DNA of 64,000 nt from Eledone cirrhosa (lineage: Eukaryota): the NCBI GenBank assembly GCA_964016885.1, contig OZ024748.1:54002001-54066000 (forward strand). Direction: 5' to 3'. The notes under the pieces were generated by a model. That model ran no database searches, was not told the origin of the DNA, and saw only the letters and a program-made list of their open reading frames with translations. This document shows, piece by piece, positions 1 through 64,000 of this stretch. The position numbers were made by a program, and so were the translations under genes. Numbering within the stretch: position 1 is the stretch's first letter; every line of letters starts with the position of its first letter.

Positions 1-44
1 AGACTGTGTTGAAACTAAAGTAATTACTGTGTGGAAGAGTCATG

Positions 45-530
45 TATGTTGTATGTATATATGGATGGATTGATGTTGTATATATGTATGTATGTTGTAT
101 GCATGTAAGTAAACATGTAATACATGTCGGTACATATGTACAAATGTATGCAACATATGTATGTAAGTATGTATGTAATATATGTATGTAGGTCTATATG
201 CATGCATGAATGAATGTGGATATGTATATTTTTCATACATGTATGTATGTATGCCTGCATGTGTGTAGGTACGTTTCAATGCATGCATGCATGGATGTGT
301 GTATGTATACAAACATGTGTGTCAGCATATATGCATACATGTGCGTATGTATGTATGCATGCATGTTTATATATATATATGTATGCATGCATGTATGTAT
401 GTCTATGTATGCATGTCGGTATGCATGTGTGTGTGTGCATGTATGCATGCATACATGTGCGTATATATGGATGCATGTTTATATATATGTATACATGTAT
501 GTGTGTAGGTATATATGTACTCACGACTGG
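45..530. repeat. Degenerate ATGT/ATGC/TG compound microsatellite
   Basis: Continuous tatg/gcat/tgtg iterations; accounts for all M/Y/V/C/H/T-rich ORFs here. Confidence 0.9.
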
Positions 531-814
531 CTGACTGGCTAGTCTGAGGTTGTCCATAAATTTGACTAGTTAGCAGATTTACTCTATCCCATTGCACCCT
601 TCTTTGCTGTGATTTGACTTAGAAAATATACCGTTGTACTTGAGTACCTCTCTGTCTCCACTGGTTACCTGTGGGGGTGGGATAGGTTGGGTTGGGGTGG
701 GGTCGTGAGCCGAATGCTGAATCAGTCTCTCTTTCTCATTCTCACTTTTCTATCTCGCTCAGTATTTATATATACATAAGTGTGTACATATATGTTTCGA
801 TATGTGTGTATGGA

Positions 815-871
815 TATCTAGATGTATATATATGCATATATATACATATATGTAATATATATATATATACA

Positions 872-939
<68 letters not shown>

Positions 940-951
940 GATCTAGATGTT

Positions 952-989
<38 letters not shown>

Positions 990-998
990 GATCTAGAT

Positions 999-1090
<92 letters not shown>

Positions 1091-1117
1091 TTATATATAT
1101 ATATATACATATGTATG

Positions 1118-1151
<34 letters not shown>

Positions 1152-1161
1152 CATATGTATG

Positions 1162-1195
<34 letters not shown>

Positions 1196-1201
1196 CATAT
1201 G

Positions 1202-1282
<81 letters not shown>

Positions 1283-1357
1283 ATATATATATATATACAT
1301 ATATATGTATGTATATATATATATATATACATATATATGTATGTATATATATATGTA

Positions 1358-1441
<84 letters not shown>

Positions 1442-1500
1442 GATCTAGATGTTCATACATACATATATGTACACACTTATGCATATATATATATATGTAT
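815..1500. repeat. Long (TA)n array with recurring AGATCTAGATG and CATATGTATG interruptions
   Basis: About 680 bp of TA; agatctagatg near 939, 989 and 1441. Confidence 0.95.
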
Positions 1501-1743
1501 GTACATACACATGCATATACAGACACACATGCATCCATCCAGCCATCTATATATTCTTCCCACTCACCCACCCTCCCTACCCAGTAGCTGTGTACTACCC
1601 TACACAGTCATGTGACCCACCTTATAAATATATTCATGTTTAGCTAAATCACCGCCTTTACCTGTTTGACCTCATAGTATTTAGTTATATATCTGTGTGT
1701 GTGCGTATGTGTGAGTTCATTTGTGTGTGCGTGTGTATATATA

Positions 1744-1777
<34 letters not shown>

Positions 1778-1857
1778 ATGAAAAATTGAACGGGAACAAA
1801 ACAGAGAGGCAGTACAACAAATGTTTATTAATTTCACGCTCTTGAGAGTGGGGTGGT

Positions 1858-1925
<68 letters not shown>

Positions 1926-2204
1926 TGTGTATATGTGCGTGCATATACAAATATAAAAAGGTGCAAAATGGTCGGTGGAATGAATTTAAATACATGAAGT
2001 AGATGATGAAATACTGAAACATGTACTGTAGAAAATCTCTAAATTAATTTGAAATTCGTTTCTTAGCTGGAGAAAGAATTAATTTCATAGAAAATTAATT
2101 TCTGTTTAGTGACATGTATGCTCAAGTCGATTGACTTTTGTCAAATCGGACCAAGAAAACTATGTTTCTGTTGGTCTTTCTAATTGCTAATACTCTCTAT
2201 CGGT

Positions 2205-2296
2205 TGCAACTCCACGTAAAAGGAGCAACGTCAATTAAAGTGTCTTGCCCAAGGACATATCACATCGACTGGTCCAGGAATTGAACTCACAACCAA
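2205..2296 (-). mobile_element. SINE family B fragment
   Basis: Reverse complement has B-box gagttcaattcc followed by gtccttgggcaagacacttt...cgttgctcc, as at 9525 and 47478. Confidence 0.7.
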
Positions 2297-2632
2297 TTCT
2301 CTAACAAAATTATAGAAGTCATGTTTGAGAAAATCACAGACATTGTAGATAAAGCTCAAAGATTCTAAGGAATAGATCCAAGCATTTTTTAAAATTAAAA
2401 GTCGATTGACATATATATATATATAAAATATATGAAACATTGACAGGGGATAATTTGTAAAGAGTGTAAGAACACATAGTTACAGAGGTAACATATTGTC
2501 CTGGTGACATGAATAGGTTTCCCTTTGTTTGGACGTTAAGCCCTAAAAACCAGACACAATGAGCAGAGAAGACAAGAGAAAGGGAAAGTGAAGACAACCA
2601 GACAAATACAAAGGTGTAAGCTAAAACATATA

Positions 2633-3090
2633 TCATCATCATCATCGATTAACATCCATATTCCATGCTAGCATGGGTTAGACAGTTCCTATTTTTAAGG
2701 CAAGTTGTGTTAGGTGACCGTGTCTCGCTCAAATAGGGGTGTTTCTGGCTGGTTTTCTACATCTGGATGCCCTTCCTAACGCCAACCACATTGACATATA
2801 TATAGGTGGATTCCCGATGGGTATTTTGACGGTTCATATGAACCGTCTTCATAATATGCGACTTTATGTCCATTTTATATGATGGCATAGGAGAAAAAGT
2901 AGGTGGTCAAAATCTGATTCATTTCCTATTTGGAGTTACTACCCGCTCGCCTCCTGTTAGATGGGCCAGAAGACCTTGTCTTTGTTCATATCTACATTTA
3001 GTCTGTTTTTTACAAATGGATGCCCTTCCTAACATCAGCAATCTTACAGACTGTACTGAATGCATTTTATCATGGCACCACCACTAGTAA
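2633..3090 (-). mobile_element. Decayed RTE-related non-autonomous retroelement fragments
   Basis: ggatgcccttcctaac occurs twice (about 2765 and 3018); (CAT)n-associated end; family assignment is from recalled RTE 5' motifs. Confidence 0.45.
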
Positions 3091-3504
3091 GTTTGTCATG
3101 CCCTCTGCAATACTAGAGAGTTTTTTTTTATCTTATGTTATCTCCCTTCAGCTGCCAATCACTTTACAAGCTGTATTTAAGATCTGAAGATTATATGCAG
3201 CAGTGGTAGATATATTATCTCCAGTATGATAGGCTGCTCTTTATATGAAACCAGCCAGTAACCTTAAATAATGTTGTGTAATATTGTCATTGATTATGTG
3301 TTGATAAATATATACATATATATTTATATATATATACACACATATAAACACACACATGATTATATATTATGATTCATGAAGATTATTGTTCTTTTTCTTC
3401 TTGTGACATTTGACATACATACATGCATGTATATATATACACATACAGAGTGAGAGAGGCATTTAAGTTAATCTTTCATGCATAACCATTGATCTAGGCT
3501 CTAT

Positions 3505-3700
3505 ATGTTCACTGAATCTGCTAGAAATAGCAGCAAAATCTCCATCAACCACACACTAGCTACTATCCTTTAAAAAAAAAGAAGAAAAATACACAATATC
3601 TTGGAATAAAAGTGGGATGGTCATAGTTGGAATGTCTTTGTTCATAGATTTGCTCAATCAGAGTTGATCTGGAGCTAAACAAGACCAAGAAAAACAACAT
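3505..3700 (+). mobile_element. Dispersed repeat (retroposon 3' part): ctagaaatagcagc...ggagctaaac
   Basis: Related pieces at about 17068-17195, 21300-21365 (-), 21918-21940 (-), 61615-61750 and 62225-62312. Confidence 0.55.
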
Positions 3701-5070
3701 CACTCCACCACAGCACACTACAGCACACACCACCATGCCGCACCACACCACACCACACTGCACACACCACATCACATCAGTTCACACTGTGTCTGTCCAT
3801 CACAAACTACTAAGGGACAGGTTCTAGTCTTACCCCCTCCCATTCCATCACTGTCCCCAAACCAATCCCTTCCTGCCCCTTCTGGCTCCAATCATACCCC
3901 ACCACCACCACACATTCCCCCACCGTCATCTATGTCAACCCATCCTCCCATGTTACCCCCCCCACCCTCATTCCATCACTGTCACCAAATCAATCCCCTC
4001 CTTCCTCCTCTTTCTCCAATCATACCCCACCACCACCACCACACATTCCCCCACCGTCATCTATGCCAACCCATGCTTCCATCTTACCCTCACTCATACC
4101 ACCACCATTCTCTCACCTATCCAACACCCTACCCTATTCCAGTCCCCCCCATGCCTACCTTCACCTAGTCAGGCCAGACTTTTTTCACCCTCCACCCCCG
4201 GGCATTCAGCCACCCCCACCCCCGGACTCCACCCTTGCCCCTCCCCACTCACCTTACCTAGCTCAGGCTTCAGCATTCCCCCCATTTACCTACCAGCACC
4301 TAGGCATTGCCCTCCCCCCACAGTCAACCTCAACCCCACCCCTGCCATCACCCAGCCACCACCACAACCACCAGCATGCTGCTCCAACCTCACCCCCATA
4401 CCCTCCTAACTACCACCACCACCACCACCCTGGCTCCAGTCTTACCTCCACACTTCTGTTACCTAACTACTACCATCTTACTCTAGCCTTGCCCCACCCC
4501 CACGGCTCCCTAGCCACACCACCCTCTACATCACCCATCAGCCCAATAACTTCTCTATCCACGTCACCCCTACCATCACCTATCCACCCCCACCTTCACC
4601 GTCACCTAGCCAGCCCAATAACTCCCCCCTCATCACCACCACCACCACCTTGCTCCAGCCTCACCCACAGCTCCCTACCATCATCTATCCACACCACCTT
4701 GCTCCACCATCATCAACACCACTACCCCACCACCTTGCTCCACCACCACCATCACCACCACTACCGCACAACCCACACTCCAGCCTCACCCCCAGCTCCT
4801 CCACAGCTCCCTATCCACCCCACCATCCCAATAACTCCCCCACCCCCTCACCATCCTATCCTCAAGCTGAATCATTTCAGAAATATTTTTACCACCACTA
4901 ATCTCTCCATATTCTACTGGCCATGGAATACACTTTTTTTTACTGCCTCTCACTATTGCTGTGTCTCACTCTCTCTATATATTGCTGTCTCTCTCTCTCT
5001 CTTACTTTCTCACTATCACTGTGTCTCACTCTCTCTCCCTCCCCTTGTCTCTCTCTCCCCCTCTCTCTCC

Positions 5071-5107
<37 letters not shown>

Positions 5108-5184
5108 CCTTATTATATATATATTGCTGTGTATGTATTGCTGTATCTCTCTTTCTCACTATCACTGCGTCTCACTCTCTCTCT

Positions 5185-5226
<42 letters not shown>

Positions 5227-5247
5227 GTGTGTGGTGTGTATAAATTG

Positions 5248-5294
<47 letters not shown>

Positions 5295-5533
5295 TCTCTC
5301 TGCGTCTCATTCACTCTTTCTCTCTCCCTACCACTGTGTCCCACTCTTTTTCTCCCTTTCTCCTTATCACCCATTCTCAATATCCCCCCTCTCTCTCTCT
5401 CTCATCTCTGTCTCTCTCATAATATATATTTTACTCAATACATCTGTTCCTTTCACATATATTTCTCTCTCTCTCTCTCTGTATATATATATATGATTCT
5501 CTCTCTCTCTCTCTCTCTGTATATATATATATG

Positions 5534-5568
<35 letters not shown>

Positions 5569-6720
5569 ATATATATATGATTCTCTCTCCTTACTCCATC
5601 TGTCTCTCTCTATATATTGCAATCTTTTTTCTCTCTTACCTCTCTCCTTTGTAAAAGTGATTGTAGTGGCTGGGTTGGTGATGTTGGTGGTAGTGGTGAT
5701 TGTGTTGGTGGTAGTGGTGGTGGTGGTTGTAGTGGTGGTGGTGGTGGTCACGTTGATATATATACATATATACATATACATACACACACATATATATATA
5801 TATATGTGTGTATGTATATAATTCTTTTCACATAGGAACCATGATTTCCACCACCAACTTTATCAGAACCATTCCACCATTATTACTACCTGTACCCCCA
5901 CCAGTATCGCTGCTATTGCTACCATTCTGCCACCATACCAATATACTACCACTGCCAACATACTACCCTGTGACCATCACCATCATACCACCACCAGCAT
6001 CACCATAGCACCATACTGTCATACCACCACTACCACTACCACCATACCATCACTGCCATCATACCACAACCATCACAACCACCGCTACCACTACCAACTA
6101 TACAATCACTGCCATCATACCACAACAACCATCACCACCACCATCACACCACTAACATTACCACCATACTACCATGCAATCACCACCACCATACCACCAC
6201 ATCACCACCACCATCACCACCATACCACCGCCACCACCACCATACCACCACCATCACCACCACCATACCACCGCCACCACCACCATCATAGCACCACCAT
6301 TACCACCACCATACCACCACCATCACCATACCACCACCATCACCATACCACCACCATCACCATACCACCATACCACCGCCACCACCACCATCACCACCAC
6401 CATTACCACCACCATTACCACCACCATACCACCGCCACAGCCACCACCACCATACCACCGCCACCACCACCATCACCACCACCATACCACCATCATACCA
6501 CCACCATTACCACCACACTACCATGCCACCACCACCACCATACCACCGCCACCACCACCATCACCACCACCATTACCACCACACTACCATGCCACCACCA
6601 CCACCATACCACCACCACCATCACCACCACCATTACCACCACCAACAACGACACCACCACCACCATACCACCACCACACCACCGCCACCACCAGACCACT
6701 GCCGCTATTCCACCACTCTA
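3700..6720. repeat. C/A-rich low-complexity block (CAC/ACC, CT, TA, GGT tracts) with a ~130-bp local duplication (about 3835-3960 and 3965-4090)
   Basis: ccccaccaccaccacacattcccccaccgtcatctatg present twice; the rest is simple repeat. Confidence 0.85.
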
Positions 6721-6782
6721 TTCAATGACTAATCAACTGTAATCTACATCCTACTAATCCATCCATTTCACAACATACCATG

Positions 6783-8290
6783 ATCATCATCAGCACCAAC
6801 ACTACCACAACTACCACCAACACTACCACAACTACCACCAACACCACTACTATCATCAGCACCAACACTACCACAACTACCACCAACACTACCACAACTA
6901 CCACCAACACCACTACTATCATCAGCACCAACACTACCACAACTACCACCAACACTACCACAACTACCACCAACACCACTACTATCATCAGCACCAACAC
7001 TACCACAACTACCACCAGCACCACTACTATCATCATCTCCAAAGCCACCACCAGAACCACAACCACCCACAACACCACAAACACCACCACAACCACCACC
7101 AACACCACCAGAACCACAACAACCCACAACACCACCAACACCACCAACACCACAACCACCCACAACACCACCACAACCACCCACAACACCACCAACACCA
7201 CAACCACCCACAACACCACCAACACCACAACCACCCACAACACCACCAACACCACAACAACTACCCACAACACCACCAACACCACAACAACCACCCACAA
7301 CACCACAACCACCCACAACACCACCAACACCACCACAACCACCCACAACACCACAACAACCACCTACAACACCACCAACACCACCAACACCACAACCACC
7401 CACAACACCACCAACACCACCACAACCACCCACAACACCACAACAACCACCTACAACACCACCAACACCACCAACACCACCAACACCACAACCACCCACA
7501 ACACCACCAACACCACAACAACCACCCACAACACCACCAACACCACAACAACCCACAACACCACCAACACCACCAACACCACAACCACCCACAACACCAC
7601 AACCACCCACAACACCACCAGAACCACAACCACCCACAACACCACCAGAACCACAACAACCCACAACACCACCAGAATCACAACCACCCACAACACCACC
7701 AGAACCACAACCACCCACAACACCACCAGAACCACAACAACCCACAACACCACCAGAACCACAACCACCCACAACACCACCAGAACCACAACAACCCACA
7801 ACACCACCAGAATCACAACCACCCACAACACCACCAGAACCACAACCACCCACAACACCACCAGAACCACAACCACCCACAACACCACCAGAACCACAAC
7901 AACCCACAACACCACCAGAACCACAACAACCCACAACACCACCAGAACCACAACCACCCACAACACCACCAGAACCACAACCACCCACAACACCACCAGA
8001 ACCACAACAACCCACAACACCACCAGAACCACAACCACCCACAACACCACCAGAACCACAACAACCCACAACACCACCAGAACCACAACAACCCACAACA
8101 CCACCAGAACCACAACAACCCACAACACCACCAACACCACAACCACCCACAACACCACCAACACCACAACCACCCACAACACCACCAGAACCACAACAAC
8201 CCACAACACCACCAGAACCACAACAACCCACAACACCCACAACGCCACCCCAACCACCACCTACAACACCACCAAAGCTACCACCACCAT
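6783..8290 (+). repeat. ACC-derived minisatellite: ~60-bp unit, then 27-bp unit cacaacaccaccagaaccacaaccacc
   Basis: Tandem units read directly; translates as HNTTRTTTT repeats. Confidence 0.92.
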
Positions 8291-8399
8291 CAGAATGAAC
8301 CCCAGGACTTGAGACAGACCTTAGATCCGCTGACCTACGTCGAAAATGCACCCTGCTTCACATACTGCTTCACATACACAAAGGATCATATATACATAT

Positions 8400-9230
8400 A
8401 TACATATATACCTACATACCTATACACAACCAAATATACACACGCGCATACATACGTATACACAACCAAATATACATACACACGCGCATATATACGCACA
8501 TACGTATACACAACCAAATATACATACACACGCACATACATACGTATACACACACACGCACATACGTATACACAACCAAATATACATACACACGCACATA
8601 CATACGTATACACAACCAAATATACATACACACGCACATACATACGTATACACAACCAAATATACATACACACGCGCATACATATGTATACACAACCAAA
8701 TATACATACACACATGCATACATACGTATACACAACCAAATATACATACACACATGCATACATACGTATACACAACCAGATATACATACACACATGCATA
8801 CATACGTATACACAACCAAATATACATACGTATACACAACCAAATATACATACACACGCGCATACATACGTATACACAACCAAATATACATACACACGCA
8901 CATACATACGTATACACAACCAAATATACATACACACATGCATACATACGTATACACAACCAAATATACATACACACATGCATACATACGTATACACAGT
9001 CAAATATACATACGTATATACTTACATGCATACATACCTATACACTGCCAAATATACATATACACACATGCATGCATACATACGTATACACAGTCAAATA
9101 TAGATACACACATGCATACACACGTATACACAACCAAATATACATACACGCGGGCATACATACCTATACACAGTCAAATATACACACATACATGTATACA
9201 TACTTATACACAGTGAAATATACATACGTG
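8400..9230 (+). repeat. ~40-bp minisatellite atacacaaccaaatatacatacacacgcacatacatacgt
   Basis: About 20 tandem units with the conserved core caaccaaata. Confidence 0.93.
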
Positions 9231-9334
9231 CAATGAAATTCAAATCCTTCTCACTTCTGTTGGTGCATTCTCAGGGAGATTCAGTGTATCACCGTATGAT
9301 AAAGCTATCTTTTTGAATTACAGGTACAATCAAT

Positions 9335-9482
9335 CGACGAACTTCGAAACTGTCCCTGCCTACTAACAAGGTATGTGTCGACCCGAGTTAAATGGCAACT
9401 ACCCAAGGCGCTAAGCAATGGGATCGAACTTGGGACCTTGGGATTGTGAAGCGAATGCCTTAAACATTCCGTCATACTATGT
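9335..9482 (-). mobile_element. Decayed tRNA-derived SINE (third SINE type)
   Basis: Reverse complement has B-box aagttcgatccc followed by gccttgggtagt; similar layout to 47825-47990. Confidence 0.55.
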
Positions 9483-9524
9483 CCACATACATACACACAT
9501 ATATATAAATATATACACTTACAA

Positions 9525-9722
9525 GGCGTGTGGCTGAGTGGTTAGAGAATTGGATTCGCAATCGTAAGGTTGTGAGTTCGATTCCTGGACCAGGCGATGT
9601 GTTATGTCCTTCAGCAAGACACTTTATTTCACGTTGCTCCTTCTACCTGGAGTTGCGACCGATAGATAGTATTAGCAACTGGAAAGACCAACGGAAACAT
9701 TGTTCCCTCGGTCCGATTTGAC
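9525..9722 (+). mobile_element. tRNA-derived SINE family B
   Basis: A-box tggctgagtgg, B-box gagttcgattcc, core tgtccttcagcaagacactttatttcacgttgctcc. Confidence 0.8.
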
Positions 9723-10004
9723 GATTTTACAACCACACGTACACACACACACACACATGCACATACATGCATAGGGTGAAATACTTAGCAAGTGTTACAA
9801 TTGATACAGTTCACAGACACAGTCTGGGTTGACAGAGAAGATATACAACAATGTCACAACAACAATAACAACAACAACAGCAATGATAGCAACAACAGCA
9901 ATGACAACAACAAAGCCAATGCCAATTATAGCAATGATAAGGGTAATAGCATATAAAAAAGAAGAAAAACAAACTAGGCGACATATAAATAAACTGATAT
10001 ATAT

Positions 10005-10150
10005 AGGAAAAGGTTCAGGGCCCCGACGTCTGAGCTCCGGTCTTTTCAACAGCTAGATCCGAACTACTCTATTACCCACTCTACTACCCTAAGTATTGAG
10101 TACTCTGGTGCGTTATGGTCCACCTGGTATCTTACTACACCTTCTTAGTT
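10005..10150 (+). mobile_element. Hairpin-tail family C (subfamily 2), right arm deleted
   Basis: Left arm matches 49683 (ttcagg.ccccgac...cagctagatc), then the shared tail tattacccactctactaccctaagtattgagtactctggtgcg; (TA)n on both sides. Confidence 0.85.
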
Positions 10151-10250
10151 AAATATATATATATAAAATGTAGTTTAATAAATAAACAGAGAACAAAAAA
10201 CAGGAAAACGAAGAAGCAGTACAAATGATATATATATATATATATATAAA

Positions 10251-10351
10251 AATGAAAAATGGCGAGCTGTGTTGCAAATATGATATATATAATAAATTCA
10301 GTTATTATATATATATCATATTTGCAACAACACAGCTCGCCATTTTTCATT
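10251..10351. repeat. Fold-back hairpin (~45-bp arms) directly after (TA)n
   Basis: aatgaaaaatggcgagctgtgttgcaaatatgata...tatcatatttgcaacaacacagctcgccatttttcatt. Confidence 0.9.
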
Positions 10352-10850
10352 CATATATGCTTTCCCCTTCGCTGTGACCTGTCTTTTTCTCTTCCCTTAC
10401 TGCTATCCGCTTTCTCTCTCCCCCTTCTCCCTCTTACTTTCACTCACCTCCTCTGCTAGTCACCCTCTCTCGGCTAGCTTCTTCTTCACACTTTCACTTA
10501 CTCACTCTCTGCTACTCACCCTCTCTCTCACTTCCTCCATCGTCGCACACTGTACGAGATTCTTTCTTCGCTCACATGCGCACGGCCAAGATGTGTCTTT
10601 GACTTCTCGTCAATATTCGCAAGTTCTTATGTTCAAAATGAATTATTGACTTGATTTTCTCATTTTTTCCTCTCTTTACGTTGCCTCACCATTCGTGTTT
10701 GGTTACCTGTCTCTCTTTCTCCACCCAACTCTTTTTATCACAATAACTTAATTTAGTTATTGCATCGCCCTAGCTTGAGGTATATGGTCTGTAATGCGAA
10801 GAAAAATACCTATGATGGCTAGTATTTATTATATATATATATATATATAT

Positions 10851-11044
10851 ATAGGAAAAAGTATGACCCCGACGACAGAGCTCAAGCCGTTTCGACGGCT
10901 ATTTCTGGACTGAAATAGCCGTCGAAACGGCTTGAGCTCAGCCGTCGGGGTCATACTTTTTCCTATTACCCACTCTACTACCCTAAGTATTGAGTACTCT
11001 GGTGCGTTATGGTCCATCTGGTTCCTTACTATAATTCCTTCGTT
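10851..11044 (+). mobile_element. Hairpin-tail family C, complete copy
   Basis: ~55-bp arms (10851-10966), loop tggact, ~78-bp tail, (TA)n flanks; GAAA-cggc-TT at 10924-10933. Confidence 0.92.
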
Positions 11045-11069
11045 ATATATATATATATATATATATATA

Positions 11070-11585
11070 CAGTAAGTCCCCAACTAATGAACGTTCCAAG
11101 AGACCGTTCGTTAGTTGATTTGTTCGTAAGTCCTTCCAGTAAGCCCATCTATGTTATATTGATACTGCAGGTTTCCATAGGAGTGATATATATATATATA
11201 TATATATACACAATATATAGAAGTATGTATAATATGTAGGAATGGTTTCTGATTTAGGCACAAGGCCAACACTTTTGGGGGAGAGGGGGGAAGTCGATAA
11301 AATAGACCTCAGTTCATTACTGGTTCTATATGTTATCGACCCTGTAAGGATGAAAGGTAAAGTTAACCTCGGTGGGATTTGAACTCAGAAAATAAATTTA
11401 AATACTGTAGAGCTAATGACAATGAGTGTTTTTAAATAAAAGTACTTTTTCAATTCTGTGAAATCAGAACGTAATCCCATACTGTAGGTAAGTTTCCACT
11501 TGTTTTTATGATGCAAAACAAGGAACCCAGGGCCTTAAAGAGCCCACAAAAATTCGAACAGAGACTGTTCGTATCTGCGGAAGTT
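11070..11585. mobile_element. Decayed pogo/Tigger-like DNA transposon remnant interrupted by a SINE
   Basis: TA + cagtaagtccccaactaatgaac resembles a Tigger-type TIR; gttcgta motifs near both ends. Confidence 0.4.
11241..11390 (-). mobile_element. SINE family A (head truncated)
   Basis: ttatcgaccctgtaaggatgaaaggtaaagttaacctcggtgggatttgaactcag. Confidence 0.85.
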
Positions 11586-11586
11586 C

Positions 11587-11700
11587 GTCCGAAACGTTAA
11601 GACTCTCTTTCTGATATTTCAAGCGTTAAACTAATATATTTCTTCCATGTACTGTGTTGTTTGTTTTGTTATTTTTATTATTTCTGTTTACCTTTTACAT
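11587..11700 (+). mobile_element. PLE-type 3' tail fragment (same family as 17893)
   Basis: tccgaaacgttaagactct...tcaagcgttaaactaata.tttcttc..tgtactg shared with 17910-17980. Confidence 0.6.
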
Positions 11701-11724
11701 ACACACACACACACGTGTGTGTGT

Positions 11725-11832
11725 GTTAGGGTATTTGGTTCACAATCGTAAGGTCGTGAGTTCGATTCCCAGTGGCGTATTGTATCCTTAAGCAAGACAC
11801 TTTATTTCACATTGCTCCAGTCTAATCAGCAG
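11725..11832 (+). mobile_element. SINE family B fragment
   Basis: B-box gagttcgattcc plus agcaagacactttatttcac. Confidence 0.75.
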
Positions 11833-11887
11833 TAATTCCAATATATATGTGTGTATATGTATGTGTGTATCATTAGCCCCTATATAC

Positions 11888-11925
<38 letters not shown>

Positions 11926-12032
11926 TATATTTTTTTATATTGCGGGGAGGTTACATATTCATGAGCTGGGGCCTAATATGTGAAACAGATGGCATTAGAG
12001 AAGACAGGAGTTAGCGTATTATGCCTGGATCT

Positions 12033-12075
<43 letters not shown>

Positions 12076-12236
12076 GACAAACGGGGATGAGGGGGGGGGG
12101 GGTGAAAGAAAGAAAGAAAGAAAGCACAAAAGTATAAAACGTAATCTAAGGAAATGAGAAAGACAGAAAACACACACACACACACAGTCAAAATATCCAT
12201 ACGTGTATATATATGTGTGTGTGTGTCTGTGTACAT

Positions 12237-12276
<40 letters not shown>

Positions 12277-12527
12277 GTGTGTGTCTGTGTACATATATAT
12301 ATATATATTTATATATGTGTCTGTGTACATATATATATATATATTTATATGTGTGTGTCTGTGTGTGTATATATATATATTTATATATATATATATATGT
12401 ATATACATAATTTATATATACATACATATATATACATATATTTACACACACACACACATATATATATATTTTATATGTATATATATATGTATATACATAA
12501 TTTATATATACATACATATATATACAT

Positions 12528-12597
<70 letters not shown>

Positions 12598-12898
12598 GTG
12601 TTGGTGCCAGGATTGTCTCAGATAGAGAGAAATGTGTTAAGGAGACAGTTAAGAATGGATGGGGATTGAAACATAAAAAGGATTTATTCTGAAATTCTTG
12701 GGAGATAGTCTGGCATTTTTTTCTCTTTTTTATTGTTGTTTATTTCTTGTTATTTTTGTATATTCTTTTATTTGTGAAATACTTTTTTTTTTTTTTTTTA
12801 ATAAATATTATCATATTTATTTTTTAAAGAATTATTTGTTTTCTTATCTTTTATTTCTTTGGAATTCTTTTTCATATTCTTATGTTTTTATCTTTATA

Positions 12899-12929
<31 letters not shown>

Positions 12930-12993
12930 ATATATGATATATATATGTATACACTTTCTCTCATACGCACACATACACTTACATACATATATT

Positions 12994-13050
<57 letters not shown>

Positions 13051-13052
<2 letters not shown>

Positions 13053-13284
13053 CAAAGGAAATGTGGTAAGGAACCAGATGGACCATAACGCACCAGAGTA
13101 CTCAATACTTAGAGTAGTAGAGTGGGAAATAGGAAAAAGTATGACCCCGACGGCAGAGCTCAAGTCGTTTCGACGGCTATTTCTGGAATAAATTAGAATT
13201 TTTAGCCTGGCTAAAAATTCTAATTTAGTCCAGAAATAGCCTCCGAAACGGATTCAGCTCTGCCGTCGGGGTCATACTTTTTCT

Positions 13285-13286
<2 letters not shown>
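13051..13286 (-). mobile_element. Hairpin-tail family C with extended hairpin (~78-bp arms)
   Basis: Tail 13051-13128, hairpin 13129-13286 with extra centre aaattagaatttttagcctggctaaaaattctaattt; (TA)n flanks. Confidence 0.92.
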
Positions 13287-13322
<36 letters not shown>

Positions 13323-13456
13323 GGTATGTGTTTGTCTTTGATAGTGTACAGAATAATATTTTAATAAAGAATAATTGTCAGAAGAAATAAAAGATAAAAC
13401 ACTGTTTATCACTTGGGTAAAATAAATATTAGAATGAAACTTTGTTTATAATTTGA

Positions 13457-13493
13457 ATCTAGCGCTTTCGTCTTTCGTGAGACTTATCAAGAT
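13457..13493 (-). ncRNA. Minimal type I hammerhead ribozyme (U3-A8 variant)
   Basis: Minus strand: atc-TTGATAA-gtct(cacgaa)agac-GAAA-gcgc-TA-gat; stems I and II pair, palindromic AGCGCT helix III. Confidence 0.8.
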
Positions 13494-13902
13494 ATAACTT
13501 TAGGTGTCATTAAAAGGGTAGCTTAACCGGAAGTTCTTTAAGTGTATTTTCGTATCTATTAAAGTAGAGATGACATAGTTTAATATTAGTAGTGGTAGTC
13601 TTTATAACATATTTTTCTATTTCTAGTTGATATTTTAGCTAATCCCTTGGACATTGACAAGAAGGGATTCTAAACTATAATAAAGGAAGGTCTGCGGGAT
13701 TGCGTACGGTTTATTTTTTTTTATCCCGTTTGTAAAATAAGTTGGATTCCTTTGAATAAATAATGAATGAATATTACATAATTTATCTACTAAATTTCGT
13801 AAACAAAAATAATTTCGTAAAAATAAATAATTTCAAATTGACTTCTTTTCCAAGTTGCACTTCCGGTATATTGTCACCACCACCACCACCACTTCAACTA
13901 CC

Positions 13903-13934
<32 letters not shown>

Positions 13935-14199
13935 AGAGAGTGTTGGATGAGAGCGATAGAGAGATTATGATTACGTAAGACAGTGTAACGCAGTCTTCGT
14001 TCAATTTCTGTGTATATTGTCAATTACGATTTCATTTGATGTATCATATCCACATGTATATATACCTGCGTATAATATCAATATACACACTACACTTGCT
14101 AGCAGAAAACCACCCGAAGGGTGGTTTTTCTGCTAGTATTTTTAATTTGCTCTTCCGAGAAATTTCCAAATGTTTCCATGATGGGACTTTCCTTAGACT

Positions 14200-14275
14200 T
14201 TTCTTAGACTTTTCGTAGAGTTACAGGTCTGGCCGATATAATCTTCTTTGCAGCCGAGGTAGACGATAAAATGTT
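14200..14275 (-). pseudogene. GIY-YIG endonuclease remnant of a Penelope-like element
   Basis: Minus strand translates FIVYLGCKEDYIGQTCNS (VY...C..YIGQT motif) between stops; upstream of the 13457 hammerhead on the same strand. Confidence 0.6.
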
Positions 14276-14489
14276 TTCATACTCTGCTGAGGTCTTTTAT
14301 TTCTTGGATAAAAATTACATCAAAATAAAGAATTTAATATTTAGTCAAACATAAATAAAGTATTATTGGAAAGGACTATAAATGAGAGGAAAAGGAGAGA
14401 ATGGTCAAATATTATTGAGCAACGAAAGAAATGGGGAAGGGGAGAGGGTGACCAACCCTACACCTAGGCCAGAGTGGTCTTTTGATTGT

Positions 14490-14940
14490 GTGTGTGTCAG
14501 TGTACCTCTTAGTGTGTGTGAGTCAGTCAGTCAGTGTACATGTTAGTGTGTGTGTATGTCAGTCAGTGTACATGTTAGTGTATGTCAGTTAGTGTATGTG
14601 TATGTCAGTCAGTGTACATGTTAGTGTGTGTGAGTCAGTCAGTGTACATGTTAGTGTGTGTGTATGTCAGTCAGTGTACATGTTAGTGTGTGTGTGTATG
14701 TCAGTCAGTGTACATGTTAGTGTGTGTGTATGTCAGTCAGTGTACATGTTAGTGTGTGTGTGTGTATGTCTGTCAGTGTACATGTTAGTGTATGTGTATG
14801 TCAGTCAGTGTATATGTTAGTGTGTGTATGTCAGTCAGTGTACATGTTAGTGTATGTCAATTAGTGTATGTGTATGTCAGTCAGTGTACATGTTAGTGTG
14901 TGTATGCCAGTCAGTGTACATGTTAGTGTGTGTGTGTGCC
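14490..14940 (+). repeat. ~30-bp minisatellite tatgtcagtcagtgtacatgttagtgtg(tg)n
   Basis: About 13 units with variable TG spacer. Confidence 0.92.
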
Positions 14941-15274
14941 TACGTCTTTCCAATACAATTTGCTCCATTACAAAGCAACTATCGCTGTTCAAGTGATGAT
15001 CACTCGTTGAAACACTTTTGACCGATTGCACGCTGACCAGCTTGCGGTCATATTTGTTACTGTCCGTGGCTCATGTCCAGCAAACCTTTACCAACACTCT
15101 TCCCCTACCACACCACCCTCACTGACCACACCACCCTCCACCCTCATTACCAATCTACCAACCAACATATTGTTAGTGATTGTTATTGTGTTTACTTTGA
15201 TTTTTTTGGTTTTGTTTTGTTATTGTTGTTGTTGTTGTTTTCGTATTTTCTGGCACTAGTCGAGATAATTAGTA

Positions 15275-16350
15275 CTGCAACCACTAACACCACCACCACC
15301 ATCACCGTCACCACCTCTACTAATACCACTGCCACCACCACCACCACTATCGCTAGCACTACCATTATAACTATGACTACTAATGCCGCCACCACCACCG
15401 CCACTGTGGCCAGCACGACCATTATAACTACAACTACTAATACCATCACCACCACTACCAATACCTCTACTAATACCACTTCCACTATCACTATCTCTAG
15501 CACCACTATTATAACTACCATTACTAGTATCACCACCACCACCACCATTATAACTGTGATTACTAAAACCACCACTACTAATACCACCACCACCACCACC
15601 ACTATCGCTACCATCACCATTATAACTACCACTACTAATACCTCCACCACCACCACCAATACCACTACTAATACCACCGCCACCACCACTATCGCTACCA
15701 TCACCATTATAACTACCACTACTAATACCTCCACCACCACCACCAATACCACTACTAATACCTCCACCACTACTAATACCTCCACCACCACCACCACCAA
15801 TACCACTACTAATACCTCCACCACTACTAATACCACCGCCACCACCACTATCGCTACCATCACCATTATAACTACCACTACTAATACCTCCACCTCCACA
15901 ATTACCACTACTAATACCTCCACCACCACCACCAATACCACTACTAATACCACCGCCACCACCACTATCGCTACCATCACCATTATAACTACCACTACTA
16001 ATACCTCCACCACCACCACCAATACCACTACTAATACCACCGCCACCACCACTATCGCTACCATCACTATTATAACTACCACTACTAATACCTCCACCAC
16101 TATCGCTACCATCACCATTATAACTACCACTACTAATACCTCCACCACCACCACCAATACCACTACTAATACCACCGCCACTACTAATACCTCCACCACC
16201 ACCACCAATACCACTACTAATACCACCGCCACTACTAATACCACCGCCACCACCACTATCGCTACCATCACCATTATAACTACCACTACTAATACCTCCA
16301 CCACCACAATTACCACTACTAATACCCCTGCCATACCATCACCGCCACCA
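15275..16350 (+). repeat. ACC/ACT minisatellite (unit contains actatcgctaccatcaccattataact)
   Basis: Higher-order unit repeated about 7 times. Confidence 0.88.
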
Positions 16351-16416
16351 CTAACATTTTGTAAACATACACTTTAGAGATTAAGTTAAATACTAGCATT
16401 ACCACCACAACACATC

Positions 16417-16603
16417 GGATTGGCAGTCTAGGTAGACCGTCAGACACCATGCTTTGCAGCATAGAGTTACAGCCCTTTACGGTCTGAGTTCAAATCCCGC
16501 CGAGGTTAACTTTGCCTTTTATCCTTACGGGGTCGATAAAATAAAGTGCCAGTAATACACTCGAGTAATTGCTGGCCTTGTGCCAAAAGTGGAAACAATT
16601 ATT
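16417..16603 (+). mobile_element. tRNA-derived SINE family A
   Basis: A-box-like tggcagtctagg, B-box gagttcaaatcc, core aactttgccttttatccttacggggtcgataaaataaagt, end ggccttgtgccaaaagtggaaacaattatt. Confidence 0.9.
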
Positions 16604-17444
16604 ACCATCGCTGCTACTAATACTACTACTAGTACTAACATTACCACAATTACCAGCACTGCCATCACCCTCGCTACCACTATAAATACTACTATCATTA
16701 CAACACCACTTTAATACCACTACAATCAGCACTACTGATACAATGACCGCTACTAGCACCACCACCAACACAACAACCACCGCCATACCACTACCACCAA
16801 CCACCACCATACCACCACCAACAACCACCACCATACCATCATCACCACCAACAACCACATACCACCATCACCACCAACAACCACCGCCTTACCACCACGA
16901 ACAACCACCACCATACCACCACCAACAACCACCACCATACCACCATCATCACCACCACCAACCACCGCCATACCACCACCACCAACAACAACAACGTCAT
17001 GCCACCATTACCAACAACAACAGCAGTTCCTGCCAAAGAGAGAATCGTTACATAGTTACTCAATTTGTTAGAAATAACAGCCAAACTTCCCTTGAAACAC
17101 TCCCTAAACTTTAACCCTTCCATTACTGTAATGACGTTTAGATACCAAAATATAGTTACCTATTAGAAATAACAGCTAAAATCTCCCTCAAACCACAACA
17201 ACCACCATCATAACCGTCGCCATATTGTATGTATATATTTAACTCTTTTGTTACCATATTTATAATGTTCTCTACAGAATTCTCTTTCCAGTATTTACCA
17301 TAATTTAGCAGTAACTAGTCATGTTTCTTATATCTTATTGTTAACAATCTAAAACCATGTGGACACTGCTGAGATAAAGTCGTGCCAAATTATACCATTT
17401 TACTCTCTTACCTATTCCAGCTATCCGGCTGAGGCCATGCTGGG

Positions 17445-17562
17445 ATGTAATGTCTCGTAACTCCTGAAGGAGTCGTAGGGGCGTCTCTTGGGCCATTTCT
17501 AAACTTGTCGGAGCCCATCTCCTCTCCAGGTCTGAATACAGGAGATTTCTTCCAGAGAAGTT
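17445..17562 (-). mobile_element. Dispersed repeat F (unclassified)
   Basis: Reverse complement matches cttctctggaagaaatct.ctgtattca...gcccctacgac at 35147-35253 and 46869-46995. Confidence 0.7.
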
Positions 17563-17889
17563 AGAGAGTGAGAGAATATAAGTGAGAAATAGGTATAGAG
17601 GAAGAATCGATCCCAGTACTTGACTGGTACTTTTTTATCGACCTCAAATGGATAAAAGGCACCAATTTATGATACTGTTCGATTAAAGTACTCCGTTCGT
17701 ATAAAAAAAAACCCAAGTGTACATAAAAAATAAAAATGCATATTCCTAATTTAATTTGACAATATATAAGTATATATCCAAAATGGCTGATTGAATACAT
17801 ACGTGATTTTTCTCTCAGAAAATTTTTTTATCGTTCCATTCTCTTCTCATTCTTTATCTTTCTGTTTCATCTTTTATATCTCATTCTAT

Positions 17890-18016
17890 CCTCTGGTGAA
17901 GGAATATTGTCCGAAACGTTAAGACTCTTATCCTACTGTATCAAGCATTAAACTAATATGTTTCTTCATTGTACTGTATCGTCTGCTTTGTTGTTTCTGT
18001 TTACGTTTTGTACATT
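17890..18016 (+). mobile_element. PLE-type 3' end with degenerate hammerhead
   Basis: ct-CTGGTGA-agga(atattg)tcc-GAAA-cgt-TA-ag; core has a substitution in CUGANGA. Confidence 0.55.
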
Positions 18017-18135
18017 TACACACACACACTTACACACACACGCATATATATATTGACTATATGGCTTCAAACGCTATTGCGAATAATGTATTACGTATTA
18101 TATCAAGTAATATATATATATATCTTTTTTAAATA

Positions 18136-18240
18136 AGACTCCAGTTGCATTTTCGATTTCATCTTTTTTTCTTTATACTTTCACTCGTGTAGGACACCTC
18201 GGTTATTTTTCATTTTGTAAAAAAACCTCACTTTCTAATA
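18136..18240 (+). mobile_element. Dispersed repeat E ending at a dinucleotide microsatellite
   Basis: ctttatactttcactcgtgtaggacacctcggttatttttcattttgtaaa..aacctcactttctaat also at 33329-33399 and 40125-40218. Confidence 0.8.
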
Positions 18241-18252
18241 TATATATATATG

Positions 18253-18726
18253 TTTTGACTGCTGTTTCTTGTAAACAGTCATTCGTCTCATTCTGACGTC
18301 ACTAGCCCTGTTCTCCATGTGTGTTTATTATCTTAATTCTACACGAGGTGTAACTAGCCTGCTTTTAAATTCCCTTTTGGCATATTTTAGCTGTAAGTCT
18401 TAGTTATCGTGTTGAGCTCTACTGATGAACGATTCCAACCGTGACTAACCCCACTGAAAAGTTTCGTGAAATAGTCTTTTTAAGACTATATTTGTAGATT
18501 TTTCCAAATTGAAGGATAAGTATTTACCCTTAATTTTATTCTGAGTTAAGACTCTATTGGTTTTTTCCCTGGATTACACAAAATCTGTGGATTTCTGTCT
18601 TGACTTTTTTTGAATTGAGATTGAATTATTTTCCCATATCTTACGTTAAATATTTTCCATCTTGACGTAATAGTCACTTATATGTATGAATTACTGTTGC
18701 CTTCTTGCTCACATTAATTTCTCTAT

Positions 18727-18730
<4 letters not shown>
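18253..18730 (+). mobile_element. (TA)n-flanked element with incomplete hammerhead core
   Basis: CTGATGA-acga...tcgt-GAAA at 18422-18471; helix III and helix I not recoverable. Confidence 0.4.
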
Positions 18731-18765
<35 letters not shown>

Positions 18766-18770
<5 letters not shown>

Positions 18771-19017
18771 TAAGTTGTATTATTGGTTGTGTCATACGGT
18801 CCAATAAACTTTTGTTAGCAATATTAAGTTCTCCACGCTTTTGTATATCTCCAATTCCATTTATGGGAACAGCTAGATGATGTAAAACTGAGTATTTGTA
18901 TCAAAATAAAGATCCGAAGGCATGGTATAAATTTCCAATAATTTTAATCACGACAGCAATATTATTGTCGTGATTAAAATGATTGGAAATGTATACCATG
19001 CCTTCGGATCTTTATTT

Positions 19018-19022
<5 letters not shown>
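18766..19022 (-). mobile_element. Hairpin-tail element (singleton)
   Basis: Hairpin 18899-19022 (~57-bp arms, 10-nt loop), tail 18766-18898, (TA)n flanks; GAAA-tgta-TA at 18986-18995. Confidence 0.85.
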
Positions 19023-19065
<43 letters not shown>

Positions 19066-19514
19066 CCATGTTTGCCAAAGCAGGATGAGGCATTTTTTTT
19101 TATTGGATTGGGGTGGTTCCCCCCCCCCCCCCCATCACTCAGCCACCCCCACACTCCTCCACCCCGCCCCACTCTCTATTACATACGCACACTCACGTGA
19201 CGTTACATTCCAGTCTATGTTTCTACCCCTTCTGCATCGTCTGTCCTTCTCACTTTATGTCACCCAGTGGGCCCCCTCCCTCCCTCGCTCCCTTCCCCCT
19301 GCTACCTCCTCTTTCTCGTCCCTTCCTCCTACTACTGCACCACCCCGCCCTCCACCTACTGCCCCTCCCCGACCTTACCCCAGTAATTTAGTCATCAGCC
19401 CCATCATCATCTGTTGTTCATCAAGTGCCGCAGCAAGAATGGGGGCGAGGCGAGGTGTAGACAGCCCAGGGGTTGCGGTGTTGGTGGAGGAATAGTTTGA
19501 GATGGTGATGTGTT

Positions 19515-20055
19515 TCGCCGTTGTTGTTGTTGTCATTGTTGTTGTTATTGTTGTTGTTATTGTTGTTATTGATGTTGTTATTGTTGTTGTTATTGTTGTC
19601 GTCCTTGCTGTTGTTGTTGTAGTGGTTATTGCTGTTGTGGTTGTTGTTATTGTTGTCGTCCTTGTTGTTGTTGTTGCCATTGTTGTTATTGTTATCATTG
19701 TTGTTGTTATTCTGGTCGTCCTTGCTGTTGTCATTGTTGTTGTAGTTGTTATTGCTGTTGTCGTAGTTGTTGTAGTTGTCGTAGTTGTTGGCATTGGTGT
19801 TATTATTGTTGTTGTTTTTGTCAATGTTGTCATCGTGATTGTAGTTATTGTGATGATTGTTGCTATTGTAGTTGTTGTTATGGTGGTTGTTGTGGTGATT
19901 GTTGTGGTGGTTGTTGTGGTGGTTGTTGTGGTGGTTGTTGTGATGGTTGTTGTGGTGGTTGTTGTAGTTGTTGTTATGGTGGTTGTTATGGTGGTTGTTG
20001 TGGTGGTTGATGTGGTGATTGTTGTGGTCGCCGCAATTGTTGTTATTGTCATTGT
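19515..20055. repeat. Degenerate (GTT)n/(GGT)n tract
   Basis: Direct reading. Confidence 0.9.
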
Positions 20056-20119
20056 TTCAACTGGCTTCCAAACAGTTTCTGCCCCGGCTACTCAATTCCA
20101 CTCACAAGGAATACGGGTT

Positions 20120-20580
20120 GACCCGAGGCTGTGGTAAGTCACACTAACCCAACCCGAGGCTGTGGTAGTCACACTTACCCAACCCGAGGCTGTGGTAGTC
20201 ACACTTACCCAACCGGATTCTGTGGTAAGTCACACTTATCCAACCCGAGGCTGTCGTAGTCACACTTACCCAACCCGAGGCTGTGGTAGTCACACTTACC
20301 CAACCCGAGGCTGTGGTAAGTCACACTTATCCAACCCGAGATTGTGGTAGTCACACTCACCCAACCCGAGGCTGTGGTAAGTCACACTTATCCAACCCGA
20401 GGCTATGGTAAGTCACACCTACCCATCATACCACGGGTAAACCCGAGGTTGTGGTAAGTCACACTGACCCAACCCGAGGCTGTGGTAAGTCACACCTACC
20501 CAAATTACCACGGGTAAACCCGAGGTTGTGGTAAGTCACACTTACCCAACCCGAACTATGGTAAGTCACACTTACCCTAC
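20120..20580 (+). repeat. ~31-bp minisatellite acccgaggctgtggta(a)gtcacacttaccca, adjoining a minus-strand tRNA-like SINE head (20592-20650)
   Basis: About 14 units; adjacent ggtatcgaactc...gaccattcggcca is a reversed B-box/A-box pair. Confidence 0.88.
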
Positions 20581-21199
20581 ATACCACGCTTTGGTATCGA
20601 ACTCAGAACCTAATGATTGTAAAGCGAACTCTTTGACCATTCGGCCATGTCTCACTGCGACCACTTACTAATATAGAACAAAGGTGAGGTGTTGGTTACT
20701 TCAGTTATAGGAAGACCTGCAGGGAGGTGTAGGGTGGCCCGGTGGTGCAGTGGGGGAGAATTAGGGTGGGGGTTAGTAATAAGTGAAGGAGGGAGAGGGA
20801 GGTGGGGTGATGGGGAATGAAAGAGGGTGTGTGGTGGAGGGAGCGAGGTTGGTGGAGGGGTGAGAGAGAGAGGGAGGAATGAGATAGGTGGGGGTGAAGT
20901 AGGAAGTGGGGAGGGAGAGATGATCTGATACATGTTATTGTAATTGACCATGAATATGGATGACAAGAGAGCGAATGTGTGTGTGGGGGGGGGGGGGGGC
21001 TTGTGTGGATATGGGGTGTTGTGTGGCTGTGTGTTGGTTATATGTGTGTGTGTGTCTGTGTGTAACGAAGCAAAGTTCTGTCTTAGTGTGGTGGTCACTC
21101 AATACTGACACCAATATCAACACCACACTGCCTATCATATAACCCCCGCCACTCTTGTCCTAATAACACTGTAGTAGTAGTAGTTGTTGCAGTAACAGC

Positions 21200-21246
<47 letters not shown>

Positions 21247-21529
21247 CAGCAGCAGCAGCAAGATTAGTAGTAGTGGTAGTAGCAGTAGTAGTAGCAGTTG
21301 ATGTCGTTTAACCCCAGGTCGGTCAAGATTCGACACGCTTTTGAGCAAAATCATTCCAGCAATCACCAACTCATTTTTTTAAATTTTATCTATCATCTAT
21401 CTAATATAGTAATTACCAGCCTGGGGTCCACATAGGTACTTATGATTCCGTGGGCTTGTTGAGTAGACAGACCTTTCAAAAGTCTGTGGGTTCCATGACG
21501 AAATTCCATTAAATATACATCGTCCTTCC

Positions 21530-21810
21530 TAGTGGAAAGACACCCTTCGGCCACGAATGACCATGGGATTTGCATCTTGAAAGAATTCCTTCCGAGACAC
21601 AAGTCCGAGCAATGTGTTTTTGTGGAAGACTTGCAGTCACCCATATATACCAATCTCGCATCTCTAAGACACCGATGTTATCCAACAGAAAGTCTATGAC
21701 CGATACAGCTTGGCACCCGGTGACATCGCAATTTATTTCTACACCTGAGTAAACTGGAGCAACGTGGAATAAACTGAGTAAACTGGAACACAACGCATCG
21801 CCCGGTCTGT
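21530..21810 (-). mobile_element. SINE family B body and 3' region
   Basis: tttctacacctgagtaaactggagcaacgtg shared with 37376-37410; ggaagac..gcagt segment shared with 45781. Confidence 0.7.
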
Positions 21811-22029
21811 GAATAAAAGAAAATCCCTGTTTTAATGTTACATTATACTGGGTAAACTTCGACAAGCTGAAGATCGCGAAGATCATTTTTTGTCCTTAAA
21901 CATGATTGAAGAGTAATTTGGCTGCTATGTCTTGTCGGTCAGGTTACCACATAATAACACTTTTGTTGCTTAAGTTTATTTACTTCTATGTCAGTCGTGA
22001 TTGATCTAATCCAGCCAAGGCTAATAATC

Positions 22030-22430
22030 GATAGGAAGGGGAATGTCGATTAAATCGACTCCAGTGCGTTACTGCTACTTTAGTTTATCGGTTACGTAAG
22101 GATGAAAGGCAAAACTAACCTCGTTGGGATTTGAACCCAGAATGTAAAGGGTCTTTACCATATGCCACAAAGCATGCTATCCGACGCTTTGCCTATACTG
22201 CCAATCTACCACACTTAAATTCAGTAAAAATGATTTCTACTTTAGGCACAAGGCCAGCAATTTTGGACGAGGGGAAAGTTGATTAAATCGACCCCAGTGT
22301 ATTACTGGTGTTTTATTTTTTTCGACCCCGTAAGGAAAAAAGGCAAAGCTAACTCCGGCGGGATTTGAACTCAGAACGTAAAGGGCCGTAACTATATGTC
22401 GCAAAGCATGCTATCTGACGCTCTGCCAAT
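22030..22430 (-). mobile_element. Two tandem SINE family A copies (about 22030-22205 and 22228-22430)
   Basis: Two cores with reversed B-boxes ggatttgaac. Confidence 0.88.
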
Positions 22431-23040
22431 CTACCAATTCAATAAAAATAATACAAACTAATTTTTTTTTTTTTTTTTCTCCATTTAAGACGAACATTTC
22501 AGTTAATTGAGATTTTTTAATTTCTTTTTCTTTTACATACGTCATCCGGTACACCAGCTCCATAACTTAATTAAACGAGGGAATGTTTATCTGAAATACT
22601 TCGAAATATAGGGGAAAAAATGAAACCTCATCAAAAATCACCTAGCTTATGTTTCTTATTGATAAATATGCTTCATTTATTGAATAAAAAAATGTACTTC
22701 AATAGTTTCTCTAGTTTAATTTATTAATATTTATAGGCTAAATATATATAAATAGTTTCTTTTTTAAATATAGTTTTTGGGCTTTTATTCTTCCACTGAT
22801 TTCAGTCATTACATTAGACTATGGCCATATTTTTTTTTTTTTATCTATCTACAAAGTGTACCAAATGTGAACGGGGAAAAAAACACAGCAAGAGAGAAAT
22901 TGGAAAATATTGCATGTAGACTTTACTATAAGGTGGTGATATGAGGGGGGATTTGGGTTCTATTTCTAGCATGTCGAGTGACGATGTAGAGGCTAACTTC
23001 CCCGTCCCCCTCTCTCTCTATCTATCTACCTATCTCTTTC

Positions 23041-23113
<73 letters not shown>

Positions 23114-23142
23114 GGTATATATATATATATATATATATATAC

Positions 23143-23179
<37 letters not shown>

Positions 23180-23182
<3 letters not shown>

Positions 23183-23537
23183 CAGAAGGGATATTCAATT
23201 TGTTGGTAATTCAACAAATATAAATGTTTATAACTGATTCAGAGCACTCAACAGATATTCTGGAGTATAATATACAATGATATTAAATAAATGGAAACTA
23301 TATTTATAAAACCATATTTATTCTATTATATATATTTATGTATATTCTATTATATATATTTCAAGTTATCCAAGGATAACTTGAACCGTTAAGGTATATT
23401 CTCCTTGGTTATGTCAAAATTTATAAAACGCACTTCGTATTTTATCTGATGATAGCGTACCAAAATGTTGGTACCCTTGAAATATATATAATAGAATAAA
23501 TATGGTTTTATAAATATAGTTTCCATTTATTTAATAT

Positions 23538-23542
<5 letters not shown>
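23180..23542 (-). mobile_element. Hairpin-tail family D (hammerhead-bearing)
   Basis: Tail is the reverse complement of 33940-34023; arms caatgatattaaataaatggaaacta... / ...tagtttccatttatttaatatcattg; (TA)n flanks. Confidence 0.9.
23438..23498 (+). ncRNA. Type I hammerhead ribozyme (family D)
   Basis: tattttat-CTGATGA-tagcgtacc(aaaatgtt)ggtaccctt-GAAA-tatata-TA-atagaata; 8-bp stem I. Confidence 0.75.
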
Positions 23543-23607
<65 letters not shown>

Positions 23608-23930
23608 AATGGTAGCTATGATGCTTCCATAGGTGGTATGCCAGTTGAGCACTCTATGTTCTTACAGAGCAGAGTGTGATATAATATAAAACGAAAAATC
23701 AGTGATGCATCTGGACTCAGTTTATTGTGTGTTACAATTGTTTCGCTGGCAGATAGCTCGAGACACGATCATTGTATGGATCTGTCCGATTCTAGATCCG
23801 AAGAACCTGCAGATCTAGAATCGGACAGATCCATACAATGATCGTCTCTCGAGCTATCTGGCGGCGAAACAATTGTAACACACAATAAACTGAGTCCAGA
23901 TGCATCACTGATTTTTCGTTTTATATTATA
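23608..23930 (-). mobile_element. Hairpin-tail element with ~119-bp near-perfect arms
   Basis: Hairpin 23680-23930, 13-nt loop at 23799-23811; GAAA-caattg-TA at 23866-23877 and its mirror; tail 23608-23679. Confidence 0.92.
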
Positions 23931-25019
23931 TATATATATATATATATATAATTTTAGTAAGTAAGTTAATTTTTTAAATCTTTTTTTTTTTAATTTTCTT
24001 ATTTTACGTCTTTCATATTATTGTTCTGCATCCTCCTGCATTGAACCACCTAGGTACTATGACATAACTTATGTATTTGCTTGTATTAGCGTACATCTGT
24101 ACGCATATGTTAGTAGATATACTAAATTATATATATATATATATACTGTATCTATCTATCCTATGACAATATTCAGTATTGAGGTTGGTGATGGTGGTAG
24201 TGATTGGCTGTGATGGTGGTGTTGGCATTGGTGACGTAACCAACAACAACATCAATTATGGCAGTTGTGGTGGTGGTGGTGGTGGTGGTAATGGTCGCTA
24301 TGGTGGAAGTGGTTGTGGTGGTAGTAGTGGCTATGATGGTTGCAGTGGTGGATATGTCTGTGGTGGTAGTGATAGTGGATGTGATGGTTGCAGTGGTGAT
24401 GTTTGTTTTGGTGATTGTGGTTGTTGTAATAGTTGTTGGTGGTGGTGATGGTTGTAGTGGTAGTTGTGGTGGTGGTAATGGACGTGACGGTTGCAGTGAT
24501 GGTGGTAGTGGTGATTATGTTGGTTGTGATGGTGGTAGTGGTCATTATGTTGTGTGTTGTTCTAGTTGTGGCAGTAGTAGTTGTGGTGGTGATGGTGGTG
24601 GTGTTTGCTGGAATCACTCCCACGCCACCACACCACCCCTCGGTGACATATAAGAGGGGGTGGTGAGCGATAGATGAGAGAAGTAAGACTGAAAGTGAAA
24701 GTTGAGCTTGTTAAAGAAGGGAACATCAGTGACCAGTGGCGAAAACCAAGTGATGGAGCGTCTGTCAGATCTTGACAGCAGTGAGGGGTGGGTGTGGGTG
24801 GGCCCATAGCCAGCAGGGTGGTGGTGGTGGTGTGTGTGGGGGGGGGGGGGGGGATCATGAGAAGATTGGTGGCTGATGTGGCTTGATACTATGTTAGCTA
24901 GCCATCGAGTGAGGGTTGATGTTGGCTGTTCTGTTGGTGGTTGTAATATGGTCGAGGTGTGAGTTGTTAGTAATGATGGTGTGCTGGTAGATTAGAGGAG
25001 GGTGTAGTAGTGGATTGGG

Positions 25020-26597
25020 GGTAGAATGGTGGCGGAGTGTTGGTAGATTGGTGGCGGAGTGTTGGTAGATTGGTGGTGGTGGAGTATTGGTAGAATGGTG
25101 GCGGAGTGTTGGTAGATTGGTGGCGGAGTGTTGGTAGATTGGTGGCGGAGTGTTGGTAGATTGGTGGCGGAGTGTTGGTAGATTGGTGGCGGAGTGTTGG
25201 TAGATTGGTGGCGGAGTGTTGGTAGATTGGTGGCGGAGTGTTGGTAGATTGGTGGCGGAGTGTTGGTAGATTGGTGGTGGAGTGTTGGTAGATTGGTGGT
25301 GGAGTGTTGGTAGATTGGTGGCGGAGTGTTGGTAGATTGGTGGCGGAGTGTTGGTAGATTGGAGGCGGAGTGTTGGTAGATTGGTGGCGGAGTGTTGGTA
25401 GATTGGTGGCGGAGTATTGGTAGATTGGTGGCGGAGTGTTGGTAGATTGGTGGTGGTGGAGTATTGGTAGAATGGTGGCGGAGTGTTGGTAGATTGGTGG
25501 CGGAGTGTTGGTAGATTGGTGGTGGTGGAGTATTGGTAGAATGGTGGCGGAGTGTTGGTAGATTGGTGGCGGAGTGTTGGTAGATTGGTGGTGGTGGAGT
25601 ATTGGTAGAATGGTGGCGGAGTGTTGGTAGATTGGTGGCGGAGTGTTGGTAGATTGGTGGTGGTGGAGTATTGGTAGAATGGTGGCGGAGTGTTGGTAGA
25701 TTGGTGGCGGAGTGTTGGTAGATTGGTGGCGGAGTGTTGGTAGATTGGTGGCGGAGTGTTGGTAGATTGGTGGCGGAGTGTTGGTAGATTGGTGGCGGAG
25801 TGTTGGTAGATTGGTGGCGGAGTGTTGGTAGATTGGTGGCGGAGTGTTGGTAGATTGGTGGTGGAGTGTTGGTAGATTGGTGGTGGAGTGTTGGTAGATT
25901 GGTGGCGGAGTGTTGGTAGATTGGAGGCGGAGTGTTGGTAGATTGGTGGCGGAGTGTTGGTAGATTGGTGGCGGAGTATTGGTAGATTGGTGGCGGAGTG
26001 TTGGTAGATTGGTGGTGGTGGAGTATTGGTAGAATGGTGGCGGAGTGTTGGTAGATTGGTGGCGGAGTGTTGGTAGATTGGTGGTGGTGGAGTATTGGTA
26101 GAATGGTGGCGGAGTGTTGGTAGATTGGTGGCGGAGTGTTGGTAGATTGGTGGCGGAGTGTTGGTAGATTGGTGGTGGTGGAGTATTGGTAGAATGGTGG
26201 CGGAGTGTTGGTAGATTGGTGGCGGAGTGTTGGTAGATTGGTGGCGGAGTGTTGGTAGAATGGTGGCGGAGTGTTGGTAGATTGGTGGCGGAGTGTTGGT
26301 AGATTGGTGGCGGAGTGTTGGTGGATTGGTGGCGGAGTGTTGGTGGATTGGTGGCGGAGTGTTGGTAGATTGGTGGCGGAGTGTTGGTAGATTGGTGGTG
26401 GAGTGTTGGTAGATTGGTGGTGGAGTGTTGGTAGATTGGTGGCGGAGTGTTGGTAGATTGGTGGCGGAGTGTTGGTAGATTGGTGGTGGAGTGTTGATAG
26501 ATTGGTGGCGGAGTGTTGGTAGATTGGTGGCGGAGTGTTGATAGATTGGTGGCGGAGTGTTGGTGGATTGGTGGCGGAGTGTTGATAGATTGGTGGC
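25020..26597 (+). repeat. 22-bp minisatellite ggtagattggtggcggagtgtt (~70 units)
   Basis: Homogeneous tandem array; explains the three long minus-strand ORFs. Confidence 0.96.
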
Positions 26598-27358
26598 GGT
26601 GGTGGTGGTGGGGTGACATTGATGGTATTGGTGATGGTGGTGGGGTGACATTGATGGTATTGGTGGTGGTGGTGGGGTGACATTGATGGTATTGGTGGTG
26701 GTGGTGGTGGTGGTGGTGGTGGTGGTGGTGTCATTGATGGTGATGGTATTGGTGGGGGAGGGTTGATATAGGTGGTGGTGGTGGTGACATTGATAGTGAT
26801 GATATTGGTGCTGGTGGTGACGATATTGGTGGTGAGGGTGGATATAGGTGGGGTGTGGTTGGTTGTAGGGGTTTATAAAGGTGGTGGTGGTGGTGATGTC
26901 GATGTTAAACAGATGTGATAACCACTGTATAATGGGGGAGGTTAGTGTTGGGAGTAGTAGTAATGGTGGCAGTGGTAGTGTTGGTGGTGGTGGTAGTAAG
27001 TGGTAGTGTTGGTGATGGTGGTGGTGGTAGTGTTGGTGATGGTGGTGGTGGTGGTGATAATCGTGGCAGTAGTAGTAATGGTGGCAGTGGTAGTGTTGGT
27101 GGTGGTGGTAGTAAGTGGTAGTGTTGGTGATGGTGGTGGTGGTGGTGGTGATAATCGTGGCTGTGGTAGTGTTGGTGATGGTGGTAGTAAGTGGTAGTGT
27201 TGGTGATGGTGGTGGTGGTGGTGATAATCGTGGCAGTGGTAGTGTTGGTGGTAGTAATGGTGGCAGTGGTAGTGATGGTGGTGGTGATAGTGCTGGTGTA
27301 AGTAGAGATAGTGTTGGTGTAGGTAGAGGTACTGGTGGTGTAAGCAGGTGTAGTGGTT

Positions 27359-27394
<36 letters not shown>

Positions 27395-28760
27395 AGGTTG
27401 ATACTGCTAATGTCAAGACAACTATTGTTGGTGATAATTGTTATGTTGCCTTTATAGGTGTTAATGGCGGTGGTTGTGGTGGTGGTGGTGGTGTTGGTGT
27501 TGTTGTTGTTGTTCTGTCAATGGTGGATTGGTATTGTGTCAATGATGGTGTTGGTGTTAATGGTGGTGTTGTTGTTGTTGGTGATAGTGTTAGTATTAAT
27601 GGTGTTGGTGGTGTTGGTGTTGGTGGTGGTGGTGTTGGTGTTGTTGGTATTGGTGGTGGTGGTGTTGGTATTGTTGTTGGTATTGGTGGCGGTGTTGATG
27701 TTGGTGTTGTTGGTGTTGTTGGTGGTGGTGTTGATGTTGATGTTGGTATTGGTGGTGGTGGTGTTGATGTTGGTGTTGTTGGTGGTATTGGTGGTGGTGG
27801 TGTTGATGTTGGTGTTATTGGTGGTGGTGTTGATGTTGATGTTGGTGTTGGTGGTGGTGGTGTTGATGTTGGTGGTGATGGTGTTAGTATTAATGGTGTT
27901 GTTGGTGGTGGTGTTGGTGTTGATGTTGGTGTTGGTATTGGTGGTGGTGGTGGTGATGGTGTTAGTATTAATGGTGTTGGTGGTGGTGTTGACGGTGTAA
28001 TTGGTATTGGTGTGATTGTTGGTGTTACTATTTTGTTAATGATGGTGTTTATAGTGTTATTGATGGTGTCTGTATTGGTGTTGATGGTGTTGATGGTGTT
28101 CCTGTTGCTAGTGATGGTGTTTATGGTGTTGATGGTGGCATTGGTGTTGATGGTGATGGTGTTGATGGTGTTGCTGTTGCTAGTGATGGTGTTGATGGCG
28201 GCATTGGTGTTGCTAGTGATGGTGTTGATGGTGGCATTGGTGTTGGTGTTGATGTTATTAGTGTTGGTGTTATTGGTGGTGGTGCCGGTATTGGTATCAA
28301 AGATGGTGTAGATGTTGTTGTTGTTAATATTGGTGTCAATGTCAGTGAGTCAGTTATGTCTAGACTGTTGTCCACTACTTCTGGGACAGTTGTAGTTGTT
28401 GTTGTTTTTCACGCAATCTGTTGTCGTTCTTGTTGTTGTTGCTGTCACCGTTGTGGTTGTTGTTGCTGCTGCTGCTGCTGTTGTTGTTGTTACTGCTGTT
28501 GTAGTTGTTGTTCTTGATGTTGCTATTGTTGTTGTTGTTGCCGTTGTTGCTGCTGTTGTAGTTGTTGTTGTTCTTGATCTTGATGTTGTTGTTGTTGTTA
28601 TTGTTGCCGTTGTTGTTGTTGTTGTTGTTGTTGTCATCTTTCTTACTGTCGTAGTTCTTGCTGTTGTTGTTACTGTAATTTTTTGTTGTTGCTGTTGTTC
28701 TTGTTGCTGTCATCGTTTTTGCTGTCGAAGTTGTTGTTGTGGTTGTTATTGCTGCTATCT
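26598..28760. repeat. Degenerate GGT/GTT/AGT trinucleotide block
   Basis: Direct reading. Confidence 0.88.
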
Positions 28761-28904
28761 TCAGTAGTCCAGTTTAGGGAAACTAAACCCACCTCTACCT
28801 TTAGTTAGACCTGTGTGTTACCAGGGGTTAAACCCGTTCATCTGTCGGCTTCTCAAATTGGTATGTATGTATGTGTGTGTGCGAGAGAGTGTGTGTGTGA
28901 GTGA

Positions 28905-28935
<31 letters not shown>

Positions 28936-29635
28936 TATGAGTGTGTGCGTTTGAAGTGATCGTCACTGATCTTACAAAGTCTCATGTGTGTATGTATGTG
29001 TGAATGTGTGTGTATGAGAGTGAGTGTGTGTATGTGATAGTCTGTATGTGTGCATGTTCATGAGTGTCTGTGTATACAAGTGTGTGTGTGTGTGTGTGTG
29101 TGTGGAGAAAACGACACACACAGACACCACAAAAACTACATACACGAGCACATCATACACACACCATCGCACCATACACACGTCATATACTCACACACTA
29201 CTACACATCGTACACACACCATTCACACATTATATACACACACACTACTATATATACACACACACACCATGCACACACCATACACACATCATATACACAC
29301 ACACACACTACTACACATCACACATACACCATGCACACATCATACACACACACACTACACCATACATCGATGTAATATAAACATTAAATTCAAAATCTTT
29401 AAAAAATCCCATCAAAATATCCCCAAAATATAAACAACACAGATTTATGTAAAAGTTTTAATCTATTTTCATTATTCTTGCTTTTCTTCTTTTTTTCATA
29501 ATTTCTTCTTCTTATTCGTATTTTCATCATCATCATCGTCATCATCATCATCATCATCATCATCGCCATCACCATCGTCGTCATTACCATCATCATCACC
29601 ATCATCACCATCATCACCATCATCACCATCATCAT

Positions 29636-30620
29636 CTACACCACACCACACTACACCACACCACACTATACTACACCACACTACACTACACCACACCACA
29701 CTACACTACACCACACCACACTATACCACATCACACTACACTACAATACACCATACCACACTACACTACACCATACTACACTACACTACACCACACCACA
29801 CCATCATACCACACCACACCACACTACACTACACCAACCACACCATACCACACCATACCACACTACACTACACCACACCACAGCACACCACACTACACCA
29901 CACCACACCATACCATACTGTATCACACCACACTACACCATACCATACCACACTACACTACACTACATCATACCATGCCAAACCACACTACACCATACCA
30001 CACCACACCACACCATACCACACCACACTACTCTACACTACACAACACCACACCACACTACACTATACCACACCATACCACATCACACTACACCACACTT
30101 CACCATAACACACCACATCATTCCACACTACACTATACCATACTACACCACACTTCACTACACCCTGCACACCACACCACACTATACTACACTACACTTC
30201 ACCACACCACACTATACTTCACCATACCACACTACACCACACCACACTACACCACACCACACCACACTACACCACAACACACTACACTACACTTCACCAC
30301 GCTACACTATACTATACTATACTATACCATACACCACACTACACTTCACATACTACCAGACCACCAAACCATCATACCATTGCTACCACTGGTAATAGTT
30401 TTCAGACAAAACCATCAACCATCAAACCACCATACCACCAGACCATCACACCATCAAACCACCATACCACCAGACCATCACACCACCAGACCACCAGACC
30501 ACCATACCATTTACCATTATACCAGCAGAACACCATACCACTAGAACACCACACCACCACACCACCAGACCACCACACCATTATAGCACCAAATCACCAT
30601 ACCATCATACCATTGCTACC
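29636..30620. repeat. (CACYA)n pentanucleotide satellite decaying into caccagac units
   Basis: cacca/cacta/tacca iterations. Confidence 0.9.
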
Positions 30621-30914
30621 ACTGACAATAGTTTACAGAACATCTCCCTTTGACCCTCTGATTTTCGCACCATGTCAGAATTTGGCCTTTGCAGGCCTCA
30701 TTCTCCAACAGTTTATATTGAAAATCTGAAAACATTTACAGAGCTAAAGATTGCTACATGATCAACAAAGGTTTAATGCCGGGGGGGGGGGGGGGGGACT
30801 GCCTGGGTGAGGAGTGGGGCTTGATGTTGGGATGGGTGGGGGCTTGAAGGTGGGGTGGGTGGGGCGAAATAAGGTCTGTACGTTAAGGAAGATGTGAAGG
30901 GATTGGATGGTTGT

Positions 30915-30945
<31 letters not shown>

Positions 30946-30974
30946 GACACATTCATTGGTTTAATCACTTTTGC

Positions 30975-31595
30975 CACTACCACCACCACCAGTACTACTA
31001 CCACCACCACAGCCAGTACCACTACTACCACCCCCATCACCACAACAACCAGTACTTCTACCACCACCACCCGTACCACTACTACTACCACCACCACCAC
31101 CACCAGTCCCACTACCACCACTACCATAACCACCAGTACCACTACCATAACCACCACTACCATCACCACAACCACTACTACCACCACCACCCGTACCACT
31201 ACTACCACCACCACCACCACAAGCAGTACTACTACAACTACTACCGCAGCCACTACCACCACCATCACTACCACCCCAGCCAGTACCACTACTACTACCA
31301 CCACTACCACCCCAGCCAGTACCACTACTACTACCACCACTACCACCACCACCACCACCAGTCCCACTACCACCACTACCATCACCACAACCACTACCAC
31401 CACCACCCGTACCACTACTACCACCACCACCAGTACTACCACCACCACCACCACAAGCAGTACTACTACAACTACCACCACAGCCACTACCACCACCATC
31501 ACTACCACCCCAGCCAGTACCACTACTACTACTACCACCACCACCAGTACTATTACCACCACTACCACCACCACTACCACCACCACCACCACCAG
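30975..31595. repeat. ACC/ACT tract with internal ~240-bp duplication
   Basis: acaagcagtactactacaacta occurs twice (about 31218 and 31453). Confidence 0.85.
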
Positions 31596-31751
31596 TCGTC
31601 AATAAGCAGCCATGATATACATATGACATTTGCAGTTGGCCCTTGCTTCTTGAACTCATATCCATGTCAATATTGATGTAAAAGACAATAACAGTCGCCT
31701 CTCTGCCTGCCTGTCTGTCTGCCTGTCTGTGTGTCTGTCTGCCTGTCTGTG

Positions 31752-31790
<39 letters not shown>

Positions 31791-32029
31791 ATGTATGTAT
31801 GTATGTATGTATGTATGTATGTATGTATGTATGTATATCTGTCTGTCTCTTTGTCTGACTGTATGTATGACTGTCTGTCTGTCAGCCTGTATGTATGTCT
31901 GTCTGTCTGTGTGCCTGTTTGTCAGTCTGTATGTCTGACTCTATATCTGTCTGTCTGTTTGCCTGTTTGTATGCCTGACTATATGTATGACTCTCTGCCT
32001 ATCTGACTGTATGTATGTATGTATGTATG

Positions 32030-32616
32030 TCTGCTACTGGTAACATGTATCCCAGTACAACCTGTCCCATGGTCGGGACGTTGGCGACTAAACTGGCAAC
32101 CTCACCAAGGTTTCTTGGTGAGGAGGGTGACTTTGGACATCCTGCAGGACTAAAAACAAAACCTGGCAAAGGAGCTCTTAAGAGTCAATGGCCATCCAAA
32201 CTCACCGGGAGAGATGACCCCCTTAGCCTTTGACAAGGCAGAATTCTAGGAGAAGGAAAACTCTGATATAACACCTGCAACCCTGATGGTATCCAATGAT
32301 GTTGACTTGTTCTTCTTTTTCGTAAATATCATCTTGGTTAAGAGAGTGGGACTGGCTTTGTGCAGTGCCTTTGCTCACTATAAAAGCTTCATGGCACAGG
32401 CATTGCTTTATATCTGGAGATCTCTCTGCACTTGTCGTCACATGGTACCATGGGCCCAGCACTGTGTCAATAATTGTCACAAGTGTAGTGTTTGTACCAG
32501 AGTTTTCAAGTCGCTGGCTGGACTAAAAAGTCACAGTCGTTCAGCGCATCGGTAGGGGTTCTCCTACATGGATATAAAGTAGTGGCCGTACTCAAAAACG
32601 AGTTGGCAGCCACCAT
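32030..32616 (+). mobile_element. Internally deleted RTE-clade retroelement within (ATGT)n
   Basis: 3' part encodes CSVCTRVFKSLAGLKSHSRSAHR* (terminal C2H2 finger seen at RTE ORF ends), short 3' UTR, (ATGT)n tail; 5' part has RTE-like ggcgactaaactggcaacc. Confidence 0.7.
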
Positions 32617-32754
32617 GTATGTATGTATGTATGTATGTATGTATGTATGTATGTATGTATGTATGTATGTATGTATGGGTAATTAGGGAATTCAAAGCAA
32701 TGAAAAACAATTCACTCTCCCCTCTCACTCTCTCCCTCACTCTCCCCTCCCTCC

Positions 32755-32790
<36 letters not shown>

Positions 32791-33397
32791 TTGATATAGA
32801 AATGTCTTCTACGGGACTAGAACTGTTTCGTTCGGGAGAAATCATATATATATATATATATGTGTGTGTGTACGCGCGCACACACACATTTATATATATA
32901 TAAAATACACACGCAGACACATACGCACGCGCGCGCACACATATATGCACACACCCACACACACACACATATATATATACACTCACAAACACATGTATAC
33001 ATGAGATATTGTGAAAGAAATAGTGTGAAAAATGTGTGAAATTTGCCCACACTATTCAGCGTGAGATAAGGTGTACCAGAATAGAGTCTGGTAATTTCCC
33101 ATGTTTACAATCTTACTGTTTTATACTTGTATACTTGTGGTTACTTCTATTGTCTGTTGGTTTGTTATTATTTTGTTATGGCCATTGGTGTGTATGTGTA
33201 CGTGCGTGTGAGAGAGAGAGAGAGTGAGAGTATTATTACTATTACGTCACGTAAAAACTCTAGCAATCAACTAGAATCAATTACAAATGTGTATGTGTTT
33301 ATATATTGTATGTATGTGTTTATGTTGTCTTTATACTTTCACTCGTGTAGGACACCTCGGTTATTTTTCATTTTGTAAAAAGAAACCTCACTTTCTA

Positions 33398-33452
<55 letters not shown>

Positions 33453-33454
<2 letters not shown>

Positions 33455-33562
33455 CGAAGGAAATGTGGTAAGGAACCAGGTGGACCATAACGCACCAAAA
33501 TCCTCAATACTTAGGGTAGTAGAGTAGGTAGGAGCCCCGGGGTCCTACTCGGCCTACTTGTT

Positions 33563-33566
<4 letters not shown>
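33453..33566 (-). mobile_element. Hairpin-tail family C, collapsed hairpin
   Basis: Full tail aacgaaggaaatgtggtaaggaaccag..., residual taggagccccggggtccta; (TA)n flanks. Confidence 0.85.
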
Positions 33567-33612
<46 letters not shown>

Positions 33613-33615
<3 letters not shown>

Positions 33616-34023
33616 ATGATATTAATAAATGGAAACTATCTTTATAAAACCATATTTATTCTATTATATATATTTTAAGCGTACCAAAACTTTGGTACGC
33701 TCTCATCAGATAAAATACAAAATTTGTTTTATAAATAGTGACATACCCAAGAATCAGACCTTAAAGGTTCAGGTTAACAGAACCTGAACGGTTAAAGTCT
33801 GATTCCTTACTATTTATAAAAATAATTTTGTATTTTATCTGATGAGAGCGTACCAAAGTTTTCGTACCCTTGAAATATATATAATAGAATAAATATGGTT
33901 TTATAAATATAGTTTCCATTTATTAATATCATTGATATTATACTCCAGAAAACTTGTCGAGTGCTTCGAATCTGTTATAAATATATTTGTTGAATTACCA
34001 TCAAATTAAATATCTCTTCGCTT
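33613..34023 (+). mobile_element. Hairpin-tail family D, complete copy (~160-bp arms, hammerhead on each arm)
   Basis: Hairpin 33613-33937 centred on ggttcaggttaacagaacctgaac; tail to 34023; (TA)n flanks. Confidence 0.92.
33831..33891 (+). ncRNA. Type I hammerhead ribozyme (family D)
   Basis: tattttat-CTGATGA-gagcgtac(caaagttttc)gtaccctt-GAAA-tatata-TA-atagaata; the mirror copy at about 33657-33717 (-) has GAAA changed to AAAA. Confidence 0.8.
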
Positions 34024-34033
34024 ATATATATAT

Positions 34034-34192
34034 AATCAGAATGGAGGCGATAAAAACCAGTTAGACCATTACTCACCACATTACTCGATACTTGGTGTAG
34101 TAGAGTGGGTAATATTAAACATTCAGGACCCCATCGGCTGAAATCGGATCTAGCTTTTAACGGCCGGAGCTCGGGGTCATGAATTTTTCGTA
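34034..34192 (-). mobile_element. Hairpin-tail family C subfamily 2, diverged
   Basis: gtagtagagtgggtaata..attcaggacccc...gatctagct...acggccggagctc matches 49683-49866. Confidence 0.75.
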
Positions 34193-34252
34193 TGTATATA
34201 TATATATGCGCGCGCGCGCGTGTGTGTGTATGTATGCGTGTGTGTGTGTATT

Positions 34253-34436
34253 ATAAAGAATCGGGACCCGACGGCTCAGTTCTTGTTCCATCAGCTAATT
34301 TCAGATACTTGAACTTGCTGTTGAAACGGCAAGAGCTCAGCTGTCCTGATTTTTTATAATATAGCCATATTCAATTACCTCAAGTATTGAGTACGCAGTT
34401 GAGAGATGGTCTAATTTTAAACTGGTTCTATCCTGA
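34253..34436 (+). mobile_element. Hairpin-tail family C, old diverged copy
   Basis: gacccgacggctcag...gctgttgaaacggcaagagctcagc...aagtattgagtac. Confidence 0.65.
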
Positions 34437-34454
34437 TATATATATATTGATATA

Positions 34455-34520
<66 letters not shown>

Positions 34521-34969
34521 TGATATATATATAATTCCTTGCCGGAATTAACACGCGACAGCTATAGATACGATACGCCGCAGGGGAGCAGCAAAATATA
34601 GCTTATCATTTCGGTTCTAGGTAGAACGAAAAACCTGTTGAAAAACTGAATCCTCCGTTCGATCATGAATACCACGAGCTTGCCAGTCGTATAAGTCTGA
34701 TATTTGATTTCGGATTCAAAGAAACACTTTAAACGATTGATCGTTTGATTTGTCCAGGTGTATTTTTCTCAACCTGATTAGTTCTATCGTTACTTTGGTA
34801 TATATTGTGTGTTAGATTCGCCTACCACAATGTTCGATTTGTCAAGCTATTTAAACGTATGTTATTACTCTAAGGCCCTACCTTATCGAGTGCTTTGCTA
34901 ACTCATCATTTCATATAAGTAGGCCGAATTTACTTGCAAACCGCCAGAGATTCGATTTTACTAATTTCC

Positions 34970-35038
<69 letters not shown>

Positions 35039-35349
35039 TTTATCCCGGGTTCAAAATCCATTCGAAGTCGATAAAAAGAAAGTTTCAGTCAAATACTGAG
35101 GATGATTCTTCCTCGGTATTTCTTTCTTTCTTCAATTCTCTCCATCCTTCTCTGGAAGAAATCTGCTGTATTCAGACTTTGAGAGGAGATGCCCGAGAAA
35201 CGCCATATGTGAAGACACCGCCCCTACGACCTCCTCAGGCGTTACGGAACCATGCATAATGTATGCATGTGTGTATATGTATATATATATATATGTGTGT
35301 GTGTGTATGTATGCATGTATATTTGTATGTATGTATATTTGTGTGTATG

Positions 35350-35419
<70 letters not shown>

Positions 35420-36186
35420 TAAATGTGATAGAGATACAGTGACGGAATGAATGTGTCGTCTGCAGTTGTTATTCAATCAATATATATCCAGGCGATATTG
35501 TGAGAACCGTAATTTTGGAGGTAGGTTTTTTCTTCTTTTTTTACAATCGCCATTGATAAATAATTCAGTGACATGCAGAAGAGATTCTTTTTAGTTTGTT
35601 TTGTTTTGTTTTGGGGTTTTTTTTTCCGCTGACCACCAATAATCGAACTATTTCCCCCACCACCACCACCACCGACAGACACACACCACCATCGTCACCT
35701 CCACCACTCACTGGATAGTTGAGAATTAGGTGAGTGTTACGTGTACATAACATTCTATGGACGGGGGTTGAATAAAATGAATGAAGATTGGAGAGCAGAC
35801 GACACCGTGTGTGTATGTGTGTGCTGTGTGAGTGTAGGTAACATTCTGTGAACTGGTGTATAGACGGGGGTTGAATAATATGAGTAAAAATTGGTGAGAA
35901 GACGACACTCTCTGTGTGCGTGAGTGTGTGTTGTATGTGAGTGTGTGTGTGAGAATGTTATGCTATATATGTGTGTAGTGTAGTGTGTATGTGGAAAAAT
36001 GTGAAAGTGTGTGTGTGTGAATTGGTGTATATATGTGGATGCATTTGTGTGCGTATATTTGTGTGTATGTGTGCATATATATATAGAGTATATCCTGTAC
36101 CTCGGGCCATAGAAGAATATATTAAGATATATATATATAACTTTAAGGCAAAACATTCAAATTACAAGAAAGCAAAGGTATGAATG

Positions 36187-36224
<38 letters not shown>

Positions 36225-36276
36225 ATAAGAATCAGTGGTGCGACGAATAAGATTTATTAGACATATTACAATCGTT

Positions 36277-36308
<32 letters not shown>

Positions 36309-36492
36309 GAGAGAGAGAGATAGAGATGTATATAAATTGATGGTAACCATTTACGCGTGTTGTATCGGGGTAAATAACTTTGTGTCTACTCTGGGATTTA
36401 TACATAACCTTTCCTATTGAGTACGCTGAGATGCAACCAGTACTAGCAGAGAAACCTGATGCTAGTTCCATTAACCTCTTACTATTATCATA

Positions 36493-36683
36493 GGTGAACT
36501 GGCAGTATCAGTAGAGAGTCGGACGCCATGCTTTCCAGCGCAGAATTACGTCCCTTTACGGACTGAGTTCAAATCCCACCGAGGTTAACTTTGCCTTTCA
36601 TCCTTACGGGGTCGATAAAGTAAAGTACCAGTAATGCACTGGATAATTACTGGCCTTGTGCCAAAAGTAGAAACAATTATTAT
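36493..36683 (+). mobile_element. SINE family A
   Basis: A/B boxes, core and ATT tail as at 16417. Confidence 0.92.
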
Positions 36684-36940
36684 CGTATATATATATATAT
36701 GTGTGTGTGTGTGTGCGTGTGTCTATGTATGTGTATATATGTAGCTATATAAATAGATAGATAAATAGATATAAAGTGGCACTTGAAGTTAGGTGGTAAA
36801 ATATAGCTAAATTCTTGCGAAGTCGCGATCAGGCATGTCAAGTGGAATGGTTTTATTGAAGATCTACTAAGGTTTTATTGCTTATATATATATATATATA
36901 TTATGTAATATATATATATATTACATTATATATATATATA

Positions 36941-37150
36941 TATTATGTAATAAATAACACGATATAATTAATCTGACAGAAACGTCTGATATGGTTCATA
37001 CAGGATGAACCATATCAGACGCCTCTGTTAGAATCGTCTGACTTCGTGAAACCTTGGGTAATGGAATAATTATATTGTGTTGTTTATTACATAATAAAAT
37101 AGCTCTGTACTATACATCTTCTTTCCTTTACCTTTTCCATGGAAACACTT
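36941..37150 (+). mobile_element. Hairpin-tail element (singleton)
   Basis: Outer arms tattatgtaataaataacac/gtgttgtttattacataata; inner hairpin cgtctgatatggttcat-acagg-atgaaccatatcagacg; GAAA-ccttggg-TA on the right arm only. Confidence 0.75.
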
Positions 37151-37180
37151 AACATATACACACATACATATACATACATA

Positions 37181-37227
<47 letters not shown>

Positions 37228-37269
37228 GTACATGTATAATTATATATATATATATATATGTGTGTGTGT

Positions 37270-37438
37270 ATGTGACAGGTCACACCTATGGAGGTCTAGC
37301 TGACCTCCTCCAAGGTATATCTCATTGGAGGTGTCTGCGGTGATTTAATGATAGGGACCCCAGTCCTATCATCTCATTTCTACAGCTGAGTAAACTGGAG
37401 CAACGTGAAATAAAGTGTCTTGCTTCAGGAAACTACAC

Positions 37439-37440
<2 letters not shown>
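37270..37440 (-). mobile_element. SINE family B body
   Basis: ctcatttctacagctgagtaaactggagcaacgtgaaataaagtgtcttgct. Confidence 0.75.
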
Positions 37441-37511
<71 letters not shown>

Positions 37512-37515
<4 letters not shown>

Positions 37516-37707
37516 GTGGAACACTGGAAGGTAATATCCGTAGTGGTAGAGCACTCAGTCCAAGGGACGAGTTAGAAGTGGTTACACAACAGTTAGTTCA
37601 CCATACCGAGAACAATTGTTTCACCTTAGCGGATCCTCAGCTCGGATCCGCTAAGGTAAAACAAATGTTCTCGGTATGGTGAACTAACTGTTGTGTAACC
37701 ACTTCTA
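37512..37707 (-). mobile_element. Hairpin-tail element (singleton)
   Basis: Hairpin 37573-37707 (~64-bp arms, loop tcagctc), tail 37512-37572, (TA)n flanks; minus strand GAAA-caattg-TT at 37611-37622. Confidence 0.9.
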
Positions 37708-37789
37708 TATATATATAGTGACATTACTCAATAGAGTGCATAGCTCAGAGACTCGCTCCAGGTAGAGCCTCTACTTCTCTGCATTGGTA

Positions 37790-38055
37790 GATCACAGCTC
37801 CGATACTACGGACATGTGGTTAGAATGTCTCAGGAAAGAATCGCTGAACAGATTTTACTGGCAAAATCGATCGGCGAGAGACCCAAAGGTTGACCTCAAG
37901 CAAGATAGTTGGATAATATCGATAAACTCGGTTGGTCTCGCTTGGGGATCCAGCTGGATCAATTGGTGACGGCAGCTTTTGACGTGACCCGCTGGAAGAC
38001 GTGCTTCAGGTCTCTGCCCACATGACCTTCCCAGGCATAACTGGGCGAAGAAGAA
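37790..38055 (+). mobile_element. RTE LINE 3' fragment
   Basis: Decayed frame RPKG*PQAR*LDNIDKLGWSRLGI...RWKTC; paralog at about 50455-50635. Confidence 0.65.
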
Positions 38056-38157
38056 AGATATGTATACTTACAGAGAGAGAGAGAGGAGGAGGAGAAAGAG
38101 AGAGTTATGTGTGTGATTGAGAGTGAGAAAGCAAGAGTGTGTGAGTTAGAGAACAGC

Positions 38158-38219
<62 letters not shown>

Positions 38220-38609
38220 TGTGTGAAGAAAAGACAGGGGGAGAGAAAGAAATGTTCTCATACCTATGTAGGGTTTAGCTGACTTCCTACGAGTGTGCAA
38301 CTCAAAGGATCTTTCTTGTTTTTGTACATGATAGGGGCCCCAGTGCTTAACATGCAAAGCAACGTAAATTGGAATGTGTTACGCAGGAATGAAACGTCTC
38401 ATTCGATTCAAGAATCGAACACACGACCACATATTTGATCGTTTGTCTAGCACCCTGATCCCTAGGCCAGGCCTCTTTATTATTGGTGCACTCTGTTATC
38501 ACGACCCACACCAAGTGGTTTAAGTGTTGGCGGCGGTAGCGGGGGCCATGGTGTTGGTGGAGGTAGTAGTAGTGACGGTGATAGGTAGGTAGATAGGTAG
38601 ATAGATAGA

Positions 38610-39135
38610 TATCGTTCTTTATTTGCCACAGGGGCGTACAAAAATGCGACATTACAAGACATCACGGCGGGGGTTTTACATAAAAATCATGACTTTAACA
38701 TTAATAAATAACAATAAACTATATATAATAAAATAACAATTGAAATCCCCAATAGTGGGGAATGTTACTGCAGGGTTGTTTTACACCCCGTCGATAGAAC
38801 AACCCTCAACACCAGGAACACGTTTTGTAGGTGTTCCCGTCTTCCCTCTGTTTATCTTCCTCAACCTACAGGTTTATATACAGAGAAGGCCCATTCACTC
38901 GGACCATTTTCGCCACATTCACCCACCTTTCAGCGAATCTACTGGGGTGTAGCACCTCTCTCTCCACTCTCACCTTCCTTCTGAAGTCGTACTTAAAGAA
39001 GGGGATGAGTTGTTGTCCGGAGAGAAAGGTGTTTGCCCTCAGTCCTTTTAACCTCGTCCACCATATTACCTCTTTCGCCATAGCCATCAGACTAATTTGT
39101 GGTCTGAATAGGCAACCATGTGCATTTGTGGACAG
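38610..39135 (-). mobile_element. 5'-truncated Tx1/L1-type LINE 3' end inserted in a (GATA)/(GGTA) tract
   Basis: ORF end MAMAKEVIWWTRLKG...FAERW resembles the Tx1 ORF2 C-terminus; aataaa just before the tetranucleotide repeat; same repeat on both sides. Confidence 0.7.
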
Positions 39136-40215
39136 ATAGATAGATAGGTAGGTAGGTAATTAGATAGGTAGGTAGGTAGATAGATAGACACTCTTGAGTC
39201 TGTAATAACTCATATCATAAACTCTAACGAAATTAGAAGATTTTTGACCGTGATTCATGGCTTTTCATAGTCGAACATTATGTAATGGCTTCACTGTTAT
39301 TCCTTTGACTTTCACATTTGAGTAGTAGTAGTAGTAGTAGTAGTGGTAGTGGTGGTGGTGGTATTAAAAGTAGTGGTAGTAGTAGTAGTAGTAATCGCAG
39401 TGTTTGTGGTGGTGGTAGTAAAAGTAGTCGTCGTAGTAGTAATAGTGGTTGCTGTTCTTTTTTATACTGCTGTTGTTGCTGGAGTTTTTTCCCCTATGTT
39501 GTTACATTGATTTTTATAGCTTCCATTATGTCGTGGTGATGTTTCTACCTCTGCTTTGTATAGTTTACTTTTGTTCGTTCGGGAATCGTTAGTAAAAGCA
39601 TTTCGTCATCACGTGCAAAAGTGAGTCCTTCTACGAAGTTGCAAGATATATATATATATATATACACATACATATATATTATACACACACACGCACGCAC
39701 GCACGCACGCACGAAACTGGATTCGCAGTAAGGTGGCTGACGGGGTAAGGATGCAACTATGGTTTGTCCTGTGTAAATGTGTACAGTTTTTGCTTATATA
39801 TATATGTGTGTGTGTGTGTGTTTATTTTATTATAGTAATAACTTCTCATGATGAATTCTTACGAATGAAACAGTTCTACTACTGTAGAAATCATTTCTAT
39901 AATAAAATAAAATGGCTATACTCTAGTAACATATTGAGTACCTTTTTTAACTGTGGTCACCTCCTGATATACATCGGGAGTCCACCTATTATATAATATT
40001 TACTGTTATGTATGTGTGTATATCTGCAGATGCAAGAAAAACCACAAACCCTCCATCTCAATTCTACTTTTGAAAAGCATAAGAACTGTGAAACTGGTAA
40101 AGGAAACAAATAAATATTCTTAAAAAGACTCCTGCTTCATTTTCGATTTCTTTTCCTTATACTCACACTCGTGTAGGACATCTCGTTTTTTTTTCATTTA
40201 AAAACAACCTCATTT

Positions 40216-40269
<54 letters not shown>

Positions 40270-40271
40270 GA

Positions 40272-40948
40272 GATTGCTTTCCAGGTATCCGGTACAAATA
40301 TTTTTCAGTACCCTTTTGTATCATTCCAAATGCGTCGACTATCACTGGTATTGTACAACCCTTATGTTGCCACAGTTTCTCAATTTCAATTGATAGATCT
40401 TTATACTTACTGAGCTCTCGAAAACTTTCGACATTTTACGATCTGACGGAATGCTCATGTCAATTAAAAGACATGTTTTCTCTTTATGGTCCTTCACAGT
40501 TATATCAAGTCTGTTGGTCTTGATTATTCTGTCAGTATTCACAAGGAAATCCCAGAGGATTGTTACGTTCTCACTTCCTGTTACTGCATCTGAGTGATGG
40601 TTGTACAATCTTCTCTCTGTTTTAAGGCTATAAAATATGCGCATAAACCAGTGTAAGTATTGCCCCACACTAAATTGCCTTGTTTTATATTCCTAAGGAG
40701 CTAATACCAGGTGGTCAATTGTCTCAACATGGTCACCACAGAATCGACACTTTTGGTCAATACCATTTCTGATCAAATTGGTTTGAATGTTGCCGTTGGG
40801 AGACACTGGTGTTGGGTAGCCAAAATGAAACACTCACTCTTTCTGCCTTTAGCCCAGAACTCCGCAGCCACTGATAGGTGACAGTTTTATTTACATCAGG
40901 TTCTTTGCTACGGAGAACATACTGCCCATGCATTGGTTTTTGCTTCCA
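40272..40948 (-). mobile_element. R4/Dong-type non-LTR retrotransposon fragment (zinc knuckle + restriction-like endonuclease), disrupted
   Basis: Minus strand: KPMHGQY..WLRSSGLKAE, KCRFCGDHVETIDH, ILWDFLVNTDRIIKTNRLDITVKDHKEKTCLLIDMSIPSD. Confidence 0.88.
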
Positions 40949-40959
40949 CTATTATATTT

Positions 40960-41680
40960 GGATTGGCAGTATCGGTAGAGGGTCGGACGCCATGCTTTCC
41001 AGCATAGTTACGTCCCTTTACGATCTGAGTTCAAATCCCGCCGAGGTTGACTTTGCCTTTCATCCTTACGGGGTCGATAAAATAAAGTACCAGTAATGCA
41101 CTGGTTAATTGCTGGCCTTGTGCCTAAAGTAGAAACAATTATTATATTTATTATTATTGTTGTTATTATTATTATTTTACCCCCCCCCCCCCAACCCACC
41201 CTCACACACACACGCACTGTATCGTCCTCTACCGTCTTTAATGTCTCCTTAATGTGAGCCCTGTGTGGCTATAAAGAAATCATTGTGAATTGGCAGTATC
41301 GGTAGAGGGTTGGACGCCATGCTTTCTAGCATAGTTGCGTCCCTTTACAGTCTGAGTTCAAATCCCGCCGAGGTTAACTTTGCCTTTAATCCTTACGGGG
41401 TCGATAAAATAAAGTACCAGTAATGTACTGGGTAATTGCTGGCCTTGTGCCTAAAGTAGAAACAATTATTGTTATTTATTATTGGGGCGGTGGATTGGCA
41501 GTATTAGTAGAGGGTCGGACGCCATGCTTTGCAGCATAGAGTCCCGGCCCTTTACGGCTTGAGTTCAAATCCCACCGAGGTTAACTTTGCCTTTCATCCT
41601 TACGGGGTCGGTAAAATATAGTACCAGTAATACAGTGGGTAATTGCTGGCCTTGTGCCAAAAGTAGAAACAATTATTATT
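40960..41680 (+). mobile_element. Cluster of three SINE family A copies (40960-41145, 41285-41470, 41486-41680)
   Basis: Three near-identical head-core-tail units in the same orientation. Confidence 0.93.
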
Positions 41681-41875
41681 GTATGGATTGTTCGCCCTAC
41701 GGTCAAGCTTACGCTGTTTCGATACCAAAGGAGTAAATAATTCCTTATTCGCTATTGAAGAGCTTAACCGTAGGGCAGAGAATCTATAATAAATATCTAC
41801 ACTCTACCTTCCTTAAGTTTAGAGTATTAAGTTGTATAATAGTTTAACTGGTCGTAACTAGTAAAATATCGCATG
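41681..41875 (+). mobile_element. Hairpin-tail element (singleton, diverged)
   Basis: gccctacggtcaagct/agcttaaccgtagggc arms; minus strand GAAA-cagcg-TA at 41710-41720; tail ends at (TA)n. Confidence 0.7.
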
Positions 41876-42087
41876 TATATATTATATATATATATATATG
41901 TGTGTGTGTGTAGGTATGGATGTGTATATACGCTAAGTAGGTTTATGTGTATATGTGTGTGTATATAAGTGCATATGTGTAGGTACATAAGTGTTTATAT
42001 GTAGGTATATATGTGTGTATATACGTAGTTTATATGTATATATATGTATGTGTGTTTGTGTCTGTGAGTGTATAATATATATATATA

Positions 42088-42595
42088 TTGGGGGAAGAAG
42101 CGAACATGAAATGGAATCAGCCATGCTGCCTAGCGGAAGGAAGAAGGAAATGGAAGAGGTGAATTAATGATACAACAACATTGTTAATGACGTGAGAGAT
42201 ATAAACCTCATTCTGGATCAGGAAATAAAGGTATGGAAAAATCCATCAGCATCTCGACCTATAAATAGACGTTGGCTGTTGGTCGAAGATGATACCAGAA
42301 TCATGCAAGGAGAATAATGCTACATCACTGTAGACGATGATTTAAACTTCAGCAAGGCAAGGCATAACATCATCAGCATGAAATACGTGTTGCTCCGATG
42401 AAGAAAAATGACTCTGATGAGAACTTGACTGATGAGACTCAACATCGTTGAAATCGCGGTATCAACAAGTCATATGTTCAATATAATTGTTTTATATGCA
42501 CCAACATTTCTTGTGGGTAATGGCTACAAATAGCCGGCTATGGGGAAGAGACGTATCTATACATGCCTGCGCGCTCGCTTGTTGGTCAAAATGTA
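42088..42595 (+). mobile_element. 5'-truncated Penelope-like element 3' end
   Basis: Starts after (TA)n; decayed MKWNQPCCLAEGRRKWKR...NIVNDV...W loosely resembles the PLE GIY-YIG C-terminus; contains a hammerhead. Confidence 0.55.
42425..42465 (+). ncRNA. Minimal type I hammerhead ribozyme
   Basis: ttga-CTGATGA-gac(tcaacatc)gtt-GAAA-tcgcgg-TA-tcaa; all core residues present, cgcg palindromic loop. Confidence 0.82.
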
Positions 42596-42606
42596 TCCTT
42601 ATTATT

Positions 42607-43052
42607 TGGCAGTGGATTGGCAAAATCGGTAGAGCATCGGACAACATGCTTTGCAGCATAGAGTTATGGTCCTTTACGTTCTGAGTTCAAATCCCGCCGA
42701 GGTTAACTTTGCCTTTCATCCTTACGGAGTCTATAAAATAAAGTACCAGTCACACACTGAGGTCGATTTAATCCACTTCCCCCTTCCACAAAATTGCTGG
42801 CCTTGTGCCTATATAAAAACCATTATTTGGCAGTATCGGTGGAGGGTCGGACGCCATGCTTTGCAGCATAAAGTTACGGCCCTTTATGATCTGAGTTCAA
42901 AATCCCGCCGAGGTTAGCTTTGCCTTTCATTGTTACGGGGTCGACAAAATAAAGTAACAGTGATGCTCTGGGGGGTGAATTTAATCAACTTTTCATTTAT
43001 CCCTTACCCCCCGAATTACTGGTCATGTACCAACATTAGAAAAAATTATTAT
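42607..43052 (+). mobile_element. Two tandem SINE family A copies (long variant)
   Basis: B-boxes near 42683 and 42893, cores and ATT tails. Confidence 0.9.
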
Positions 43053-43293
43053 AATCATATTTTTGTTTTGAAGACAAAACATTAAAAACAGACGTCTGTC
43101 GTGACAGCCGCGAGAGACTCCTTAGATATCCCTGTAAACCCCCACCCCACCCCCACCACACACACACACGTGCAGATATAAATATATGTACACATGTATA
43201 TCTAGAGACAAGCACATACTCATGCACCCCCACACACTCTCATATAGATATATCTATGGTGAATTATTTATCATGATGTGTGTGTGTATACAT

Positions 43294-43339
<46 letters not shown>

Positions 43340-43349
43340 ATTTATATGC

Positions 43350-43391
<42 letters not shown>

Positions 43392-43520
43392 TGGTGCGTA
43401 TATATATATGTATAAAATATGTATATATATATATATATATGCGTATATGTATATATAATGTATAATGTATAAAATATGTATATCTGTATATTTATATATG
43501 TGCTTATGTAAATACATGTA

Positions 43521-43578
<58 letters not shown>

Positions 43579-43681
43579 TATACATATATATATATTTATT
43601 ACATATATATATATATATTTATTACATATACATATATATATATATATATATATTTATTACATATATATATATATTTATTAC

Positions 43682-43748
<67 letters not shown>

Positions 43749-44112
43749 TATATATGTATATATATATATATATATATAATATGTATTATGAACATGATAT
43801 TCTTTTATGTGAATGATGTGTGTGTGTGCACGCGCTTGATTCATTTGTGACTCTCCTCTGGGTGTGTTGGTGAGGAGGATTGGGGTTCGTGTATTAATCT
43901 GATACAGATGGAAACAGACAGTGTATTACCAGAGGTGTAACCTGACACGTGACAAGCCGTGAAACTGAGTGACTGATACTGTGACACGGAGCAATGAAAT
44001 AGCCTCAGTTAACTCGACAGTTAGACATTGAAATAGGAAGATGAGACTATCATCGTTTGATAGTTAGAGATCGTAGAGCAGGCTGATAGATTGATGGGTT
44101 GATGGGCTAACT

Positions 44113-44449
44113 CAGAGGTTTTCAAACTTTTAGGGCCACCCACCCCCAACTCCTCACGCCCACATAATACCCTCAGCGCCCCTAACCCTATTTCCAGAGA
44201 GACCTGCCAACACGGAAATTGTAAATAATATATAATAAATAAAATCGTTAATTTATATATAATAAATAATATATATACTATGTATAAATAAATATTATAT
44301 ATTTTTTATTTTACTATATTTATATATATATATATCATTTGATATTTACTATACTATTATATCATCTCCCCCTCTCCTTTAGGCCGCAGCGACTCCTGGA
44401 CCTTCTCAACACCCCCGGCAGGCGGTACGGCCCACTTTTAGATCCTCTG
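44113..44449. mobile_element. hAT (Charlie-like) MITE, degenerate
   Basis: Ends cagaggttttcaaact / acttttagatcctctg; imperfect TA-centred flanks ggctaact / gggtaaat. Confidence 0.55.
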
Positions 44450-44624
44450 GGGGTAAATGTAGAGTTGATCAATAGACAGACAGATAAGAAGACACACAAA
44501 TAGTTAGTTCCAATAAATACAACATAGATATATAGTTAGCAATGTAAGATAATACTAAGGTAGTTAAGTCACGTGAGGTGGATTGACAGATAGATAGAGT
44601 AACAGTTAGGTTGATTGACAAACA

Positions 44625-44960
44625 AATAATTGTTTCTACTTTAGGCACAAGGCCAGCAAAGACCCAGTGCATTACTGGTACTTTATTTTATCGACCCCGT
44701 AAGGATCAAAGGCAAAGTCAACCTCCGCGGGATTTGAACTCAGATCGTAAAGGGACGTAACTATGCTAGAAAGCATGGCGTCCGACCCTCTACCGATACT
44801 GCCAAAATGGTTTCTGATTTAGGCCCAAGGCCAACAGGGAAGAGTCTATTAAATTGACCCCAGTGCGTTACTGGTACTTTATTTTATGAATTCAGAACGT
44901 GATGGGCTATAACTCTATGCCACAAAGCAGTTGTCTGACGCCCAACCGATATTGCCAATC
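44625..44960 (-). mobile_element. Two tandem SINE family A copies
   Basis: Reverse-complement match to the 40960 copy; second copy lacks part of the core. Confidence 0.88.
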
Positions 44961-45279
44961 GATCAACAGACAAATAATATGACACATAGATTAGCAGTTA
45001 AGTTGATCGACAGAGAAATAATAAGACATATTGATAGTTAGACCAATTGAGGCTGACTGACTAATAGATAGACCGACAATTAAACTGATTGACAGACAGA
45101 AACATAGATAGTCAGGCATAACGAAAAGTAAATCTGACAGATAGTTTATTTAACAATGTAAGACAAAATATAGATAATTAGACCACGTGATGTGAATTGG
45201 TGGTCTAGTTGTTAGCTTAATGAACAAGCAGGGAAATAAAAGGTATAGGTAGTCAGACTGAACGAAAAGTAAGACTGAT

Positions 45280-45690
45280 GGATAGTTAGCCATGTAAGAC
45301 AATAGACAGATAGTTAGGCCACGTAAGGCAGGCTGGTAGATAGACAACTAATTTGATCAACAATCAGATAGCTTTGACACACATATAGTTTGATAATACA
45401 AATAGTAAGGCTGTCGGATAATTAGTGAGATACGACAATAGCTTGAGAGTTAGACCACGTAAGGCAGGCTGGTAGATAGACAACTAACTTGATCAACAAT
45501 CAGATAGCTTACGATATATAGATAGTTTGATAATACAAATAGTAAAACTGGTGGATAGCTAACGGGATAAGACAATAGCTTGATAGTTAGACCACGTAAG
45601 GTAGGCTGGTTGATAGACAACTTACTTGATCAGTAATCAGATATGTAGTCAGATAAGACAATAATCTGGTAGTTAGACCACCACGTATGG
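45280..45690 (+). repeat. ~136-bp tandem repeat, 3 copies, in GATA/GACA-derived sequence
   Basis: ccacgtaagg.aggctgg at about 45319, 45455 and 45592. Confidence 0.85.
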
Positions 45691-46661
45691 TGGAAACAAT
45701 TAGCAATACACAAACAATCAGTGAGTGATATATGACGACACATAAGCTGTTGGACATAACAAATAAGACTGGTGTTTTGTGGAAGACCAGCAGTTGCTCT
45801 TGAATACAAGACTTTCCCTCGCCCCCGCCAAGTTACCGGTGTCTAAGGAAACGGCAAATACCAATATACAACTGGGCATCAGTGACGTTACACAGGCGAG
45901 CTCTGAACGCAAAGGACTGGAAGAGATACCGCAAGGCATCCCGTCGATGCGCTAGTAATTCTGTCAATCTTCCGCCATGGCCTGTCACTTTATTTACACT
46001 TTATTTATTTATTGTCCGTAGAAATGCCTTTGCCATTTTGTCCGCGGGTGGCAGCCGAAGCACCGCTCTGACTTAGGTGTAGAGTCTGTCACCCCTTCCC
46101 CCTTTCTTTCTTTCGTTTGCTTAACAATCCTTGCTCTTTCCATACTTTTCCTCTATTTATAGCATCTATAGTCCTTTCCAATACTACTTTCTTTTACTGT
46201 GTTTGACTAAATATTAAATTCGTTATTATGTTTGTCATTTTATCCTAGGAATATATTTGAGTATTTTTATTTGAAATAGTTTCAATTTGTTTATTTATTT
46301 ATTGACCCCAAAAGAATGAAAAATAAATCTGACCTTATTTACACTCTGTGTTAAAAAATATTGAAAACTATTGTTAAACTCGTTAATTTAATCGTACAAA
46401 TGTAGAACAAAATTAGGAACGACACATTTTTCAAGACGCCCAATAATTAATATAGATTTCTTAAAGCCTTAAATTATATTGTTAATCCGCCATGTAATTG
46501 CATACCCCTTATAATGCACCGTTATAGAACCACTGAGTTAGATAGAGAATTAGATAAATAGATAGCCAGATAGATAAGTACGTAGGTATATAGTTAAGAT
46601 AGACATATAGCCAGATAGATTAGTAAATATGCATGTAATTAAGATAGGTATATAGCCAGAT

Positions 46662-46822
46662 AGGCGGCGAATTGGCTGACTTGTTAGAACATCAGATAGA
46701 ATGCTTTGCGGTGTTCGTTTCGGGTTTTCCGCTCTCTGACTTGAAATCCCGCTGAGGTCAATTTTTCCTTTCATCCATTCGAGGTCGATAAAATAAAGTA
46801 CAAGTCAATTACTGGGGTCAAT
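46662..46822 (+). mobile_element. SINE family A, older subfamily
   Basis: ggcggcgaattggc...gaggtcaatttttcctttcatccattcgaggtcgataaaataaagtac. Confidence 0.8.
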
Positions 46823-47477
46823 TCTTTCTCTATATCTCTTTCTCGCTTCCATTCTTTCACTCTCTATCCTTCTCTGGAAGAAATCTGCTGTATTCACCTA
46901 GAGAGATGGGCTCCACCAGGTTTTATAAGATGCCCTAGAAATGCTGTCTGTTAATACGGCGCCCCTATGACTCCCTCATGACTTATGGGATCATGCATGC
47001 ATATAGCCAGCTAGATAAGTAGATAGTTATATAGATAAGATAAATAGGAAACTATTTAGACCAATATCAAGACAGGCTTAGAATTAGTTAGGCAGGGATG
47101 GTATGACCTGAAAACTTAATAGACACGTAGTGTATTAATTTCAGGTAGTGTACATCTAGGACTATATTATCCAATGTGACATACATTAAGACAAATGTAT
47201 CATATCAACTTGGTTGTTGCTTCTAGCGTAATGAATAACCACATACAGGCCCTTTCTTTGGCGCCGTGTTAGAAAAATAGATAGTAATAAAGATAGTTTA
47301 AAAGATAAACAAACATCTAGACGTGTACATAGGAAGTTAGACGTGTAAGAATATTGAACGAAAGGGAGGTTTTGTCAAGTAATTGCAGGGATAATCTCAA
47401 TTGATTAACGTTTTTCATCTCAGTATATATCACGTGTGTGGGCGCCTTTTTCGATCAACTATATTGATGAGGTAAAA

Positions 47478-47710
47478 GGCGCGTGGCTTAGTGGTTAGGG
47501 TGTTCGGCGTACGATCGTAAAGACGTGAATTCGATTCCCGGCGGCGCGTTGTGTTCTTAAGCAAGACATTTTATTTCACTCAACTGAACTACGTTAAGAA
47601 TACACGCATCTGTAAAATGCTCAACCACTTGAACGTTAATTTCACCAGCAGACTGCTCAGTTGATGGGACAATTGGAAGGTTCATCATAGGAAGTGACGG
47701 AGGTCCAATA
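47478..47710 (+). mobile_element. SINE family B
   Basis: A-box tggcttagtgg, B-box gaattcgattcc, agcaagacattttatttcac. Confidence 0.8.
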
Positions 47711-47824
47711 CATTGGTAAACCAGTGGTTAGTTCTCCCAACGGAAACCTGTTACCAACGAGGCTATTGTTCACGAATTTATAGTATGAAATAAATATATA
47801 AATAAGTAAATGAATACAGGTATT

Positions 47825-47990
47825 TCTGTGTGGTCAAGACGTCTGTTTCGTAGGTTGGAGGTCTCGGGTTCTATCCCAATGTGTGACACCTTGGGATAGT
47901 GTCTTCTACTATAGCCTCTAGCTGAATAATGTGTCTCAACAATGACATTTAATAGACGGAAACTACGCGATAGCTTGTGGTATGGACACA
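47825..47990 (+). mobile_element. tRNA-derived SINE (third type)
   Basis: B-box gggttctatccc, accttgggatagtgtcttctactatagcc. Confidence 0.6.
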
Positions 47991-48145
47991 CGCACACACA
48001 CATACACACACATTATGCGTGTGGGGTGTATGTATATACATATATATATATTAAAAAAAGCTTAAATGAGTTGATAATACCTTATAAAGAAAAAGAACAT
48101 TTTAAAGCTCAGTGTGATTTTATAGTCTACATCAAGATATGTAAG

Positions 48146-48224
<79 letters not shown>

Positions 48225-48665
48225 TGACATATATATCTGTGTGTGTGTTAGTTCCCGTAACGAAGCAGTTCGACAGAAAGAGAGAATTTTTCTCTCTTTT
48301 TTTTCATGACTGATATTTATTTTATCTAAGTACTGTGATCGATATGATCGGTTAAATGAAGGATGTGCTGCAGCATGGGCACAGTCTAATGAATGATACC
48401 AATAAAAGAAAATAACAATAATAATATATAATATGATATTAGTGTATATATATATGTGTGTGTGTGTGTGGTAGAACAGACAGATAATTACATATAGTTA
48501 ATGAGAGACTGTAGGTCTTTCAAACGGATAATTGAGAAAATTGGAAAAGAATATTGGAAATCAGAGAGACGTTAGTTATAAGACGTGGACAGGTATAAAG
48601 ACCGATTGACAGACAGCTGTAGACGTATGGATGGATAGATAGGTAGGTAGATAGATTGGTGTATA

Positions 48666-48712
<47 letters not shown>

Positions 48713-48713
48713 T

Positions 48714-48748
<35 letters not shown>

Positions 48749-48760
48749 ATATAAATATAT

Positions 48761-49014
48761 ATAAAATATTTAAAAAATAATGAATAAAACAATGAAACAA
48801 TTTTATATATATATATATAAAATTTGTTTAATATAAGGAACTGTTTCATTGTTTTATTCACTATTTTTTAAATATTTTATCTTGACTCTGTATTCCGTTT
48901 ATCTTTCACCGAAAGTGATTTTTCATTGCATCTCTTCTTTCCATGATATCCGGATTACATTGAGTTCTTCATACGGATTGGACACTACCGTAAACTCTTG
49001 GTAGATTTATCTAC
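48761..49014 (+). mobile_element. Hairpin-tail element (singleton)
   Basis: ~39-bp arms ataaaatatttaaaaaataatgaataaaacaatgaaaca / mirror ending at 48880; tail to 49014; (TA)n flanks. Confidence 0.75.
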
Positions 49015-49064
49015 ATATATACATATATATATATTTATATATATTATATATATATATATATTTA

Positions 49065-49143
<79 letters not shown>

Positions 49144-49146
<3 letters not shown>

Positions 49147-49380
49147 TTATTAAAATAACAGATTAAAGTTTAAGCAAATAATCGCTGCTTTCACCCTTAA
49201 CGGGATCTTCTGAAACTAACAAAGTCAATCTGTAAACGCAGAACTGGATATTTCAAAAAAGCGATTCTTTGCTTAAACTTTAATCTGTTATTTTAATAAA
49301 TATTTGCTCTACGGTTCTTATATATTTGATATATATTTATCCTTATCAAGCCCTCTTTGGATTTTAGTCTTCAAATTTAT
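49144..49380 (+). mobile_element. Hairpin-tail element (singleton)
   Basis: ~43-bp arms tatttattaaaataacagattaaagtttaagcaaa.aatcgct / mirror ending at 49302; tail; TA-rich flanks. Confidence 0.78.
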
Positions 49381-49448
49381 TATTATTATTACTATATATA
49401 TATTTATATATATATTTATATATATTTATATATATATTTATATATATT

Positions 49449-49488
<40 letters not shown>

Positions 49489-49533
49489 TATATATATATA
49501 TTTATATATTTATATATATATATTTATATATAT

Positions 49534-49670
49534 AACGAAGGAGTTGTGGTAAGGAACCAGATGGACCATAACGCACCAGAGTACTCAATACTTAGGGTTG
49601 TAGAGTGGGTAATAGGAAAAAGTATGACCCCGACGGCTTGAGCTCTGCCGCCGGGGTCAAACTTTTTCAT
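49534..49670 (-). mobile_element. Hairpin-tail family C, hairpin centre deleted
   Basis: Full tail; junction gacggct|tgagctctgcc. Confidence 0.9.
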
Positions 49671-49682
49671 ATGTATATATAT

Positions 49683-49866
49683 ATGAAAAGATTCAGGACC
49701 CCGACAGCTGAGTTCCGACTGTTTCGACAGCTAGATCTAGCTGTCGAAACGGCCGGAGCTCAGCCGTCGGGGTCCTGAATCTTTTCATATTACCCACTCT
49801 ACTACCCCAAGTATCGAGTACTCTGGTCGGTTATGGTCCGCCTGGTATTTTACCACACCCTTTCGG
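49683..49866 (+). mobile_element. Hairpin-tail family C subfamily 2, complete
   Basis: Loop-less palindrome centred on cagctagatctagctg (49683-49788) plus tail; (TA)n flanks. Confidence 0.92.
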
Positions 49867-49894
49867 ATATATATATATGTGTGTATATATATAT

Positions 49895-49925
<31 letters not shown>

Positions 49926-50124
49926 AATACGTACATATATATATGTGTGCATGTATGTATATATATATATATATATATACATACTAGTGTACGTCTGTAT
50001 ACATATATGTATGTACGTATACATACATACTTACATTTAAGTACCAGCCGTACTAAGAGTGAGAAATGAAATTTCGTTTCATTCTTTTCCATATATATTC
50101 TAAGGCGGGTAAAATTCCCGAGAT

Positions 50125-50245
50125 CCATGGACGAGTTCTCTCCAGCGGTCTCTGTCCCTCATTATCGCTGCCATGTCCTGCGTCTCCAACAGACCAGTGT
50201 CTGTCCTTAGGGCATCAACATACGTTAACCTTGGTCTTCTTCTTC
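50125..50245 (-). mobile_element. RTE LINE 3' fragment
   Basis: RRPRLTYVDALRTDTGLL...MRDRDRWRELV. Confidence 0.7.
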
Positions 50246-51363
50246 TATATATATATAGCGATAAATAAATAGCTAGATATCGGTAGAGAGAGACTGGAAT
50301 ACAGAAGTACAGGTAAAAAAATGCTGTGTGCAGCTGTATAAAAATGTGCATATACCTAGCTACACTATATACACATGCACCATATACTTAGCTGCATCAT
50401 CGACCTCGCTGCATCATCTACCTAGCTGCACCATAACGTTTTTATTTTGTAACGGGCAAAGCCGACTTGCTTGTGACCCAGAGATGGACCCCGAGTCAGA
50501 TGATTGAACAACATCCATAAACTCGGTTAGTTTTGTTTGGGGTGGGGGGTTCAGCGGAATCATTTGGAGACGTTTCCTTCTGATAGGCCCCTCTGGAAGA
50601 CGTGTCTGAAGACTCTGCTCCCACGATCCTCTGGATTTGTAGGGAGAGGAAAGTTGATTTTATCGATCCCAGGGATTGTTAGGTACTTTATTTTATCGAC
50701 CCCGGTATGATGAAAGATACAGTTGACCTTGACAAGATTGGAACTCAGATTTCAAGGAGCCGCAACTTTTAAAAATCTGATGTGTGTGTATATGTATGTC
50801 TCTATATATGTATGTCTCTATATGTATGTGCGCCTAAAATTTGGCTACTATTTCTAGCATACTGACCGGTACTTGTCGTAACATTGGAAATAGAAGTGAT
50901 GGTTGTGGTAGTAGTAGAGGTAGTGGTGGTGGTGGTTGTCGTAGTCGTAGTAGTAGCAGTGATGGTGGTTGTCGTCGTAGTAGTAAAACTGGTAATGGTA
51001 ATAGTGGTGGTGGTGGTGGTGATCGTCGCCGTCGTAGTAGTAGTGATAATGGTGGTGGTGGTAGTAGTTATAATGGTTGTGTTGATGATGATGGTAAAGT
51101 AGTAGTGATGATGATGATGGTAGTGGTGTTATTGTTAGTAGTAGTAGTCGTAGTGATGGTCATCTTAATGTTTGTTGTCATAATTTTTCTTTCCATCTTC
51201 TCTCTCTCGCTACCACCGCCCCTCATCCTCTCTAATCCCCCCCTCTCTATATCTCTATATTTTTTCTGTCGTCTGGTTCTTCCATATCCTCCAACTTTCA
51301 CTCTTTATTATCCACATCTGCACACTCCACTCTCCCACAAATCTCATACGACTCTCTCGCTCG

Positions 51364-51400
<37 letters not shown>

Positions 51401-51422
51401 CACATATATATATACACACACA

Positions 51423-51499
<77 letters not shown>

Positions 51500-51843
51500 G
51501 TATATTACACTCCCTTTATCAATCTATCACTTTCATTTCACCCTTCTACTCAGATCAAACATTCTCACCTTTACACATATACACACACCACTTGTTCTCT
51601 CATTTCCTTCTGTCTATTTGTCTCTCTCTATCTCACTCTCTCACTCACTCACACTCTCTCTCTCTCTCTATCTATCTCTATCTCTCTATCTCACTCTTTC
51701 TCTCTCTCACTCGCTCTATCTATCTATCTACTTAACCAATCACTCTCCTCCCTTTCTCTCTCCTTCACTTATCTTATTATACCTCATCCATCCTATTCCT
51801 CACCTCATTCTTCCACTCACCGAGATTCATTGAGCAGAATAAA

Positions 51844-51895
<52 letters not shown>

Positions 51896-51897
<2 letters not shown>

Positions 51898-52093
51898 CGA
51901 AGGAGGTGTGGTAAGGAACCAGATGGACCAGAACGCTCAAGAGTACTCAATACTTAGGGTAGTAGAGTGGGTAATAGGAGAAAAGTATGACCCCGACGGC
52001 TGAGCTCAAGCCGTTTCGACGGCTATTTATGGACACTTTAGTCCAGAAATAACCGTCGAAACGGCTTGAGCTCTGCCGTCGGGGTCATACTTT

Positions 52094-52098
<5 letters not shown>
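51896..52098 (-). mobile_element. Hairpin-tail family C, complete copy
   Basis: Tail 51896-51975, hairpin to 52098, (TA)n flanks. Confidence 0.92.
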
Positions 52099-52125
<27 letters not shown>

Positions 52126-52584
52126 TACGTACAATAGTATAAGGTCGTCGATTGGCAGAATCTTTAGAGCATCCGCTAGAATGTTTGGCATTATTCCGAG
52201 TTCAAATCCAGCCTTTCACAACTTTACCTTTCACTCTTTCTAGGTTGATAAAATAAAGTATATAGATAAATAGATAAGTCGATATAACTAGATAGATAGA
52301 TATATGATAGATAGTGTGAAGAGCAGTAACCACGACATTTCTCAGAGAGAGATACAAAGAGAAAGAGACTGTGTATGTGTGTGAGAGAGAGAGAGAGAGA
52401 GAGCAAGGTATCGTGAAACTGTTCAATGCTTACAACAGGCTGGCTCCTTTGACGAATGGTACCTGAGGTGGATGGAAACAGGGTCAGACAATCACCTGCT
52501 GACTCCATGGGTTATATAACATTTGAACCCCTTCTGTAAAAAAAAAAATTTTCGGGTAAATAATTTTAAATGATTATACATGAT

Positions 52585-52777
52585 TGGATTGGCAGTGTCG
52601 GTAGAAGATCGGATGCCATGCTTTGACGCATAGAGTTACGGCCCTTGCCATTCTGTGTTCAAATCCAGCCGAGGTTAACTTTGCCTTTCATCCTTACGGG
52701 GTCGATAAAATAGAGTACCAGTAATGAACTGGGTAATTGCTGGCCTTGTGCCAAAAATAGAAACAATTATTATTATT
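52585..52777 (+). mobile_element. SINE family A (further partial copies at about 50655-50765 -, 52143-52262 +, 59351-59485 +, 61205-61368 -, 63020-63140 +)
   Basis: Head, B-box, core and tail match the other copies. Confidence 0.9.
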
Positions 52778-53224
52778 AATGATTACAAAATTAAATTAAT
52801 TACAAAATATTCCTTTTAACTAATTATTTGATTTATTCCATTTGCTGTATAGAAAATAAAAATATATATTTTTAAATGAGACCCCTGAGGATGTGTGGCC
52901 CTAAGTTAGAGCTTATATAGGTATATATTTAGCATATAGGTAAGTCCAGCACTGGAGGACGAGGTAGTCGATGTAATTGCTGCTCCTATATATCTTACAT
53001 AGGAGCAGGCATTGGCGTTTGTTGAAGACGTGCGTTTCACAATCATGTGGTTCTGCGTTTAGTCCATTCCTGCTGCGCACCTCCTCTCCCTCCTAATCCA
53101 CTCTCTTCTAAACTCTTTCCTTCTCTCCCTCGTACTCCATCTTCTTTTCATTCTCTCTATTCCTTCACCTCATACTCTTCCGACCATCTCACGTAGCTTC
53201 TACTACCACCACAACACCATCATA

Positions 53225-53430
53225 ACCAACACCAGCACCGCTACTACCACAACCATACCAACACCAACACCAACACCGCTACTACCACCACCATACCAAC
53301 ACCAGCACCGCTACAACCAACACCAGCACCTCTACAACCAACACCAGCACCTCTACAACCAACACCAGCACCTCTACAACCAACACCAGCACCTCTACAA
53401 CCAACACCAGCACCGTTACAACCAACACCA
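53225..53430 (+). repeat. 21-bp minisatellite caccagcacctctacaaccaa
   Basis: About 6 regular units plus degenerate flanks. Confidence 0.88.
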
Positions 53431-54004
53431 CCACCACCACCACCACCACTACCATCACTACTACCACCACCACAACAACAACCTACACCACCATTACGAA
53501 CACCAGCACGGCTACTACCACCACCACTAACACCTCCACCACTACCACCATCATCACAACCACAACAACAACAACCAACACCATCATTACCAACCACTGC
53601 ACCGACTATTCCTGCCAACCACCACCACCACCACCATAACCAAAACCACCAACATTTCCATCACCGCCACCACCATCACCACTACCCCCCCCCCCCTACC
53701 ATCTCTTCCTTTTTATCTATCTCTGCCGATCTTCATCGCTTCGACTCCCCTTCTCCTCTTTCTCTTCCTACTATTTATCAGCAGCCGCCTCCCCATCCCT
53801 CTCTTTCTCTCTCTCTCCCTCTCTTTCTCTCTCCCTCTCTCACTCTATATCTATCTATCTTTCACCCTCTTACACTCATACCCTCACTCACATTCTCCTT
53901 ACAGCCATCTTTCGCTTTCAATCCTTTTCATTTCTGTGTGTGTGTGTGCCTGCATTCATAAGTATGTGTTGTTAATTATACACACACACACACATACACA
54001 TACG

Positions 54005-54044
<40 letters not shown>

Positions 54045-54987
54045 CGTACTTGTGCATTTGTAAGTGTGTATGCACTTGTAGTATTGTGTGTTTCTACGCC
54101 GTCACTCACTCTATCTGTTTGTTGATGTACGTGTGCCTATCTGTTTGCCTCACTCTCTCTCTCTTTTCTCCACCTATTCATCTTAGTCTCTCTACCTCTC
54201 CCTTTCGCAATCACTCTCACTTACTCTCTCTCTCTCCCGCACACAACCTGTCTCTCTCACGCACACACCTCCGTGTATCTCTCTCTCACATACACACCCT
54301 CTAGTGTATCTCTTTCATACATATCCGTCTCACACACACACACACCCTCTCTTTTCCTCTCTCTCTCTCTTCCTCACACACCCTCTCTCTCTCTCTTCCT
54401 CACACACACCCTCTCTCTCTCTCTCTCTTCCTCACACACCCTTTCTCTCTCTCTCTCTCTCTTCCTCACACACCCTTACCCTCTCACTCACTCTCACTCC
54501 CTTACACTCTCTATCTCACGCGCATCCTCTCTCTCCCTCGCACCCTCTCTCTCTCTCCCTCGCACCCTCTCTCTCTCCCTCTTTCTCTCCCTCGCACCCT
54601 CTCTCTCTCCCTCTCTCTCATGTTCCCCTGTTCAGCAATGTATCTAAGCCAAGCCACTCCCCAACCGAGCTGTAGTTAAAACATGTGTTTTGATGTTGTT
54701 ATACAATGTCAGATGGTGTACTCTAACCTAAACCGTACATAGCTTAGCTATGTGGCATTACCTCTTCTTGGACACGGTCTACCTTACTACAATACTAACA
54801 GATTTTTTCAGGTAGCAGGTAATACGACCACACATAACATACCACACACACACACATTCTTATATGACCACCAACACTCTTATAATATGACCACACATTC
54901 ACACACATCTATATATACATACCCATGTATGTGTATATATATATATATATACACACATTCACACACATCTATATATACATACCCATG

Positions 54988-55021
<34 letters not shown>

Positions 55022-55291
55022 ATGTGTGTACGTATATATACACACATGTATAAATATAGATTTAGCAAGAATCGTATTTCGGCGGGACTATGTATATATA
55101 AACACATGCACATACTATATATATATATATATATTATACGCTTTCATTATATATATATATATATACGCTTTCATCCAGTGAATATCCAACCGATAAGGTA
55201 TGATTTTCATGGGTATGTCTCTATTTATACATATTTATACATATATATATATAAGACGATTTGTTAAGGCAACATTACGTTTATTACACTC

Positions 55292-55323
<32 letters not shown>

Positions 55324-55350
55324 CTTTAAAAGATGATATATAAATGTGTT

Positions 55351-55418
<68 letters not shown>

Positions 55419-55839
55419 AACACATTTATATATCATCTTTTAAAGTCTGTATTCTCTTGTAGTAAGAGTTACGGGCACAATCACGTATATTTTAATTATG
55501 ATAAACACACAATTATATATGCATGCATCTGTGTAAGTGAGTGTGTGCGTATCAACTTACACGTTTTCTTTCTATATTCAAACAAACACTCGTACGTTTG
55601 TTTACACACACGTACGTAATCATGTCCCACACATTGCATACTAACACAATCTCACAAAATATATATGTACACCACAAGTATGAAACACACGCACACACGC
55701 ATATATATATATATATATATATATTACATATATGATTTGTACGTATACACGCACACATTGTGTACTAGCATACAACTCGGAGTAATAGTATTCATTTATT
55801 GTACACACTGACAAACACACACACACGCTGACAAACGCT

Positions 55840-55871
<32 letters not shown>

Positions 55872-55957
55872 TGTAATAAAACATAAATATACTGTTATGT
55901 ATTATTTTTATTATTAACTGCGATATTATTTACTTCCACCCATACTGGTCTCGGTAT

Positions 55958-56039
<82 letters not shown>

Positions 56040-56394
56040 TAGTATACATACATATGTACGTACTAGTGGACATAACCGCATTCACCTGTATATGAAACGT
56101 TATACATACACACATACACGTGTATGTATGTTTTTCCAAATATATACGTAAAATTCACGTGCGCATATACGCACACGTGGTAGACGATAAAACCGCAATC
56201 ATGTCTGCTACATTACATATACACTAAATTACGCAGATATATACGTAAATGGCACATACACTCACATATATGCAACTGGGCATAACCGCATCTGCGTATA
56301 TATATATTCACACACATACACCTGGAAATCTATATATATACTCAGAAAATATATATGTGTGGTCGATATATTTCGATTGATACGCACACACACT

Positions 56395-56449
<55 letters not shown>

Positions 56450-56677
56450 ACACACACACATAAACCTTGAAATCTATATTTATGCTAACACACACACACA
56501 TACACACGTGTGTGTGAAGGAGGGGGTTCTATTTATAGATATGTCAATACTACATTATACACACACACACACAAGTATACACACATATCACTCGTTATTG
56601 AGTAACAATAAAAACACATTCTATGGTGATCGAAAGTCAGATAAACTTGCATTGGTTCTCACATATTGTTCTCACGC

Positions 56678-56709
<32 letters not shown>

Positions 56710-56941
56710 ATGTGTGTGTGTGTGTGTCTGTGTTGTTATTGATGATGTTAAGAAAATAAGCTTAGCTTGAGGGAGTAAGGAGTCGGGGTGGTAGTAAAAG
56801 TCTTTCTTGGGAATTCATGTGATTTCTCTGAGAAATATTTGTTCAGAAAGCAAATCTTTCATTATCTATATCTATCTATATGTATATACATGTACGTGTG
56901 TATGCATACATATATATATATATTTACACACGCGCACACAT

Positions 56942-56977
<36 letters not shown>

Positions 56978-56978
<1 letters not shown>

Positions 56979-57106
56979 GGAGAAAGTATGACCCCGACGG
57001 CAGAGATCAAGCCGTTTCGACGGCTATTTCTGGACTAAAGTACTGGACTAAGTATTGAGTACTCTAGTGCGTTATGGTCCATCTGGTTCCTTACCACAAC
57101 TCCTCC

Positions 57107-57108
<2 letters not shown>
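56978..57108 (+). mobile_element. Hairpin-tail family C deletion variant
   Basis: One arm + ctaaagtactggactaag junction + tail; (TA)n flanks. Confidence 0.9.
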
Positions 57109-57149
<41 letters not shown>

Positions 57150-57151
<2 letters not shown>

Positions 57152-57400
57152 GAGGTTATATTTAATTTGTTGGGATACAACAAGCAAAATATTTTTATAC
57201 TGATATAAAGCACTCAACAAATTATTGGAGTAAATATATTAACAAATGGAAACTATATATATAAAACCATATTTATTTCATTATACATATTTCAAGGGCC
57301 ACTAAGGCAAACTATGGTGCGCTTTCATCAGATAAAATATAATATAGGTTAGTTTTATAAATAAATATTGACATACCCTGAAAAAATGCAACCATTCTGG
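57150..57400 (-). mobile_element. Family D copy without a fold-back arm
   Basis: aaatggaaactata..tataaaaccatatttatt and tcatcagataaaata match 23290 and 33630. Confidence 0.8.
57274..57339 (-). ncRNA. Type I hammerhead ribozyme (family D, diverged)
   Basis: Minus strand: tattttat-CTGATGA-aagcgcacca...gtggccctt-GAAA-tatgta-TA-atgaaata. Confidence 0.65.
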
Positions 57401-57505
57401 TTGGAATCTCCTGGATTGTGGAGTTATTAGATTTATTGTTGGTTTATTATGCAAATTAGTGTCGGAAAGGTTTAAATAACAGTATATTTAAATTAAGCCG
57501 TTGAA

Positions 57506-57553
<48 letters not shown>

Positions 57554-57554
<1 letters not shown>

Positions 57555-57685
57555 ATGAAGGAGTTGTGGTAAGGAACCAGATGGACCATAACGCACCAGA
57601 GTACTCAATACTTAGTCCAGTACTTTAGTCCAGAAATAGCCGTCGAAACGGCTTGATCTCTGTCGTCGGGGTCATACTTTCTCCT
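57554..57685 (-). mobile_element. Hairpin-tail family C deletion variant (inverted twin of 56978-57108)
   Basis: Same private junction and gagatcaag substitution. Confidence 0.9.
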
Positions 57686-57704
57686 ATATATATATATATA
57701 CACA

Positions 57705-57809
57705 CAGGGTCTCCCAAAAAAATATATTCACACTTTGATTACCTGTACTGGCAATATTTATTAGAATGTTATTCAAGTGTGTATGTATTATGGGGTGGGG
57801 GACACCCTG
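57705..57809. mobile_element. Tc1/mariner-type MITE
   Basis: TIRs cagggtctccc / gggacaccctg followed by TA. Confidence 0.7.
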
Positions 57810-57814
57810 TATAT

Positions 57815-57920
<106 letters not shown>

Positions 57921-58240
57921 GCACATATGCGTAGTGTGTGTGTGTGTGTGTGTATTATATACGTACCGTCTCTAGACAACGTCATGTACAGATAAACACA
58001 CGCCCACACACGCATTTGGGACATAAACACGTGTATGTATGTATGTATGTATATGTAAGAATGTTGTGTCTGTATCGTCGGCATGTGTGTTTATATATTT
58101 TGAATATACATCCACATACACACATTATGTATGTGAGTGATTGTGTATATTGTTTTAGTATATATATATATATATTTACAGAAAACTCGGACACCGTTTC
58201 GTCACAAGAAAAATATCTATACATACGTGTACGTTGTGGC

Positions 58241-58310
<70 letters not shown>

Positions 58311-58790
58311 GTCTGTGTACGTATATTGTAATTTTTTGTGCAGCTGTTGTCGTTAGAATGTACGAATAACGTTTTATATTAATTACACGCGCATACATAT
58401 TGAAATATACACACATACATACATACATATACACATATATACACATTGAAATACACACACACACACACAAGACACAAATTAAACGTCAATCGCCGCATGT
58501 GTGTGTGTATGTCTGTCTGAGAGTGTATGTATATATCAGAACCCCACACTATGACAATTCATTATGACCCCCCTCCCCCCGAGGCTGACATTTTTTCCTA
58601 ATGTTCCCCTCATCTAATTCCTACATGTTTCATATCACTTTTTTTTCTTGGTTGTTCTAAGACTACAATATTCTCTCTCTCTCTCTCTGACCCCCGCCTC
58701 TTTATCTCGCCCTCTCTCTCTCGATATATATATATATATATATTCTATTAATTATATGTATATATTTGTGTGTATGCAAGTATATATATA

Positions 58791-58948
58791 AAGGAAAATG
58801 TTTGACCCCGACGGCAGAGCTCAAGCCGTTTCGACGGCTATTTCTGCCATCGGGGTCAAACATTTTCCTATTACCCACTCTACTACCCTAAGTATTGAGT
58901 ACTCTGGTGCGTTACGGTCCATCTGGTTCCTTACCACAACTCCGTTTT
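58791..58948 (+). mobile_element. Hairpin-tail family C, partial right-arm deletion
   Basis: Junction at tctg microhomology; both arms carry the private atgtttgacc/ggtcaaacat variant. Confidence 0.9.
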
Positions 58949-59257
58949 ATATATATATATATTTATATATATGTGTGTGTATGTATGTATGTAATTATAT
59001 ATATATATATGTGTGTGTATGTATGTAATTATATATATATGTGTGTGTATGTATGTATGTAATTATATATATATGTGTGTGTATGTATGTATGTATGTAA
59101 TTATATATATATGTGTGTGTATGTATGTATGTAATTATATATATATGTGTGTGTATGTATGTATGTAATTATATATATATGTGTGTATCAGGGTTTCATT
59201 ACCAACTGCTAAAACGTTACAATTCTTTTTTTTTATGGTTAAAAAAATATTGAAAAA

Positions 59258-59341
<84 letters not shown>

Positions 59342-60895
59342 TTCATGATTCGTCCCTTTACGGACTGAGTTCAAATCTCGCCGAGATTAACTTTGCCTTT
59401 CATCCTTACGGGGTCGATAAAATAAACTACCAGTAATACACTGGGATAATTGCTGGCCTTGTGCCAAAAGTAGAAACAATTATTAAGGCTAAAAACTGAG
59501 TCTTGTTACTCTGGAGTTTCGCCTGGTTATCACAGGATCAGCAGATATACGGATATATATATATATATAAATATATAAATATATATATATACACGTATAT
59601 ATTTATATATATATCATGTGTGTATGTTATGTATATCGTACACTGTAGTTGTATGTATGCACACACGCACACACACACACAGGCATACACACACACACGC
59701 ACACAAGAATGTACTTGCGTGTGTGTAGACCTAAACGTGTTTTAGATGTATGTGTAAGAAGGTTTATATTCCATGTAAGAATTCCCATTCATTGCTGCTG
59801 CTGTTGTTGTTGTTGTCAGGGCCGTATTAACCCTAGGCCTTCAGAAATCTCAGGCCCCTTCTGACATTTCAAAATTAACCCCTCCATAGTCGAAAAAGAT
59901 TAACAGGGCCCCTAATACTTGCGGGAGGTCCTGGCTGTTGTTGCTGGTCTGTGTTCCCTATGTATGTGTTCGTTTCACTACTTTTCCTCCTTTGGGGAAG
60001 GCAGAAACGCCACTACATCACATACCAACTTCCAACCATACACTAACATCCTCGGCTCTAATGTGAACTCTTTCCAAATATGAAAACCGGCATCATCGCC
60101 GTCACCACCATCATCACCTTCACTATCACCACTACCACCACCACCACCACCACCACCACCATCACTATCACCACTACAACCACTACAACCACCACCATCA
60201 CTACCACCATCATCACTACCACCACTACAACCACCACCATCACTACCACCACTACAACCACCACCATCACTATCACCACCATCACTATCACAACCATCAC
60301 CGCTATCACCACCATCATCATAGCTATCATTGTCACCACCACCACCACCACCACCACCACCGCTGCCATCGTCCGCGCCGCCACCACTACCATCATCATC
60401 ACTATCACCAACACCATCATTATACAACGAATGAATGGACATGCGCCCTTTATATGACTTGTGTTGTTGATGATACTAACGTTGTTGACAGTAGGTAGGA
60501 GAATGTGAGGGAATTCTTCAGCATAGTAAGATACCTCTCTCGCTCCCCCTCTCTCGCTCCCCCTCGCTCTCTCTCGCTCCCCCTCGCTCTCTCTCGCTCC
60601 CCCTCGCTCTCTCTCTCGCTCTCTCTCGCTCTCTCTCTCTCGCTCCCCCTCTCCCTCTTTCGCTCCCCCCTCTCTCGCTCTCTCTCGCTCCGCCTCTCTC
60701 TCTTTCTCTCGCTCCCCCTCTCTCTCTTTCCCTCGCTCCCCCCTCTCTCTTTCCCTTGCTCTTTCTCGCTCTCCCCTCTCTCTCCCCCTCTCTCTCTCCC
60801 TCGCTCTCGCATATATATATATATATGAATATACACACACACCGAGGAATATGTGTATATATATATATATATGTAAGCTATTCTAAAGCATAGTT

Positions 60896-60955
<60 letters not shown>

Positions 60956-61161
60956 CAATGAGGGAGCCTTTAAGTGGTCGATCGACCTGCTAGTGTGAGC
61001 AGTTAAATTCCTTTAAATCATTGCCATATCTTTGATATGTATGTATGGACCCGTAACTTCTGGCGGAATTGTAGAAGCACTGAGGTTACTTAGAGCGTGT
61101 TTTAAGGATTTTAAACCCACTCTCTCCAAATCTGAACACAGCCAGATTCATTCCAGAGAAT

Positions 61162-61197
<36 letters not shown>

Positions 61198-61387
61198 GAG
61201 AGAATCGACTTCAGAACCGGACTGGTACTTTTTATATTTTTATATTAACTCCGAAAAGATGAAAGGTAAAGTTGACTTGGCGGGATTTGAACTCAGGGAG
61301 CTGAAAACCGAAATGAAACCCGCAAACCATTTTCTCCGACGTTCTAACGACTCTGCCAATTCGCTTCCTACTTATATATCTTACATA

Positions 61388-61586
61388 CGGGGTCGGCTGA
61401 ACAGTTCATAGGCTGACCAAGATACTCTCATGGAATGAACAAATGAGATTTATTTTTTCAACACAGTCCGTGGAAAGAAACAATGCACTTATTAATAAGG
61501 AGAGGTGAAATTAATGCAGGCAAGATTTCACAGCACTAACATCACTTCTTTATTAAGCAGTCTATGAACTTTGCAGCCCAGCTTCG
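61388..61586. mobile_element. Mariner-type MITE
   Basis: TA-cggggtcggctgaacagttcataggctg ... cagtctatgaactttgcagcccagcttcg-TA. Confidence 0.7.
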
Positions 61587-61810
61587 TATACAAACATACT
61601 AAATGGCCGAAACAGCTTTAATAATCAGATTTGACCTGGTGCTAAACAAAAACAGCAACAAACAAACACATACTAACAGATGCGCGTTTGGCCTCCTAGA
61701 AATAACAGCTAAATATTATTCACGTCGCTTCCTTCTGTTTTCGAAAAGAAAATCACATCTCATCAACATCATCATCATCATTTAGCGTCCGTTTTAACAA
61801 GAGTTGCATA

Positions 61811-61853
<43 letters not shown>

Positions 61854-61944
61854 GTATATATACACATACATATATATGTATTTGTCCAAAATAATACCGC
61901 CCACTCCCCTAAAGGGTCATGGAAAAAGTGATATGATATATATG

Positions 61945-62010
<66 letters not shown>

Positions 62011-62011
<1 letters not shown>

Positions 62012-62089
62012 TGTTGAAATGTGTATACATTTTGGGTGGACACCCTATATATAGGGTGTCCCCCCCAAAATGTATACACATTTCAACAG
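62011..62089. repeat. Palindrome formed from a Tc1-type MITE end mirrored across TATATA
   Basis: ctgttgaaatgtgtatacattttgg..gacaccctatatatagggtgtc..ccaaaatgtatacacatttcaacag; cattctaataaatat shared with the 57705 MITE. Confidence 0.85.
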
Positions 62090-62672
62090 CATTCTAATAA
62101 ATATGTGTATACATTTTGTGTGTGTGTGTGAATGTATACATACATACACATATATATGTATATATGTGCGTGTGTACATACAGACAGAGTAAATCAGTTC
62201 TAAATGTGCTATAATCTAACTAAAAGACAGGATGGTCACGTCTGGAGTGCCCTGTCGTTATAGGTAGGTTTACACTATCACGAGGGGCCTGGAGCTAAAC
62301 AACAACAACAACAATATATACGTACATATATTTAAGAAAACATTCTGAGCTCTACATACACTCACGCTTCCCTTCAACATTATGACATGGCCAAAGTGCT
62401 GATGGGAAAAAAAAATCTATCTGCCATGTCGTATATTCTTTACATAGCAGTGAGCCATTCTAGTGGAAGAAACGAAGAAGATATTATATATAGAGTATAT
62501 CTGTGTATTTGGAGAATTTGGTGGGATTTTTTTGTAGTTTCTTTTTTTTTTTTTCTTTTTAAAATTATTTTCTTTATATTTTTTTGTATTTTGGTCATAT
62601 CACGTGTTAGACATTCTGTCTGTCTTTCAGTCGATTTAGTTATTTATCTATCTATCTTTATCTATCTAGCAG

Positions 62673-62746
<74 letters not shown>

Positions 62747-62783
62747 ATATCGGTCTAGCCATCTATCTCTTTTACTATCTCGC

Positions 62784-62832
62784 AAATAGCCGTCGAAACG
62801 GCTTGAGCTCTGCCGTCGGGGACATACATTTT

Positions 62833-62835
<3 letters not shown>
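62784..62835 (-). mobile_element. Family C solitary arm
   Basis: aaatagccgtcgaaacggcttgagctctgccgtcggg..cata..ttttcct-(TA)n. Confidence 0.85.
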
Positions 62836-62893
<58 letters not shown>

Positions 62894-63311
62894 AGAGAGA
62901 GAGAGAGAGAGATGAAGGAGCTCTCACACACACATACACAAATATATAGATATGTAAACATGCTTCTATACATCTGTCAAGAATATCTGTTCGCCCTTTC
63001 CAATACATTACCTATCTCTTTAAGGTTCAAACCACACCACGGTATCGTTCTAGGGTCGATAAAATAAAATAGCAGTGAAAGTACTGGGGTCGATTTAATT
63101 GATTACTCCAGGCTGTTGGTTTTGTTCCTAGAAATCATACTTAATCTCTCCTTACATCTACCGACGTGTCTTTCTCTAACACCATTCCAAGTGTGTATTT
63201 ATGCCTATAAGTATATATTAGATATACAGAGAAAATCTTATAAATGTATAATATATATATGTAACTTCACGTTACACTCCATGGATATATATACATATCT
63301 CTCTCTCTCTT

Positions 63312-63356
<45 letters not shown>

Positions 63357-63477
63357 CTATACAAATATATATATATATATATACATTTATATTTATACAA
63401 ATATATATATATATATACATATATATATACAAAAATATATACATATATGTATCTATACAAATATATATATATACATT

Positions 63478-63508
<31 letters not shown>

Positions 63509-63588
63509 GTTATATATATGTTATATATATATGTATATATATATATTTGTATAGATATATATATACATTTATATATATATCTATACAA

Positions 63589-63621
<33 letters not shown>

Positions 63622-63930
63622 CAAATATATACATATATATATATCTATACAATATATACATATATATATCTATACAAATATATACATATATATATATATA
63701 TATACATATATATATCTATACAAATATTTACATATATATATATATAAATATATCTCTACAAATATGTACATATATATATATATATATATATAAATATATC
63801 TCTACAAATATGTACATATATATATATACAAATATATATATATTTAAAATTTAAACAAGGTTCAATGAATAAATCTAAGAATGACTGAATCTTAACCATC
63901 TAGTATGTCAGGGTATGTCATGCATCATCT

Positions 63931-63997
63931 TATTTTATCTGATGAGGTCGTACTGTTGAACTTAACTCAGTACCTCTGAAATATTTATAATAAAATA
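63931..63997 (+). ncRNA. Type I hammerhead ribozyme (family D, element cut by the window end)
   Basis: tattttat-CTGATGA-ggtcgtactg(ttgaacttaact)cagtacctct-GAAA-tattta-TA-ataaaata; perfect 8-bp stem I. Confidence 0.75.
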
Positions 63998-64000
63998 TAC

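What the first reader, a model, noticed from the sequence alone, without database searches (positions are those of the whole stretch)
33613..34023. Family D: opposed hammerheads on the two arms of one hairpin, with a helix III made of the TA repeat itself
The right arm has an intact CTGATGA...GAAA-TATATA-TA hammerhead with an 8-bp stem I; the left arm has its mirror on the minus strand (GAAA changed to AAAA). The helix III segment ATATATAT is self-complementary, as expected for PLE hammerheads that cleave as dimers, and is also identical to the genomic target repeat. Four diverged copies (23438, 33831, 57274, 63931) retain the core while the helix II loop varies. Inference: the cleavage site and the (TA)n target could be mechanistically linked, for example by pairing in trans with UA-repeat RNA or by priming.
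Basis: partly seen in the sequence, partly recalled or inferred. Interest (0 to 1): 0.75.

Follow-up and report, generated by a model that had tools for sequence, protein, structure and literature searches.

The report
Folded-back end of a Penelope retrotransposon
This hairpin is the stump of a known kind of animal jumping gene whose two back-to-back ends each carry a predicted self-cutting RNA motif; copies join the TA repeats they land in at two other fixed points, not at the predicted cut, so the motif's TA-like stem is likely not what aims the insertion.

Summary
The sequence features are real. 33614-34023 is a head-to-head pair of 5'-truncated pseudo-LTRs of a Hydra-clade Penelope-like retroelement (PLE) inserted in (TA)n; the coding parent was found in the genome and a pLTR 30-mer has 39,404 exact matches. 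The type I hammerhead is conserved across subfamilies (core 3.1% substitutions against 37.4% in the flank; compensatory helix II pairs). Inverted pLTRs, a one-sided tail, palindromic helix III and (TA)n targeting are all published. The proposed link between cut site and target fails its tests: 19 copies end at the cut into TA against 7,497 that read through; 91 of 100 sampled copies end 51 or 140 nt past the cut; 39 of 73 copies have ATATGTAT; none of 25 published Hydra families has a TA helix III. The opposed motifs lie on different strands, cannot dimerise in cis, and are fully paired in a read-through RNA. Cleavage is untested. The scan noted this system before on other DNA of this genome.

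The parts
33565..33613 (.). (TA)n target repeat, left side
   Evidence: 24.5 perfect copies
33614..33775 (-). Left arm: inverted, 5'-truncated pLTR that stops at the short end (no tail)
   Evidence: 95.4% identical to the right arm over 131 aligned nt
33657..33717 (-). Left-arm hammerhead; G12 changed to A, predicted dead; the family C.C in helix II closed by a C-to-G change
   Evidence: G-to-A at this position in 2 of 73 unselected copies
33776..33780 (.). Spacer at the head-to-head junction
   Evidence: sequence, alignment of the arms
33781..33934 (+). Right arm: 5'-truncated pLTR up to the short-end site
33831..33891 (+). Right-arm type I hammerhead: stem I 33831-38/33884-91, core 33839-45 and 33872-75, helix II 33846-71, palindromic helix III 33875-82, predicted cut after 33883
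   Evidence: activity not tested
33935..34023 (+). 89-nt tail between the two preferred ends; in the parent it lies just upstream of the ORF
34024..34034 (.). Short (AT)n, right side of the target
23181..23542 (.). Second foldback of the family: long arm on the left (lacks the 5' half of the hammerhead), short arm on the right with hammerhead 23438-23498
57274..57339 (-). Hammerhead of a diverged subfamily, helix III ATATGTAT, in a copy with tail flanked by (TA)n
63931..63997 (+). Hammerhead of a further subfamily, helix III ATATTTAT here (ATATGTAT in its relative L034)

Best explanation
The feature is a 5'-truncated insertion of a Penelope-like retroelement with Hydra-clade motifs, made of two head-to-head copies of the element's terminal repeat, likely written by reverse transcription of an uncut RNA from two fixed internal start sites into a nicked (TA)n repeat. 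Shown: the arms are pLTR copies of a coding parent; one ends 51 nt and the other 140 nt past the predicted cut; both run across the cut; both carry the same subfamily alleles. From known PLE biology: the GIY-YIG endonuclease with its zinc-finger-like linker is the proposed TA-targeting part, and the two ends match the two internal start sites reported for Poseidon_Ac. Inferred: both target strands prime on the same RNA, one at each start site, and the two cDNAs are joined head to head. The hammerhead is under selection in source elements and likely cuts weakly as a dimer of direct-repeat pLTRs, or with protein help; helix III is a dimer palindrome that happens to be AT-only in an arm that is 74.5% AT. 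In this foldback neither motif is likely to act: they are on opposite strands, each is fully paired to the other arm in a read-through RNA, and the left one has lost G12.
For: Parent: L132 reads inverted long arm, pLTR, ORF (RWR, DKT, YRDD, SNHP, CxCX5C, IYxC..YIG), long 3' UTR, hammerhead, short end; the CxxC/CxH end of the endonuclease is read in L131 and L133; these are the Hydra marks of PMC8557442 section 11. Ends: 54 short and 37 long of 100 copies picked on the 5' core, 1 near the cut. Genome-wide 7,497 read-through against 19 ending in TA at the cut, 0.25%; a non-catalytic TATA site gives 40 of 39,404, 0.10%. None of 73 copies picked downstream of the cut starts at the cut; one starts 7 nt before it (read). 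35 of 36 foldbacks in 116 loci pair one long with one short arm; arms agree in 163 of 187 comparisons at 7 polymorphic sites, 103.6 expected. Core 25 of 794 substitutions, flank 491 of 1313; no core column has a second common allele. Helix II pairs swap A-U/G-C (19/19, 23/12, 30/10 rows). The only common helix III change is A to G at the dyad, which keeps self-pairing. Core P(unpaired) rounds to 0.00 in both read-through RNAs. In Poseidon_Ac, hammerhead mutants still insert (PMC11167929).
Against: No cleavage assay and no RNA data. No RT tree was built; Pfam found no RT or GIY-YIG family in 5 parent fragments or the related ORF, and the model (pLDDT 54.9) gave only weak RT matches, best E 0.042, so the clade rests on motifs read by eye. 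The unit is about 3.7 kb, longer than the usual Hydra size of under 3 kb. Agreement between arms could also come from later gene conversion, and snap-back copying followed by central deletion is not excluded. One search also showed 2 long-long and 2 short-short records among 46 with a partner. ATATGTAT still pairs with UA repeats through G.U, a second unrelated family also has ATATATAT, and ends at the cut are about 2.5 times the control rate.
Confidence: 0.86

Rival explanations
1. The cut RNA ends in UAUAUAUA, which anneals to the nicked (TA)n target and sets the start of reverse transcription.
For: The 5' product would end in four UA units. 19 genomic copies do end there in a TA run and none resumes the element afterwards; 0.25% against 0.10% at a control site.
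Against: 7,497 copies read through; 91 of 100 end at two other sites; one short-end pattern alone has 1,953 matches. The 19 can equally be deletions between the internal TA and the flanking TA, and the control has a shorter TA overlap. 0 of 25 published Hydra families have a TA helix III although 24 are listed as (TA)n targeting.
Confidence: 0.03
2. Helix III senses TA/UA repeats: UA-repeat RNA or the nicked target strand pairs with it and blocks dimer formation, keeping the template uncut.
For: Predicted duplex with (UA)8 is -4.1 kcal/mol against -3.2 (ATATATAT) and -2.2 (ATATGTAT) for self-pairing. Both common alleles can pair with UA. Templates were uncut at this site or re-joined.
Against: The energies are small and close. 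Only the dyad A varies, as self-pairing predicts, whereas pairing with UA would tolerate G at any inner A (inference). Related TA-inserting families use palindromes that cannot pair with UA.
Confidence: 0.05
3. The two opposed hammerheads are a functional pair, as in a viroid-like or retrozyme RNA with ribozymes in both polarities.
For: Both strands carry a hammerhead-shaped motif and the RNA would be a long rod; 46 of 100 sampled copies have an inverted partner within 700 nt.
Against: The arms are recent duplicates of one pLTR; the junction differs from locus to locus; each core is fully paired; the left core is mutated; the same layout is recorded for Penelope-13_HM as an attached inverted copy.
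Confidence: 0.02
4. Same element, but the second arm is made by snap-back of the first cDNA on itself and endonuclease resolution, not by a second priming on the RNA.
For: Arms share alleles, and many pairs end within about 20 nt of each other at the 5' side; self-priming was proposed from junction palindromes in PMC3846280.
Against: In L132, L133 and several small foldbacks each arm holds sequence the other lacks (tail on one, more 5' sequence on the other), which needs a second event such as a central deletion.
Confidence: 0.3

Closest known systems
Hydra clade of C-terminal EN+ Penelope-like elements (Craig et al. 2021, PMC8557442; passages, section 11 and supplement parts read)
   Same: RT then GIY-YIG; DKT; CxCX5C linker; CxxC and CxH in the endonuclease; (TA)n insertion; 3' hammerhead, often with U before GAA; inverted 5'-truncated copy giving hammerheads on both strands (Penelope-13_HM).
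   Different: Unit about 3.7 kb with a 3' UTR over 1 kb; RWR for RWK; 89-nt tail against the 30-40 bp described; helix III a loop-less 8-nt palindrome and helix II long with a fixed C.C, where the listed Hydra motifs have 3-4 bp of helix III around a 1-3 nt loop.
Minimal and palindromic type I hammerheads of metazoan PLEs (Cervera and de la Pena 2014, PMC4209133; parts 1-2 of 4 read)
   Same: Type I, long helix II, palindromic helix III, predicted dimer; pairs on opposite strands 100-700 bp apart are reported there.
   Different: That consensus has G10.1-C11.1 and a shorter helix I (4-5 bp in the Schistosoma motifs); here the closing pair is A-U in 51 of 64 and stem I has 8 bp.
Poseidon_Ac in vitro (Frangieh et al. 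2024, PMC11167929; parts 1-2 of 4 read)
   Same: Two internal start sites bound the tail; both target strands are cut and extended; uncut RNA is the main template; the hammerhead lies upstream of the start sites.
   Different: Other clade; AT-rich rather than strict (TA)n target; there the ORF starts inside the hammerhead, here about 190 nt after the cut.
Inverted pLTR with one-sided tail in Adineta vaga Penelope (PMC3846280; passages read)
   Same: Head-to-head inverted pLTR, tail on one side only, palindromes at the junction.
   Different: 31-bp tail and visible target-site duplications there; here the TA repeat hides any duplication.
Animal non-LTR retrozymes (bioRxiv 10.64898/2026.07.22.740005, part 1 of 5 read; PMC7229834, search listing only)
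   Same: Small non-coding repeats with type I hammerheads, related to pLTRs.
   Different: Retrozymes are direct tandem repeats; this is an inverted pair of variable length cut from a coding element.

Membership tests
EN+ Penelope-like element | Single ORF with RT followed by GIY-YIG endonuclease on the same strand as the pLTR | tested here: met
   Motifs in order in L131-L134, all broken by stops or frameshifts; Pfam did not recognise them; structure search gave only weak RT matches
EN+ Penelope-like element | pLTRs in direct and inverted arrangement, tail on one end | tested here: met
   L132 layout; 35 of 36 foldbacks long plus short
EN+ Penelope-like element | Hammerhead in the pLTR, sense strand | tested here: met
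Hydra clade | CxCX5C linker in place of CX2-5CxxC | tested here: met
   L132 frame against section 11
Hydra clade | DKT in place of DKG | tested here: met
   L132 and L134; L131 has DET
Hydra clade | RWK motif | tested here: inconclusive
   RWR in L131 and L132
Hydra clade | No CCHH; CxxC and CxH around the conserved E and N | tested here: met
   read by eye in L131, L133, L134
Hydra clade | (TA)n insertion | tested here: met
Hydra clade | Generally under 3 kb (a tendency, not a strict criterion) | tested here: not met
   unit about 3.7 kb in L132
Hydra clade | Groups with Hydra RTs in a tree | not tested
   reference proteins were seen only as supplement text
Neptune clade | CX2-5CxxC linker and CCHH motif | tested here: not met
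   my first reading, dropped
Type I hammerhead ribozyme | Core CUGANGA, GAAA, UH around three helices | tested here: met
   right arm; left arm fails at G12
Type I hammerhead ribozyme | Covarying helices I and II | tested here: met
   90.1% of 756 cells paired, 39-54% when slid; 54 cells changed on both sides against 21.8 shuffled; the two measures that count pairs or types did not beat the shuffles (50/500, 495/500), and rows are related
Type I hammerhead ribozyme | G10.1-C11.1 closing pair | tested here: not met
   A-U 51, G.U 2, G-C 0 of 64; U before GAA is common in published Hydra motifs
Type I hammerhead ribozyme | Self-cleavage | not testable with these tools
   needs an assay
Non-LTR retrozyme | Direct tandem monomers each with a hammerhead | tested here: not met
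   inverted pair with a coding parent

The most novel reading that the evidence does not exclude
Helix III doubles as a TA-repeat sensor: UA-repeat RNA or the nicked (TA)n strand out-competes the dimer partner and keeps the template uncut during insertion, and a minor route (about 1 copy in 400) inserts from the cut RNA by annealing its UA end to the target. A ribozyme would then be switched by the element's own target repeat.
Probability: 0.05. Interest if true: 0.65.

Novelty: new member of a known kind. Interest (0 to 1): 0.2.

Why it matters
The structure itself is ordinary PLE anatomy. What is useful is the test: with thousands of copies, the junction counts show that insertions were templated by RNA that was uncut at the 3' hammerhead, or cut and re-joined, which agrees in vivo with the single in vitro study and narrows the open question of what PLE hammerheads do. 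The long-plus-short rule and the shared alleles of the arms give a testable model for how inverted pLTRs form.

Tried and rejected
Neptune assignment: dropped after reading the Hydra definition. The RT next to L011 as parent: it belongs to another family with its own 3' UTR and hammerhead (39% identical to the real parent over 349 aa). CpG decay as the cause of TGAAA, and decay as the cause of the helix II C.C: both are family-wide (C.C 61 of 64). Microsatellite expansion of helix III as the source of the 19 cut-site ends: none resumes the element. Systematic difference between long and short arms: only one site leans that way (C in 7 long, 1 short of 29). Microhomology to TA at the short end: 47 of 92 read-through copies match 3 nt or more against 36 of 223 background positions, but a fixed cut phase with a slightly variable end gives the same picture, so inconclusive. 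The core count was circular (rows chosen on the core) and was replaced. One search placed the short end at 33942; the alignment overran into TA-like letters and the last specific base is 33934. The ACTAGT and ACGT families were left out as controls because their TA runs may be internal or follow (CA)n. No RNA holder listed. PDB sequence search gave 0 hits; homologue search gave 6 proteins without informative names. Lunse et al. on PLE hammerhead dimers was not held and is known only through the review PMC6765202 (passages). Five paper searches listed no title or abstract start proposing a helix III-target link; that is not proof of absence.

Full report
Observation. The stretch 33614-33934 is an inverted repeat (arms 33614-33775 and 33781-33934) inside a TA repeat, and the right arm runs on for 89 nt to 34023. 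As RNA it folds at -194.8 kcal/mol, z -26.7. The right arm's helix II closes with G.U, holds a C.C at the fourth pair and has one more broken pair; its hammerhead fold is far from the best predicted fold (-1.0 against -13.0 kcal/mol).

What it is. The family is large: 5,878 exact matches to a 26-mer over the 5' core, 7,497 to a 28-mer across the cut and 39,404 to a 30-mer behind the cut; the backwards controls gave 0. Following the sequence upstream led to long copies. L132 reads: inverted arm with tail, pLTR, ORF, a 3' UTR of over 1 kb, hammerhead, short end. The ORF of L131-L134 has RWR, DKT, YRDD, SNHP, a CxCX5C linker, a GIY-YIG-type IYxC..YIG and CxxC/CxH, the marks given for the Hydra clade in PMC8557442 section 11. 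All four long copies are broken. Pfam, the PDB sequence search and the fold search gave no firm hit, and no tree was built, so the clade rests on motifs. The tail is the stretch just before the ORF. The host was not determined.

Is the hammerhead more than chance? Yes. In 73 copies chosen only by the 30-mer behind the cut, the 11 core columns differ in 25 of 794 letters and none has a common second allele; the 5' flank differs in 491 of 1313 with 16 of 18 columns polymorphic; N7 varies freely. On 42 rows, 90.1% of cells pair against 39-54% when slid, with A-U/G-C swaps at three helix II pairs; two of the five measures did not beat the shuffles and the rows are related. C.C at pair 4 is kept in 61 of 64 parsed copies (9 of 73 did not parse: deletions, truncations or core changes), and the closing pair is A-U in 51. 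In helix III only the dyad A varies (G 39, A 33, gap 1 of 73). That keeps self-pairing and fits a dimer better than a monomer loop, where all four loop letters should drift (inference).

Is the cut linked to the target? The prediction is that copies join (TA)n at the cut. Genome-wide, 19 do and 7,497 read through. A TATA site with no catalytic role gives 40 of 39,404, so the excess is about 2.5-fold at a site with a longer TA overlap. Of 100 copies picked on the 5' core, 54 end at the short site, 37 at the long site, 1 near the cut and 8 elsewhere; the sites lie 51 and 140 nt past the cut. None of the 73 downstream-picked copies begins at the cut (read). Copies with ATATGTAT sit in TA as often as those with ATATATAT (26 of 30 and 28 of 30), though G.U would still allow pairing. 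Stronger controls: a related RT family in this genome has a non-TA helix III and meets a TA run within 94 nt in 10 of 13 copies (background 28% within 100 nt), and in the supplement of PMC8557442 none of 25 Hydra families has a TA-repeat helix III while 24 are listed as (TA)n targeting. A pure UA strand cannot supply stem I in register (4 of 8 pairs, none of the first three).

Why two opposed motifs? 46 of 100 copies have an inverted partner within 700 nt. In 116 loci, 35 of 36 tight foldbacks pair a long with a short arm, and the arms agree in 163 of 187 comparisons at polymorphic sites (103.6 expected; 29 pairs). Either arm can reach further 5', and in L132 and L133 a tail-bearing arm of about 300 nt faces a tail-less arm of 2.7-3.8 kb. 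The simplest reading is two primings on one RNA, one from each target strand and start site; snap-back with later deletion, or gene conversion, remains possible. The two motifs are on opposite strands, so no transcript carries both in sense, and in either read-through RNA the core is fully paired.

Comparison. Inverted 5'-truncated copies, a one-sided tail and microsatellite targeting are described in PMC8557442 and PMC3846280; palindromic helix III, dimers and opposite-strand pairs in PMC4209133; two internal start sites and insertion without cleavage in PMC11167929. Differences here are the long tail, the loop-less palindrome, the 8-bp stem I and the fixed C.C. Earlier scan notes on other pieces of this genome describe the same system; one led me from Neptune to Hydra, which I then checked.

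Verdict. A new member of a known kind; the interesting inference is not supported as a main mechanism. Cleavage and expression are untested. Interest 0.2.

Noticed in passing
window 33454-33564, 56979-57108, 57555-57686, 58788-58935; diverged at 34035-34180: A second short repeat family nested in the same TA runs, often with an internal hairpin; at 56979-57686 two inverted copies flank the family D copy.
   Followed up: no
window 55165-55240: Short family-D-like fragment between TA runs that stops inside helix II on the minus strand; a similar 12-nt piece lies in L019.
   Followed up: no
window 18903-19018, 23700-23930, 37579-37701: Further near-perfect foldbacks next to TA runs, from other families.
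   Followed up: no
window 23320-23365: A direct duplication of about 24 nt covering helix III and stem I in the left arm of the second foldback.
   Followed up: no
L067:418, L100, L115, L014: An unrelated hammerhead family with a different stem I shares both the ATATATAT helix III and the C.C at helix II pair 4.
   Followed up: partly
L061-L070: A younger family of the same RT type with long open frames (up to 823 aa in L062) and a hammerhead with a 4-bp helix III around a palindromic loop; its stem I covaries between subfamilies; better material for an in vitro assay.
   Followed up: partly
L034:2500-3260: The ORF of that other family is joined directly to the 3' UTR and hammerhead of the 63931 subfamily: a chimera or a nested insertion.
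   Followed up: no
L218, L237, L228: Short deletions that remove GAAA and part of helix III, apparently between short repeats; L218 and L237 share one deletion, so a core-less variant may have been copied.
   Followed up: no
L132:4250-5314: Asparagine-rich stretches between thumb and linker in the parent ORF, like the N-rich inserts described in PMC3846280.
   Followed up: no
window 42414-42470 and 18422-18470: Other CTGATGA...GAAA strings without a matching stem I by my descriptor; probably chance or decayed.
   Followed up: partly
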